Assembly: GCA_047495785.1 (NCBI GenBank)
Contig: JBLDXI010000028.1
Location: 1,178,001-1,242,000, forward strand
Origin: Lepidodermella squamata
Taxonomy: Eukaryota > Animalia > Gastrotricha
Length of the DNA stretch: 64,000 bases
Reading direction: 5' to 3'
Positions within the stretch are counted from its first letter, which is position 1; each line of letters opens with the position of its first letter. Shown one piece after another: positions 1-64,000 of this stretch. The notes under the pieces were generated by a model. It ran no database searches, was not told where the DNA came from, and saw only the letters and a list, made by a program, of their open reading frames with translations. A program made the translations under genes and the position numbers.

Positions 1-843
1 TGAAATCACAGGTGCATAGAGAAAAACCTCTACACCCACTTGACCGCGCGCGGTGGCTAGAGAGCCATTAATTGCGCGCCAAGGAGTTAATAATCTGTCC
101 GGTGCCGCTGATCAATGTCATCAGTTCAAGAGTCGAGGCCTTGAAGATAGGGCTGAAAGCGCAGGCCGATTTCCAGTGTGCAAACCGAAAGCAACATCAA
201 TAGGATTAAGACGGTCGCGAGTTAGGCGCTACACCACCGCTACCTTTCGCTACCATTCGCTCGCGTTCATTAACACCACTAATCAATATTCTCGAGCCGG
301 TCTTCAATAACCTATTACCGCCCGGCTTCCTGCCTTGAACTCGTGCACCCATTGCTTGATTTTCACCTGGAGATCAGTGTTTCCCTCGTGACCCGCAGAA
401 TGCACCATGACGGCTATGATTGCACCCGCAGCGCCAGAGTCGGAGCGGAAAAAAAAACAAAGAAAACGTAACCGCCAATCGTCGACTTCAAAGCCGGCTG
501 CTCAACTTCCGGTGCCCTACTCAGGAGCGTCCGCTTGTTTCCAACTGGGGTGACTGTAGGCAGTGGGGTCACTTTGACACTTGGAGGAATAGTAATTCCT
601 AATTTCTATTCCCTATTCCCTCAATTCCTATACTCTTTATTCCTATTCCTACAATCACTATTTTCTATTCCTGTAGGCTTTGACATGCCAAAAATCGAAT
701 ATGGTAAGGTAAAGACCTCGCGAAAGGAGTACCGTGTTGGATCGCCTGGAGGATGGGCAATATAATAATGACATATATGATTTCATATTCAATTAGTCGG
801 TTTCGGTTTAGCCGTCACCGAAGTTTCAATTAATATTAATATA

Positions 844-911
844 CCGTATTTTTCGAATAAGGGCCGCGGCGACTATTTTCCTGATTTTTGAAAAAGGCCT
901 AAAAACGCGGC
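844..911 (+). mobile_element. Truncated Tc2/pogo-like DNA transposon terminus
   Basis: TA|CCGTATTTTTCGAATAAG start resembles the TA|CCGTA termini of the other MITEs here; no partner terminus seen; abuts the RT fragment. Confidence 0.4.
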
Positions 912-1789
912 GCTTTCGCGGATGATGGAACTTTAATAGGTATGAGTCATGAAGAAATTAAATTATTATTGGATGTTTTCAATAAGGCATGTACGGAGCT
1001 AGGCTTGAAAATCAGCATTAGTAAAACACAATACATGGTGATCGGTGAGGATAGAAACTACCAACTTGAATTAGACGGCAAGCTTTTGGAAAAAGTGACG
1101 TCTTTCAAATATTTAGTAAGCATCATCACTTCTGACGGGAAAATGGACGAGGAGATCAAGGCACGCATAGCGAAAGCTGGCGGCTGCTTTGGTGCCCTCA
1201 ATAAACTTATGTGTAATAGAAAACACGTGAGCTTAGCTACGAAATTGAAAGTCCTTAAATGCGTTGTTATTCCTACCGTCACCTATGCCTGCGAAACCTG
1301 GAACCTGACCACCCAACAAGAGCAAAGGTTAAATGTCACCTTTATGCGATGGCTTAGAACAATTATGGGTCTGTTTAGGACAGATTATATTCCTAATGTT
1401 GATATTAGACTGATCTGCGACGTAATGGAATTGAGTAAATTGATTGAAAAATTTCGTCTGAAATATTTTGGCCATATAATTCGACAGGACGAATATGACC
1501 CTGAAAGTCTCACGAGTATTATGTATTATTGGAAAGCAGTCGACCCGAGTTGGTACTTGCCTCGCGGCAGGCCGCCAACCCGATGGTCTGACTGCCTCCG
1601 AAGAAGCCTTCTAAAAATCGGAATTTTTTATATACATGAAAAACGTATCAGGGATCCTAATGAACCTAAAAAACGAGGGCGACCCCGTAAATCAACCTTA
1701 TTGATGCGACGCATCGAAATTCACAAAATTGCGGATTTAGAATTGGCGGAAGTAACAGCTAGAAGCTAGAGACCGGGAAGAATGGCAAC
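912..1789 (+). mobile_element. RTE-like non-LTR retrotransposon, RT C-terminal fragment
   Basis: In-frame AFADDGTLIG at 912 precedes ORF 942-1769 (GLKISISKTQYM, FKYL, TYACETW, RLKYFGHI, PRGRPPTRW); interrupted by a MITE at 1790. Confidence 0.9.
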
Positions 1790-1791
1790 TA

Positions 1792-2834
1792 CCGTAAATT
1801 GGGGCAAAATGGCCGCGGGAAAAAAATGACCCCCTGTTTTTTTCGCATTTTTACACGTTTCAGAGGGTCCTGATTCCGATTTTATAGGAAGCTCATTTTG
1901 CCCCAGGTTTGGGGCAAATTGGACAGGTGTTTTGGGGCTAATTGGCCACCCTTATCCTTATAATGGGTTTTTAATATTTGATGATTGTGAGGGTTGAATG
2001 GTCGAGTGGTTGTGATGCGTCATCAGAACTTGAGTGATCTGATGAGCGACGGTTCGAATCCTCATAAAGTAGCATTTTTTTGCTACGCATTTAATTTTTA
2101 ATTTTTTGGTTTCAATTGTCCATTTTACTAATAATTTTTAATTAGTTTCTCCGTTTTTTCTGATAGTTTTACTGCTGAGCAACTTTTAAACGCCTCCCGA
2201 ACAAAAGAAATGCCCGGGATACGTGGTGTTAGTAGAATAATTAAAATGGAAAATTAACAGAAAAAATTAAAAAATTAAATGCGTAGCAAAAAAAATGCTA
2301 CTTTATGAGGATTCGAACCGTCGCTCATCAGATCACTCGCAAGCTCTGATGACGCATCACAACCACTCGACCATTCAACCCTCACAATCATCAAATATTA
2401 AAAACCCATTATAAGGATAAGGGTGGCCAATTAGCCCCCATCATTGAGTTTTCCATGGGGTAATTTGGCCACAATCACCTAGCCATACCTGTGCATCGCC
2501 TGGGGTCGCGGTTTTTTTTGCTGTCATCTACGACGAAAATGGTCGAAGGAAAAAATTTCATCTGAACATCAAACCTCGTGATTGGCTCCAGGTAATTCAA
2601 TTTAGAGGAGTCGTTTTTACCTCCCCAAACTCACCTTTAAACAACAACATGCTGTGACCTCATTCCGGGACATACCTGGCTGGAAATTTACAGGCTTGTA
2701 AAAGGCTTGTTGATAATCGTCCCCGTAAATTTTTGTGAAGTTTTATCTTGTAGTTTTTGAGCTATCGATAAAAATGTGAAAACCTCAATTTTTGGCCAAT
2801 TAGCCCCAAAGGTTCATTTTGCCCCAAATGACGG
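1792..2834 (+). mobile_element. Non-autonomous Tc2/pogo-like DNA transposon (family A, copy 1) with internal palindrome
   Basis: TIRs CCGTAAATTGGGGCAAAATG / CATTTTGCCCCAAATGACGG; TA on both sides; second copy at 22107-23144. Confidence 0.9.
1991..2081 (+). ncRNA. tRNA-like Pol III unit (left arm of palindrome); mirror copy on minus strand at about 2288-2381
   Basis: A box TGGTCGAGTGG 1999-2009, CATCAGA/TCTGATG stem, B box GGTTCGAATCC 2051-2061, T7 run 2075-2081; no clean acceptor stem, so not a functional tRNA. Confidence 0.6.
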
Positions 2835-3498
2835 TACTATGTAACAGTATAGAAAATTATGAATTCATGGGAAAAAGCAGATTGTTCGCGACTGTTCCTG
2901 AAGCTGAACTCTCGTCGTCAGCCGTCCCCTAAACCCTCACGGGTAAGGCTTGTATATATATTACCATCACTTTTAGCCGAAGGTGGACGTAAAATAAAAC
3001 ATTTTCATTTGTTCATTTGTTCATTCATTTGTTCAACGCGGCGATTATTCGGGTGCGGTCTTTATTTCGCTAGGTTTTCATCTGATCTTTATAAATTTAA
3101 ATGCAATTTCAGACATGCTCATGTCAAAATAAAGATTCAACAAGCTAAGCTTATTTGACAAACAAATCTAAAATGAAAAACACAAATGTTGTCAATGGCA
3201 GAATTAATGAAAGGATTTGTGAAAGGTTGTCCACGTCGTTGTCCGTTTCTCTGTGAAGAAATCACGCGATTTCGAACGAGATGTTTACGACTTTGAAGCC
3301 GCTTAAACGCTGCGCTACTCAACACCACGGAAATTGTTAAGACGCAAAGGTTTAGGCACTAGCCCATGATTTTGGACGAGAATAACAAGTCACGTAAACA
3401 GCTTGATTCGCCATGTACATCATCACGTACAACAAATTTCATTTATCAAACTTTATTTTTAATTTAACTTTATTTTCAGCTGAATTCCTCACCCCATA

Positions 3499-6400
3499 AT
3501 GAAATTGTACAACGCTTTCGAATCGCTCTTACTTCTTGTCGCCGTATTTTTGGTGGGTGGCGTGGCCGGTGAAGATTTCATACGATGTTTCTCCCAATTC
3601 GACAGCAACTTCGTGGATTGTCGCACGCTCACCGCTGGTTGTGCTACAACGACAGAGTACCGGGTTGGGGCTTCTTATTTTTATAATAATCGATATCTAA
3701 AGAAATCGATCTTCCAGATTGGAGGCACCAAGTTTACGAGCTATCAATTGTGCATGCAAGGGGTGAGTTATTGGTGGAGAAAAACCTCAATATCTGAAGT
3801 TTGAAATTTCGCAATTCCAGACAGCAAGGCTGGCTTACAAGTACAAGGCTCTGACTCCCATTTGCCGGCCTGGCATTATTCCTCTACCTAGTGACGAAAT
3901 TGAGGTAATTTATGATTCGGAGGAACATCTTTATTTTTGAGGATTCATCCCCAAATGTCAAGCCTAATTATTTTTCACTTGAAAATCACATTTTGATAAA
4001 GTATAATAATATAATAATAGTTTTATTTTGCCTCTTCGAGACTGAGCGTCGTGTACCGTTTCCGGTTTTGAAGAGGGCGAAGGCAGGCGAAGAATGAACC
4101 TCACCCACCCCCACAGTCGAGGATTCTGCTTTTTGTATAGAATTCATAATTTTCAATCCTAATTCTTCGCATGCCATGTCAAAAATTTCTAGAAGGCGCT
4201 TAATTTCGTCATGGTTCATGCCTAGGAGAGTTCCATCATCGGCGAAAGCTAATAAATTTAGATAATCACCGTTGTTCATAGGGAAACCAAATTTTGTGTC
4301 GTATAATTTTTCGCAAATGTTGTTAAAAGTAGCAATGAAAAGCAGAGGGGACAGCGGGCAGCCTTGCCTTAGACCACTAGTTACATAGAAAAAATCGGAG
4401 ACCTCAGAATCCACTTTTACCGCAACTTTATTTACTTTATATAGACTCTTAATCGCGTCAATAAGGCTAGTTTCAACACCATTCAACACCCATTCAACCC
4501 CTTCAACACCCAAGGCTGTCCAAACCTTTTCCCTATCAACCAGATCATAGGCTTTTTCGAGGTCAATGAAGACAAGATGAAGTTCTTTGCGAAAGAAAAT
4601 AATTTTTTCAATTATTTGTCTAAGAACAAAAATACAATCACGGGTGCCTTTAAGAGGCTGAAATCCGAATTGTAATTTGGAGATTTTCGATCCAATCAAA
4701 GACTTTAGTTTTCTTTCGAGGATAACAGCATAAAGTTTACCTACAACAGAAAGCAGACTGATGCCTCGATAGTTTTGACACTTGGATTTTTCACCCTTAT
4801 TTTTATAAATCGGAGTAATAAGGGCGGTGGACCATTCCTCGGGGACCTTCTTTTCCCGCCAGGCTTGATTTAAAATTTCACCTAACCATTTGCTTCTGAC
4901 AAAGCTTTGATCATCTCAGGTCTAATTTCGTCAATACCCGGGGCCTTCCCATTTTTCATGTGATCAATAGCTCCCTCAATTTCGGCCTGGGTAATTTCGG
5001 TGAGATTAGTTAAATCGGGTGGTTCGGGTTCAGGATCGGGGTCATGAGGTTGGTTCTCTAGTCCCTCTAAGAGCTCCATGAAATAACTTTTCATCACTTC
5101 CAAGATTTCGTCAATACTGTCCGTTAGCGAGCCATCCGATTTTTCTAGTGGGTCTGGTTCACCTTTACTTCTTCCTTCGCCTCGGATTCGTTTGATTTCA
5201 TGCCAAAAATTTTTGATGTTATCGTAATCAAAGGGATTTTCCAGAAGTTTATCTAATTCGGCAAATTCGTTCTGGTCTTTCAAGAGTTTCACTCGCTCTA
5301 GAGCATGGTTTTTCTGGTTCCTATTTCGCGTGAATTCCTCTCTTGAAATACGGCCCTTGGTATAATTTTTACAATTTTCCTTGCCTTTTTGAATGATTTC
5401 ATTGGCTAATGGGGACCACCACGGGGGTTTTTCACTGACCGTGCCAACTTTCCTTTCACCGCAGGTTTCCCTAGCGGTGTCAAGAAGATTAGACTTGGTA
5501 GTAGACCAGTTTTCTTCAATAGATTTTGGCTCGTTCGACAAAATTTGAGTGTTAACAGTTGAATTTTCATTGAATTTTCCAGCGTATTCTTCTTTTCGCA
5601 ATAAATGGTGCTTGATCGACTTTTTAATAATTTCTTTCTTTCGATTGAAATTTGGGCAGTCGATGACGCCTCTGACCAGCCTATGATCTGATTCAAGAAT
5701 GGGTGTTTCTTCAATGTCGCAGAATGAAAATTTGTCTTTAAAGTTCTTATCAATCAAGATATAATCGAGAAATGATCTTTTTCGTCTGGCCCCGTTGCCC
5801 CTCTGCCATGTGTAACCGGTATTTGGAAAGTACCGTAACGTGTGGTGATTGTGGACACGGTAACTTTGGACACTTTCGGCTTTGCAGGTGTTTAGCTTTT
5901 CAGGCTTGAATGTTTAAATCATGGGGGTTTTCACATAAAATTCTCCGTCTCTTCAGCTTTCGTTTGACATAAAAATCAAGACGATTGGAGCTGAAATCGA
6001 ATTTCAGAAAAAGTTGCAAGCAGTTAGACTTTGGGTGCCGTTTTGGGACCCCCCTTCTATCTTTCTAAAAATCGAACAGTTTTCAATAAAAATTGGCATG
6101 AGCATTCACCTATATTTACTCTCCCTATAATCGAAGAAAAAATGACAATCCGTCGACGCGTTTTAGCAGGACATTTACCTGAAAAACAGGTGAAAATTGG
6201 GGTAATTTTGGACACTTTTGGACGGGTTAAGTATGCTGCTGCGCAGAAACGTAGTTTTATTGAACTTCTGAGAAACAGATGATGCGCCATCTGTTCATAA
6301 TTTTTTTCGATATCTGACCCAAGATTAAATGAAAAACCATGAATAACAGATAATTCACAATGAAATTGCAATGAAATTGCATATGCAAATGAGTGTCCAA

Positions 6401-9400
6401 AGCTACCCTCTAATTGTCCAAAGTTACCGGAACACATATTAATTAGCCAAAGGTCAGGTAAAATTCTAAAAATTTCTAGAATTTGCAGTAAATTCAAGAA
6501 TCACCGTCCCCACCTTTGGTAAAAAATTCAGAAATTTAGGAGCAAAGCCTGATTTTTAATGTTCGAAAAACACGTTTTGTCCAAAGTTACCACTCGTTAC
6601 GGTATGTATTAATAAAGCATAAATTGTTACTGTTCGCAAATTCTATCCACAAATCGCCTTTATCGTTGCCAATTTTGTCACCATAAGGTTTAAATAATAC
6701 TGTTTTTGAGCTCTCTGTGCTAAAAATACGTCCATTCAGATCGCCCATTATTATAGTAAAACCCTTTTTCGCACTTATCCTAGCGTACTCTTGTTGTAAG
6801 ACATGGAGAAAAGCGTCTAATGTTTTAGTACAAGTAGTAGCCGGTGCGTACACAGAAATAATATTGTAAACTTCGCGATTGACTTTAAGCCTCACAGAAA
6901 TAATACGTTCATTTAAGGGATTGACATCAATAATAGTGATGTTTTTAGAGCGACGAACATAAACAGCTGCCCCAGCCTGGGCTCTACCATCATTTACGCC
7001 ACTATAAAACAGAGTACCGTGCCTTAGATTTAATTTGCCTCGTCCTTTAAAGCAATGTTCTTGCACAGCGACTGCATCATATTTACAAAATTCGAAATCG
7101 GCTTCTTCTTCCTTTTCATTCAAGGTGGCAATGTTAAGGGTACAAATTTTAAATGGGACAAATGAATTTTCAGTAATTTTTGATTCGCGCAAAATTGTTG
7201 ATCCCTTACTTTTTCGTCGATTTTTTCGTCTTTTCCTCTTCGCCTTGCCTTCGCCCTTCCCAGTCTTCTCATCCGGAAAAAAATTATCAATGTTGTTCAA
7301 TTCATCAAATTTGTTATTGAGCAGAATCGGTTTCGGGAGTGGGTGATATCGTGACTAGTAATAGAACGGCATCCGGTGCTGCTGCGGGTGGCCGCCGTAG
7401 CCGTAGCCGTTGTTGTTGCGGTTGAAGTTGAAAGTGCCGTGTTGGTTGTTGCGGTAATCGTTGTTGCTGTTGAAGTTGTTGAAACCGCCGCGATTTCGAG
7501 GCGGCCCGCGGTATTGCTGTTGGTAAAACCCGTTGTTGTTGTTGTTATTCACACATTGCTTCCCGATGTGGCCGTAGCCTGGTATTCTATAGTGTTTAGT
7601 CTATTTTCTTGGGCTATCGATATGTTCCACGATTCGCAGGCGTAAATGATGGTAGGTATTATAACACATGTCAGTACCTTAAGTTTTGTAGCTATGGAAA
7701 CCTGACTTTTGTTGCACATGAATTTATTCATGGCGCCGAAAACACTGCCTGCCTTAGAAATTCTGTAGCTTAGTTCCTCATCGATTTTGCCGTCACTAGT
7801 AATAATACTCCCTAAATATTTAAATTTGGTCACTTTTTCAAGTTTCTTCCCGTTTAATTCCAATTCGTAATTTTGAGTGGCTGACTCGTCTCTAGATATA
7901 ATCATATATTGAGTTTTTGCCGCGTTAATTTTCAGACCCAATTCGGTGCAAGCCAAATCGAAAATGTGAAGTAGTCGTGAAATTTCGTCGTGGTTCATGC
8001 CTAAAAGTGTTCCGTCGTCAGCAAACGCTAGTAAATTTAGGAAATCAGTCTCGCTCATAGCGGTCTCGCTGTTTGCCGTTTCGCTAATAGGAAAGCCTAA
8101 TTTTTCAGCAGATATTTTTTCGCAAATTTTGTTGAAGGTCGCTATGAATAGCAAAGGAGACAACGGGCAACCCTGTCTTAGTCCCCTGGTAACATAGAAG
8201 AAATCTGAGAGCTCAGAATCGACTCTAACAGCAACTTTATTTACTTTATATAGACTTTGAATAGCTTCAATTAAGCTGGGTTCTACACCCATATTTTGGG
8301 GGGCGGCCCATACTTTTTCCCTGTCCACCAGATCATAGGCTTTTTCGAGATCGATGAAGACTAGGTGGAGTTCCTTCTTAAAGAATATAATTTTCTCAAT
8401 AATTTGTCGGAGAACGTAAATGCAGTCTCTGGTGCCCTTGAGGGGTTGAAAACCAAGTTGCAGTTTAGAAATTTTTGACCCAATTAATGCTCTCAATTTT
8501 CGTTCGAGAATAATGGCATAGAGTTTTCCTACAACACTTAAGAGGCTGATGCCTCTGTAATTTTGGCATTTTGATTTCTCACCTTTATTTTTATAAATTG
8601 GGGTAATTATAGCCGTTGACCATTCTTCTGGGACCCTCTTATCTATCCAAGCTCGATTCAAAATTTCCCTGAGCCATTCAATATTGGCCTCGCTCAGAGC
8701 TTTGATCATTTCGGGTCTTACTTCATCTATACCCGGGGCTTTACCGTTTTTCATGTGGTCGATGGCATTTTTAATTTCGGTGAGAGTAATTTCCGTTAAA
8801 TTTGGATTTTTATCTAATAGAATTTCATCGTCGGGGTTATTGGGTTCCTTTTCAAGTCCTTGTAAAAGATCAATGAAATACGTTTTCATTACTTCTCTGA
8901 TTACTTCATTACTACTGATAAAGTAAAAATCTATATTAAATTCAAAATTGAATTCTACTTTTTGGTTATTCTGATATGTTCATAGATAAAAAGGTTCAAC
9001 TCTGCGTCAGTATTTTTACGCCAGAATTTGGCTTTATGCCAGCAGGCAATTGACAGTTTTTCGGTGAGTGATAGTTCTCGGCTGCATAATAGGTTTTGTA
9101 TCTTATGTTGACGTCTTTGCAGAGTCAAAGCTTCACCCGATGCTCGACTGGCAGTGGAATCGTTACCTGCGTACCCTCGGTGGCCACCTGCCCTACCAAT
9201 ACCGTATGTAATTCTGAGAGATTTCCGTTCCGTTTTATCGCCGCTCTTTTACAGTCGTCCCAGTCTGGCTTCCAAAACTTGCAGTCATGCCTCAATGGGA
9301 TGAGTTGGTTATCGGAGATAACTGCTTTGGTGATATTTAATTTCTATGTTTTAAAGTGCAAGTTCCAAATGATTTCAAGCCGCATGTTCGCTGTTTCAAC

Positions 9401-11272
9401 CAGGACTCGCGTGATTTCGTAGCATGCCGGCTTGATTCGACGAAATGCTCCACGAATGAAACCACCACGTATTCTCTGCTCACTTATCGCTTCAAGGAGA
9501 ACTGCGAAGCGGGAGTAAGATTTTCTCTACTTTCCTCGAATAATCACAAATTATTACACTGTTCCAGCAAGCTGTTCAATGCGACAATTCTGGAAATATC
9601 ACTTGCTACAACAATTGCCCCAAGGGAACAAACATGGTGGGTGAACTCAATAATTGCTTGAAAATTAACAAATTGATGCACCTGATAGGTCAAATTGTTC
9701 AATAATGCTACGAAATTTGCGGAAAATTATGCCAGCTGCTTAGTTGATTTGAAGGTCTGTTTATATGTAATATGAATGATTCTGTGAATGAAAATTCGAA
9801 AATTCATTCGAAAATTCGAAAATTGATATAATTGAGTCGCCCATTCGTTGAATGGATGGGCCGAAGCCATGGGTTCCGAATGAGCGGAACTACTGTGTGC
9901 CCCGTGTGATTGTTTCTATAATTTCATGTTTCAGGGGCAATCTCGTTGTCAAAATGGGGGAACATTCAACGAGACGATTGGTTCATGTAGCTGCCCATCT
10001 ACCTATATTGGCAGTTCTTGCGAGAAAGGCATGTTTCATCTTTTTTTTATCCAGCTCGATTCAATCTCGACTCGACTGAGGATACACTCGTGGAAGGTGC
10101 CATCGCAGCTAATTGCTAAATAATTCGCATAAGATTGCATTTTTCGACTTTCAGCTCGAGATCAATATATGTCTATTGTCAATATATTACTCGGGCATTA
10201 CATCAATGAAAATTTCAACTGGCGAAATTCATAAAAATCTGTTATTTTCAAACTGAAGATGGCACCTTTCATCAGACCACTCACGCTAAATATTTTTCCC
10301 TTGCTGCCAACAAGCCTTTTTTGGTGATAATGAAGTAGAGAGACTGAATTGCTTTTTATTTTACAAAATTAAAAATAGTACCGAACTATTGTAATATATT
10401 ATATTTTAGCGCGTTACTATTTATCGCCGGTGAGATCCGTCTACCACATGTCTGCTGGAAGCTGCCAGAAACCCGGCAGCCGCGTCGCCGCAATTTTGAA
10501 CGAAGCAGATGTAGCGACTGCAAGGAGTCTCATCGGAGACAGAGCCTTTATCGGCATGACTTCCATTTGGCGATGGTCTGACGGAGTACTCGTGGATTTT
10601 CTTTCACCACTGTGGCAGCCGGAAAGGCCTGGAGGCCTGGGGCCCTGTAAAATTGCCGTGAATTAATGTTAAATGTCGCTCAAACTTAGCCGTTTAGGTA
10701 TGATGGTCACTGTGGATGGTCTTTGTGAAGAATGGTGCGCAAACGCAAAAGACTTAGTACTATGCCAGAACGAGACGACGGTAAATCCTTGAAAATCTTA
10801 GAAAACCTGTTTTATTTCGTATATTAATTCTGATTCCTTTTCTTCAGAATACCCTGTCATTTTACGTCAATAATGGCACTCATGATGCCCAGGCTGCATT
10901 CTGTGCTTCTAAAGGTCTTAGGCTGCCTATCATAAGGGAGCAGGCTGTGTTGGATGACGCGAAAAATCTCTTCAACAGCTACGCGGGAAATTTGACTAAA
11001 GCGGCGTATATTGGAGGCTCATGGTCTGGTTCAAGGCAAGTGATCACGTCGAACGGTCAGATTTTCGACACGCCACCAGCCTATTTTACGAGTTGGCATC
11101 CTTCCTACCTCTTTCCCGGTGATATACGTCACTGTAAGTTAACTTCTGAAAAATGGATAAACTAGTATGTATTGATTAACGTCATGCAGGTGTAATTATG
11201 GATGCTGACGGCAAAGCCATAGTTTACCTTTGCGATGTGGCGTGCGATGCCTTGTGCGAGAATTTGCCATAG
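3499..11272 (+). CDS. Secreted protein: signal peptide, three four-Cys repeats, EGF, two C-type lectin-like domains
   Basis: Phase-consistent exons 3499-3663, 3718-3762, 3821-3904, 9123-9203, 9255-9303, 9357-9514, 9568-9636, 9935-10028, 10410-10646, 10698-10780, 10848-11133, 11190-11272; EGF CQNGGT..CSCPSTYIGSSCE; CTLD motifs AFIG..WRWSDG..WQPERP and AYIGG..FTSWHP. Confidence 0.75.
4148..7585 (-). mobile_element. RTE-like LINE: ORF1 3' end plus ORF2 (APE endonuclease and RT), truncated, split by a MITE
   Basis: TLNIATL, VQE, VYAP, MGDLN, YTW, LDYILID, SDH endonuclease motifs; NYRGISLLS, FIDLEKAYD, GLRQGCPLSPLLF, FADD RT motifs; frameshift near 4885; removing 5833-6602 and one TA restores NTY-FPNTGYTW. 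Confidence 0.93.
5833..6602. mobile_element. Tc2/pogo-like MITE (family B) inserted in the LINE endonuclease
   Basis: TIRs CCGTAACGTGTGGTGATTGTGGACA / TGTCCAAAGTTACCACTCGTTACGG; TA duplication; internal GGTAA(C/T)TTTGGACAC repeats. Confidence 0.9.
7590..8920 (-). mobile_element. Further RTE-like RT fragment fused upstream of the previous element
   Basis: ORF 7549-8889 with full RT core (KAPGIDE, YRGISLLS, DLEKAYD, QGCPLSP, FADD, YLGS); homology stops after ENRLN. Confidence 0.93.
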
Positions 11273-11593
11273 GTGACAATGGCACTTTTCATTTCGTGAC
11301 TGTTAATTCTAGTATAGCAGATTAATACTAGTATAAAACATGCGACAACCCAACTCGTGTAGCATAATGATTACGCAATTAATATCCTTCCTAACTGCCT
11401 TAAAATAAATACATAAAATAATTTGATCTAAGAAGCTAGATAAGTCTAAACGATAAACGTTGATGAACAAATTGTGAAATAAACAGAGATCCGTTTTCAT
11501 ATGATTTATTTTTCAATTAATTATTTATTTCCAAACTGCAAGCACTTCACACAACTCAAGACTTTGTTATTACAGTTTTGCACCCATCAACAA

Positions 11594-12545
11594 TTATGTG
11601 CAGTTGGAATTAGCGTAACTTTGCACGCTTGGTGACTCATTCGAGAGGCATTTAACCGGTATTCCAGGTTTTAAGAAGTCCAGATCGGCATTGTTTGGTC
11701 TGCACACTGTGGCATTGGCGATCGGATTGAAACATTGTTGCCACGGGCTCTATTACAGGTTACATGATTCATAGCTAAATTAAAACGCTAAATCAAACCG
11801 CATTGAAGTTGGCACACGTTGCTAAGCTTGCGAAAGTCCGAACGTTGCCAGTGCCGAATTCTCCCAACTTTGAAAAGCCAGGTAACATTTCTAGCTAGGA
11901 ATCCTAATATCGAAAACGTACAGGCTTCAAAGATCCGCATCCCTCTACATCAGGTTTGCAGTTGACCAAAGTTGGGTTAGCGGGGTCATAGCAGTAGTAG
12001 AATTCGATGGAATCCCGACAGGACTGAAAGGTAGTAAAACTTGTCGCCGTTGACTGAAATAGGATGTATATCCTTTTGTCATTCGATTAGGAATATATCC
12101 TTACTCGGTACTCTTTTGAAGCCTCATCAACAGGATTGTAACACTCAGTTACATCCGGTCGGCATGTTACAGCCCCATTTGATCGTTTCGTGCATCTTCT
12201 AAAAACGGCCTGAAAAATCGAAAATTTCACGAAAAATGTATAGATTAGATGGTTCTTTATAGCCTTACAGGAGTGAATGAGAGACATTTGCTGAGACTAG
12301 GGAAAAAATTGGTCGTTGGGAGTTGCTGCCAGGTAGGTCCTATCCTATTACAAGCAACACTGTCCGGTGGCACTGCAAAACATTGGCTTCGTACGAGTAA
12401 CAGGCAACGTAGCTCTAAAATACATTGAAATTTGGGAGAAAGCTTGACAAATTAGCTTATACCTCATCGTTGAGGCAGGTCGTGAGATTAGCATAGATTT
12501 TGTCAATAGGCGACTGTTTCCATTGAAGATAGGGCACGAGAGCTT
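11594..12545 (-). pseudogene. Four-Cys-repeat gene related to the + strand lectin gene; 5' part cut by a LINE and one exon frameshifted
   Basis: Exonic peptides IYANLTTCLNDE, YVACYSYEANVLQC/PDSVACNR..FPSLSKC (frame shifts), FRRCTKRSNGAVTCRPDVTEC, FYYCYDPANPTLVNCKPDVEGC, WQQCFNPIANATVCRP..NSNCT* (stop 11594-11596). Confidence 0.6.
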
Positions 12546-14330
12546 ATAATAAGCTAGCTAAAAATATTCTTGACTTGGTAATAACAAAATCTCAAAGCAT
12601 TGTTGAAGATATCTCGGTCAATCATCCGTTGCCTAAAAGTGATGACGACACCTTGCTCATTAACTTGAACATATCGAACAAGGCGGCTTCTCATTGTAAT
12701 GATATTAATGACATTTTCGATATCAAGAATGCCGATTTCAAATCTTTTAGCGACTATCTCGATGGACAAAATTGGGCTGAAGTCCTATCCGGAGCAGATA
12801 TTGATGCTATCTACACAAAGTTTCTTGATGTTATGTACAACGGGATAGTCTCGTTCTGCCCACGCCGGAAAAAAATAACAAAACCTGGCGTGCCTAGACA
12901 TATCTCGAAACTGCGTACCTATGAAAACAAGCGTAAGCGTGCATATCGTAAATTTTTGAAAAATAATACTGATAATTCTAAAGAGAGCTTTAAAGCCGCT
13001 GAAATGTTATATAGAAAAGAAATTCAAAATATTCAATATGAGACGGAAAATAGTCTTCTCGATAATGGCTCTGCTAAAAAAATCTTCCAGCACTGCTCGA
13101 ATTATTTAAAAGAAAACAAATCCTCTTTACCTTCCGCTATGAAATCGAATAAAATTATATCTAATGACATGGCGAAAGCCGAACTTTTCGCTGACTCCTT
13201 TTCAGAAAATTATAAAACGCATCCTATCAGCGATACCTCTTACAAACCGAAAATCATCACTGACTGTCTACAACATATAGCGTTTGACGAATGTATTGTG
13301 GGTCAATATCTTCTTAGTCTTAAACCTAAGTTTTATTGTTAAGCCCTTTGTTGTTTATTTTATTCTTGATCGCCATTGACGCTAATTTCAATATTAGTTC
13401 TTCTCTCTACTTTTTCGCTGACGATAATAAGATATTTCGACCTATTATATCGGATAAAGACAGACAAATTTTGCAAAATGATATTGATAAACTCATTGAG
13501 GCCTTTACTTTGAATGGTCTGGAAGTAAACTCTAAAAAATGTTGTGTTCTCCGGGTTGGAAACGTTGAGGAAATGGCGAATTATACAATTAATAATACTC
13601 CTCTGCAGCGCGTGGATTTTGCTAAAGATCTGGGTGTGGTTGTTGATACTGAGCTTAATTTTTCCAGGCATTGTGCTAATGTTGTTAACAGGTGTATCAG
13701 TCTTTGTTCGGCTATTGTTAGAAGTTTCAAAAGTAATCGGCTAAAAATTCTAGCATACAAAGCTTATGTTCTTCCAATTCTTGATTACTGTTCCTCTGTG
13801 TACAGTCCCTATATTTTGAAAATCATCGATAAAATTGAACGTGTGCAAAAAAACTTCTTGAAAGCTGTTTTCCCTACTTTAACATATGATCAAGCGTGTA
13901 AAAACGCTGGAATTTTATCGCTCGAACATCGTCGTCTATTAAGGGACTTGTTGTTGTGTTTTAAATCTTACCACAACTTTGTTGATATTCCTTTCTCTAC
14001 TATTTTTGTACACTCCAATAATCCCAGAAAGTCTAATCACTATCTAATGCCGTCCAAATGCCATACCGATGTACAAAAATTCTCTATCGGAAATAGGATA
14101 TACAAAATCTGGAATAAAATACCTGAAAATATAATAAATTCTCGCTCTACCGCAATATTTAAAAATTATATTTTACAAAATTTGTTGAATGACATGTCTA
14201 ATAAAGGACTCTATCCATATATATTTCAATCATAAAAAACAAAAATAATATTTTATAAGCACTGTGTCATAAGGCAACCTGATTGTTAAATTAGGCAGTC
14301 CACATTTTTAATAAATGTTTATCTCTCTGT
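12546..14330 (+). mobile_element. CR1/L2-like LINE, 5'-truncated, with internal deletion of the RT N-terminal half
   Basis: LDLVIT..SD endonuclease end, KAELFADSF, jump at about 13337 to LSPLLF, FADDNK, KDLGV, LDYCSSVYSP, IERVQK, LEHRR, WNKIP; 3' AATAAA followed by TCTCTCT. Confidence 0.9.
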
Positions 14331-14458
14331 CGACGGTGAGGCGCCTCTAAATATTCCTACTTCCATGTAAATAAATGTTATAACATAGTACTGTGTACAC
14401 GCGCAACGCGAAACGGCAGTTCCCACATGGTTGGTTATTTTTTGCTTCAATGGAAAAT

Positions 14459-14497
14459 GTGATTCCGCCCGGTGTTTCCGCCCGGTGATTCCGCCCG
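14459..14497. repeat. Three tandem 13-bp units GTG(A/T)TTCCGCCCG
   Basis: Directly visible. Confidence 0.7.
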
Positions 14498-15175
14498 CTT
14501 ACGCGTTTTAAGGTGGATCTTTTATTATTAATTTCGGTTTTAAAATCCAAATCAGTGAATTACTGGGCGAACCAGACTCCATTTAGGGATTGCACTAGCA
14601 AAGCAAAAATTTGAACCAAAGAAAGCATTTTAACAAAACCCATTTTTATTGAACAATAATACTTTGGGAGAGCTTATAAACAATATTCAGTTCTGGATAA
14701 GACATGCACCGTGTAGTTAATTACTTGACAACTGGCGTCGACCGTGAAATGGCGTGATTCAAACCGGTTCATCAAGCTTGACAGGATCACAGCCCAACAA
14801 TGCCAATGCCGTCGCTTCGCATAAAGATTTTCCACCGAAACTCGTTGAACAGCATAGAGCGTAGTCGGCGTATCATTTCCTGGAATTTTGCACCGTGCTA
14901 ATCGTCTCAAACGCCAGTTCTTCGATGTATTGTTGCAGCAACGCCTTCAAAATCATCGCCGTCGGATTGAACGCTGGAATCTGATCGGCCAGGCGAAATT
15001 TCGTGCTTTTGCTATAGTAGCTCGATATCTTGAGCATTGCGGTTTTCACGAGCTGATTGGTGTCGCTCAGACAACGCAACAGCCATATACATTTGGTTAG
15101 AATCGACTGCGTTTCCGAGGATTAAATCGCCGATGTCTTGCGTGGTTTCCGCCAAGAAAGAATTAAGGAATCCTT

Positions 15176-15626
15176 AATTCTCAATAAAGAGCTGAACAGC
15201 CAGTGTAAGGCGAGATTGAGAGATTCGCTCACCGTCACGTGTCGAGCTGCATCAGCTGGAGCATGCCATTACCAAAATCCTCCTTTAATGGTAATAATTA
15301 ATTAAAAATCATCCGAATTTTTTGGAGGACTATTAGCTAACGAGAGTCTCTTAATAACGACTCTTTTCTATAGAAAGTCATCCCAGCTGATGGAAAGCAA
15401 TTTTGGTCATTCGAAGACTGCTCGGCCTACCCTCTGGTAATTTCATACATAGTCCAATCAAGGGGAGCCCAATTGCGACTCATTTGTTGATGTATTAACC
15501 GTAGACCTACTGGAGGTGCGTTAACGTTATGGGATCGAACGGGGGGATTACGTCGACTCGACAATGCATCCCGTCCCTTCTCTCAATCTCGCCTTACACT
15601 GGCTGTTCAGCTCTTTATTGAGAATT
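15176..15626. repeat. MITE-like or foldback element with 48-bp inverted termini
   Basis: 15176-15223 is the reverse complement of 15579-15626. Confidence 0.75.
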
Positions 15627-17101
15627 GAGAATTGAGAATTCGTGGATTATTGAGCATAATCCACGAAAGTGATCGCGGAGATGATTAATGATTAATAATT
15701 AATAGTGAAGTGTGTGAATAATCCAGACTCATTGTGTTTTTTTGATATTTTTATGATGAGAGTGCGCTCGCAATGTTAGTTCAATGCTGGCATGTGTCTC
15801 GTCGCCTAAAATTGCCAGATTAATAATTAGGCATGTGAAACGTTTATCGCCTTCAGCTAATTCCAACTAAATTAGGCCGGCCTTTATCAATGGGGTGATC
15901 TTCCTTTTTAGAGAGCGAAACTTATTCGAAAATAATCAAATTAGCTGTTGAAATTCCCCGCGTCGATTCATGCCACGTGCACTAGCCTTTCATTCGGTTG
16001 GCCTAATGAAAAGTTTTACAAACCTCTTAAATTCGAAGTATGCCTCAATTGCTGAGAAACTTATCAACTACAAAGCTCATTAGAATATTCCAATTCTCTG
16101 TTCCGATTGCCCCATTTTTTCGTGGGGCTATTCGGACGCAATTAATTAGACAAAAGTATGAGTCGGATCGGGGCCGTTTTAATTTTCATGGGTGCCCTGT
16201 CATCTTTAGGTTCAGAAAAAATTGATCGCAGGTCCAGCAAAGTACTTGTATTTTCACGCTGACAAACCCGAAGGAGCAGGCGAGCTTCGAGTCGATCTCA
16301 AAGAACTACGATCTGTCTATCTTCAGGTGACCCAAAAATAATAAACATTCTGTTCTCCATAAGTAAATTTGTTGCCGTGTAGATAGAAACGCGCAAGCGT
16401 AAGATTATGAAACACGTTATTTCATAGTAATAAATTTCATATTAAGGTGTATGTTTACCGTTGTTTTATTCTGTTCTTTGCATCATGCAACACAATTCCA
16501 TTGAATTAATCACTGAAAGTACAACTCCAGCTTCCACGACACTGAAGACACATCTACTATGCTTGAATTAATTTTCCTTTAAACTCGTCCAGATAAAGTC
16601 CAGATCAAGTTGTAGCCGTTGTGGTATTTCCTTGTACTGGCATTGGGAAGAAATCGTTATTGATACGTATACATTTACCAAATAATGCGAATGGAACCCA
16701 AATATTCCTAATTTGCAGAGTTTCCTATACATATTTGGAACGCCCTGGAAAAGTTCCGGACTTTTTAGACCTTCAGAATAATTATACGCTACACATCGCT
16801 TTTACTGGACCGAAACTCATGGCAACTTATTGCAACTAAAACTTCTGACTTCCTTTTCTTCAATTAGTTATAAGTCTGGCTACAGTTTCTTCATTGTCAC
16901 TCACACAGGTGAAATAATGCTGATGGCTGTGAAATTTCGAGTTTTTATTTTTCTCAATAAAAGCCATTATATTTTTTATTATCTTTCCACGATTATTATC
17001 CCCGTTGGCACTAGGAGTAAAATATTAGGCACTTTATTGTGTTGTTTTCAGGAGAGAGTGTTAAAACGACGTGTGCATAGCAAGCCGGCGGAAGAGGTCG
17101 C

Positions 17102-19254
17102 TTATTCGCGGTCCTGATCCGGGGTCATCTTCCACACCTTGATGTAGTTGATCTGCATGGCACGCTGGTCCTCGTTCTCGCCCTTGGGCCAAGTTGGCCA
17201 CCATTGGTCACGTTGTTGCCAGAAATCGAAGGGCGCCTGTTGCGAGGTATCTCTCCAGGGTTTCCTATAATATGGAGAAATATTTGAACAAATTGTTGAA
17301 CAAATTAAAAATTGATCTTACGGGTATTTCGAGTTGGTAGCTGCGTCAGGGAAATAGCCACCAGTACCACCAACGGCGACGTTTAAGATAAGGAAAAACT
17401 GTTGGGAAACATTAATATTATTGAGTTTTTAAGTGTTTTTTATATCTCTTACCTCTTGATCGAAGGGAGCATCAGGACCGCCATAGACCCAGACGTTGTT
17501 CTCTTCGGGCAAGCGGCCTTCGAATCCACCGCGTTTCCAGTAGCCCTCATCGGTAGCAACGTGCAAATATTCCTCGTCGTCGATGAAGAAAGTCAGACCT
17601 TCTTGGTCCCAATCGACACGGAACTTGTGGAAGTCATCGTTGAAGGTTCCAGATGGGAGGTTGCTGAAGAAATTAAATTTTAATCAGGTTCCAACTTGGT
17701 ACCGGATGACTTACTATGAGGCATGGGCCTTTTCCCAACCGTTCTCGGGCCAGTAGGGACCGTAGTGCTAAGAAATAAAGTTGTAAGTTTGGTGTTTAAG
17801 AGGTTGGTTCCAAGTTGGTACCAAGGTGGAGCCGAACTGGTTGACGCCAATGTTGACGCCCTTGTCGAAGAGGTCGGTGTTACCGCGCGATTCCATAAGA
17901 TCGATCTCACCGCTCGCCGGCCAGCCACCGTAGACCTGGTAGCGGGGCAGCAGCCAGATGGCTGGCCAGATCCAGTCACCCTTAGGCAGCTTAGCCTCAA
18001 CCTCGAGACGACCGTAGCGGAACGAGAATGAGTTGATGGTGCGGAGACGGGCCGATTGGATCGGGTTGATGATGGTCGAGCCGAAGGTCTCACGACGGCA
18101 GCCCCACCATTGGTTTCCGGTGCAGAGGTTAGCGGGTTCGGTACCCCAGAGTTCCAATACGGTACCAGACTTGGTAACTGAATCCTTGCCAAATTTCTCC
18201 TCAGTCAAAGTCTGAAAATTAAAAATTAAATAAATTTTGAAAAATTGCAATTTTTTATTATTAATTTACCGGCTTAATGTGGAGGACACCATCCTTGACG
18301 TAGCTGTTGGTGCGGTTGTTGTGGTAGTACTGGAATTCCCAGTTGCCGCCACCGCCAGCCGTGATTTCATGTTCCCAGACGGACAAGTCGAGCTTATCGA
18401 AGTTTTCGTCGAAGATCAAGCACGGGTAAGACGTGCACCTGGGCTCAACGGGCGCCTTGCTTTCGCATGGGCAGGCTGTGCAGTCTGGCGGGGTAGTAGT
18501 TGGTCCAGTGTATGCAGCTGAAAATAATTTTAATTAAATTTTTTAGAAAAATTTTCCAATTTTTGAACCCACTCGTTGGGGCCTTGGTAGTAGTTGTCTT
18601 GGTTGTTGTTGACTTGGTAGTCTTAGGAGTGGTGGTCTAACATGAAATTTTTATAGAATTGAATTTCAAAAAATTGAAGTTTTTTTACCGTGGTCACGCC
18701 GCCGTCATTAACCCAGACTTGATCGGTCAAAAGGTAACCAGCGCCGTTAACAAGGGTGTAAACCCAGTAGTAGACTTTGTCGCCAACTCGGACGTCGACA
18801 TTTGGCTCGGTGTAGACGAAAGCATTGTCGGTTAGGGTCGAAACATCAGCAGCAAATTGGCTGGCCTCAACGCCTGGAAGCGGCCTGTTTACGTTGAAGT
18901 GGAAAGCAACCATGCTAAGTCCAGGATCATCTGAAAAATTTTTAAATTAATTTTAAATTTCTTAAAGTTTTTAGAGAATTTTTGAGAAAATTCAATTGAT
19001 AACATTTTGAATTTTTGAATGAAGAATTTTGAAAATTAGATTTGTAAAATTTTTAATTTTGAGAATTTCAATTTTTTTTAATTTGTAAAATTTCAAAATT
19101 TCAAAGTTTTTAACACGAACCTTTTTTGTAGGTGAACTTGATGCCTTTTGGGCTCAAGGCCACAATCTCGGGCTGCTTCGGCTTGTAAGCTTGGCCTTGA
19201 ATCGAAGCAACGAAGAAAGCCGCAACAGCGGCAATCAGCAAACCTCTTGCCATA
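17102..19254 (-). CDS. Beta-1,3-glucan recognition protein: signal peptide, CBM39, Thr-rich linker, GH16 with intact catalytic motif
   Basis: Exons 19254-19121, 18930-18689, 18636-18573, 18517-18270, 18211-17822, 17767-17703, 17663-17453, 17398-17322, 17264-17102; CBM39-type PKG..VAFHFNVN..GDKVYYWVY; GH16 GGGNWEFQYY, WPAIWLLP, WPASGEIDLME. Confidence 0.9.
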
Positions 19255-19373
19255 TCTCAGTTAAAAAAGCTCTAAAATCAATTTAAAAATACCAAAAATT
19301 ATTAAATTTTCTTGATTTTTCAACGGTTAAACGGTGAAGCTGTGTTTTATCAAGGCGGTTTTATCAGGTCGAG

Positions 19374-21072
19374 TTATTTGCAGGTGCCTTCAACGAAGCA
19401 ATCTTCCTTCATTTTCCACACGCGAACCGACTTGATTTGCATAGCTCGGTCGTCTTCATTCTCGCCCTTGGGCCACGTCGGCAGCCACATGTTCCGCGCG
19501 TCGTAGAACGCCCGCATGGCTGTCTCGGACTTGTCAGTCCACGGCTTCGGGTAGGCCGGGTGGCGTTGCGAGTCGTCGAAATAGCCGCCAGTCCCACCGA
19601 CGGCGACGTTGAAGATCAGGTAGTACTCCTGGTCGAAGGGTGCGTCTGGGTTGGCATCGCGCCAAGCGTTGTTCTCCTCAGGCAACCGGCCTTCGAACTT
19701 GCCGCGTTTCCAATAACCATCGCCGGTTTCGACTTCGTTAACGAGCTCATCGTCGACGTAGAATCGGATACCAGTTTCGTCCCAATCCACGACGAAGGTG
19801 TGGAAATCATCGCCGAAATTGCGGCCATTTTCGAGGTTCCTGGAATTTTTCCATTAAAATTTTAAATAATTTTTAAAATTTAAATTTAATAACTTGCTTG
19901 GTATTTGTTGCATATTGATATCCGTTTTCAGGCCAATATGGACCGTAGTGGAGCTGTAGAAAAAATCGAGATTTAACCGGAACCAATTTGGTACCAAGTT
20001 GGAACCCTTACCGTGGCGCCATATTGCGAAAGGCCGATTTGGTTGCCCTGAGCATCCAAAAGGTTAGTGTTCCCACGCGATTCCATAATATCGATTTCAC
20101 CACTAGCCGGCCAGCCGCCGTAGATTTGGCGTTTCGGGAGCATCCAAATGGCGGGCCAGATCCAGTCACCCTTGGGCAACTTCGCTTCAACTTCAACACG
20201 GCCGTAACGGAACGCGAAGGTGTCGACGGTTCGAAGACGGGCCGATTGGATCGGGTTGACTACGGTCGAGCCGAAAGCCTCACGCTCGCAGCCCCACCAT
20301 TGGTTACCCTAAAAATTTCGAAAATTTCAATAATTTTTCAATTTCAAAATGTAAATTCAAAATTCAAAAATTGCAATTTTCCGATTTAAAATTTCCAATT
20401 TAAAAGTTTCACGCTTGTATCCCCACCATTATTATGGTGCCCCTACGAATTTCAAAAATTTAAATTTTTGAAAATTTTTCAATTTCAAAATTTCAAAGCT
20501 TCGCGCTCGCAGCCCCGCCACTTCCCTAAAAATTACAATTTCAATTTCAATTTCAATTTCGAATTTTTGAAATTGAAATTTTTCAGATTTTAATTTCAAA
20601 TTCGAAGTGGTTTAAATTTGAAGTATTCATACCGTGCATTGATCTGGAGGGGATCCTCCCCAAAGTTCGAGTTTGCCCTTGTAGACCCAATCATTGCCCC
20701 ATCTTTCTTCGGCAAGAGTCTGTCATGGGAAAAATAGCAAATTTGTGACAATTTCTCCGGAATTTTATCGAGCGAATTACAAACTGGTTTCAAGAACAGG
20801 ATTCCATCCTTGACGTAGCTATTACTGCGGTTATTAGTGTAGTACTGGAACTCCCAGTTACCACCACCGCCAGCCGTTATTTCATGCTTCCAAATTTTGT
20901 GGTTGAACGTTTCGAATTCATCTTCGAAAAGCAGGCACGGAAACTTGCCCTTACAGCGGCGAGAATCGTAAGGCTGGCCTGGTTTATCGCGAAAATGCCA
21001 CGAATCACCAGCTGCCCAGGCTTGGCAGGCCAGTTGAAGAACAACCAATAAAATGGCTGCTCTTAGCATCAT
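19374..21072 (-). CDS. GH16 beta-1,3-glucanase / LGBP-like protein without CBM39
   Basis: Exons about 21072-20784, 20718-20633, 20307-20012, 19953-19897, 19840-19374; signal peptide, HEITAGGGGNWEFQYY, WPASGEIDIME, APFDQEYYLIFNVAVGG. Confidence 0.9.
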
Positions 21073-22106
21073 GTACTGAAAAAAGCGGCAGAAATATGTC
21101 TCTTCAAATTAGGCGCTCTGTTTTTTTCGCAGCCACCGGCGGGGTAAATGTACTCGGGAACACGTGAACAAAAAACGGTTATAAAATGATAGAATGGCGA
21201 CCACGCCCTCTTTTTGTCCCTCCGCTATCTGCAATTTGGTTATTTTCTACTGCCCTAAAACGACCTTTGTAGCCGTGAACACCAAATTTATTCAATTTCC
21301 TCTTATTTTCGGCTAATTTATGACGCAAATTAAAGTGTGTAATTAAGATAACATATTTTTCGAGCCAGGCCTTATCTTTTTGGCGCGACGCACGAAAGAG
21401 GTGTGAACCTAAGGTGAAGCTTCCGTTGCTGTTTGAACCTAGAAATGGACGGTATAATGTAGCACAGAGAACGTAGCCGGCCCAAAATACACCAGCCGCT
21501 GTCGTTATAAGGTCAAATTGTTGAAGTACACTGTGAACTGGAATAAATGGACGCGGCTGATTAGCCAGCGGCACGTTGGTGACTGATAGTGAGTCAGCAA
21601 TCTTCATTAAGCTTCCACACCTTGAACTAGTTTTTACTTGGGTGGCAATCGTAATTTAAAAAATTCAATTGCCAACTAAGCAAGAGTTCTCCTGAATTAT
21701 TACACATTCTGATTGTTTTTTTAAATTAACTCGGAAATAGCGGCTGGTGTCGGAAATTATAAAATTAGAAACAAATGCGGAATTATTTAATTGCGGGATA
21801 AAAAATATTTAGCAGCATTTCCAGCATTTGAAACCCATTTGTCTCTATCTATCACCGTTAAGAATGTGAAGAAAGTGGTCGAAATCGCCCAGCTGATTTC
21901 AGGCAATTTTTCCAACACCCCAATTTCTGTATCCGATGCTTTCAAGATTGAATTTAGGGTTGAGTGGTAATTCCGAAATAGTCTATCCCGCCGTGAAAGG
22001 GACGGGCATTGGAAATTTAAGTTAAAAAAACTGCAACTCATTATCGTCGTTATAAGATAGTTTTCAATTTTTACGTTTCCTTTCATTCCTTTTCTTCGAT
22101 AAGATA

Positions 22107-23144
22107 CCGTCATTTGGGGCAAAATGAACCTTTGGGGCTAATTGGCCAAAAATTGAGGTTTTCACCATTTTATTGATAGCTCAAAAACTACAAGGTAAAA
22201 CTTTACAAAAATTTACGGGGGCGATTACCAACAAGCCTCCTACAAGCCTGCAAATTTTGAGCCTCGTATGTCCCGAAATGCGGTCACAGCATGTCGTTGC
22301 ACATAGGTGAGTTTAGGGAGGTAAAAATGACCCCTCTAAATTGAATTACCTGGAGCCAATCACGAGGTTTGATGATCAGATGAAATTTTTTCCTTCGACC
22401 ATTTTCGTCGTAGATGGCGGCAAAAAAAACCGCGACCCCAGGCGATGCACAGGTATGGCTAGGTGATTGTGGCCAAATTACCCCATGGAAAACCCAATGA
22501 TGGGGGCTAATTGGCCACGCTTATCCTTATAATGGGTTTTTAATATTTGATGATTGTGAGGGTTGAATGGTCGAGTGGTTGTGATGCGTCCATCAGAACT
22601 TAAGTGATCTGATGAGCGACGGTTCGAATCCTCATTAAGTAGCATTTTTTTGCTCCGCATTTAATTTTTTTAATTTTGTTGTTAATTTTCCATTTTAATA
22701 ATTTTTAATTAGTTTCTCCGTTTTTTCTGAGAGTTTTATTGCTGAGCGACTTTTAAACGTCTCCCGAACAAAAAAATGTCCGGCATACGTGGTGTTAGTG
22801 GAATAATTATAATGGAAAATTAACAACAAAATTAAAAAAATTAAATGCGGAGCAAAAAAATGCTACTTAATGAGGATTCGAACCGTCGCTCATCAGATCA
22901 CTTAAGTTCTGATGGACGCATCACAACCACTCGACCATTCAACCCTCACAATCATCAAATATTAAAAACCCATTATAAGGATAAGGGTGGCCAATTAGCC
23001 CCAAAACACCTGTCCAATTTGCCCCAAACCTGGGGCAAAATGAGCTTCCTATAAAATCGGAATCAGGACCCTCTGAAACGTGTAAAAATGCGAAAAAATC
23101 AGGGGGTAATTTTTTTCCCGCGGCCATTTTGCCCCAATTTACGG
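22107..23144 (-). mobile_element. Family A DNA transposon, copy 2, with tRNA-like palindrome (about 22503-23002)
   Basis: Reverse-orientation homolog of 1792-2834; same TIRs; TA flanks. Confidence 0.9.
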
Positions 23145-24476
23145 TAGATCTCCAGTCTTGAGGCTCCGACTTATTCATGTAAAATTCATGTGGAAATGGA
23201 CTTGTGGTTAATGTTGAGAGCCATGAATAAAGTGACTTCAAGTGAAAGGAGCGTTTTTTGGCCATAGTTAGGGATTCAGAAATTCCCATAAGTTATTTAG
23301 CTTATAAAGGAACATGAGAGCTGTCCTTCTGTTACTTCGGAAATTTGTGTGCAAAACTTTCGGGCGGATTTTGAAGCCCGGAGCCGTATAGCCCCCCGTC
23401 ATGCAAAAATGCACGTTGAAAATCAATTAGAACTCCAGATCAAAAGGCTCGATCGGGGCGAACATGTTGGTATAGTCACCAAATCGCTAGTTCCACCCTA
23501 TCGTTATTATATCAAGTCTCCAGTTGAATTTATGTGCAAATAATTTAATCTGCCCCTGATTCATATTATTGGTGTCTGAGGAGCCAGATTCATAGGCGCC
23601 GCTTGGTAAATTCGCCTGGAACTCAAGTTGACGGTTTACGTATGCGATGAGCAAACTTTGCAGCTCGAATTCGGGCTGATTGCATGGGTTTGACGATAGT
23701 TAGCGCCGTAAGCCCCTTGAAGGCATTTATCAGAAAGGTTCCCTTCAATAGTCAATGCTACACAGCGAGTAGAACCACAGTTTTTCTAAGGTTCCTTCGC
23801 CATACGCCTGCATAATAAATGGGATAATATTGCTGCGACTGATGAAATTATGAAATTAACTATTGTCATGAATCTTTCTCGAAGCTTTCATCGCTTTTTT
23901 AGCAACAGAATAATATCCCGAGTTTTAATTACGCCATTGCGATTCGAAGTTTTTCTTACTGCGGTGATGAGAATTTCATTCCGCAGTGAAAATTATGCTC
24001 AAATCTCAATTTGTGGTTGAAGCAGTTTACGCCTGTAACATTAAGTAAAAAAAAAGCTGAAATGATTAATCTAATAAAGTGATTTCTTCCGTCACGCGAA
24101 AAAACGCAAACAAATAGTCATAGAGAACGTATAGAGAACGTAGCGATCTAAATCAGTAGTAAATTAAGGCAGCTTTTCCACAACAACTTTCAATTTATTA
24201 GCTATTTTACCATCACTCATCCTATCACCTTAATTTTTCATTTTTTTTCTCTATGGTCTAGATGGATCATGAATCGCATTTCAACAGGCTCACGAATGTC
24301 ACAAAAAAAACTCGCATTTTTTAAATTCGATGCGAGACAAAGTAGGATTAGCTGTAGAAAAATGCCTAGATGTAGAAAAAATGAATCGTATGAACATGGT
24401 CCGATAGGATTAAATATAATTCCCGAATGAATATCAATAGTTCTTTCGAAGTTCACAGGGAGCTAATTTGTGTGTT

Positions 24477-25690
24477 TCAATTAATTTTGATCAGCTTGCC
24501 GTATTTCTCCAGAAATTGGTCGAAATTCATCATTTTCGGGTTCAGCTTCTTCGACCCTTCCAGATCACGAATCGCGCCAATTTTATCCGGAAAATCATGC
24601 CGTGCCTGGAACATATTAGCCATTTCAACTGCGCCAGGAAATGGGAATTTTCGGAAAACATCAAACGAAACCGGGCGGTACTCGACTTTCTCCCCGAGAA
24701 TTTTCGAAATTTTTTCAAGGTACTCCGGGAGAGTCAAAAATTCACTGGCAATCGCGATCCTCTTGCCGATCCATGTCGGGTCTTTGAAAATTCCGAAGGC
24801 GCATCGGCCCATATCGTCGAAAGCTAACCCAGGCATGGGGATCTGCCCCCCGGGTATTGAAGTCGACAGTTTACCATCCGGCCCGCGGTTGATTTTGAAA
24901 TTGCCGTTGCTGAAGTTGTCCCAGAAAAAAGGCGTCATAAGGTAGGTCACCGGTTGGTCCGCGAACAGGTGGTCGCAGGAGGCTTTTGTTTCGAAATGAG
25001 GCACCTTGTACTTTCCGAACAGCGTTGGCATGCGGTCATCGCTCAGTGGGATGAATTTAGAGGTATCATCCAGGGTAGACCAGATAACGTGTTTAATACC
25101 AGCTTTTCTAATGGAAACAATATTCAGATTTTTCAAATTCAATTGCGTGGATTTATCTTTTTTCCAATTTGGATCTTCAAAATTTTTCAAATTTCTCCAG
25201 AAAAAATGGAAAATTTGAATAATAACCAGTTTTCACGAAAAATTTTAATTTGAAAATTGAATCGAATACAAATTTGTGGTAATAAATTAGAGATAAGTCG
25301 AAGTTTGAGTCTGCCACAAACCTGGCAGCATTAGCCATTGATTTGATTTGAGCAATCTCCTTCTCCGGGTCATTCCAATCGATAACAGAGACACAGAACA
25401 AGCCATAAGAGTCTTTGATAGCCTCAGCTAGCGCGTCTTCATGATTAGCATCGACCTGAACGACTTCAACGCCCTTCTCAGCCAAGGCCTTGGACGCAGC
25501 TGAGTTTCGATCCCGAGTTAAAGCTCGAGCTTTGAATTTGGTTCCAGAATCTTCCAAAATCGCTCGCACAACAGCACCACCCTTAAAAACATAGATTAAA
25601 TTCTGAGATTAAATTATCAATGTTATTGAGAAAATTTACCTGATTGCCCGTTGCTCCAACGACAGAGATAATTTTCTTCTCAGCAGGCAT
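24477..25690 (-). CDS. NmrA/HSCARG-like NAD(P)-binding Rossmann-fold protein
   Basis: Exons 25690-25640, 25581-25322, 25107-24477; ISVVGATGNQGGAVVRA, RALTRD, HVIWSTL, KVPHFETKA, FFWDNF. Confidence 0.9.
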
Positions 25691-26034
25691 ATAGGAAAGT
25701 TAGGATGATATGATGATATGAAAAATTATGACTTGGAGAGAGCGAGAAAGAACAACGAATTGCGTTCTATATTCTGCGCATGGCGCACACCTACAATGCG
25801 CCTTTTATACACTACACAAATTTTTGATCGACTTTGGGAGACACAGAAACAGATTGCAAGTTTTTTTTGCCCGACGTCTGAGACACTGAACAACATTTGA
25901 CCGACTATTGCAGACAGTGTGCGGCTAGTACAATTATTAGGGGTGCACTCGAATAGCATGAATGTGCACGCACGAATAGTGATTCTGTCCCACAAATCGA
26001 TCAAATTCCCTATAGGGTAAGGCAACTTAAATCT

Positions 26035-26663
26035 CAGCGTGTTTTTTAAGGATCGATTTGGTGTTTAATATTACGGTTTTGGAGTGTAATTTTGGGGGGT
26101 GAAGACTGAAAGGTAAAGGACTGAAAGTCTTTGTAAAACGTTGTAAACCATAGTAATTTACGACGGAGAATCCGAAAAATTACTCTCGAAGTCATGGGAC
26201 GCACCCTACCTGCTCAGGTAAGCCATCTTACCTGGATTTTTCGATCCACACCTGCCCAGGTGATGCTGATGAAAAAATAAAAAGCACCATCGTAATCAGC
26301 GTCATTTGTTACGTTATATAACAAATTCTCACGTTTGTTATGTGCTGCTGTCAGATATAACAAATGGGGTCCCAAATCGATGCACCCTTTTTACAGTGTA
26401 AAAGCTGAACTTAACAGCAAAAGTTGGCAGCACGCCAACGAAAGGTGATGCAAGTGTAATTTTTGTTTCTACCGACTAGTATTGGTCCATAACAATCCAT
26501 AACAAATGATGAGACTTCCAGGACAAGTGGAAGATAGTGCTGATGAAAACACGCTGCTAGGTTCCGTTGGGTGATTTCGGCCACATTTTGCCCTTTTTGG
26601 TGTTTAAAAATTTCTCGTTTGGTGTTTAAAATTTAAACTGTTAAACTGCTTAAAAAAACACTG
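26035..26663. mobile_element. Non-autonomous DNA transposon with 9-bp target-site duplication
   Basis: CTTAAATCT at 26026-26034 and 26664-26672; imperfect TIRs CAGCGTGTTTTTTAAG / CTTAAAAAAACACTG; internal segment repeated at about 42780-42925. Confidence 0.65.
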
Positions 26664-27847
26664 CTTAAATCTGCATGAGAAAAAGTCGCTTTCTTCCGGG
26701 GCTGTGCAGCTTCACTGACCTGGTTCCATGCACATATCATCGTTGAATGCCTCGAATTTAGATTTAAACTTGAAGAGCAATCATTTAAAATCGGTTGAGT
26801 ATGCCATAAATCTGCATAAAAGCTTCACTTCGAGCTTGCTAGAGACAAAAACTGGGGCATCTTTTCGTCTCATTCGGATAAAGTCTTTGATACCAATTTC
26901 AAGCCGGAATTTTGCGAAATTCAACTTTATCACTTTCCACTTTTGTGAAAATCTTGAATTTAAAACTAAAATGGGGTATTCTAACAATAATTTTTTTTTA
27001 ACCCGTATTAGCACGAAACACACGCCTATGTGCGTTAATTTCGAAAAATTCCTGTGCGTTAACGGTCTTGAGCCTGTCCGATTATGATACTCAGGGCAGA
27101 ATTTCTGAAAATGCTATTCGTAAGTACTGTGAAGGCGTGGCTTTTGTGGATTGAAAAGCCTTAACAACAGTCGAAGTCAAATCAAATTAAAAGAAACTGA
27201 TCAACTTCAAGATGGTGTCTTCTTCCAATCTTTTCCATTCGTCGGAATCATCCGAAACGTGATGGACTCGAATACATCCGAGCTGACAAAAGAGACGCGA
27301 CACCACCAGACAGCAGGTGCTTGAGCACGGCTTGAGTGGGGCTCGATCGTAACATGATCGTAACATGATCGTAACGCGTGCTGCTCACAACACAACTCAG
27401 CACAAACCACAACTCAGAAAACCTGCTACCAAACTTTGTGTTAAGTGTTATCAAGCTGATTCGAATAAAGTAAAAATTTTGATAAAATTTTAAAATTATA
27501 TATTTTTTGAAGGTTTTTTCGACCGCGAAAATTCTTTCGGCCAACCTGTTGTCAGCTGACAGCTGTTTTTTTTAGTTTTCTAGTTTCAGGTTTTTTGTTT
27601 CTGGTTACGAACTTCGTCCTCTGTTCAACTTCCCTCTTTTCTGCTCGCCTCTAACGTTTCTTGTATGCTTATGCTGTCAGATAAGGAGCACCCAATCGCC
27701 TATTCGGCATAATGACTCCCAAATGTTTGCTCCCAGCCCTTTTTCTCCAGCCCGGGACCATTTCTTGGTTGTCTTGGTCTCGATCTCTTTTGTGTTTTCT
27801 CATTTCATAACTCATACACTTTTCAAATGTTATTGTGCTTTTAGAGT

Positions 27848-30800
27848 ATGTCAGCTGTTGAGAAAAAGCTGTCAAACTTGTCAAACCGTAGAAGTGGTCC
27901 CAGCGCAGACCAAGCTTTTAATCATGATACCGTCAATAGGCTGAAATCTTCGCCTTTGCTGGGCTTTTCCACCTTCTCCGAGTTTCTTCAGCGAACTCAT
28001 GATGTAGAAGTTTGGCGAAAAGGAAAATTCGAGGGCCGTTACAAAGTGCGATTTGCACATGACTGTGGCCTTCTTCTTTTCTTCAGTGATTCATTTGTAG
28101 AATACCCGAAGCTGGCGACGCTAAAAATTCCCACTCACTCCATTCAGGAAGTCAGAGCTGGGGGCAAAGATGTTCGAGACATGCCTGAAGGGAAAAATCA
28201 GCGAAATTGTTTTGCTATTTACTACGACAGCAAGTTCAACCTGCAAACGATAATCGTAGTCGTTGAAAGCGAGGACCTCCAATACAACTGGGTTCATGGT
28301 CTGACCCAGCAGATGAATTTAGTAAAGCAGATGAAGCGAGCTGATTACGTAAAGCAGTGGCTCACGGCTGAATTCATCCACCTTGTCTCAGGACCAGATT
28401 ATTCGCAAATCACTCAATCGCGATTGCTGAAAAACTTCTTTACACATATCCCCTATTCCAGATGGATATCTCAGCAGCCTAGCGTGCGCAACGGCGTTAG
28501 TCTATTGTGGAATGACTTTCATCGCTTGTTCTACGAGCTGCTTCACATCCCCCAAAATGGATTTCCGTCATTTCGTGAACTGTTTGGCGCTCATGATCAG
28601 ATGACGCCTGAAATTTTCAAATCATTCCTCGATAAAAACAAATCTCGAGTAGGCAGCACTTCAGATCTTACCGGCTTGTTAACTTATTCTCAATCACTGC
28701 CTGACGTATCAGCCCTTGGTCGATTTGTTCACAAATACGACTTTTATGACTACCTCTTCAGTCCGATGAATTCCATTTTCGACGATGAGTGCAATCGCGT
28801 CTACCAAGATATGGAACAACCACTGTCAAACTACTTTATTTATTCGTCTCACAACACGTATCTAACTGGCGACCAGTTGAATTCAGAATCTTCCGTTGAA
28901 TGTTACATCAGATCGTTAAGAATGGGCTGTCGCTGCATTGAGTTAGATTGTTGGGATTACAAGGGCGAAATCGTCATTTACCACGGCCACACTCTGACGA
29001 GTAAAATTCGTTTTGTCGACGTTTTAGAGGCGATCAAGTTACACGCTTTCGACACATCTGATTTTCCTGTTATTCTATCAATTGAAGATCACTGCAGCGT
29101 TGCCTCGCAGAAAATCATGGCGGACCATTTTAAATACATCTTGGGCGACTTATTGTTGACCTCGCCAATCGAACCAAACGAAAAAGTTTTACCATCGCCG
29201 AATAAATTGAAGCGAAAAATAATTATAAAGCACAAAAAGTTGCCGGATTTTCCTGAAGAACAGCCGAAAAATTACGATGTGAATCGCCAGAATAGCACCA
29301 GTGGCGAAGAGTCAACTATTGAAGATCGAGATTCGATTGTTGGAACTTATGTTTTGTTTCTCGAGGATCCATTGCGACAAGTTTGGCGTGATTACACGGC
29401 CGTTTTACGGGCTGGCCGTCTAGAATGGGCCGAGGTCGTTCAAACACCGGCCGAGGAAGAAAATTCCGATGACAATGACACTTCAATTCAGGACGATGTG
29501 TCCCAAGAAATTTTCTACCACGGCCCGTTGCGCTTTGCCGAGGCTAAAAATGTGATTAAAAACGCCGGTAAGGGCAACGGGTCGTTTCTACTGAGAGACA
29601 GCGAACGTCAACCAGGCGATTTTACCATTTCTTTCCTATACTCTGGCGATGTTTACCACGTTCGAGTTTCATGCAAACGAGCTGCTGATGGCTCGCCCAA
29701 ATATTCGCTACACGCTGATCGGACTTTTTCATCGATTTTCGAGCTCATTGAATACTACAAGAAAGCTCCGATTCAATCGAAAGAATTTTGCCAACTTTTA
29801 ACCGTCCCAATTCCGGTTGTTGATCACTTCGATGAACAGCCGTGGTTTCATAGTGATTTGTCGCGAAGTCAAGCCGAGCAGGTGATTCATTTCATCGACG
29901 ACGACGGGGCGTATTTGGTGCGTAGGCGCAATTTGATGCCGAATGACGAGGGTGATCGGCCGTTTGCCATCACATTTCGAGTTCGCGGCTGCATCCGTCA
30001 TTGCCATGTTCATTACAACAAAGAATCGATGACTTACGAATTGGGCGGCGTTGAAATGCCGGCGCTTAGCCATTTGATATCGTATTTCGGCCGCCACCCG
30101 TTGTACAAAGGCCAGAAGCTGGTGAGGCATATCACGACGTTGGAAGCGAATCGCTGCTTGCAAATTTTGCAAATGTCCGCTAATGGCAATGCGAGTTCGG
30201 GCGCGTACTACGTGCCGGTTAATTCGGTTTGCCGGGCTAAGGACGACTATCGACCGTCGAGCGTGCAAGGCGGCGGTTTTGCTGGCTTCTTCCGCGGAGA
30301 CATCATCACACGTAAGCAATATTTACCCTCAAAGCCTAAGTTTTAGCTTCCAGTTTGATCGTGAAATTCAATGACAGGCGCATCTTTGAGCCAAAGAACT
30401 AACTAAGAACGAATTTTTCTTGTTGGGTCTGTTTAATTTTTAGATTAAGATTTCCGTAATAATTTAGGAATCCAGGAAACTGTTTGCCCGTAAGCCTAAA
30501 ACTGTAATATTTCTTTTTCAAAAACTAAATTGTTGCTGATAAAATTGAGAAATTGCGATTCCAGACTTATTTTTATTAATTGTGGGCTTTGCTAATAAAA
30601 AGAAAACTTCCACAGAATTTCTAAAATGCTGAATTTGAAGTATTGAAGTCTATCGCTCTTAGTTTTAGCATCTATTTTGGATTTTCGAAATGTTATCGGA
30701 AGAAAAAGTGATGAATCTATTTTATTTATAAAGGGAGAAAATATTAGAATGTAACCTTGGGCTATAATGCTTTCATTTTTATGATTTCTCAATCGGAAAT

Positions 30801-33800
30801 TTAAAGCCTCAAATTTACAGCGAAAATTTCGCCATAATTTAGCTCGGGGAAACGCGCCGAAACACTTTTTCATTTCTCGAATTTCGATAAATTTGAAAAT
30901 TTTGAACGCACATTTGCCAACAATTTTAGCTTTATTTTTCCGTCCTCTATATTGACCTCATTTATTGCCCCATTGTTGTTACTTCTAATCACGAATTGAC
31001 AATTATTTGACTACAATTTTTTGGACCTTCGTAATATTAGAGGCCTAAACAATTTTCATTCCCGTATAAATGCGTCATTTTTAACGAGCGATAATGCCGT
31101 TTTATTAAAATCACGATCTTATCTCTTAGATTTTGCGTTGTTTTCATGTTCGAAAACGCAATTATCATGGCTAATTTTTCTTGTTTCTTATTTTGCTGCT
31201 CCCCCGCTGCTCTCGACAGATGTGGATATGAATTTCGTCGGTGATATGTGGAGTGGCGAGTTTGGCGGGCAGAAGCACGTGACATTTCCGCGCGCCAAGG
31301 TCGAGCCCATCGACGTGCAGGTGGTACAGCGGCAGCGCGCCAGCATCAGCCTCGACAGATGTTCATTCAGCGGCGATATCAAGTGGCACAACGGCAAGGT
31401 GAACGTGGTCGCGATTCAGGGCGCGACCGAGGCGGACGAGCCTTCAATCTACGTGTCGTTTGCGAAGCCGGAAGATAAGACCGATTTTACGAACAAATTG
31501 CAGCTATGCATGCGCTGGCTGAAGGAAGAGGCCACGAAAAAAGGTAAAAAAAAGTGGAGTTTAAATGAAAAAAATGAATCATTGATTAGTCACAAAAAAA
31601 CGAATTTTACGCCCATTTTATTCCGATAAAATTAATTAAAACAAAATTTTGATTGAGCTGTAAATGGTTTGCAGTGATCGGTCAGACTTTTCAACAGTGG
31701 CATATCGTGAAAAATTCGATGTAAAGTCACTCAGGTTGTGGACGAAGATACCTAGATCCGGTGCTTACGGGGGTTATAAATGATGATAAATTGAAAAAAT
31801 GGCTCAGTTATCGTTAGCGCAAGTGTTGTAGGACGATTTATTTTTAATTTTTGTCGTTTTTTCTTCTTATTTTAGGCGATGTCGAGTCGAAGAAGCAAAT
31901 AGCCCGTGAACTGTCTGATTTGGTTGTGTACTGCCGAGCCGGGCGCGGATTTCCCAAGGAAAATTTCCGCCTGCCCGACTGTAAAGACATGTGTTCATTT
32001 GTCGAGAATAGAGCCAGCGTAATGTGCGGCCCGACCAAAGTTCGCCAAATGCTGGAATTCACCATGGAGCATCTTGTCCGCGTCTATCCAAACGGATTCC
32101 GCATCCAGTCCAGCAATTATGGTAAATTTTGTCTCATATTTGTGGTTCATAGTTTCAATATGAAATGATATTTTTCATTTGTTCTTGAATTTTAATCAAA
32201 ATATTTTTTAGCGAAACACAAATTTAAATCTTGACACTTCATTTTTTATATTCTTTCGTTGAGTCATGATTACGTTGTGTTCTCAAAGTGAGATGATCAA
32301 TTTATGTTAATTTATTTGGATTTTATATGCGCGTTTTTGAACAACACAACATATAAGCTTTATTTTGATATCTGAATCATTGAAATCCGAAAGTTCTACG
32401 TCGACTATGGAAGCAGCTACAGCTTTTTGAATAGAACTAGTAAAAAAAGCGAAAAATGAGCAGGCAGAGGAGAAGAGAAAACTGCTAATGAAATGTGCTT
32501 TGCGAACCATAAAAATGCAAATGAAAAAGAGGCAAAAAGTGAACAAGTCACGATATTGATGACAGTTTTGCAATGACATTAAATTCGGTATCTGATTTTT
32601 AAATCGTAACAGGGTGATATCGATAAGAAAAAAATTGAGATTTTAAGGTGGATATTGACTTAAAACCATATTTTTGTGAAGTTAAGCGCTGGAACCGTAA
32701 ATTTAGACAGTTCACTTGTCTTATTGAATATTTCGAAAAAATATCAATTTTTTTAGCGTCAAATGTGATTGAAACATGAGTTTTTTTCTCAATTTTTCAT
32801 TTTATTGCTAATTTTCCAGACCCGTTTTTTGTATGGCTCGCCGGCGCGCAAATGGCGGCACTGAATTTCCAAACCGCGGATAAGCCGCGTCAAATCAACG
32901 ACGCGCTGTTCTTCGACAACGGCCGTTGCGGCTACGTGCTGAAGCCGCAGTTCATGGCCGACCCGCGCTATTCGCCGTTCAACGTGCCGAGCCAAGACTT
33001 TGAGACCGAGTGCCTGAAGCCGGTTAACGTCAACCTGGTCATCCTAGCCGGGCGGTTGTTCCCACGCCGCGGCACGGCGTCGAGCCCACGAGTTGAGGTT
33101 GAAGTCATCGGCTGCCCGTACGATATGAAAACGAACGGCGGTGGGGTGAAGAATTTTTTCGGCACGAAACCGGTTCGCAATTCGTTTTGCCCGGTTTGGA
33201 ACGAACGCGTGTACTTTGAAGTTCGAAATCCTGATTTGGCCCTGCTGCGATTTTCGGTTGTTGAGGTCAACGATTTCGGGGACAATCGGCTACTAGGGCA
33301 ATTCACGGCTCGACTTCGCTGCCTGCGTCAAGGTAAATTTTCTTGAGTTTTTCTATGGTGATGGAATTGATGGATTGATAAACAAAGGAAAATCTGTCTT
33401 GAAGGAAGTGGTTCAGTCCTACCTGAAGTTGAACCTAAACTTGAATTTTTAGGCAGAAGGGGAATTGAGTTGGGGTTGGGTTGGTAGTAGGCGGGTTTTG
33501 GGTGGGGTTAACTGGGTATATTGTCAAATTTGGCGTTTCTTTTGTCAAATTCATCGCAAAACGTCTCAATACAGTCTGTTTTTAATATTAAAAATCCGGA
33601 GAGCTGAAACCAGCTGAAAATGGGAATATTAAGGAGGCGTGGGCGATAGGTGCCGTAGTCGTTACCGATGGCGGCACCGTAGGTCGATGTAATAGCAGAA
33701 ATATCGTTGGGCTAGCGCATGAAGAGCAGTAGGTTGTTCTGACGAGCGACGAGATCACGTTCGAGCACGAAAAGGAACGCGTCGGCTACGGCTGGGACGC

Positions 33801-34299
33801 TGTTGAAACCGAGTGGAAATAGAGTGGAACTGTTATTAGTCTCGAGGAATTTCATCCAACAGACATTTCTGCTGACTTGAATTAAAATTGAAAATTAATT
33901 TGAATTAATATTCAATCGAAATTACAAGAATTTGAATATTTACCTCAAATTTTGGTGTGAATTTATTGTTCAAAGAATCTAATTTTATATTTTCAATTTT
34001 TAGGGTTCCGCTCTGTGCCGTTGCGCAACGAATTCGGCGAAACGATACCTATGGCCTCCCTCCTGATCGAACTGAACATTCAACCGCGAGACGTACCCTA
34101 CGACGAGAGTCTCTACTCGGCCATACCGATGTTTGTCAGCCAAGAAACGCTGAGTGGCCAACTGAGCACGTCGGATTCGGGCGTATTCAACCCAAGCATC
34201 ACCAGCCAACAACAACAACAACAACCACAACAACAACAGCAATCTGTTAACTACAGCCCTAGCATCTCGAGCCGATCGAGCCGGGGCAATTTTCGATAA
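27848..34299 (+). CDS. PLCG: Phospholipase C-gamma (PH, EF, X, SH2-SH2-SH3, split PH, Y, C2; polyQ tail)
   Basis: Exons 27848-30311, 31220-31543, 31876-32121, 32820-33332, 34004-34299; SSHNTYL, GCRCIELDCWD, IYHGHTLT, FLLRDSE, ELSDLVVYC, RVYP..SSNYDP, ALNFQT, GYVLKP; GAYYVPVN at the Y783-like position. Confidence 0.93.
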
Positions 34300-34972
34300 A
34301 AATAAATTATTGATAACTAAATTAACCCATTTTTGTGAAAAAATAATAATCTCTAATTTTAATTAGGAAATTTAGGGAATTTTATGTGAATAATCTCGAA
34401 TATCGCCAAATTCTTGTAACTTATTTCATCGAAAAAATTGAACAACGAAAAATTTGACCAAAAATTTAAAGATGAACAACCCGTGTCTTCCTATTTTTCA
34501 TTCCGAACAATTGAAAAAAATATTTTAATTATTATATATGGCTATTATATAAAGTTTGTGAAAGGTACTGTGTGATATTGTGCTATGTATATAATCAAGC
34601 AATAAAAATGTTAGGTGCATTTTATACTTGCAATAGAAACTTATGTAACGCTTGCCCAATTTTTCACTGGCTACTTTTCTTCCTTCGAATTTTATAACCT
34701 GCTGTTCTTCCATAAATTTCGGCTGCTATTTGTTGCGAACTGCTGCTATTTTTATCGATAATTTTATTGTACTGCATACTATGATGAAGAGGTAGAAAAT
34801 TTTAATAAAATTCGAGTATGTCACAGGATAACAGATGCGTTTTTTACGTGCCTAATCGCTGAATCGAGGGTATAATTTTATTCGACTCGTCATAGTCGCA
34901 TGACGTCATGCGTGACCCTGAATTTCAACTATTTAAAGGTGCGAGTCAAAAAATAACACAACGAACAAAATA

Positions 34973-35350
34973 ATGACTTCGGCTTTGAAAAATCTAGCGA
35001 ATTGTCGGCGGCGATGCGAGGGCGCAACTTACTACCACGGTCCAATGAATTGCGCACAGGCCGTGGAGATTTTGCGAAATAGCGGCCGAGGCGATGGGTC
35101 ATTTTTGGTGCGCGACAGCGAACGACGGCCTGGTGATTTGACGCTGTCATTTATGCACAAAAATGCCGTTTATCATATCCGAATTTTCGGCAGGGCGCGG
35201 TGCTACTACATTCATGGCGAGCGGTCGTTTGTCTCGATTTCACGGTTGATTGATCACTACAGGCGAACGCCGATTCAAAGCGTTAAAGTTGTTCAAATTC
35301 TTACGCATCCTATTTCGAGTATACACGAAAATCTCTATTGCGAGTTGTAG
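34973..35350 (+). CDS. Single-SH2-domain protein with C-terminal ENLYCEL tyrosine motif
   Basis: Intronless 125-aa ORF: YYHGPM, GSFLVRDSERRPGDLTLSF, VYHIRI, FVSISRLIDHYRRTPI; TATTTAAA upstream and AATAAA downstream. Confidence 0.85.
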   Translation: MTSALKNLANCRRRCEGATYYHGPMNCAQAVEILRNSGRGDGSFLVRDSERRPGDLTLSFMHKNAVYHIRIFGRARCYYIHGERSFVSISRLIDHYRRTPIQSVKVVQILTHPISSIHENLYCEL

Positions 35351-35958
35351 ACAGGACTTTCAGTTGGACCTTAGTTTCTTGAAATAACAGTTTCATGTGA
35401 TTGCCAATTTAAAGGTAATAAAATCTCTATCGGTCATATCATTTTTTTTGGATCCATTGTGATCATAGAATTCCTAAAGCCATACAGGACGCATGCCTCC
35501 ATTTTCGAAAAATGTCGAATTTCCTATTTAAAACTTTTCATCAATTCTTCGGGGTTTCGAACCTACGGGGAAACATAAATCTATAATTTGTTATTTCGAG
35601 CATATTGTGAAAAATGCCGATACCAGCAGAAAGTGAGACTAATTCCTTGAGACTAATTCATCCCTATGGATTTTTGCGGAACCCTGTAACATCGAGCTGC
35701 AAAAAGGTTCAGAGCTCCTTTATGCAACGACCAAGGCGACGCTCATTCGGAGCATTTGCAACATGAAGGGTTTTTTATTAAGTTTAAAAATTGTAATTAA
35801 TGACGTCACAATCCAGCTGTTATATTCCGTATTGCGTAACAGAGTTGAGCAGATAACGAAAAAAATGTGTTAACACAAACCACAATGATGAATTCGAACC
35901 CGTTCGGGAAATCTATTATTTCTCTGTGTAAAGCTTTTTTTATTTTATTTCCATCATC

Positions 35959-38846
35959 ATGTCGGTTCTTGAAGCAGTAAATTCTTGCCCGAATCTTGAA
36001 GAAACTGACAAGAAGGCGTTGGTTAAACGTTTGCAAGGTGAGCAATTAATTTGAGGCCAGAGGTTTAATAAAAAATGGCCTAATTTGCGTATTCATTTTT
36101 TTATTCAGAAGAGGAAGTTTCTCTAAGCGTATTACAGATGATGACTGAGGAGGAATTGAAGAAAACCTTTCCGAAATTTGGCTGGCTCTGTTCCGCCAAG
36201 TGTCTCATCGGCCACCTTAAGAAGAGATCAGCAGTGAGTGAATTAGTTTCCAATAAATTATTTCATTTCGCACGATTTTTGTCCGCAAATAGACCACCAA
36301 GAAACCATTGCTATCTCCTTCAAAGAAGCGTGAATGGGTGTTTGACGTGGACAAAATGAAGATCGACTCGAGTGTCTATTACGAATTGACGGAATGCGAG
36401 CAGAGGTTGATGTGTACGTATTCAGCGTTTTGCAGTTACGCCGCCGAGGCGTTGATCGAACAGAACCCGCTCGAAGCTGGGCAGGAGTACGATCGCGAGA
36501 CTTACAGCGTTATGGTGACGGCCATCAACGAAAAGCTCAACCAATTATTCCAATCGGACATACAAAAGGTAAGGTCTCTACTAAAGTCTCTTCTAAAATA
36601 ATGTTTCCGAAAACATGATCAACACTGATATTAAATTTTAAATTATTTTATGATGTTACCTATCTATATTTATATTTTCAAGAAGTTTGAGAATTTGTCG
36701 GAAATCAAGATTGAGGGCTAAAAATGAGGGAGAATTTTCGGAAATTTAGAAATATGGAGAAATTGGGCTTTTCATAATTTTCCATTAATTTCCAATTCCT
36801 TGACAATTCCTGACCTAATCGACCCTAAAAATACCCGACATTTAATCGGATCGAATTCGATAGAATTAAAATCGATGAGCCAGTGCTGCAGAAGTTTTTT
36901 TGGAGATTTCTCTCGAATTTCGGTCTATCCACAAAATCGGATAGACCGAAATCACATTGTAAGTTCCGGAATTTGGTTGTCGAGAAAGACTCTTCAGCAG
37001 AAGTTTTTCAGCCCTGTTTGAATTGCTTTAAGCTAGAGCGTAATGAAACCAAAGGAGCTCCGAACTTCTCAGGATAAAATCGATCAGTTCTTCGGGCTGA
37101 GAATTGACCGAGGCTGGAAGGGAGGGAGGGGGCATGTTCAGTTTCCAGGTTTACGACTCGGCTTGCTCGTTCCTTGGGAATGAAAATGGCAGAAAGCCGC
37201 CGCTGCGTCTGCATGAGACTTCGTTTTTGAGCCATGTAGGACACATTCATTTTCTGAGCCGCATTTTTTCGTTGAACTGAGTAGACGCTGTGACACGAAA
37301 ATTTAGTGCTTCGTTGAACTAGGCGATTCCGATCGATTGCTATGGTTTCGTTTGCGAGTGAGAAAAATAGGGTCATCACGTAACGGGATAATTCATGACC
37401 TTTATCAACCAGCAAGTCATGGTGGTAGAAGAGTGGGTTCTTTTCACGCGCGACCGGCTGACCATCGGGTTGCAGCATTGACGGGACTTCTGCTGCTGTA
37501 TATCATCGGCTTCATATGTCAATGCGTGAAGCGTATCATTAGGCGCGACGGGCATTGTTGGAAGTTTTGCAGTATTGCTAAAGGTTTCGAAGCAGCAAGC
37601 TTCCAGTCGACTCTGGTTTTGAGTTTCATTTCAGGGAATACCGTTCGACCCTCTCCCATAACTTGGCCGTTGAGAGTTTTGCAGCTGATTGCAGCTGATT
37701 TTGAAAGATCACTTGATCCATCGCTTTTTTCATTATCAGTGTGATCCCATCGATCCCGCCGATTGCTTTCGCTGACCTGCAAATCGAGGCATCGATAGGC
37801 CGTATTTTCCTGTAGGAAGAAGGATTTTAAATAGCAACAGGAGCGAGGCAGTTTTTGAGCCGCGATTTCTTGAGGCGTAATTGTTCGTTGAACTGAATTG
37901 GAGCTGTTTCGAAATAATTGATTGATCCAAGTGATTCGGGCGGTTGCAGATAGTAGCCAGTTCGGAAGTTCTTCGAGTGTGGAAGAGGTTTCCATTCGAT
38001 ACAAAAGGTTCGTAATATGTGGCGGTGGTAGTGGCGGCTAACTCGTTCCAGAAGACTCAGTCCAATTCAAAACAGAACTTGAACGCCGCTTTATAGTTAA
38101 TTTATGAAATTAAATTAAATAGTATAACTGGGTCCCCACAAAGTAGGGAACATTTAGTAAAAGGCTAAGAAAAAGGCTTCAAATTAAACGCTTCAAAGCA
38201 GCAAGGTCTCCATGTAAATTAAAAATAGGCTTCGAAGTAAAATTAACGTCATAAACGAGATAAATTAACACGTGTTAAACCAAGGCTGCTTAATAGTGGT
38301 GGCATGCAAGTTGTGACTTTTGTGATGCAATTAGGACACTTTTTGAGGTGCGCAACCAAGTGGAACATTTTTTATTTGCTTGCTTTTTAATTTATTTTAT
38401 TGAGATTTAAGGCCTACGTAAGTGATAAGGCTATCAAGGTATGTAACGAAATCACATGGCTTTTCAATACACAATTTTGCAATCGGACTTTATTCTGCGA
38501 GCGCCGCTTTTTCACATTCGTTTCACAAAATCTAAATTATTAGTCACTTATCAATTTTTCAAATTTGCAATTTTAGGCGAAATTTCGTGAAGACGTCTCC
38601 GAGCGCGTGCAATATCGACTGCGTTGCAAACGCCAAGGCAAGCAGACCAGATTCCAGGCGAGAAAATCAGCCACTGGCGCGAGACAAGTTGCTCACCAAC
38701 CAGGTCCATCACCTTCAAAAATGAAGCGGCCCTCGTCGTTGAAAGTTCACGGAACTATGAGTGAGATTGGAAGCTCTTTCAAAAGCAGCGAATTTTTTCT
38801 CCGCATCAAAAACATGAAAGAAGACGATGATGATGAGGAAATTTGA
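35959..38846 (+). CDS. SAM-like domain protein, about 249 aa, with basic/acidic tail
   Basis: Phase-consistent exons 35959-36037, 36109-36233, 36293-36568, 38577-38846; EEVSLSVLQMMTEEELKKTFPKFG resembles a SAM core. Confidence 0.6.
37000..38050 (-). mobile_element. Possible decayed retroelement (BEL/Pao-like?) in an intron
   Basis: Broken ORFs 37008-37478 and 37519-38004; LLSATARITWI..RTITPQEI weakly recalls the Pao RNaseH-integrase linker. Confidence 0.2.
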
Positions 38847-39012
38847 ACAATTTTCGCTTTATTTTATAAACGATTGAAATAATAATGTCAACATTTTAGC
38901 CAAAGTAGGACCATTTTATATTGAAAAACGTGACGCCCTAAGCTAACAATATGTCGCCTAAATTTGCTCAAGTGAATGAAACGTGAAGTTTTCGAAATTT
39001 TTCTAAAATAAA

Positions 39013-41309
39013 ATGCTGCTTTTCCTTGCATTTTTACTGTTAATTTTTTCGAACTCTCACGCGAAAAAAGTTGTGACTACAGCGCAGTGTATCGAGGGTG
39101 TCAACATACCAATCACCGAATGGTCGCCCGGATTCACCTATGGCACCTACCCCTACAACACCATACAGACGTATTATTTCGTCTCGGAGCCGAGGACCTG
39201 TATTAACATAACCTTCAGATTATTCGACCTTGAAACCAGCCCAGGTTGCGTCAAGGACTACGTGGCGATCTACGACGGCGCCAGCACCCAGGCCCCTCGC
39301 CTCGCCCGGGCTTGCGGCGCGTCTTTGACCTCAGTTAAATTATCATCCCGCAACGCATTGACGCTTGTCTTCAATAGCGATGCCGAGGGAAGTAACGGGC
39401 GTGGCTTCGAGGCTGAATTACTGGCGTTTCCTTGCGATTTTCCGGCGAAAGGGTCGCGAAATTTTGACGATAGTTTGCCGTTGCCGCGGTGTATTGGCAC
39501 GGTTGTTACGAATAAGCATGCGACGCTGGCAACGCCTGGTTTTTCGACCGGATCTTACCCGTTAAATGTTCACAAAACTTACCTGATTGTATCAGCCAGT
39601 TTCACGTGTATTCAGCTGAGACTGAAAAGTGAGTTTAAAATTTTTCCCTGGTCAAAACACTTCAACAAGGAATTGGAAATAAATTGTCTAAAAAATTATC
39701 ATTAATTTTATAGATTTTAGACATTTTTTCCTGCTGACTGTTCCATGTTTACCTGTATTGAAATTTCGAAAATCTCAATAATAAATAATTTTTCAAATTT
39801 TTGAAAAAAGTCGAAAAATGACCAATTTCAGAAATAGCACCAGGGGATCCTGCCCACGAAATTAATTTTTTTACGTCTAATTAAATTATTATAAATTCCA
39901 GGATTTTTCCGGTGAAGCTAGGTCAAGTGCGCTTCCGATTTTTTTCCTTTTTTCTCTGATTTTTTCAGCAAAAAAATTTAATTGAAATAAAAAGAAAAAT
40001 CCTTTTACCCCTCAAAATTATGGGTTGAAATAATCTTTAAGGTGGAACATTTTCTTATAATTTTGTAGCTGTTGAGCTTGAGAGCAGTCAAAAGTGCTCG
40101 AAGGACTATTTCGCAGTCTACGACGGCACCAACCCTAGATCGCCAACAAAACTGGTCACCTGCGGAACGTATTACCGATCGCGCCAACTCCCTGAACCGG
40201 TTCAAACGTCGAGCAATGTCGTTTTTCTGGTTTTCCACAGCGATGAAAATTATGCGAATGGCATCGGGGTAGAGGCTGAACTGTCGGTGATACATTGCCG
40301 GCGATCCCATAGTGAACCTATTCCAAGCAATATTACACCTAGACGTAAGTTCCATTGGAGGAAATTGAAAATTATGACAATTCTTTTGAATTTTCTAGAA
40401 CTCATTTATAGCGCGCAAAATGCTAAACCAACTTGTGGAGAGCCATTTTACGACCCAGCCGATCCCCTAGGACGGCCGAAGGGTGCCGATGAAACCTACG
40501 CAATACCCCATTCGTGGCCTTGGCATGTCATGATTCGACTCAAGTTCTTAAACTTTTCATAATATCGTACAATTTAAAAAAAATTAATTTTTCAGTGGGG
40601 TACATATTTGCGACGGAATCTTAATTTCATTCCGAGCAGTGTTGACCGCAGCTCATTGCTTCAAAATATTCGCCGAAGATCCAATCAGCTTCGAATTATG
40701 GCTAGGCAAGCATTACAAAGACGGCGCTTACGAAAGCGGCCGGGAGCAACGCATCACCCCACTATCGATCACCCTGCACCCGAACTACACCCGTTTTTTT
40801 CACTACAACAATGACCTGGCAGTTATTCGCCTAGCAGCGCCCGGCGTGAGACAGACAACGGTTGTCCAACCGATTTGTTTGCCGAAGGTTGATAAGGCTG
40901 AAAATTTCCCGCCGCACGGCAGTCATTGTATGGTTGTTGGGTTTGCGAAAAATGACCCGGTAACTATGCGGCTCCCTCTGAAACAACTCAATACAACAGT
41001 TTTCTACTCACAAGAATGCTCCTTGATGGATTCTTCTATGGGGGTAATTTTTAGCTCACCTTCCGTTGGATGAATTTGAATATTTTAATTTATTTTAATT
41101 AGCCACTTTTGAACTCCGGCTTGTTATGCGGCAATTCGAAAAACGGCTGCGATTTCTGCCAAGATGGAGCTGCGCTAATGTGCCGGCAAAACGAAAGCTG
41201 GTACCTCGCTGGAACCCTTCTGTACGGCTTCGACTGGAACCCATCGTCCCAAGCTGTTTTCGTTAGAACGTCCAGTCATATTGCATGGCTTCAGAAAAAC
41301 GCTAATTAA
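39013..41309 (+). CDS. CUB-CUB-trypsin-like serine protease homolog (ovochymase-like), catalytic Ser motif absent
   Basis: Signal peptide; CUB motifs SPGF..YP, FDLE..CVKDYVAIYDG, FNSD..GF; exons about 39013-39628, 40069-40344, 40399-40543, 40596-41043, 41103-41309; SWPW, LTAAHC, NDLAVIRL, PICLP; CQDGAALMC in place of GDSGGP. Confidence 0.85.
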
Positions 41310-41381
41310 TTTGTTACTGTTTTTTTTCACATGTTTTTTCAAATAAATTTTTCAGAAAACTCCTCTCCTACAGTCTCATTA

Positions 41382-41954
41382 CCAGTGCTTTGGGACAGCA
41401 AGTCGTACTCGATGACACATCATTTTGCTGCTAAAAACACAAAGACGTACGCGGCTAATCGATTATATATGCTATTAATATCTGCATTTAAATGTCTTTT
41501 AGTCACGTGCAACAGGTGTCGAGTTATTTTCGACTATTTGTTCAAACATTAGCCACCATAGAATGTACTAGGCATGTACAGGGTGGCCAAAAAGTTGGGC
41601 AGAAGGCGAATTCGATGCGTAACTATCAATGAGGAGTTTCAAGAAATTGAGGAGTTCCATTGGCAAAGGAATGCTTGAAATTCTTCAACTTCTTAAAAGT
41701 CCACATTAACTTGATACGCATCGAATTCGCCTTCTGCCCAACTTTTTGGCCACCCTGTACATGCCTAGTACATTCTATGGTGGCTAATGTTTGAACAAAT
41801 AGTCGAAAATAACTCGACACCTGTTGCACGTGACTAAAAGACATTTAAATGCAGATATTAATAGCATATATAATCGATTAGCCGCGTACGTCTTTGTGTT
41901 TTTAGCAGCAAAATGATGTGTCATCGAGTACGACTTGCTGTCCCAAAGCACTGG
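41382..41954. repeat. 240-bp inverted repeat with 93-bp spacer, centred on a 179-bp mariner-like MITE (41579-41757)
   Basis: 41382-41621 is the reverse complement of 41715-41954; inner TA|CAGGGTGGCC ... GGCCACCCTG|TA. Confidence 0.9.
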
Positions 41955-42037
41955 CTTGACTCCATAAATACCACCGATATTCCGCTGAAACTATCAATTT
42001 CAATCCTTCTGTCAAGATTCGTAATTTCATTATTAAA

Positions 42038-42343
42038 ATGGCTAGATCTTTGCTGTCTGCATGTGTTATCATGGTGGTCATTTCAGCTATTGCAGCGCAG
42101 AGCAGTGTTCCTGGCTACAGGTATTCTTCAAAGAGTTGCGCATGGACTACTAACCAGATTGGCAACGACATAGCGAATGTTCCGGATGTCAATGCGTGTG
42201 CTGCCAAGTGCAACGCTAACAAAAATTGCCGGGCTTTCGAGGCTGACATCAATCTCCGCTTCTGTCGGTTGTTCTCAAGCTGTGTCGGCAAGCTCAACAT
42301 TGTCGATGGTGGATTATTCCATAAGAACTACGCCAAGAACTGA
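42038..42343 (+). CDS. Small secreted PAN/apple-domain protein
   Basis: Signal peptide; GNDI..DVNACAAKCNANKNCRAFE..CRLFS pattern; CATAAATA TATA-like site at about 41963. Confidence 0.8.
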   Translation: MARSLLSACVIMVVISAIAAQSSVPGYRYSSKSCAWTTNQIGNDIANVPDVNACAAKCNANKNCRAFEADINLRFCRLFSSCVGKLNIVDGGLFHKNYAKN

Positions 42344-43107
42344 TGTTATAGACAGAGCGGTTTACGTGTTGAGTTTTCAGACTTTCCGGATGCGTGAGAA
42401 GTGAGAACTAGGTATGCAAAAGCATTTAACCGAAATTGAGAGGTCGCTGTTATATTCCCTGCACCAAATCTAAATGTCTTAATATTCAGCTTTAGACAGC
42501 GCTCGTGCCAGCCATATCACGTGTCGCCTGTCATTACAATTAATTACCCGATTTAGCTTCCTGGTTGCAATAAAATCCCGAGAGAAACTACAATAAAATA
42601 TGTGAGAAGAACCGATTTCTTATTTGGCATTCAGTCTAATAGAAGATGTAGGAAGAACTCAGGGCAAGCATAGGGCAAGGGTTATCAACCTTTCATTAGC
42701 GCCGAGACCTGTCGTTCATGATCGATTGTGACTCCCGAATAGATAAGTGTACCAGAAAACAGATGTACGATCGATCATGAAATTCTCACTTTTGTTATGT
42801 GCTGCTGTCAGATGTAACAAATGGGGTCCCAAATCGATGCACCCTTTTTGCAAGGTAAAAATTGAACTTGGCAGCAAGGGTAATTTTTGTTTCCATCAAC
42901 TAGTATTGGTCGATAACAATCCATAAAAAATGAATATCCTCGCGCAATATCCTGTTCAGGTACTTCAGAAGCGTTTCAAATTTCGAAACAAATATATTTG
43001 TTTATTTACGTTTTTCTAAGCAGCTCCAAGGCATAACAGCTGATTTAACCCATTACAATTTGAAAAATGACCATTTCTACTCTTCTCAAAAAAAAACTTT
43101 CTAGGAC

Positions 43108-43490
43108 TGGGACTCGGCGAAACTGACCGGGCGGCCTGGCTTCGACGGCGGATCGCCTCAATCCATCCAAGTTCACGTGTTTGAAACCGGCAAAAAGCCG
43201 GAATTGGACGAAACCGTTTGAATTAGAGCTCATTTTCATGTATTTAAATTATTTTGAATGCTTTAATTTACCAGCCACTTATGATTTCTGGCTCGCTATG
43301 CGGCTGCGATTTCTGCCAAGATGGAGCTGCGCTAATGTGCCGGCAAAACGAGACCTGGTACCTCAACCCTTCTGTACGGCTTCGGCTGGAACCCATCGTC
43401 CCCAGCAGTTTTTGCTAGAACGTCCAGGCATATTCCGTGGCTTCAGAAAAACGCCAATTAACTTGTTTCACAAATTTTTCAAATAAAATT
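43108..43490 (+). pseudogene. Chimeric duplicate: inverted FN3 fragment of the Ig receptor plus last exon of the CUB-protease gene
   Basis: 43108-43216 resembles the reverse complement of 45169-45277; 43273-43490 resembles 41101-41350 with deletions. Confidence 0.85.
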
Positions 43491-43960
43491 GCCAGGAAAC
43501 GACAGTAATTTTTTAAAAGACGCAATTTATCGTATGATTTCAGATTTTTTATTATTCAAAAATGTTCAATTTTTTCCGATCAATCAAAAATCATCTGTTC
43601 ATCAATTGCGCGGCGAAAGAATAATCAATCATCGATTTTTTTCGTCTATACAATAAGGAGACACCAAAAAAGCTATGATAATGTATTATTATAGAACAAG
43701 ATATTAAAACGAAAAATCGTCATCATCACAAAAAAAGCGCCACATTTATTAATTTTTTCATCAATTTACTTGCCGCTATTTTCCGTTTAATAGTGACAAG
43801 ACTAGCAGTCGACAACAATAATAAGACGATATCATATCTTCGGAAGATTACTTTTTCATTGTATTTGTTAATTTTTTCGAGTAGCTTTTGAGCAAAAAAA
43901 AACGAGTGAGAGTTGAAAACAGGAAGATCGAGTCGCAACAAGATGAAGAATAAAATTAAT

Positions 43961-46900
43961 CTACACTACGACTTCATAGCGCACCCTGCGATTCTGGCCG
44001 GTCGGATCCGGCGTTTGGCAAGCATTTAGCTGTTGCTGATTGTACGGCGTTATCAACGGCCCAGACGACGAGTGATCACTGTGGTTGTCAGCAACAGGTT
44101 GCTGCTGTTGCTGCTGACATATTCGTCGCAAAACCGCGGTTAGATCTTCATTCCCGTTACCAGGAACTATGCCCGAATCATCCACGCCATGGATGACTGC
44201 GGATTCGGTTGAGGCGGTCGACGATTGCGACCAGCCGTTCATTTGGTAGTGATGCGGCACGAACGACGAGGCGAGGTGGTGGTGGTACGTATGGCCATGC
44301 ACTAATTCGGACATATCCAGCGGGCTGGAACCGGAGCCGGAACTGTGTTGCTGAACCGTGACTACAGAATCAATCGCCGCGTAGCACCCGCCCGACCCGG
44401 CTGACAGCAGAACAGGCTTCGTCGACCCGTCATCGGAGCCGCGGCTCGACGTGCCCGAACTTATTGCTCGGTTGTAGTCTTTATCGCGCGAAATCGCCGC
44501 CTTCCGCCGCCGGCAGACTACGATAATCGAGACCAGGAGTAAGATCACCGTCGCTGCAATGCCAGCCGCTACGCCGAGGATGAGTGCCTGGGTCGAGAGG
44601 AGCCCGGGCGATGACACCCCTTCATGCGCATCGAACGGGTCGAATTTCGCCGGGTCGAAGGTGGATGCCTGGGCTGAGACAAGGCCGGTGCACTGCTTCG
44701 GCCTGTCCGTCACGCATAGCTGAACAGCAATTGCGACAGCGCCCACTGACCACGATCCTAACGAAATGACGCCCTTCCTCGCCGGAACGCAATCGTCAAG
44801 CCACGACCAACTACGGCCGGCGTCTAGCGTTTTAGCCACCCGAACGCATAGCCTCGCATCGGCTGGGCTCAACTGCAGGGCGTTTGCGAATGGGTTGAAA
44901 AAAACATCGCGCGGTTCGGTGAGATTAGGGGTCGAAAACCGGGCGACATCCCCTGACAACTCGCCCGCGCCGTGTTGGTTAACGCCGCGTAGGTGAACCT
45001 CGTAACTCGAGCCAGGCAGCAAATCTGTGATGTTCAACTCATGCGTAGCCGTTTCTTCGACATCTTCGATAATCAACGCGTCGTTATCTTCAGTCAAACC
45101 GATCATTCCGAGAATTTTCGCGCTCGATGGCTTCAGCTGGACGGTGAATGTTTTGATCGGTAACTTTTCGGTTTCGTCCATTTCCGGCTTTTTCCCGACT
45201 TCAAACACGTGAACTTCGATCGATTGCGGCGATCCGCCGTCGAAGCCCGGCCGCCAGGTCAGTTTCGCCGAGTCCCAACTGGTGGAAATAGCTGAGAGCA
45301 CGCGAGGCGCATCTGGGACGCCTGGTTCGACCAGTCTCAGGATGGTATCGCTAGTTCGGCCTTGGTCGTTTTCGGCGCGGATTGTGTACAGGCCGAAGTC
45401 TTTATCCGAGACTTGGTGGATGACGAGTTGAGATTCGAAGACTTCACGCCTCGTTGAACCACGTTCGGTGACGAAATAGCGACCGGACGTGTTCGAGATG
45501 TGATTACCGTCCTTGGACCAGTAAAAACGCGGTTTCGAAGCGGAATAGACAAGGAATCGAAGCCTGGCAGACCGGCCCATGGTCGCCGAAAATTTCGAAA
45601 AAGTCGTGATCGGCACAGGAGGATCTGAAATATTAAAAAATAATTTATAATTTTATTTTCAAATAACTTTCAACATTTTCACGACGGGCTGAAATTGCTC
45701 ATTTCAAAATTATTTTTAAATTTAAAATTTTGAATTTCAGAAAAAAAAATTAATTTTAAAAAACTTTAATTTAACTTTATCAATAATGATCAAATTTTGG
45801 GTTTTCAATTTCATTTTTTAAAGATTTGAACTTACAAAGAACAGTGACCGTCGTTTGGCTGGTTGACACGCCCAATTTGTTCTCAGCTTTACACGAATAC
45901 AGGCCCGAATCGTTGCGGCCGAGACCGTTGTGCGAAAACCTCAGCGACGATTCGATTTGAAACAACCCTCGCTTCATAACCGGATCAGCCGTAACAATCG
46001 TGTACTCTTCAGGAATCGCAATGCTGTTAGCCACCTTGTGAGTATCTTCCACGAATGAATGGCCATTTCGTTGCCAGGTGACAACTGGAGCTGGATTGCC
46101 GGCAGCAGTGCATGTCAACGTGAAATCTTGCGCCTTCCACAACGGCCGTTGGCTGTGGACGAGGGGTGTCACCCAACGGGGTTGTTCGTGAACGACAAGG
46201 GTGACAATGGCCGGGGTGCCTCGGCCGTACTTGTTTTCAGCCAAGCATTCGTAGAGACCAGCAACTCGTTCAGCAGCGACGTTTTCCATGCGAAGCTCAG
46301 CAGTTGTGCCCGAGCTACGGCCGACAGCTGATCGAGAGTGGCTGGTTTCAGAGTTATCGGGTAACCGGTACCAAGAGACAGTACCACCTGGGTTGCCGAG
46401 ATCGTCGACTTCGCAGAATAGGCGAACAGATTCTCCGGCGGCGACCGTTACAACAGCCCCATTGGTGATACGGGCCTTGCCGGGTGGGTACAAAACATCA
46501 ATTTCGACTTGTTTGACATCGCTGCCTTCTTCAGATTCGACCTTGGTTGAAACGCCGGGAGATGACTGGATAAAACAATAACATCATTATTATCAAGAGG
46601 ATCCAAGGCAGATCAAAGGCAGATCAAAATATATTCGGTTCAAAATAAGGACCAGGTGGATCAAGATCAGAATCAATTTCAGATCAGATTTGGATCAAAA
46701 TTTGTAATTTGATCTAAACCAGAATCAAATTCAGATCAAAGATTGATCAATTTCTCAAGTTTGATCAACTACCGGATCAATTGCTCAATTTCAGATCAAA
46801 ATTCATTTTTGATATTTCTTTATATTTACCTGGTAGACCATGGTGTTTCGAGCCTCACAGGCGTAAACTCCAGCATCTTTCCGCGAAACCGGTTCAACAG

Positions 46901-49900
46901 CGTGGATCAAAGCGCTAGAATCAGCGACTTCAGCCATGACTTGCGAATCACTGAGGCGCCTCCACCTTAACACGCTAGGCGACGGCGAGGCGGTGGCTTC
47001 ACATCGCAGCACTGCACTCGAGCCTTCAACAACTGAAATCGGGCCTTTTGTGACGGTAAGCTCAGGTGGGTAGAGCACTTCGACGCCGATGGCGATTTCT
47101 TTTTCGCCGACTGAATTCGAAGCCCGGCAGATCAACGTTCCAGCATCGGTGCGTTCGACCCGGAATTGGTAGGCGCCATCACGGGATAAAGTGTGTTCAC
47201 CAGCGCCCATTGGCCCACCCGGTCTGAGCCAGACCAGGCTGCTGACTGGTGGGTTGGCCTTGGCTGAGCAATGGACTGAAGCTGTAGTGCCGAGACGAGC
47301 TCGAAGACGTTCGGGCGGATTGACCGACAGAATTGGAGCATCTAAAAAGTAATTATTACAATACAATTTCCGTCATTTTCTTCGTAGGAATTCAGGCAAT
47401 TAATTTTATCGATTTTTCAATTTATAATCGCGTTTCAAGAGTGTCTGGCAGTGATTGCTTCTTCATCACCAATAGCGTGGTGTCGTCAATTAATTGGACC
47501 GGTCAAGTTGTCTGTGTTGCTTCTCGAGCCCGCAGCGGTGAAGCGCCCGAAGCTCACGTGCCTATCGCGGCGTGACACCTTAAACCGCCTAATTACAACG
47601 AACAAGGCCGCGCGTGCGTTGAAAATCTCAAACACACACCTCTGCCGCGCCTATAATTACGCCAATAATAATAATACTCAACAGTAATAGGCAATTATTT
47701 GCGGCTTTTGTTTGACGACGCAAAACGCGAAAAACGCCGCGCACAAAACACTGTTGCAACTACTAATAATAAAAGTAATAAGCCGCGCTTATTTTTTCCT
47801 GGCGTCGGCCGCCCTACAATAAACAATAGGATGTGATTTGTTGGGCTAAATTGCCGGGGCGCTCAATTTCAATTACTCTAAATTGCGAACGACAACGGAA
47901 GTCGCTTGTTGTTATTATTATTTTTAGCTCACTGCGTCAATAATAACAATAAAAACGTAAAATCAATAAACAACGCTGCTGCTGCTGCTGCTTTACCCAG
48001 ATTTTTTCCCTCCTCCCATTTGAGGAAATTAATTATTCACTATCTTGGAATGCCTCAGTCCGCGGAATTTTTGCGTGTTTGCCGAGGCAAAGGTGAAATT
48101 GACACGGCCGAGCGATAAACACGCGACGTAACAGCCGGCGCCGACACAAGATCGAGCGGCCTTAATTAGGCCGGCTAGCACCTGAGCCCGCTGAAGAGGC
48201 TCTTATGACAACAAAAGACACGCGCGCCGCGCAACGGCAAACATCCTCTCCACCTGCTGCCTGATTTCGCAACACTAAATAAATAAATAATCCCAAAACT
48301 TACATTCAACGCGCAGCGGTTCGACAGCTCGAATCGGAGCGGCGAGCAATTGGTGAGTTACCGAACACACGACGTCCGAAGCGTCGTCGTCGGGCGTTGC
48401 GTAGAAACTGAGTGTCGACCACGTAGCGCCGAATCGCGACGTTTCGCCGGCGATTTGAGCATCGGCGCCGTCGCTGAATTTAACGCCGTTCGAACGTGAC
48501 CAGCCGAGTTGCGGCGCCGGGTTGCCGCCAAAGCTTGAGCAGTTGAAGGTGACACGCTGTCCAGCTCGGATAGACGTAACGTTAGCACCAACTCGCAATA
48601 AAGTTGGCTCAGAAGGCAGGACTAAAAAAATGAGAAACATAATCAATAAAAATTCCTCCTTAATATCTTTTTCTTTCATTTATCTTCAATCTGTTTCTTC
48701 ACATATGTCGGGCGATTTCTTAAAATCATTGCAGATGTTCGGAAGAAGAACAGCCGATTTATATGTCAGATTGCCGCTAATCGGCGTGTCCCTGCGCAGG
48801 ATTTAACGGGGTCGTTTAGCGTTCACTTTGACGCAGCCGACAAAGCGTAACAAAAGTTGATCACTTGCTATTTAATGCGGGGCAGTTCAGTCTGAACTGA
48901 CTCTCGGGGCCAATCTAATTTGACCATCTAGCACGAGCGCGTATGGCGCTTCCGTTCTAATGAATCCGTAATTGATGCATTAATTACACGACAGGGCGCG
49001 TACGCACTGAAATTTCTCGCGGCTTTGACACAATTACGACGGGTCATCATCTCGATAAGAGTAATCCGCGCCGAGTACAAGCCGCCTCATCCGGCACGAC
49101 GCCGGACACTAGACATGACAGCGTCTAATTTCACACGATTTCCGAGCACCGCTGCGCACCGAGCTTCTTCGACTCTCTCCGAATCAGGTGACCCCTATGG
49201 CTTGGGCTCGGTAAACATTGCACAGATAGTTCGTGTTGACTTACAATTAAGTGTTGGCGCGCGCGAAGAAGACGAGGCAGCAAACACACTTAACGCCGAT
49301 GTTTTCATTCGAGCCCGAGTTGCGCAATCAAAGCGGTTAAGCCGCTCCGACCGATCGCGATAATTGCAGGCTGGTGTAATAAAACGGGCTAAATAACAAT
49401 TTGATACAGTCCAGATCCCCGCCGGCGTCTGGAGCTGCACGAGCGCGCTGCCTCAGAGAAATCAGATAACCGGTGCGAGAAGGCGCGCGGCGAGGAAGTG
49501 ATAAACAAAAAGACGGCCAGCAAAATTTTGCTACACCTCGCGGCTAAATTAACAGCTGCGCGAAGAGCGTTGCGTAACGCTACAAATCGGCTCACATTTC
49601 CCTGTCATGTTATTTTTCTTCATCAAACACGTGTGCGAAAAGAAAGATATTTCGCTCGGCCAACAAATCAGGCCAGTGAGTAAACAGCAATAATAATAAT
49701 TGGGCGCGCGCGACGCACGTGTTCTAACAAACAGGAATGTCGGTTTTATTGCCAAGCTGCGCGTATTTATTACTAATGCAGAGATGGGGCTTTTAGATAG
49801 CGCTAATAATGCACATCGATAAGGCAGGTAGGTAGGCATTGTGTGTGTCAACACGCGTATTTGAACTGCTATCGACCCGGCCGGGGCCAAATGGCAGAAA

Positions 49901-50643
49901 CTTTCGGTCTGCAGCTGCGAATTCAAGTGGGCCAGACGACCGACTGACTGACTAAACCCGAAAAACAACCGATAAGGCAGGCTTGGCTGGGGGTGATCAA
50001 GAGAGGACAAATACACGCAGCGGCTATCAGCACGACCCCGGGACCTAAATCGGACACTCAACGGAGGCGCGGCGTTTGAGATGAGGATACAACAATAACT
50101 ACTAGACAACCCGCTGACAAGTCACGCCCGGTGAAACATGCCTATCAACACGCATTTCCCACGGCGTTTTCAATGAATAAATGAAATGAAAAAAAATAAC
50201 AACTACTCACCAAGAACTGTCAATTTCGCCTCGGCCCACGGGTTGCTGCCGACCTTGCAGATGTAAACGGCTTCGTCGTCACGAGTCACATTAGCAATGA
50301 CTAAATTAAGATGGCCGAGCGATGTTATCCGCGGGCTCAATTCATGGCTCCGTAACAAAACGCCGTTACCACTAAACGAAACGAAAAAAAACTAATTAGC
50401 AAAGAAAATGAGATGAATAGCTGAATCTTACCCAGTCAAAAGCATGTTCATATCAGTAGAGGACTGGCTGTCGTATCGCACATTCCAAGTGACGACTACA
50501 GCCGGATTTGAGACGTTGCAGGTGAAGGTGACAGTTTCGCCCTCGACCGCCACCTGATCGACAGGTTTCGTGTACGAATAGTTAGCAACGCTAACCGCTG
50601 TCAGCAACAAAACAGGTACAATGAAGCGGCAGCGATTAAACAT
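43961..50643 (-). CDS. Echinoid/IGCM-1-like cell-adhesion receptor: signal peptide, 7 Ig, 2 FN3, TM, PDZ-binding tail
   Basis: Exons about 50643-50432, 50371-50211, 48621-48304, 47341-46830, about 46570-45836, 45625-43961; DxGxYxC Ig motifs, WRPGFDGG FN3, TM LILGVAAGIAATVILLLVSIIVVC, C-terminus RRVRYEVVV like echinoid RVIREIIV. Confidence 0.85.
46595..46803. repeat. Degenerate (A)GATCAAA minisatellite in an intron
   Basis: Many GATCA(A/G)A units visible. Confidence 0.6.
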
Positions 50644-53600
50644 CGCGTTTCAATAAAAAACGCGCTCGAGATGAATAATAAATTACACGTTGTTTTTCTT
50701 TAAAAAGCGAAACAAGTCATAAAAATAATGTAAAAATTAAGCTGGATTTTTCACAATAAAAGTGAAACTCGACAACGCGACGCGAGAAGCTGTGACATTT
50801 TGGGAGTTGTGGGTGTGAAGATATCGAGTGACTGGAATACATTATAATGATATCACTATAGAAAAAGAAGCTGTCTATTTCAATAAATTCTCAGCTACAA
50901 CTAGGTCATAATAATAATAAACAAGTCGGGCGCTCATTTCGTGGAATGTGTATGTCGGCGACTAATTTGAAAGTCGAGCGACGAAATTTCGAGCTTGACC
51001 TATTTAGCCACGAGAGCAATTAAGGCAAAAATTTTTGGGCGGTTGCCCAGCACACACACACACATGCATGCAAATAACGGCGATACTGCGCGCACACGAC
51101 TGTTTCACAACGCACATATGTATCTCGACGCTGATTGGCCAGGCCGGCCTGATAATTATGCGCGTGCGCGTTTCATCGATTTGTTTACCCGAGGTCAGTG
51201 AGCGAGCTGCTTGCTATGTACTATTACTACTCTTACCAGCTCGGGAGTGGTGGTTCTAAGTAACAAGACGACAACGGAGAAAATGTCTCGCCGGCGTTGT
51301 TGTCGGCCTCATTACGATAGAAGAAGATGCGGCTAAGGCATTTATCTATTTGCTACTTTATTTGCGAGTGTCGCGTAACAAAAACCAACCCGCCCTGTTT
51401 ATTGCCGCGCGTGTCTGCCTCAAAAGGGCGGCCAAAAAATTAGACTCGGCTATAATTATTCTACACATGCAAATAAAAATAAACGAGGGCCAAGCCTGGC
51501 GACGATGATGAAGAAAAATTACTTTATGAAAGAGAAGGCGCAAATATTTAGAAAAATCTACCTGCGAGGCTTTTCACACACAGAGCGCAAAAAGCGCACG
51601 TGGAAAATTATCGCGTTAATAATGCGCACGAGCGTAAACAATAATTTTTTGAAATATTGAGACGACTATTATACTTATACTTAGATACGTATACCTGCCG
51701 CGTAAAACGCACCTTTACTTAGTATACGAAAAAAGAGTAAATATTTTATAAAACCCAAGTTGAATTAATTTTAGCCAAATGTTAAAATGCAACAACTAGT
51801 AGCTGCTGGCAGCATTTTGCGCGGTCGTTGTGAAAATTGAGCTTGAACAGCAAACAACGCGGAGAACCATTTGGCGCCGAGCGCGGTTAAACACTCGTCA
51901 GGCGCCACCTTAACAACGGGGGCGCGTCGTAACTGTGTCGTTTGACAACAGCAGGCGTGCTTGTTAGAGCGTTTCTTGTCAAGTAGGGCCCATCGTCCAG
52001 GAAAATGGATATCCTGAGCGCGTTTCTCAATGGCACTTGAGCGTTAAGTGAAGGGTTAATTACTTGCTTTAAAAGCCACTGACTAAACAATTGAGGCCAT
52101 GCGTGGGCCTCATGTTCTTGTTCCAGGGTGCGGTGATAAAATTAACGCAAACAAATTTCACGCACGCATCTCTCTCTCTTGAAATGGTGATAATTTCTGA
52201 GCAAATTTGCCAATTGCATTTTCAAAGGCAACATTTGGCTCGGCTGCCATTTCCGAGATATTTCGGTTAGGCAACCTCATAGATACTTAGTGAATAGGAA
52301 TAGCTGCTCCATTTCTTTGGAAGGGCGATATATTCAGAATCGATCAGGAATGCTGAGAAGGGACTATAAATGAATTCTTTCCAAAATGTATACCAGCGGA
52401 AAATAAGACCGCATTGAGTCAGATAATTACTTTTCCTATAGCACCCAAAAACGCCCAGTAAAAGTGGCAAGTGGGAATGGACGAAACTTCGAAGCTTCTT
52501 CAACCATCTAAAAATGATTTCCATCTAAAGATTAGGCTGGGACAAGCCAAACTGAGCTTTATATAAATTTTTAGGTATCTCTGTATCGAGGAGCACCATC
52601 TCCAAGCGATTTTTCAAAGACTGAAAATTACAATTTGCTATTTTTCGGGCTCAATTCTTTCAAGTTGGAGCTTTGAAATATAAAGATAACGAATTGAGTC
52701 CTAGGTTCATCAAATTTCAAGGTCAAAGGAAGGTAAAAACCTATTGTAATGAATAGTGGCAAGTGTGTGGATTGTGGATATATCTTCCTGGTATGTAACA
52801 GTTTTCATGATTTTGCGTTTGTTTTCGATTTTCCAAGGCTGTAGATCCTAAATTGAGTCATAGAAAGGCAAAATAGCTAGCTACCTTAAATCTCAAGATC
52901 AACAAGAAGAACTGCCCAACGATGATCTGAGCATTCGAGTTAGCTATAGGAATCTAGCTCAAACTTAAAAAGCTAGAAGCTTCTCACCAGCTTTCAAGAA
53001 GGATGGAAGCATAATGAAGGTTTCATAAGTGTCTATTCACAATCCACGAGAAAATCTGTCGAAAAAGGGTAAAAAGGAATCGCCAAGATCCAAGTCGAAG
53101 AAATTCGTACCCCTTTCAATTTATGATGAAAGATGGGACTGAAGTCATAACGCTCAGTGAGGAGAAAAAATTACGAACATGTTATTCTTTAGATTATTTA
53201 GATTGAAGGGAAAAAAGTACCAAAATGAAATGGCCTTAATCGCTCTAAAAATTAAAGGGGCGAGGGACGAAATCCCGATGAATCCGGATATTAAAAGCGA
53301 TTCTAGAATAATTGCTTTCGCCGTTGAAAACGTGTATAAACCAGATTCAGAGCAGATTAAATATCGTTTTGATCTAACGATCGGAACGCAGCACTTTTTT
53401 ATGGCGGCTAAAGGTGTGTGGCAAACAGATGACCTGCAAATCTGTTTTTCCCATTTTAATGGCCAAGTGATGGTGTGGATTTTAATTAAGCAAGAATAAA
53501 AACACAGGTATAATATTAATGAGTAAGCGGCGCTAAAAGCCACAAATGTGCCGGATGTTTTCAGGCAATAAAAATCTGGCCCGACATATTGCACCCGTCG

Positions 53601-54462
53601 GTGCGTGACCCAAAAAATAATGAGCGCCGCGCCGCGCCAAAATATGCGCAATAAAAAGTTTCATGAAATAATCTGACCCATACACACTGATCAAGTGTTA
53701 TATCGCGTAAATGAATTACCGGCAAAGTGACCGGTAGCAAATTCGTAGTTTGGCAGGAATAAAAAACATATAGGGTGACCAAAGCGTGGAACGGACGCGC
53801 TCGGGTGAGTGCGCGGCGCCCCGATTTATATTATTACACGCATCCGGTACTAGGCCGAATATACACACGTCTTAATAATCGTAATGTAATATTTTCCAGA
53901 GCACTACATCAATCAAATTGCGATGCGTTTGTATATTATACTACATACATGAAGCCGAGATGCATTATACAGACTTCGATATGTTGTTTGTTGTTGTTGT
54001 TGTTGTGTTTCGTGTTTTGTGGTCAGTCATCGGCGTCATTACTAAGTATTTTCTTAGGCCAAGTAAATTATATGTATAAAAGGGTGGAACTAATGCGCGA
54101 AAATAAATGCGCGCTAAGAGATGCCGCGCCACGCTTCGAGTGCGATGATAATGATTGAGACCAAGCCGCAAAAATTAACAAGTGCACTAGAGACGTGGTC
54201 CTTTATTCGCTTATTAATAATAAATAATTATCTATTTGTAAGAAAACAAGATTTTTTCGAAGATTTAAAGACCTAGATGGAACGAATAAGCAAACGAAGT
54301 TGAGTCGATTGATATATGTCTCTAAGTACGTCCCAAAAACTCGGAAATAGCCGTTTTTATAAGATTTAATATTTTATGACTTGTTTCGCACTGGAGAAAT
54401 AATTTTTCGGTAACAAACATGTAAGTCGCGCAAAAACAGTAGCGAAATTGAGGGTGACTTAC

Positions 54463-55796
54463 GAGGCTGAACGACGAAACGTCGCGGGGCTGCCGAGCTG
54501 GTTGCGCCGAGTTCGTTCTTGTAAAAACACGTCCACGACTCGCCAACGTCTTCGCCAGCTTCGGTTTGCGCACTCCGACCGCGTTGCTGTTGCCTGTTGC
54601 TTGCGCGCGACGACGGTGACGTTTTAATTACCATTTCACGCTGACCTGCAATTATTGTTTACATGCCAAAAAAACAACTTGTTAAAAAACCGCAAGTTTA
54701 CGTAACATTTAAGTTGATGAAAAATATTGACAAATATAAGTGGAAAAATTATTTGTTATGAAGTAAAAAATGAAGTAAAATGAGCAGATACCATTAAAAT
54801 GATACCCAACATAAAAAAATTCCAAAAAATAAATGAAAAATTAACTAAATTGAGACAAAAAATCCAACTGAAGCGAAATTTTAGAAAAAAAATTGAAGTT
54901 TTTCTCACCTGTACAACATTCGCCGGTGTCATCCTGACCACGTCGCCATCTCCAAACTGGAATAGCCGGTGGCCACCCGGGATCACCGATCAGGTGGCAC
55001 TGAAGCGATACGGCCTGGCCTTCTGTAAAAAATTCCAATTAAATCTCTCTTCAAATAAATTATTGTCAGAACGCTAACCTGTAACGAAGTAGTTATCGTT
55101 CGAAGATTCGGGTAACAACATTGGGGCTCCAACAGGGGCGTAGGCAATCCGCAAACGGGTCACATGTCGCCACACAATGCGCTCATTAAAAAGCAACTCG
55201 CACTCGAACACACCTGAAGAAAAAATAAATTAATTGCGCGTGGGAAAATAGTTCAAATTCGTTTATTTTTCGCGTATTTAGACACATATATATCCGGAAC
55301 GAGGGCAATGTGGCGAATCGAATGGTATATAACTCTAATTACGTAAAATTTCGTCGACAAATTCGATTTTTTTCACGGTTCATTGCGTAATTTAATTTTT
55401 TTGGTCTCGTTGTTTACCTGCATCGTAGCGTGACGCTTTCGGGATGTCCAAGTTGAGTTGGCCCTGGTGTTCATTTGACAGAATCGTGACGTTGTTGCGC
55501 AACCAGCGCATCGAATAACCGCGGTAATCGGCTATCGACGGCGCGAGTGTGGCGGCAAATCGGCTGGCACGTGGCGCCGCGGCTCGGTGGTCGCACGCCA
55601 GCGAAACGGGTTCATACTCGCGAGCCGTTACCTGATCGATGCCCCCTCCGCTTTGAAGGGCAGGTGTTTGGACGGCGGCAACGGCGGTGGGTGACAGCAC
55701 CAAAATGACACCCGTCACCACAAGGCTGAGCAGAAGGCGACATACACCTGGATTGTCGTCAAAATGTAACGGATTATAGTTGTGTAATAAAATCAT
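54463..55796 (-). CDS. Hydrophobic leader plus two Ig domains: alternative 5' module of the echinoid-like gene, or a separate gene
   Basis: Exons about 55796-55419, 55213-55079, 55023-54910, 54645-54463; VSLAC..MRWLRN..YDAGVFEC and VSLQC..GWPP..VWRW..WTCFYKNELG. Confidence 0.7.
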
Positions 55797-58700
55797 CTAT
55801 AAGTCAGAGTTCGAAAATGGAAATCAAATAATTTTTACGGGCGCGACGTAACTTCCTGAACGTCGGAAAACGAACGGCTGTAAAAACATGTACGACGTGT
55901 GAAAACACGGCGGCTTTGCTCACTGGATAACTAACGGTCGAGTTAGGGTAAACAAAAACATACGAGGCTATATTCATCGGCTCATCCCTTATATCTATCG
56001 ATGATGTGTGTGCTTAGAGGCCGATGTGGTCACTCTCACGGCCTGACGATGACATGTTGTTGACGTTTCGACACCCGTGCGGTTGTAGCAAATGGGGCCT
56101 GATATTATTGCCGTTATCGGCGCCTATACTCAATAATAATGTTTAGCTCTACATCTAGTCGAGTGTTGTCAAGACGTTTATCGAGTTGTTTGTCACAAAC
56201 ATGTTGGCCAACAACTGCTGACGGGCCGTGTAAACCCCAATATAACCGATAAAAGGTCGCCAACATCTGCACTTGCGGTTTCAGATAAAGTTGAAGAGAA
56301 CAAAATCAGACAAATTCGAAAATACGAATCCCGAAAATATCTAATAATACCTAAATAAAAATTTAATAGCGAGCAAAATTATATAAAAAAAATAAAGAAA
56401 AAATGCAAAAATATTCAGTAAAATTTTGGATTCGATCTAAATATTCTAAAAAAATTGAAAAAAACGAAAATGAAAACTATGGAGCCAAAGGTGCAAGCTT
56501 CACACCTGCGCAAATTTGCAAAATATTGGTCACTTTTCAATGGCTTTCACGAAAATAGAAAGCAATCAGATCCGGGAATCACTCGGGAATTTCGCAGCTC
56601 ACGTTTGTGTACTTTCATTATTTTTGAAATTACCTTTGAAATTCCTAAAATCCTCTCTAAATTCCAAGCCTAATAACTAACTTTGGCTGGATCAAGGTGG
56701 ATTTAAAAAAAAATCCGCCTTAATTTAAACAAATTATTGATGCCCTGTACCAAGTTTCTCAGCACCCCTTATCGAATAGCATAGCGAAGCTCTGACCTGA
56801 TTTTGTATGTCCCCTTTTATTTATTTGAACGGATAAAAATAATATATTTTTACCTTGGTTTGATGCTATCCAAATGCCTGATTGTAACGGCATTACAAGC
56901 TGAATATTCGCAAATAAAAAAGGATTTATGGATCAATCAAGACCCAATCAGTCTCGATAAATCGGCTTTAATATTAACAGGATTAATAATTTTTCTACAA
57001 AAATGCGCGAAAAATTGTAACGAAATTATGAATAATAATAACGCGAATAAAAGTGACGTTGAATTATCGCGAGCTAATAACGCGCAATGATGATGCTGGC
57101 AGCAGACAAATGAATGAAGTCGTCGTCGGCATGATGAGTCACCGTGTTGCGGCTTGTTGCGCTTCGAGCGACATTCAAGAGAGGCGTAAAGTATTTCGCG
57201 CGCCGGCAAGGCGACGGATAGGAACTAAGTACTGCGCGCGCGTTAATACTTATAATATTCGTCTTCATTTCGAGAGGTCGCGACCAGCGCGAAAGAGAGA
57301 CAAGCGATTTCTCCGCTCGCACTTGGTGTTTGTATAAAAGATCGAGGCGCAAGAATTTTCAAGCTAAATCCCGAACACGCATCACAAAGGAGCCGCCATG
57401 AAATTTTAATAAAGGCGGACGTGATCGCGCCTTGGCAGGAGCCGATTGACACCGCGAGAAAGGGTCATCTAAGGCTATACTACCATTCTAATCTCCCACG
57501 CCCATATTCTCTATATACACAAAAATAATGGCCAGTGTTTTAAATAGTAATGAATTCATCGTAAAAGGAATTAAACGCAGCTGCTGGCCTCGGGAATTTA
57601 TTTTTGAACTACATGCATCTCGCCAGGATCGATGATGCCGAGGAGTTGGGTAAAGTAAATAACGAGAGGCTGACGGATGATTCACCCGTCCTGCTTGCTG
57701 CAAGGTGCCACGAGACACGAAGCCTAAACAAAGTAGTAGCAGGCAGTGTCACCTATATGCGTATGGGTAAACATTAAGACGGCCAAAGTCTTATAATATG
57801 ATTGCGATAGTCGCGAAAATATTGTTGCGACTTGGGAGTCTCGCGACTCGCGTCCAACAACACGCCGCGGAGCAATAATAATCAAGCGTGTACGGAAATC
57901 GACTCGAACTCGCGGTTATATTCGTAGCAATTAATGACTGAACGAGAGACTGATGATGGCGACTGGCGATTTTTAGCTGTTGTTATTAGCCATTATTGGC
58001 TCGGTCAAACGGCGCCATAATAAGCTGCTGCTGTTGCTGGTCCGTCGAGGCGCGGAGTCAGTCACCCTGTGTTGTTAAATCAAATTAATTGACAAGCAGC
58101 GCCTCCGCTAAAATCGCCATCATTGCTGCGCGCTACACTTGGGTTCATTTGTCTGGGACATTCTTATAGTTCAGTACAAAATCTAAGCATGGCTAAAATT
58201 AGAAAAAAATTACTACGACGAAATATACCCATGAGGATAAAATTTCGTAATACGATAACTATATTAGGCATGTTGCGTGCCGGTAAAAAAAATAAAATAT
58301 CCAATATATAAATAATATTTATAATACGCTAAAAATTCTGGGAAAATTGTCAAAAAAATTAAGCTGGATGTTCAATGATATTAATGTGGGATTATGGCCT
58401 GTATTAGAATATAGGGACAGTTGGAACCGAAAATTGCGCAAGTAATATTATGAGTTCATCGCCGGTTGATCGCCTTTTTTGCGCGGCTTGCAACGGCGAC
58501 ACGGCGACGCACCGGCGGCGCAGGTTATGCGCAGGTGACCCCGGCGACACGTCGCGCGCCGCGGCTTTGTGATGCGCGGCGGAAGAACGGAATAGTACCT
58601 GCGAAGAAGCAGAAGAAGATGGACAGCGACGACTATACAACCATCGTCATCATCATCATCAACGCCGCAGCCACAGTGTGAAAACAATGAAGTTCGAGTC

Positions 58701-60157
58701 GAAATACTTTTCTAGTACTATATCTTGATGGTTTGCGGGTACTTGGTACCACCAATATAGTCAACAGCCGCTCTTTCTCATCCGTCATTCCGTAGTCATA
58801 AAGACTTGCGCATATGACAGCGACGCGAGCCGCGCGACAATGGCGTTATTATTGTTATATGGCGTGTTAAATATTATTGGTCTTGGTGGCTGAGGTGTGG
58901 CGAAGAAGAGAGCAACTCGGCACCTTACCAGACATCATCAAAAATTTCTCGTGCGCTGCACCGGGACGCCATTAGCTATTCGGCGCTGTGTCCTCGGTCC
59001 CTCGCTCTCTTGCTCGCTCGCTCTGCTCTATCGTGTCACCGGTAATAATCTGATGGCCGGCTGAGAGAGTGGCCTAAAAACCGCAGCAACAGCTGTGCAT
59101 GGCTTCATTAAACTTTCATTACAATATCGCGAGGCGATAACGACTTGAACGAAGGCCTACCGAGCTGCCTGTGCGCCTAGACGTAAACATCAACAACGCC
59201 GCGAAAAATCGTAATTAATTCAATATAGTACCTAAATCGGGCGCTTCACGGGCCGTTGAAAAACTCGTGACGCTCGACTTGCAAAAATGTGAAAATAAAC
59301 GACGTGGGGTATGGCCGATCTGAGGTTGGCTGGGAGTGTGAAAATTCGTGTTGGAATAAGTGGCTCGTTTACTAGTCGAAATGTTGTTTTTGTTGCGTCG
59401 TATAGCAGTGGTGGTGGGTTATCGCGCCTTCGATTGCGTGTGCGCGCGCGCACGCCTCACCAATTTGCGCGCGACGAACGCACCCGCGATCTAATAACTA
59501 AATTGCGCGCACGGGACCCGGACACGCCGTTACGAAGCCGGCCCGGGTGGCCGTTTTACGTCTTAGACGGCTTATACGACTAAATCTCACCGGAAATTGA
59601 TGAGATGGAATTAATGCACAGACTCGATTATAACTCGCTAGCCCTGATATATTTGATTGAACGAACGAACGAAATATACCGGAAAACAAACAAACTGGTG
59701 GTCGGAAATTTAACAAAAACACATGGCCAGGAAATGATGACCCGCGTTACGTCACGCCATTTTCTCGCCCGCCGCTGCCTTTGACCCTAATGGCAATTTA
59801 ACGATTCGGCTCCGCTGCCAGATTCGCCTCAAATCACGCACATGTTCCGTCATTAAGAGCCAAGGCCCCGGCCCGCCGGTAATTACCCCGCCCGATATAC
59901 ACCGTTTTAAATCGTTTATTATATATATATATATTGGAAATTCACCGTTATTGTCAAATAAATACACAAGAAGAGCCGCGAGAGTGAGAGAAAGCGAAAG
60001 AGAGAGAGCAAGGCTTTTGTTTCGTTGTTTGGCCTCCGGATTATTAAGGCGGATGACTTAGCAGCAGTAAATTGCACGCACATGTGCGTAAATCAGTCAA
60101 TTATTACAGGATTATCACTACCCAGTAGCTTAACATTTCGAACACATCTCGTGAGAG

Positions 60158-61264
60158 TAAGGCAATGTATCAATTATACGCGGAATTGAATAGATTTTTT
60201 ATTTTGAATTATTTTAAAATCATGGCATCCTTGAAAGTTTCGAAAAGTGGCATTCCCATTGAAAATTCCAAAATTTGGTTCCGCTAAAAGTAAGACGCAA
60301 TAATTAGTAGCCAAATTCTCCAAAGATATTCTCGTGTAAGGCCTCGTGATTACTTTGAGAACCCTTCTCAGTCATGTTTTAACAAAAAATTTCAAATTGT
60401 GAATGATATTTTGTATTCTGAATTAATTTTCTTAATTATTAGGGGCTGGTTATTCGATCGTTCCATTTCGTGGTCGGTCATTTCAGGCAGGCGGTCCATG
60501 ACGGGTTGGAAGGTGAGCCAGTGGAAGAGCCAGGATGAGAGAATGACGTCGAGCACGGAAGTAGAGGCGTCTTGCAGGGCGACGATTTCGCTGTAGGTCC
60601 AACGCGTCAGTTGAGCGGCGACATCGCGGCCGGTGCGCAGGCGGCGAGCGGCGACTTGCAGCAGTTCACTTGATGAGCCTTTCGTGTAGGTGTCCTGGCA
60701 AAACAACAAATAAATTAACATCTCGGGTATATAAAAACAGGAGAATAAAAAATGAGCTGGAAGCAGCAAAATATATCGTCTACAGCCTAATTTTTGTGGC
60801 TTCTATTTTCTATAACGCATACAAAAATGAAAACTGGACGCACTCATTTTCGAAAAAGCAGGTCGTAAAATTAAGAAAAAATCGGCCAAAAATAGGAAAA
60901 AAGCATGAGAACAACTTGGACCACCATAAACAATGAGACATTTACTTGGATTTTTGCAACTATTTCAATAAAATTGTCCCTAATAATTAAGAAAATTAAT
61001 TCAGAATACAAAATATCATTCACAATTTGAAATTTTTTGTTAAAACATGACTGAGAAGGGTTCTCAAAGTAATCACGAGGCCTTACACGAGAATATCTTT
61101 GGAGAATTTGGCTACTAATTATTGCGTCTTACTTTTAGCGGAACCAAATTTTGGAATTTTCAATGGGAATGCCACTTTTCGAAACTTTCAAGGATGCCAT
61201 GATTTTAAAATAATTCAAAATAAAAAATCTATTCAATTCCGCGTATAATTGATACATTGCCTTA
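60158..61264. repeat. 287-bp inverted repeat bracketing the last perilipin exon
   Basis: 60158-60444 is the reverse complement of 60978-61264; 533-bp spacer. Confidence 0.92.
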
Positions 61265-63391
61265 ATTTCGTAGAAATATTCGAAAAACGACATTTGGCTT
61301 ATCTAAAATTAGGTTCCGCAATATGCAGATATATGGAACTAATGAAGGGACCGGACTAAATCCAACTTCAAACTTCAAAATATCTATGAAATTTCTTCGG
61401 AAAATTTAGTGCAACAGCAAAAATATCAGATTATCTGAGCGACGGCAAAAATTGCTGGAAAATTATTCATCACTTCTGCTCAGCCATCAATTCATCGCCT
61501 CGAAATCTCCCAGTAGTTCTTCAAGACCAATAATTTTTCAACAATTTTTATTGCTCGTCTCAAATTTGTACATGAAATTGCGTGATATTTTGTGCGAAAA
61601 GGAATTCAATTATTAGTAAGTAACGCAATCAATTATTCGAAAAAACTACGATTTTAAGCGTTATTTTTTGCAATCGCTGCCGCTCGGGTACCTCTTTACT
61701 TTAGCTAAGAAGGATGATCTTTAGGTCGGATGGAGATATTTACCGTAACTTCCTTCTTGAGGTCCGAAGCGTACTCGAAAACCGCGCCAACCGTGTTGTC
61801 GATGAGTTCGCGAGCCGTTGCGATAGCCGCCAGTCGAGAAGCCTTCAGCCAGTGGTAAGAGTCGACGATCAGTCCGGTGGTTGCCTCGAAGTTGCGCGAA
61901 GTCTGAGCCCAGAGCGGTTCGAAACGGGTGCGGAGCGGGGTGACAAGGTCAGCGGTCGGAAGTCCAGAGTAGGTCGGCAGGTGGTTGGCGATCGAAGCAG
62001 TCGAGTCCGAGTAGGTCTGGCGCACGCGGGCCAGCGTCGAACTGGCGACGGCCCACAGTTGTTCGTAGCGCTGCTGCAGGCCGTACTGCGCCCACAGCGA
62101 GTCGAGGTAATGCCGGGCCGACGGCGGCAGCATCGCCGGCACGTCGGTGCGCAACTTGCGCGCCTTGTCGCCGGCCAGCTCCACTGCGTTGTGGTATTTG
62201 TTCGCTAGCATGTCACGACCGGCTTTCACTGTCTCCGCTGGAGCAGTATACAGCTAGAATATAATAGAAATTTTAATGAAATTAATTAAAACATGAAATC
62301 ATAAATTTAATTTCATTAGAAATATTTTTGGGCGAAATAATTCTTTGGGACTGGGCGCATACTATAAATTATAAATTTAACAGAAATTTAGAACTAAAAA
62401 ATTTCCTAAGGAAGGATTTAGATCTTTAATTTCCTGAATTTGATGAATTCAAATAAAATTCTAAAATTTTCGAAATTTGGTTTAGCTGGTTAAGGTAGCC
62501 CAATTTTCTAAAAAATCGCCATAGCATCGATTTGAATTAAAGCCGTTCAATAGATTCAAAATCTAAGGTAACAATCGATCAACAAATTTTTAGAGGGAAG
62601 CATAGTTTCGATGGATAAGCCTAAAATCAGCAAATGATACAATAAGACCGCCTAAATTTTAGAGAAACTAGGCCATAAAAACTAAGACATGCCCAGCATG
62701 TAAGCATTTAGGCCGATGAGATAATAATCGACCAATCTACAGTCAAGATAAAATTAGGATAATTTCTTTCATGCTTCATTCCAGCCAATTTCTAAATATT
62801 TTTCAATTTAAAAAAAGAGAAAATGAAGTTTGAAAATTATACAAATGAATTTTTGAAGCTTGAAACTTGTTTAAAATAAAATAAAATTTTATAATAATTT
62901 ACCTGGGACTTGGTTTGGACAGCACGGTGGCGGACGGTTTCAACAGCCTCATTGACGCGTTTTCGAGTTTCCTGGGTAAGTTCCTCCGGGGTCTTAGAGA
63001 CAACCGGGGCACAGTAATCAATCAGCTTCTTCACAACTCGCTCGTTTGCAAACTGATCAACCTTCTCAACTTGATTAAAGAAAAAGAAAAAACTCGATTA
63101 ACCAATTATTATTCCAAAAAATCATCGACCACCTACTTTGAGGTTGGTACTTTTGCAGAAGAGGAACAGCAATGGCCTGGGCCTTGGTAACATTGCTCTC
63201 GACGGTGGTCAACAGCGAGTCGGCCAGAGGGTACGAGGCCTTCACGTCCTTGTAGTACGAGTACAACTTGCTCGAAGTCGCGTTGACTAAAGGCAACGCG
63301 GTTAGAGACGACACAACCTAAAACGAAAACAACAACACGCCTAAAATAACCCAATAAACCAGGACGCGGTTCGCTTTACCTGTAGATCCAT
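60392..63391 (-). CDS. Perilipin (PAT family) lipid-droplet protein
   Basis: Exons 63391-63380, 63317-63137, 63069-62903, 62253-61744, 60694-60392; VV..LPLVN..YSYYKDVKASYP..VE..AVPLLQKYQPQIEKVD PAT pattern. Confidence 0.8.
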
Positions 63392-64000
63392 GCCAAAAAC
63401 AGCCGGTCAGCAGTGGTCTTTTTGTTATGGTAAGTAGATAAAAATTATATAAAAGCCGCTCTATATTAGGAGATGATGACAAGTTGATCAGAGGATGAAT
63501 AAAGGAAAAAAATTTAACAAGCTCTGTTCGAGCGAAAAAAAGCTCGAATGAATCGAACACGCGTCTCACAAAATCGCGCTACGGCACGCGACTCGTTTTG
63601 ATCAAAGCCAAATCGCAACGCGTAACAATGGAAAATCGGGAAAAAAATCGAAGCCAAATTTAACTCAAGCTATTGAGGTAAATGTTTGCCCGAAATTGAA
63701 AGCGAAGAAGTGACTACGTGGCATTTCCTAACTAAAGGCCCTATATATAAGCCGGTAGCCTTGAATCAGGGAGCAAGGGGCGAAGTCCAAAGGGCGAAGT
63801 GTCAAGTTTATTCACTCACTTTTACGGCCACACATTGAATAGCACATGTTTTCGTAATATTATTTGTATACAGATAACACAACACAGAACACGAGGGCCA
63901 AAGTACATAGCAGTATAAAGGAGGAAAAAACGTGCCGGTTAGCTTTTGCGCAATAACAAATAAAACCGGTTTACAAATGAAAACTGGGATTTTTCGAGGA

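Follow-up and report, generated by a model that had tools for sequence, protein, structure and literature searches.

The single-SH2 adaptors SAP and EAT-2 (SH2D1A/SH2D1B) are immune regulators of vertebrates, and isolated SH2 fragments of PLC-gamma are used as experimental dominant negatives, which compete with the enzyme for the phosphotyrosines of receptors. The EAT-2 phosphotyrosine pY127 (pYVDV) binds the N-SH2 domain of PLC-gamma, and the consensus for ligands of the PLC-gamma SH2 domains is pY[V/I/L][E/D][L/I/V] (PMC3978279). A literature search for a natural SH2-only gene derived from PLC-gamma found nothing relevant. The locus considered here lies in a 64,000-nucleotide stretch of Lepidodermella squamata DNA, which was analyzed whole and is called the window, and in our judgment it is probably an intronless gene, kept by selection, that encodes a free-standing SH2 protein and arose by partial tandem duplication of the N-SH2 segment of the neighboring PLC-gamma gene; its product would compete for docking sites. 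The parts of the ORF and of its neighbor are as follows.

34973-35350, + strand: SH2-only ORF, 125 codons plus a TAG stop, single exon (ORF reading, Pfam, composition)
34973-35026, + strand: the 18 N-terminal residues of the ORF, without PLC-gamma counterpart, a low-confidence helix in AlphaFold2
35027-35317, + strand: SH2 domain of the ORF, residues about 19-115, with the Pfam core at residues 20-96 (Pfam, BLASTP, AlphaFold2, Foldseek)
35111-35113, + strand: codon of Arg47 (betaB5), in the FLVRDS motif
35318-35347, + strand: C-terminal tail of the ORF, residues 116-125, ending in ENLYCEL, predicted to be disordered
35336-35338, + strand: codon of Tyr122 in the tail
27848-34299, + strand: PLC-gamma gene (Pfam, reading of exons)
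27848-30346, + strand: large first coding exon of PLC-gamma, 832 codons, with PH, X box, N-SH2, and C-SH2
29513-29821, + strand: PLC-gamma N-SH2 (the parental type), residues 556-658, inside the large exon
about 34004-34299, + strand: last exon of PLC-gamma, with a poly-Gln tail and a TAA stop

A reading of the letters alone had described an intact ORF some 670 bp downstream of PLC-gamma that aligns with its N-SH2, and both points hold: from ATG to TAG the 125 codons contain no internal stop, the ATG lies 673 bp past the PLC-gamma stop codon on the same strand, and BLASTP against the 832-residue exon aligns the ORF with the N-SH2 at 46 identities in 103 positions (71% positives, E = 4e-32), while the C-SH2 reaches only 22% identity (E = 1e-4). 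Chance does not account for a likeness of this size. The Y box and C2 domain of PLC-gamma are on exons after the large one, and its C-terminus carries a poly-glutamine run of CAA/CAG repeats (window 34200-34245) just before the stop. In the ORF, Pfam SH2 (PF00017) matches over model positions 1-77 of 77 with 73.6 bits (E 1.4e-20), where the curated cut-off is 21 bits, and this ranks fourth among about 28 SH2 matches in the 121-Mb genome. Only SH2-type models match among those of Pfam, and the PI-PLC X and Y boxes are absent. The locus is single copy in its own genome, which rules out a repeat or transposon origin. An exact-protein look-up found no public record of the 125-residue protein, and a word search found no close relatives of similar length.

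The AlphaFold2 model of the protein, built on an alignment of 113 sequences (pLDDT 86.6, pTM 0.80), predicts a canonical helix-sheet-helix arrangement with pLDDT above 90 over residues 21-110, a low-confidence helix at residues 2-14, and disorder in the last residues, and with this model as the query Foldseek returns a probability of 1.0 to many solved SH2 domains, the best PDB matches being human PLCG2, then the p120RasGAP N-SH2 and PLCG1. The predicted model thus has the alpha-beta-alpha fold of an SH2 domain. The motifs previously pointed out (YHGP, GSFL(V/L)RDSER.PGD, VYH, PIQS, Q.LT.PI, and the terminal ENLYCEL) are all present, with the segment PIQS...Q.LT.PI common to the ORF and the parental N-SH2, and the phosphotyrosine-binding arginine is indeed kept, as Arg47 (betaB5) in FLVRDS. 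Other retained pocket residues are Ser49, the ERRPGD phosphate loop, and His68 (betaD4) and Arg70 in the VYHIRI strand. The alphaA2 arginine is replaced by Cys27, which is no sign of decay because P0016, a metagenomic PLC-gamma described below, also lacks an arginine there. Five residues after the betaD strand are missing from the ORF, whose 18 N-terminal and 10 C-terminal residues have no counterpart in PLC-gamma.

Several searches bear on where this domain came from. Within the 121-Mb genome, the neighbor's N-SH2 is the best match to the ORF (100 bits; 45-46% identity), followed by an Abl-type SH2 at 44 bits. Among 1.84 billion representative proteins an exhaustive HMMER search gave no match below 1e-30, and in per-domain scores over the same proteins the N-SH2 of the own PLC-gamma reaches 95 bits, that of P0016 69 bits, and all others at most 59. 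P0016 is an 809-residue metagenomic PLC-gamma exon that has the same big-exon layout as the PLC-gamma of the window and is 46% identical to its exon over 792 residues, with about 55% identity in the part that covers PLC-gamma residues 480-832. FastTree, a quick IQ-TREE run, and a careful IQ-TREE run (LG+C20) all return the topology (ORF,(own N-SH2, P0016 N-SH2)), with support of 99/96 for the three-row clade and 100/95 for the own and P0016 pair, nested among PLC-gamma N-SH2 domains. Nine derived residues, among them the proline in YHGP and the Ile-Gln in PIQ, are common to the three domains compared with other PLC-gamma N-SH2 domains. Among the short SH2 proteins that the profile word search brought up are several EAT-2 sequences, which form a separate clade (100/99), and RasGAP-like and SHP2-like fragments are placed elsewhere, away from the ORF. 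Orthology of the ORF to the SH2 domains of SAP/EAT-2, RasGAP, SHP2, Grb2, or Abl is ruled out by the trees. These tree results therefore favor descent from the PLC-gamma N-SH2 and disfavor orthology to a known SH2-only family, which is the outcome that had been anticipated for an SH2 phylogeny, and by these comparisons of aligned residues the ORF, an SH2-only protein, descends from the PLC-gamma N-SH2 of this lineage and belongs to neither the SAP/EAT-2 family nor any other short SH2 family found.

The idea that the ORF was copied from the adjacent N-SH2 stands as to descent, with the qualification that the copy is not recent. The best trees and five alignment sites put the duplication before the split from P0016. 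At those five sites the ORF retains what most other PLC-gamma proteins have and the own and P0016 N-SH2 domains share a derived state, although two sites point the opposite way; the AU test does not reject the alternative tree, which pairs the ORF with the own N-SH2 (p = 0.24, on 38 rows). The duplication probably predates the divergence of the own PLC-gamma from P0016. By the measures of divergence the copy is old: similarity to the parent at the DNA level is a single 62-nt stretch at 71%, identity at third codon positions is 0.41, and dS is saturated (2.8 by NG86, 8.8 by ML) with dN at 0.48. No homology outside the SH2 domain (the PH half, the linker, or the C-SH2, in any frame) was found between the flanks of the ORF and PLC-gamma, so DNA duplication and a retrocopy are indistinguishable, and the intronless state of the ORF is equally uninformative on the route because the parental segment itself sits in one exon.

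A clear orthologue of the ORF was found neither among representative proteins nor in metagenome scans. Two such scans, with alignments of the N-SH2 and of the C-SH2, yielded no orthologue and no syntenic locus, and the four contigs that carry P0016 all end about 150-860 bp past the big exon. A profile word search limited to short proteins did bring up two candidates, each a stand-alone ORF that has a tyrosine among its three C-terminal residues: P0151, of 155 residues, on an ENA metagenome contig (L040:193-660) with a GC of 0.37, equal to that of the P0016 contigs, and P0152, of 177 residues, on a JGI contig (L041:1534-2067) with a GC of 0.25. Both join the clade of the ORF, the own N-SH2, and the P0016 N-SH2 at 99/97, and in this genome the PLC-gamma N-SH2 and the ORF are the sole matches to P0151. 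Their pairwise scores are low (30-36 bits), their branches long, and their placement has an AU p of 0.475. We regard the pair as a lead and not as orthologues, one which hints at a greater age and a wider spread of the SH2-only design. Taken further, the ORF could belong to an old, fast-evolving family of stand-alone proteins that derive from the PLC-gamma N-SH2 and carry a C-terminal tyrosine; gastrotrich-like micro-animals would have this family in common, P0151 and P0152 would be distant members of it, and the ORF would then be a genomically linked regulator of PLC-gamma docking, whether a decoy or an EAT-2-like bridge, independent of the vertebrate SAP family; we hold this wider reading to be possible but doubtful. 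Two long ORFs beside P0151 (L040:828-4798, - strand) are 37-39% identical, with E down to 1e-110, to a family in this genome that has at least 40 copies of an ORF of about 1,400 codons (for example C31:785417-787312 and C28:1967654-1969459, outside the window). One segment of this ORF is weakly like endonuclease VII, and the family is probably a large transposable element shared with the metagenomic organism of P0151.

One important consideration is whether the ORF is transcribed by itself. The candidate signals around it are these.

34898-34911, no strand assigned: perfect 14-nt palindrome with the CRE-type octamer TGACGTCA, candidate promoter element (sequence inference)
34930-34937, + strand: TATA-like TATTTAAA, 36-43 bp 5' of the ATG (sequence reading)
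34937-34938 and 34944-34945, + strand: AG dinucleotides, possible splice or trans-splice acceptors
35417-35422, + strand: AATAAA, candidate poly(A) signal, 67 bp past the ORF stop (sequence reading)
35801-35808: second TGACGTCA octamer, 450 bp 3' of the ORF, where no gene is recognized

The TATA-like and polyadenylation strings that the sequence-only reading had put forward do exist at these sites, but the DNA is A+T-rich and they are therefore weak evidence. The palindrome sits 19 bp upstream of the TATA-like string, and the two copies of its octamer in the 64-kb window both lie beside the ORF, a number reached or exceeded in 11 of 100 shuffles. Further downstream, a 97-residue open frame (window 36308-36601, + strand) of protein-like composition and without a Pfam match lies between the ORF and the next recognizable gene, in which an exon for a CUB domain (Pfam 4e-16) precedes exons for a trypsin-like serine protease (window 39013-41073, + strand). 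A 551-residue open frame on the - strand (window 43961-45616) resembles a transmembrane receptor of the Ig/FN3 type whose cytoplasmic tail is rich in Gln.

It is unlikely, in our estimate, that the ORF is instead part of a longer transcript, either as an alternative 3' exon of PLC-gamma that uses the AG at 34937-34938 or at 34944-34945, or as the downstream cistron of an operon resolved by SL trans-splicing. Such a transcript would account for the common strand and the position 673 bp past the PLC-gamma stop, and the reading frame continues without a stop for 12 codons 5' of the ATG, where the AG dinucleotides lie. However, these acceptor candidates (AAAG, GAG) have no T-rich tract with TAG/CAG like the one at the acceptor of the last PLC-gamma exon, the spacing is long, and PLC-gamma has its own stop (TAA, 34297-34299) with AATAAA directly after it. 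The ATG of the ORF, moreover, stands in an A-rich context with no upstream ATG past the TATA-like string, and the distant relatives P0151 and P0152 are stand-alone ORFs.

A comparably small chance attaches to the possibility that the protein acts mainly as an adaptor of the EAT-2 kind, in which the SH2 domain would dock on a phosphorylated receptor and phospho-Tyr122 would recruit PLC-gamma through its N-SH2. The design is suited to this, with one SH2 domain and a short tail, predicted to be disordered, whose tyrosine in ENLYCEL stands four residues from the C-terminal end, and the glutamate at -3 and leucine at -1 of Tyr122 are residues that we take to suit Src/Abl-type kinases. The tail had been called a new C-terminal tyrosine motif, which agrees with its having no counterpart in the parent and no homology to the inter-SH2 linker. 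A separate proposal, which would derive its tyrosine as a remnant from the WFH with which the C-SH2 begins, is supported by no alignment and was set aside. Compared with the PLC-gamma ligand consensus (PMC3978279), YCEL fits at +2 and +3, two of the three positions, while the cysteine at +1 is off consensus, so that YCEL as a ligand of a PLC-gamma SH2 domain is suggestive, being one tyrosine in one sequence. The possible kin P0151 and P0152 have a tyrosine in the last three residues, a likeness noted post hoc. Against a mainly adaptor role, the tail is just 10 residues long, and its tyrosine is a feature of a single sequence.

The sequence-only reading had called the ORF diverged but free of stops and had named dN/dS as a check, and four independent features of the ORF clearly point to long-term purifying selection. 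The first is pairwise omega between the ORF and the parental N-SH2, which is 0.05-0.3 with dS saturated. The second is the open frame itself: in simulations of neutral decay that start from the parental segment and ignore indels, the proportion of stop-free copies falls from 6.6% to 0.16% at 15-44% changed sites (a probability of no stop of 0.066 to 0.0016). The third is composition, with a GC of 0.49 and a GC3 of 0.51 in the ORF, like those of PLC-gamma exon 1, as against 0.30-0.37 in both flanks; coding-type trinucleotide use over this stretch is found in frame 0 only. The fourth is an independent SH2 profile, built without the ORF, the parent, and P0016, which gives 107 bits for the ORF and 89 bits for the parent. 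When the parent was made to drift neutrally, without stops being allowed, until it had reached the same 46% identity, 400 such copies scored 14 +/- 8 bits (maximum 40), and therefore nearly all substitutions in the ORF are ones that the SH2 fold tolerates. Although no annotated or recorded protein and no clear orthologue was found, it is quite improbable that the ORF is a relic without expression, left over from a partial duplication and still open by chance, as an unconstrained copy would stay open in only 0.2-7% of simulations even with indels ignored, would score about 14 bits on the profile where the ORF has 107, and would have dropped in GC to the level of its flanks. The ORF might still have died very recently; with no clear orthologue and no readable syntenic locus, the four features speak to long-term constraint and not separately to selection on its own branch or to present-day activity.

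The reading that we prefer is thus that of a maintained SH2-only gene acting on the docking of its neighbor. A partial, domain-level tandem duplication of the PLC-gamma N-SH2 coding segment would have occurred in the lineage of Lepidodermella squamata, and the freed SH2 domain would recognize the phosphotyrosine docking sites of the enzyme's N-SH2, or similar ones. Because the protein has no catalytic or other domain, it would act mainly as a competitor, by analogy tuning the recruitment of PLC-gamma to activated receptors. In a secondary role, phospho-Tyr122 in the tail might also recruit another SH2 protein, PLC-gamma included, as EAT-2 does. Within a spiralian phylum that has been little studied, a natural gene of the SAP/EAT-2 design apparently arose from PLC-gamma itself and was kept by selection beside its parent; if expressed, it would be a clean case of the birth of a regulator through domain-level duplication and a simple system for learning how a freed SH2 domain tunes its source enzyme. 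The value of the finding hinges on expression and on orthologues in other gastrotrichs.

Among known systems, PLC-gamma itself is the closest relative of the ORF in both sequence and structure, and it has the phosphotyrosine pocket and the BG-loop segment in common with the enzyme of this lineage. In contrast to that enzyme, the ORF encodes a free 125-residue protein without PH, X/Y, C-SH2, SH3, or C2, and it differs as well in the deletion after betaD and in its new N- and C-terminal extensions. The p120RasGAP N-SH2 is the second-best match to the ORF among structures and among PDB sequences, at 40% identity, whereas the RasGAP-like SH2-SH3 proteins P0025, P0103, and P0141 lie at path lengths of about 2.8-3.0 from the ORF, compared with 1.1 for the own N-SH2. 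SAP and EAT-2 have the same size and design as the ORF, one SH2 domain with a short tyrosine-bearing tail, but they are not its orthologues: EAT-2 sequences are 33-40% identical to it and match the search profile with E of 1e-6 to 1e-7, no SH2D1 entry is among its best 60 PDB sequence matches, and the tail reads YCEL where that of EAT-2 reads YVDV. By its sequence relationships, the ORF would be a genuine lineage-restricted SH2-only gene that came to a SAP/EAT-2-like design from an independent origin. Finally, the mechanism proposed for it is the one by which dominant-negative PLC-gamma SH2 fragments work, with the difference that those fragments are laboratory constructs and the ORF would be a natural, selected counterpart encoded in the genome.
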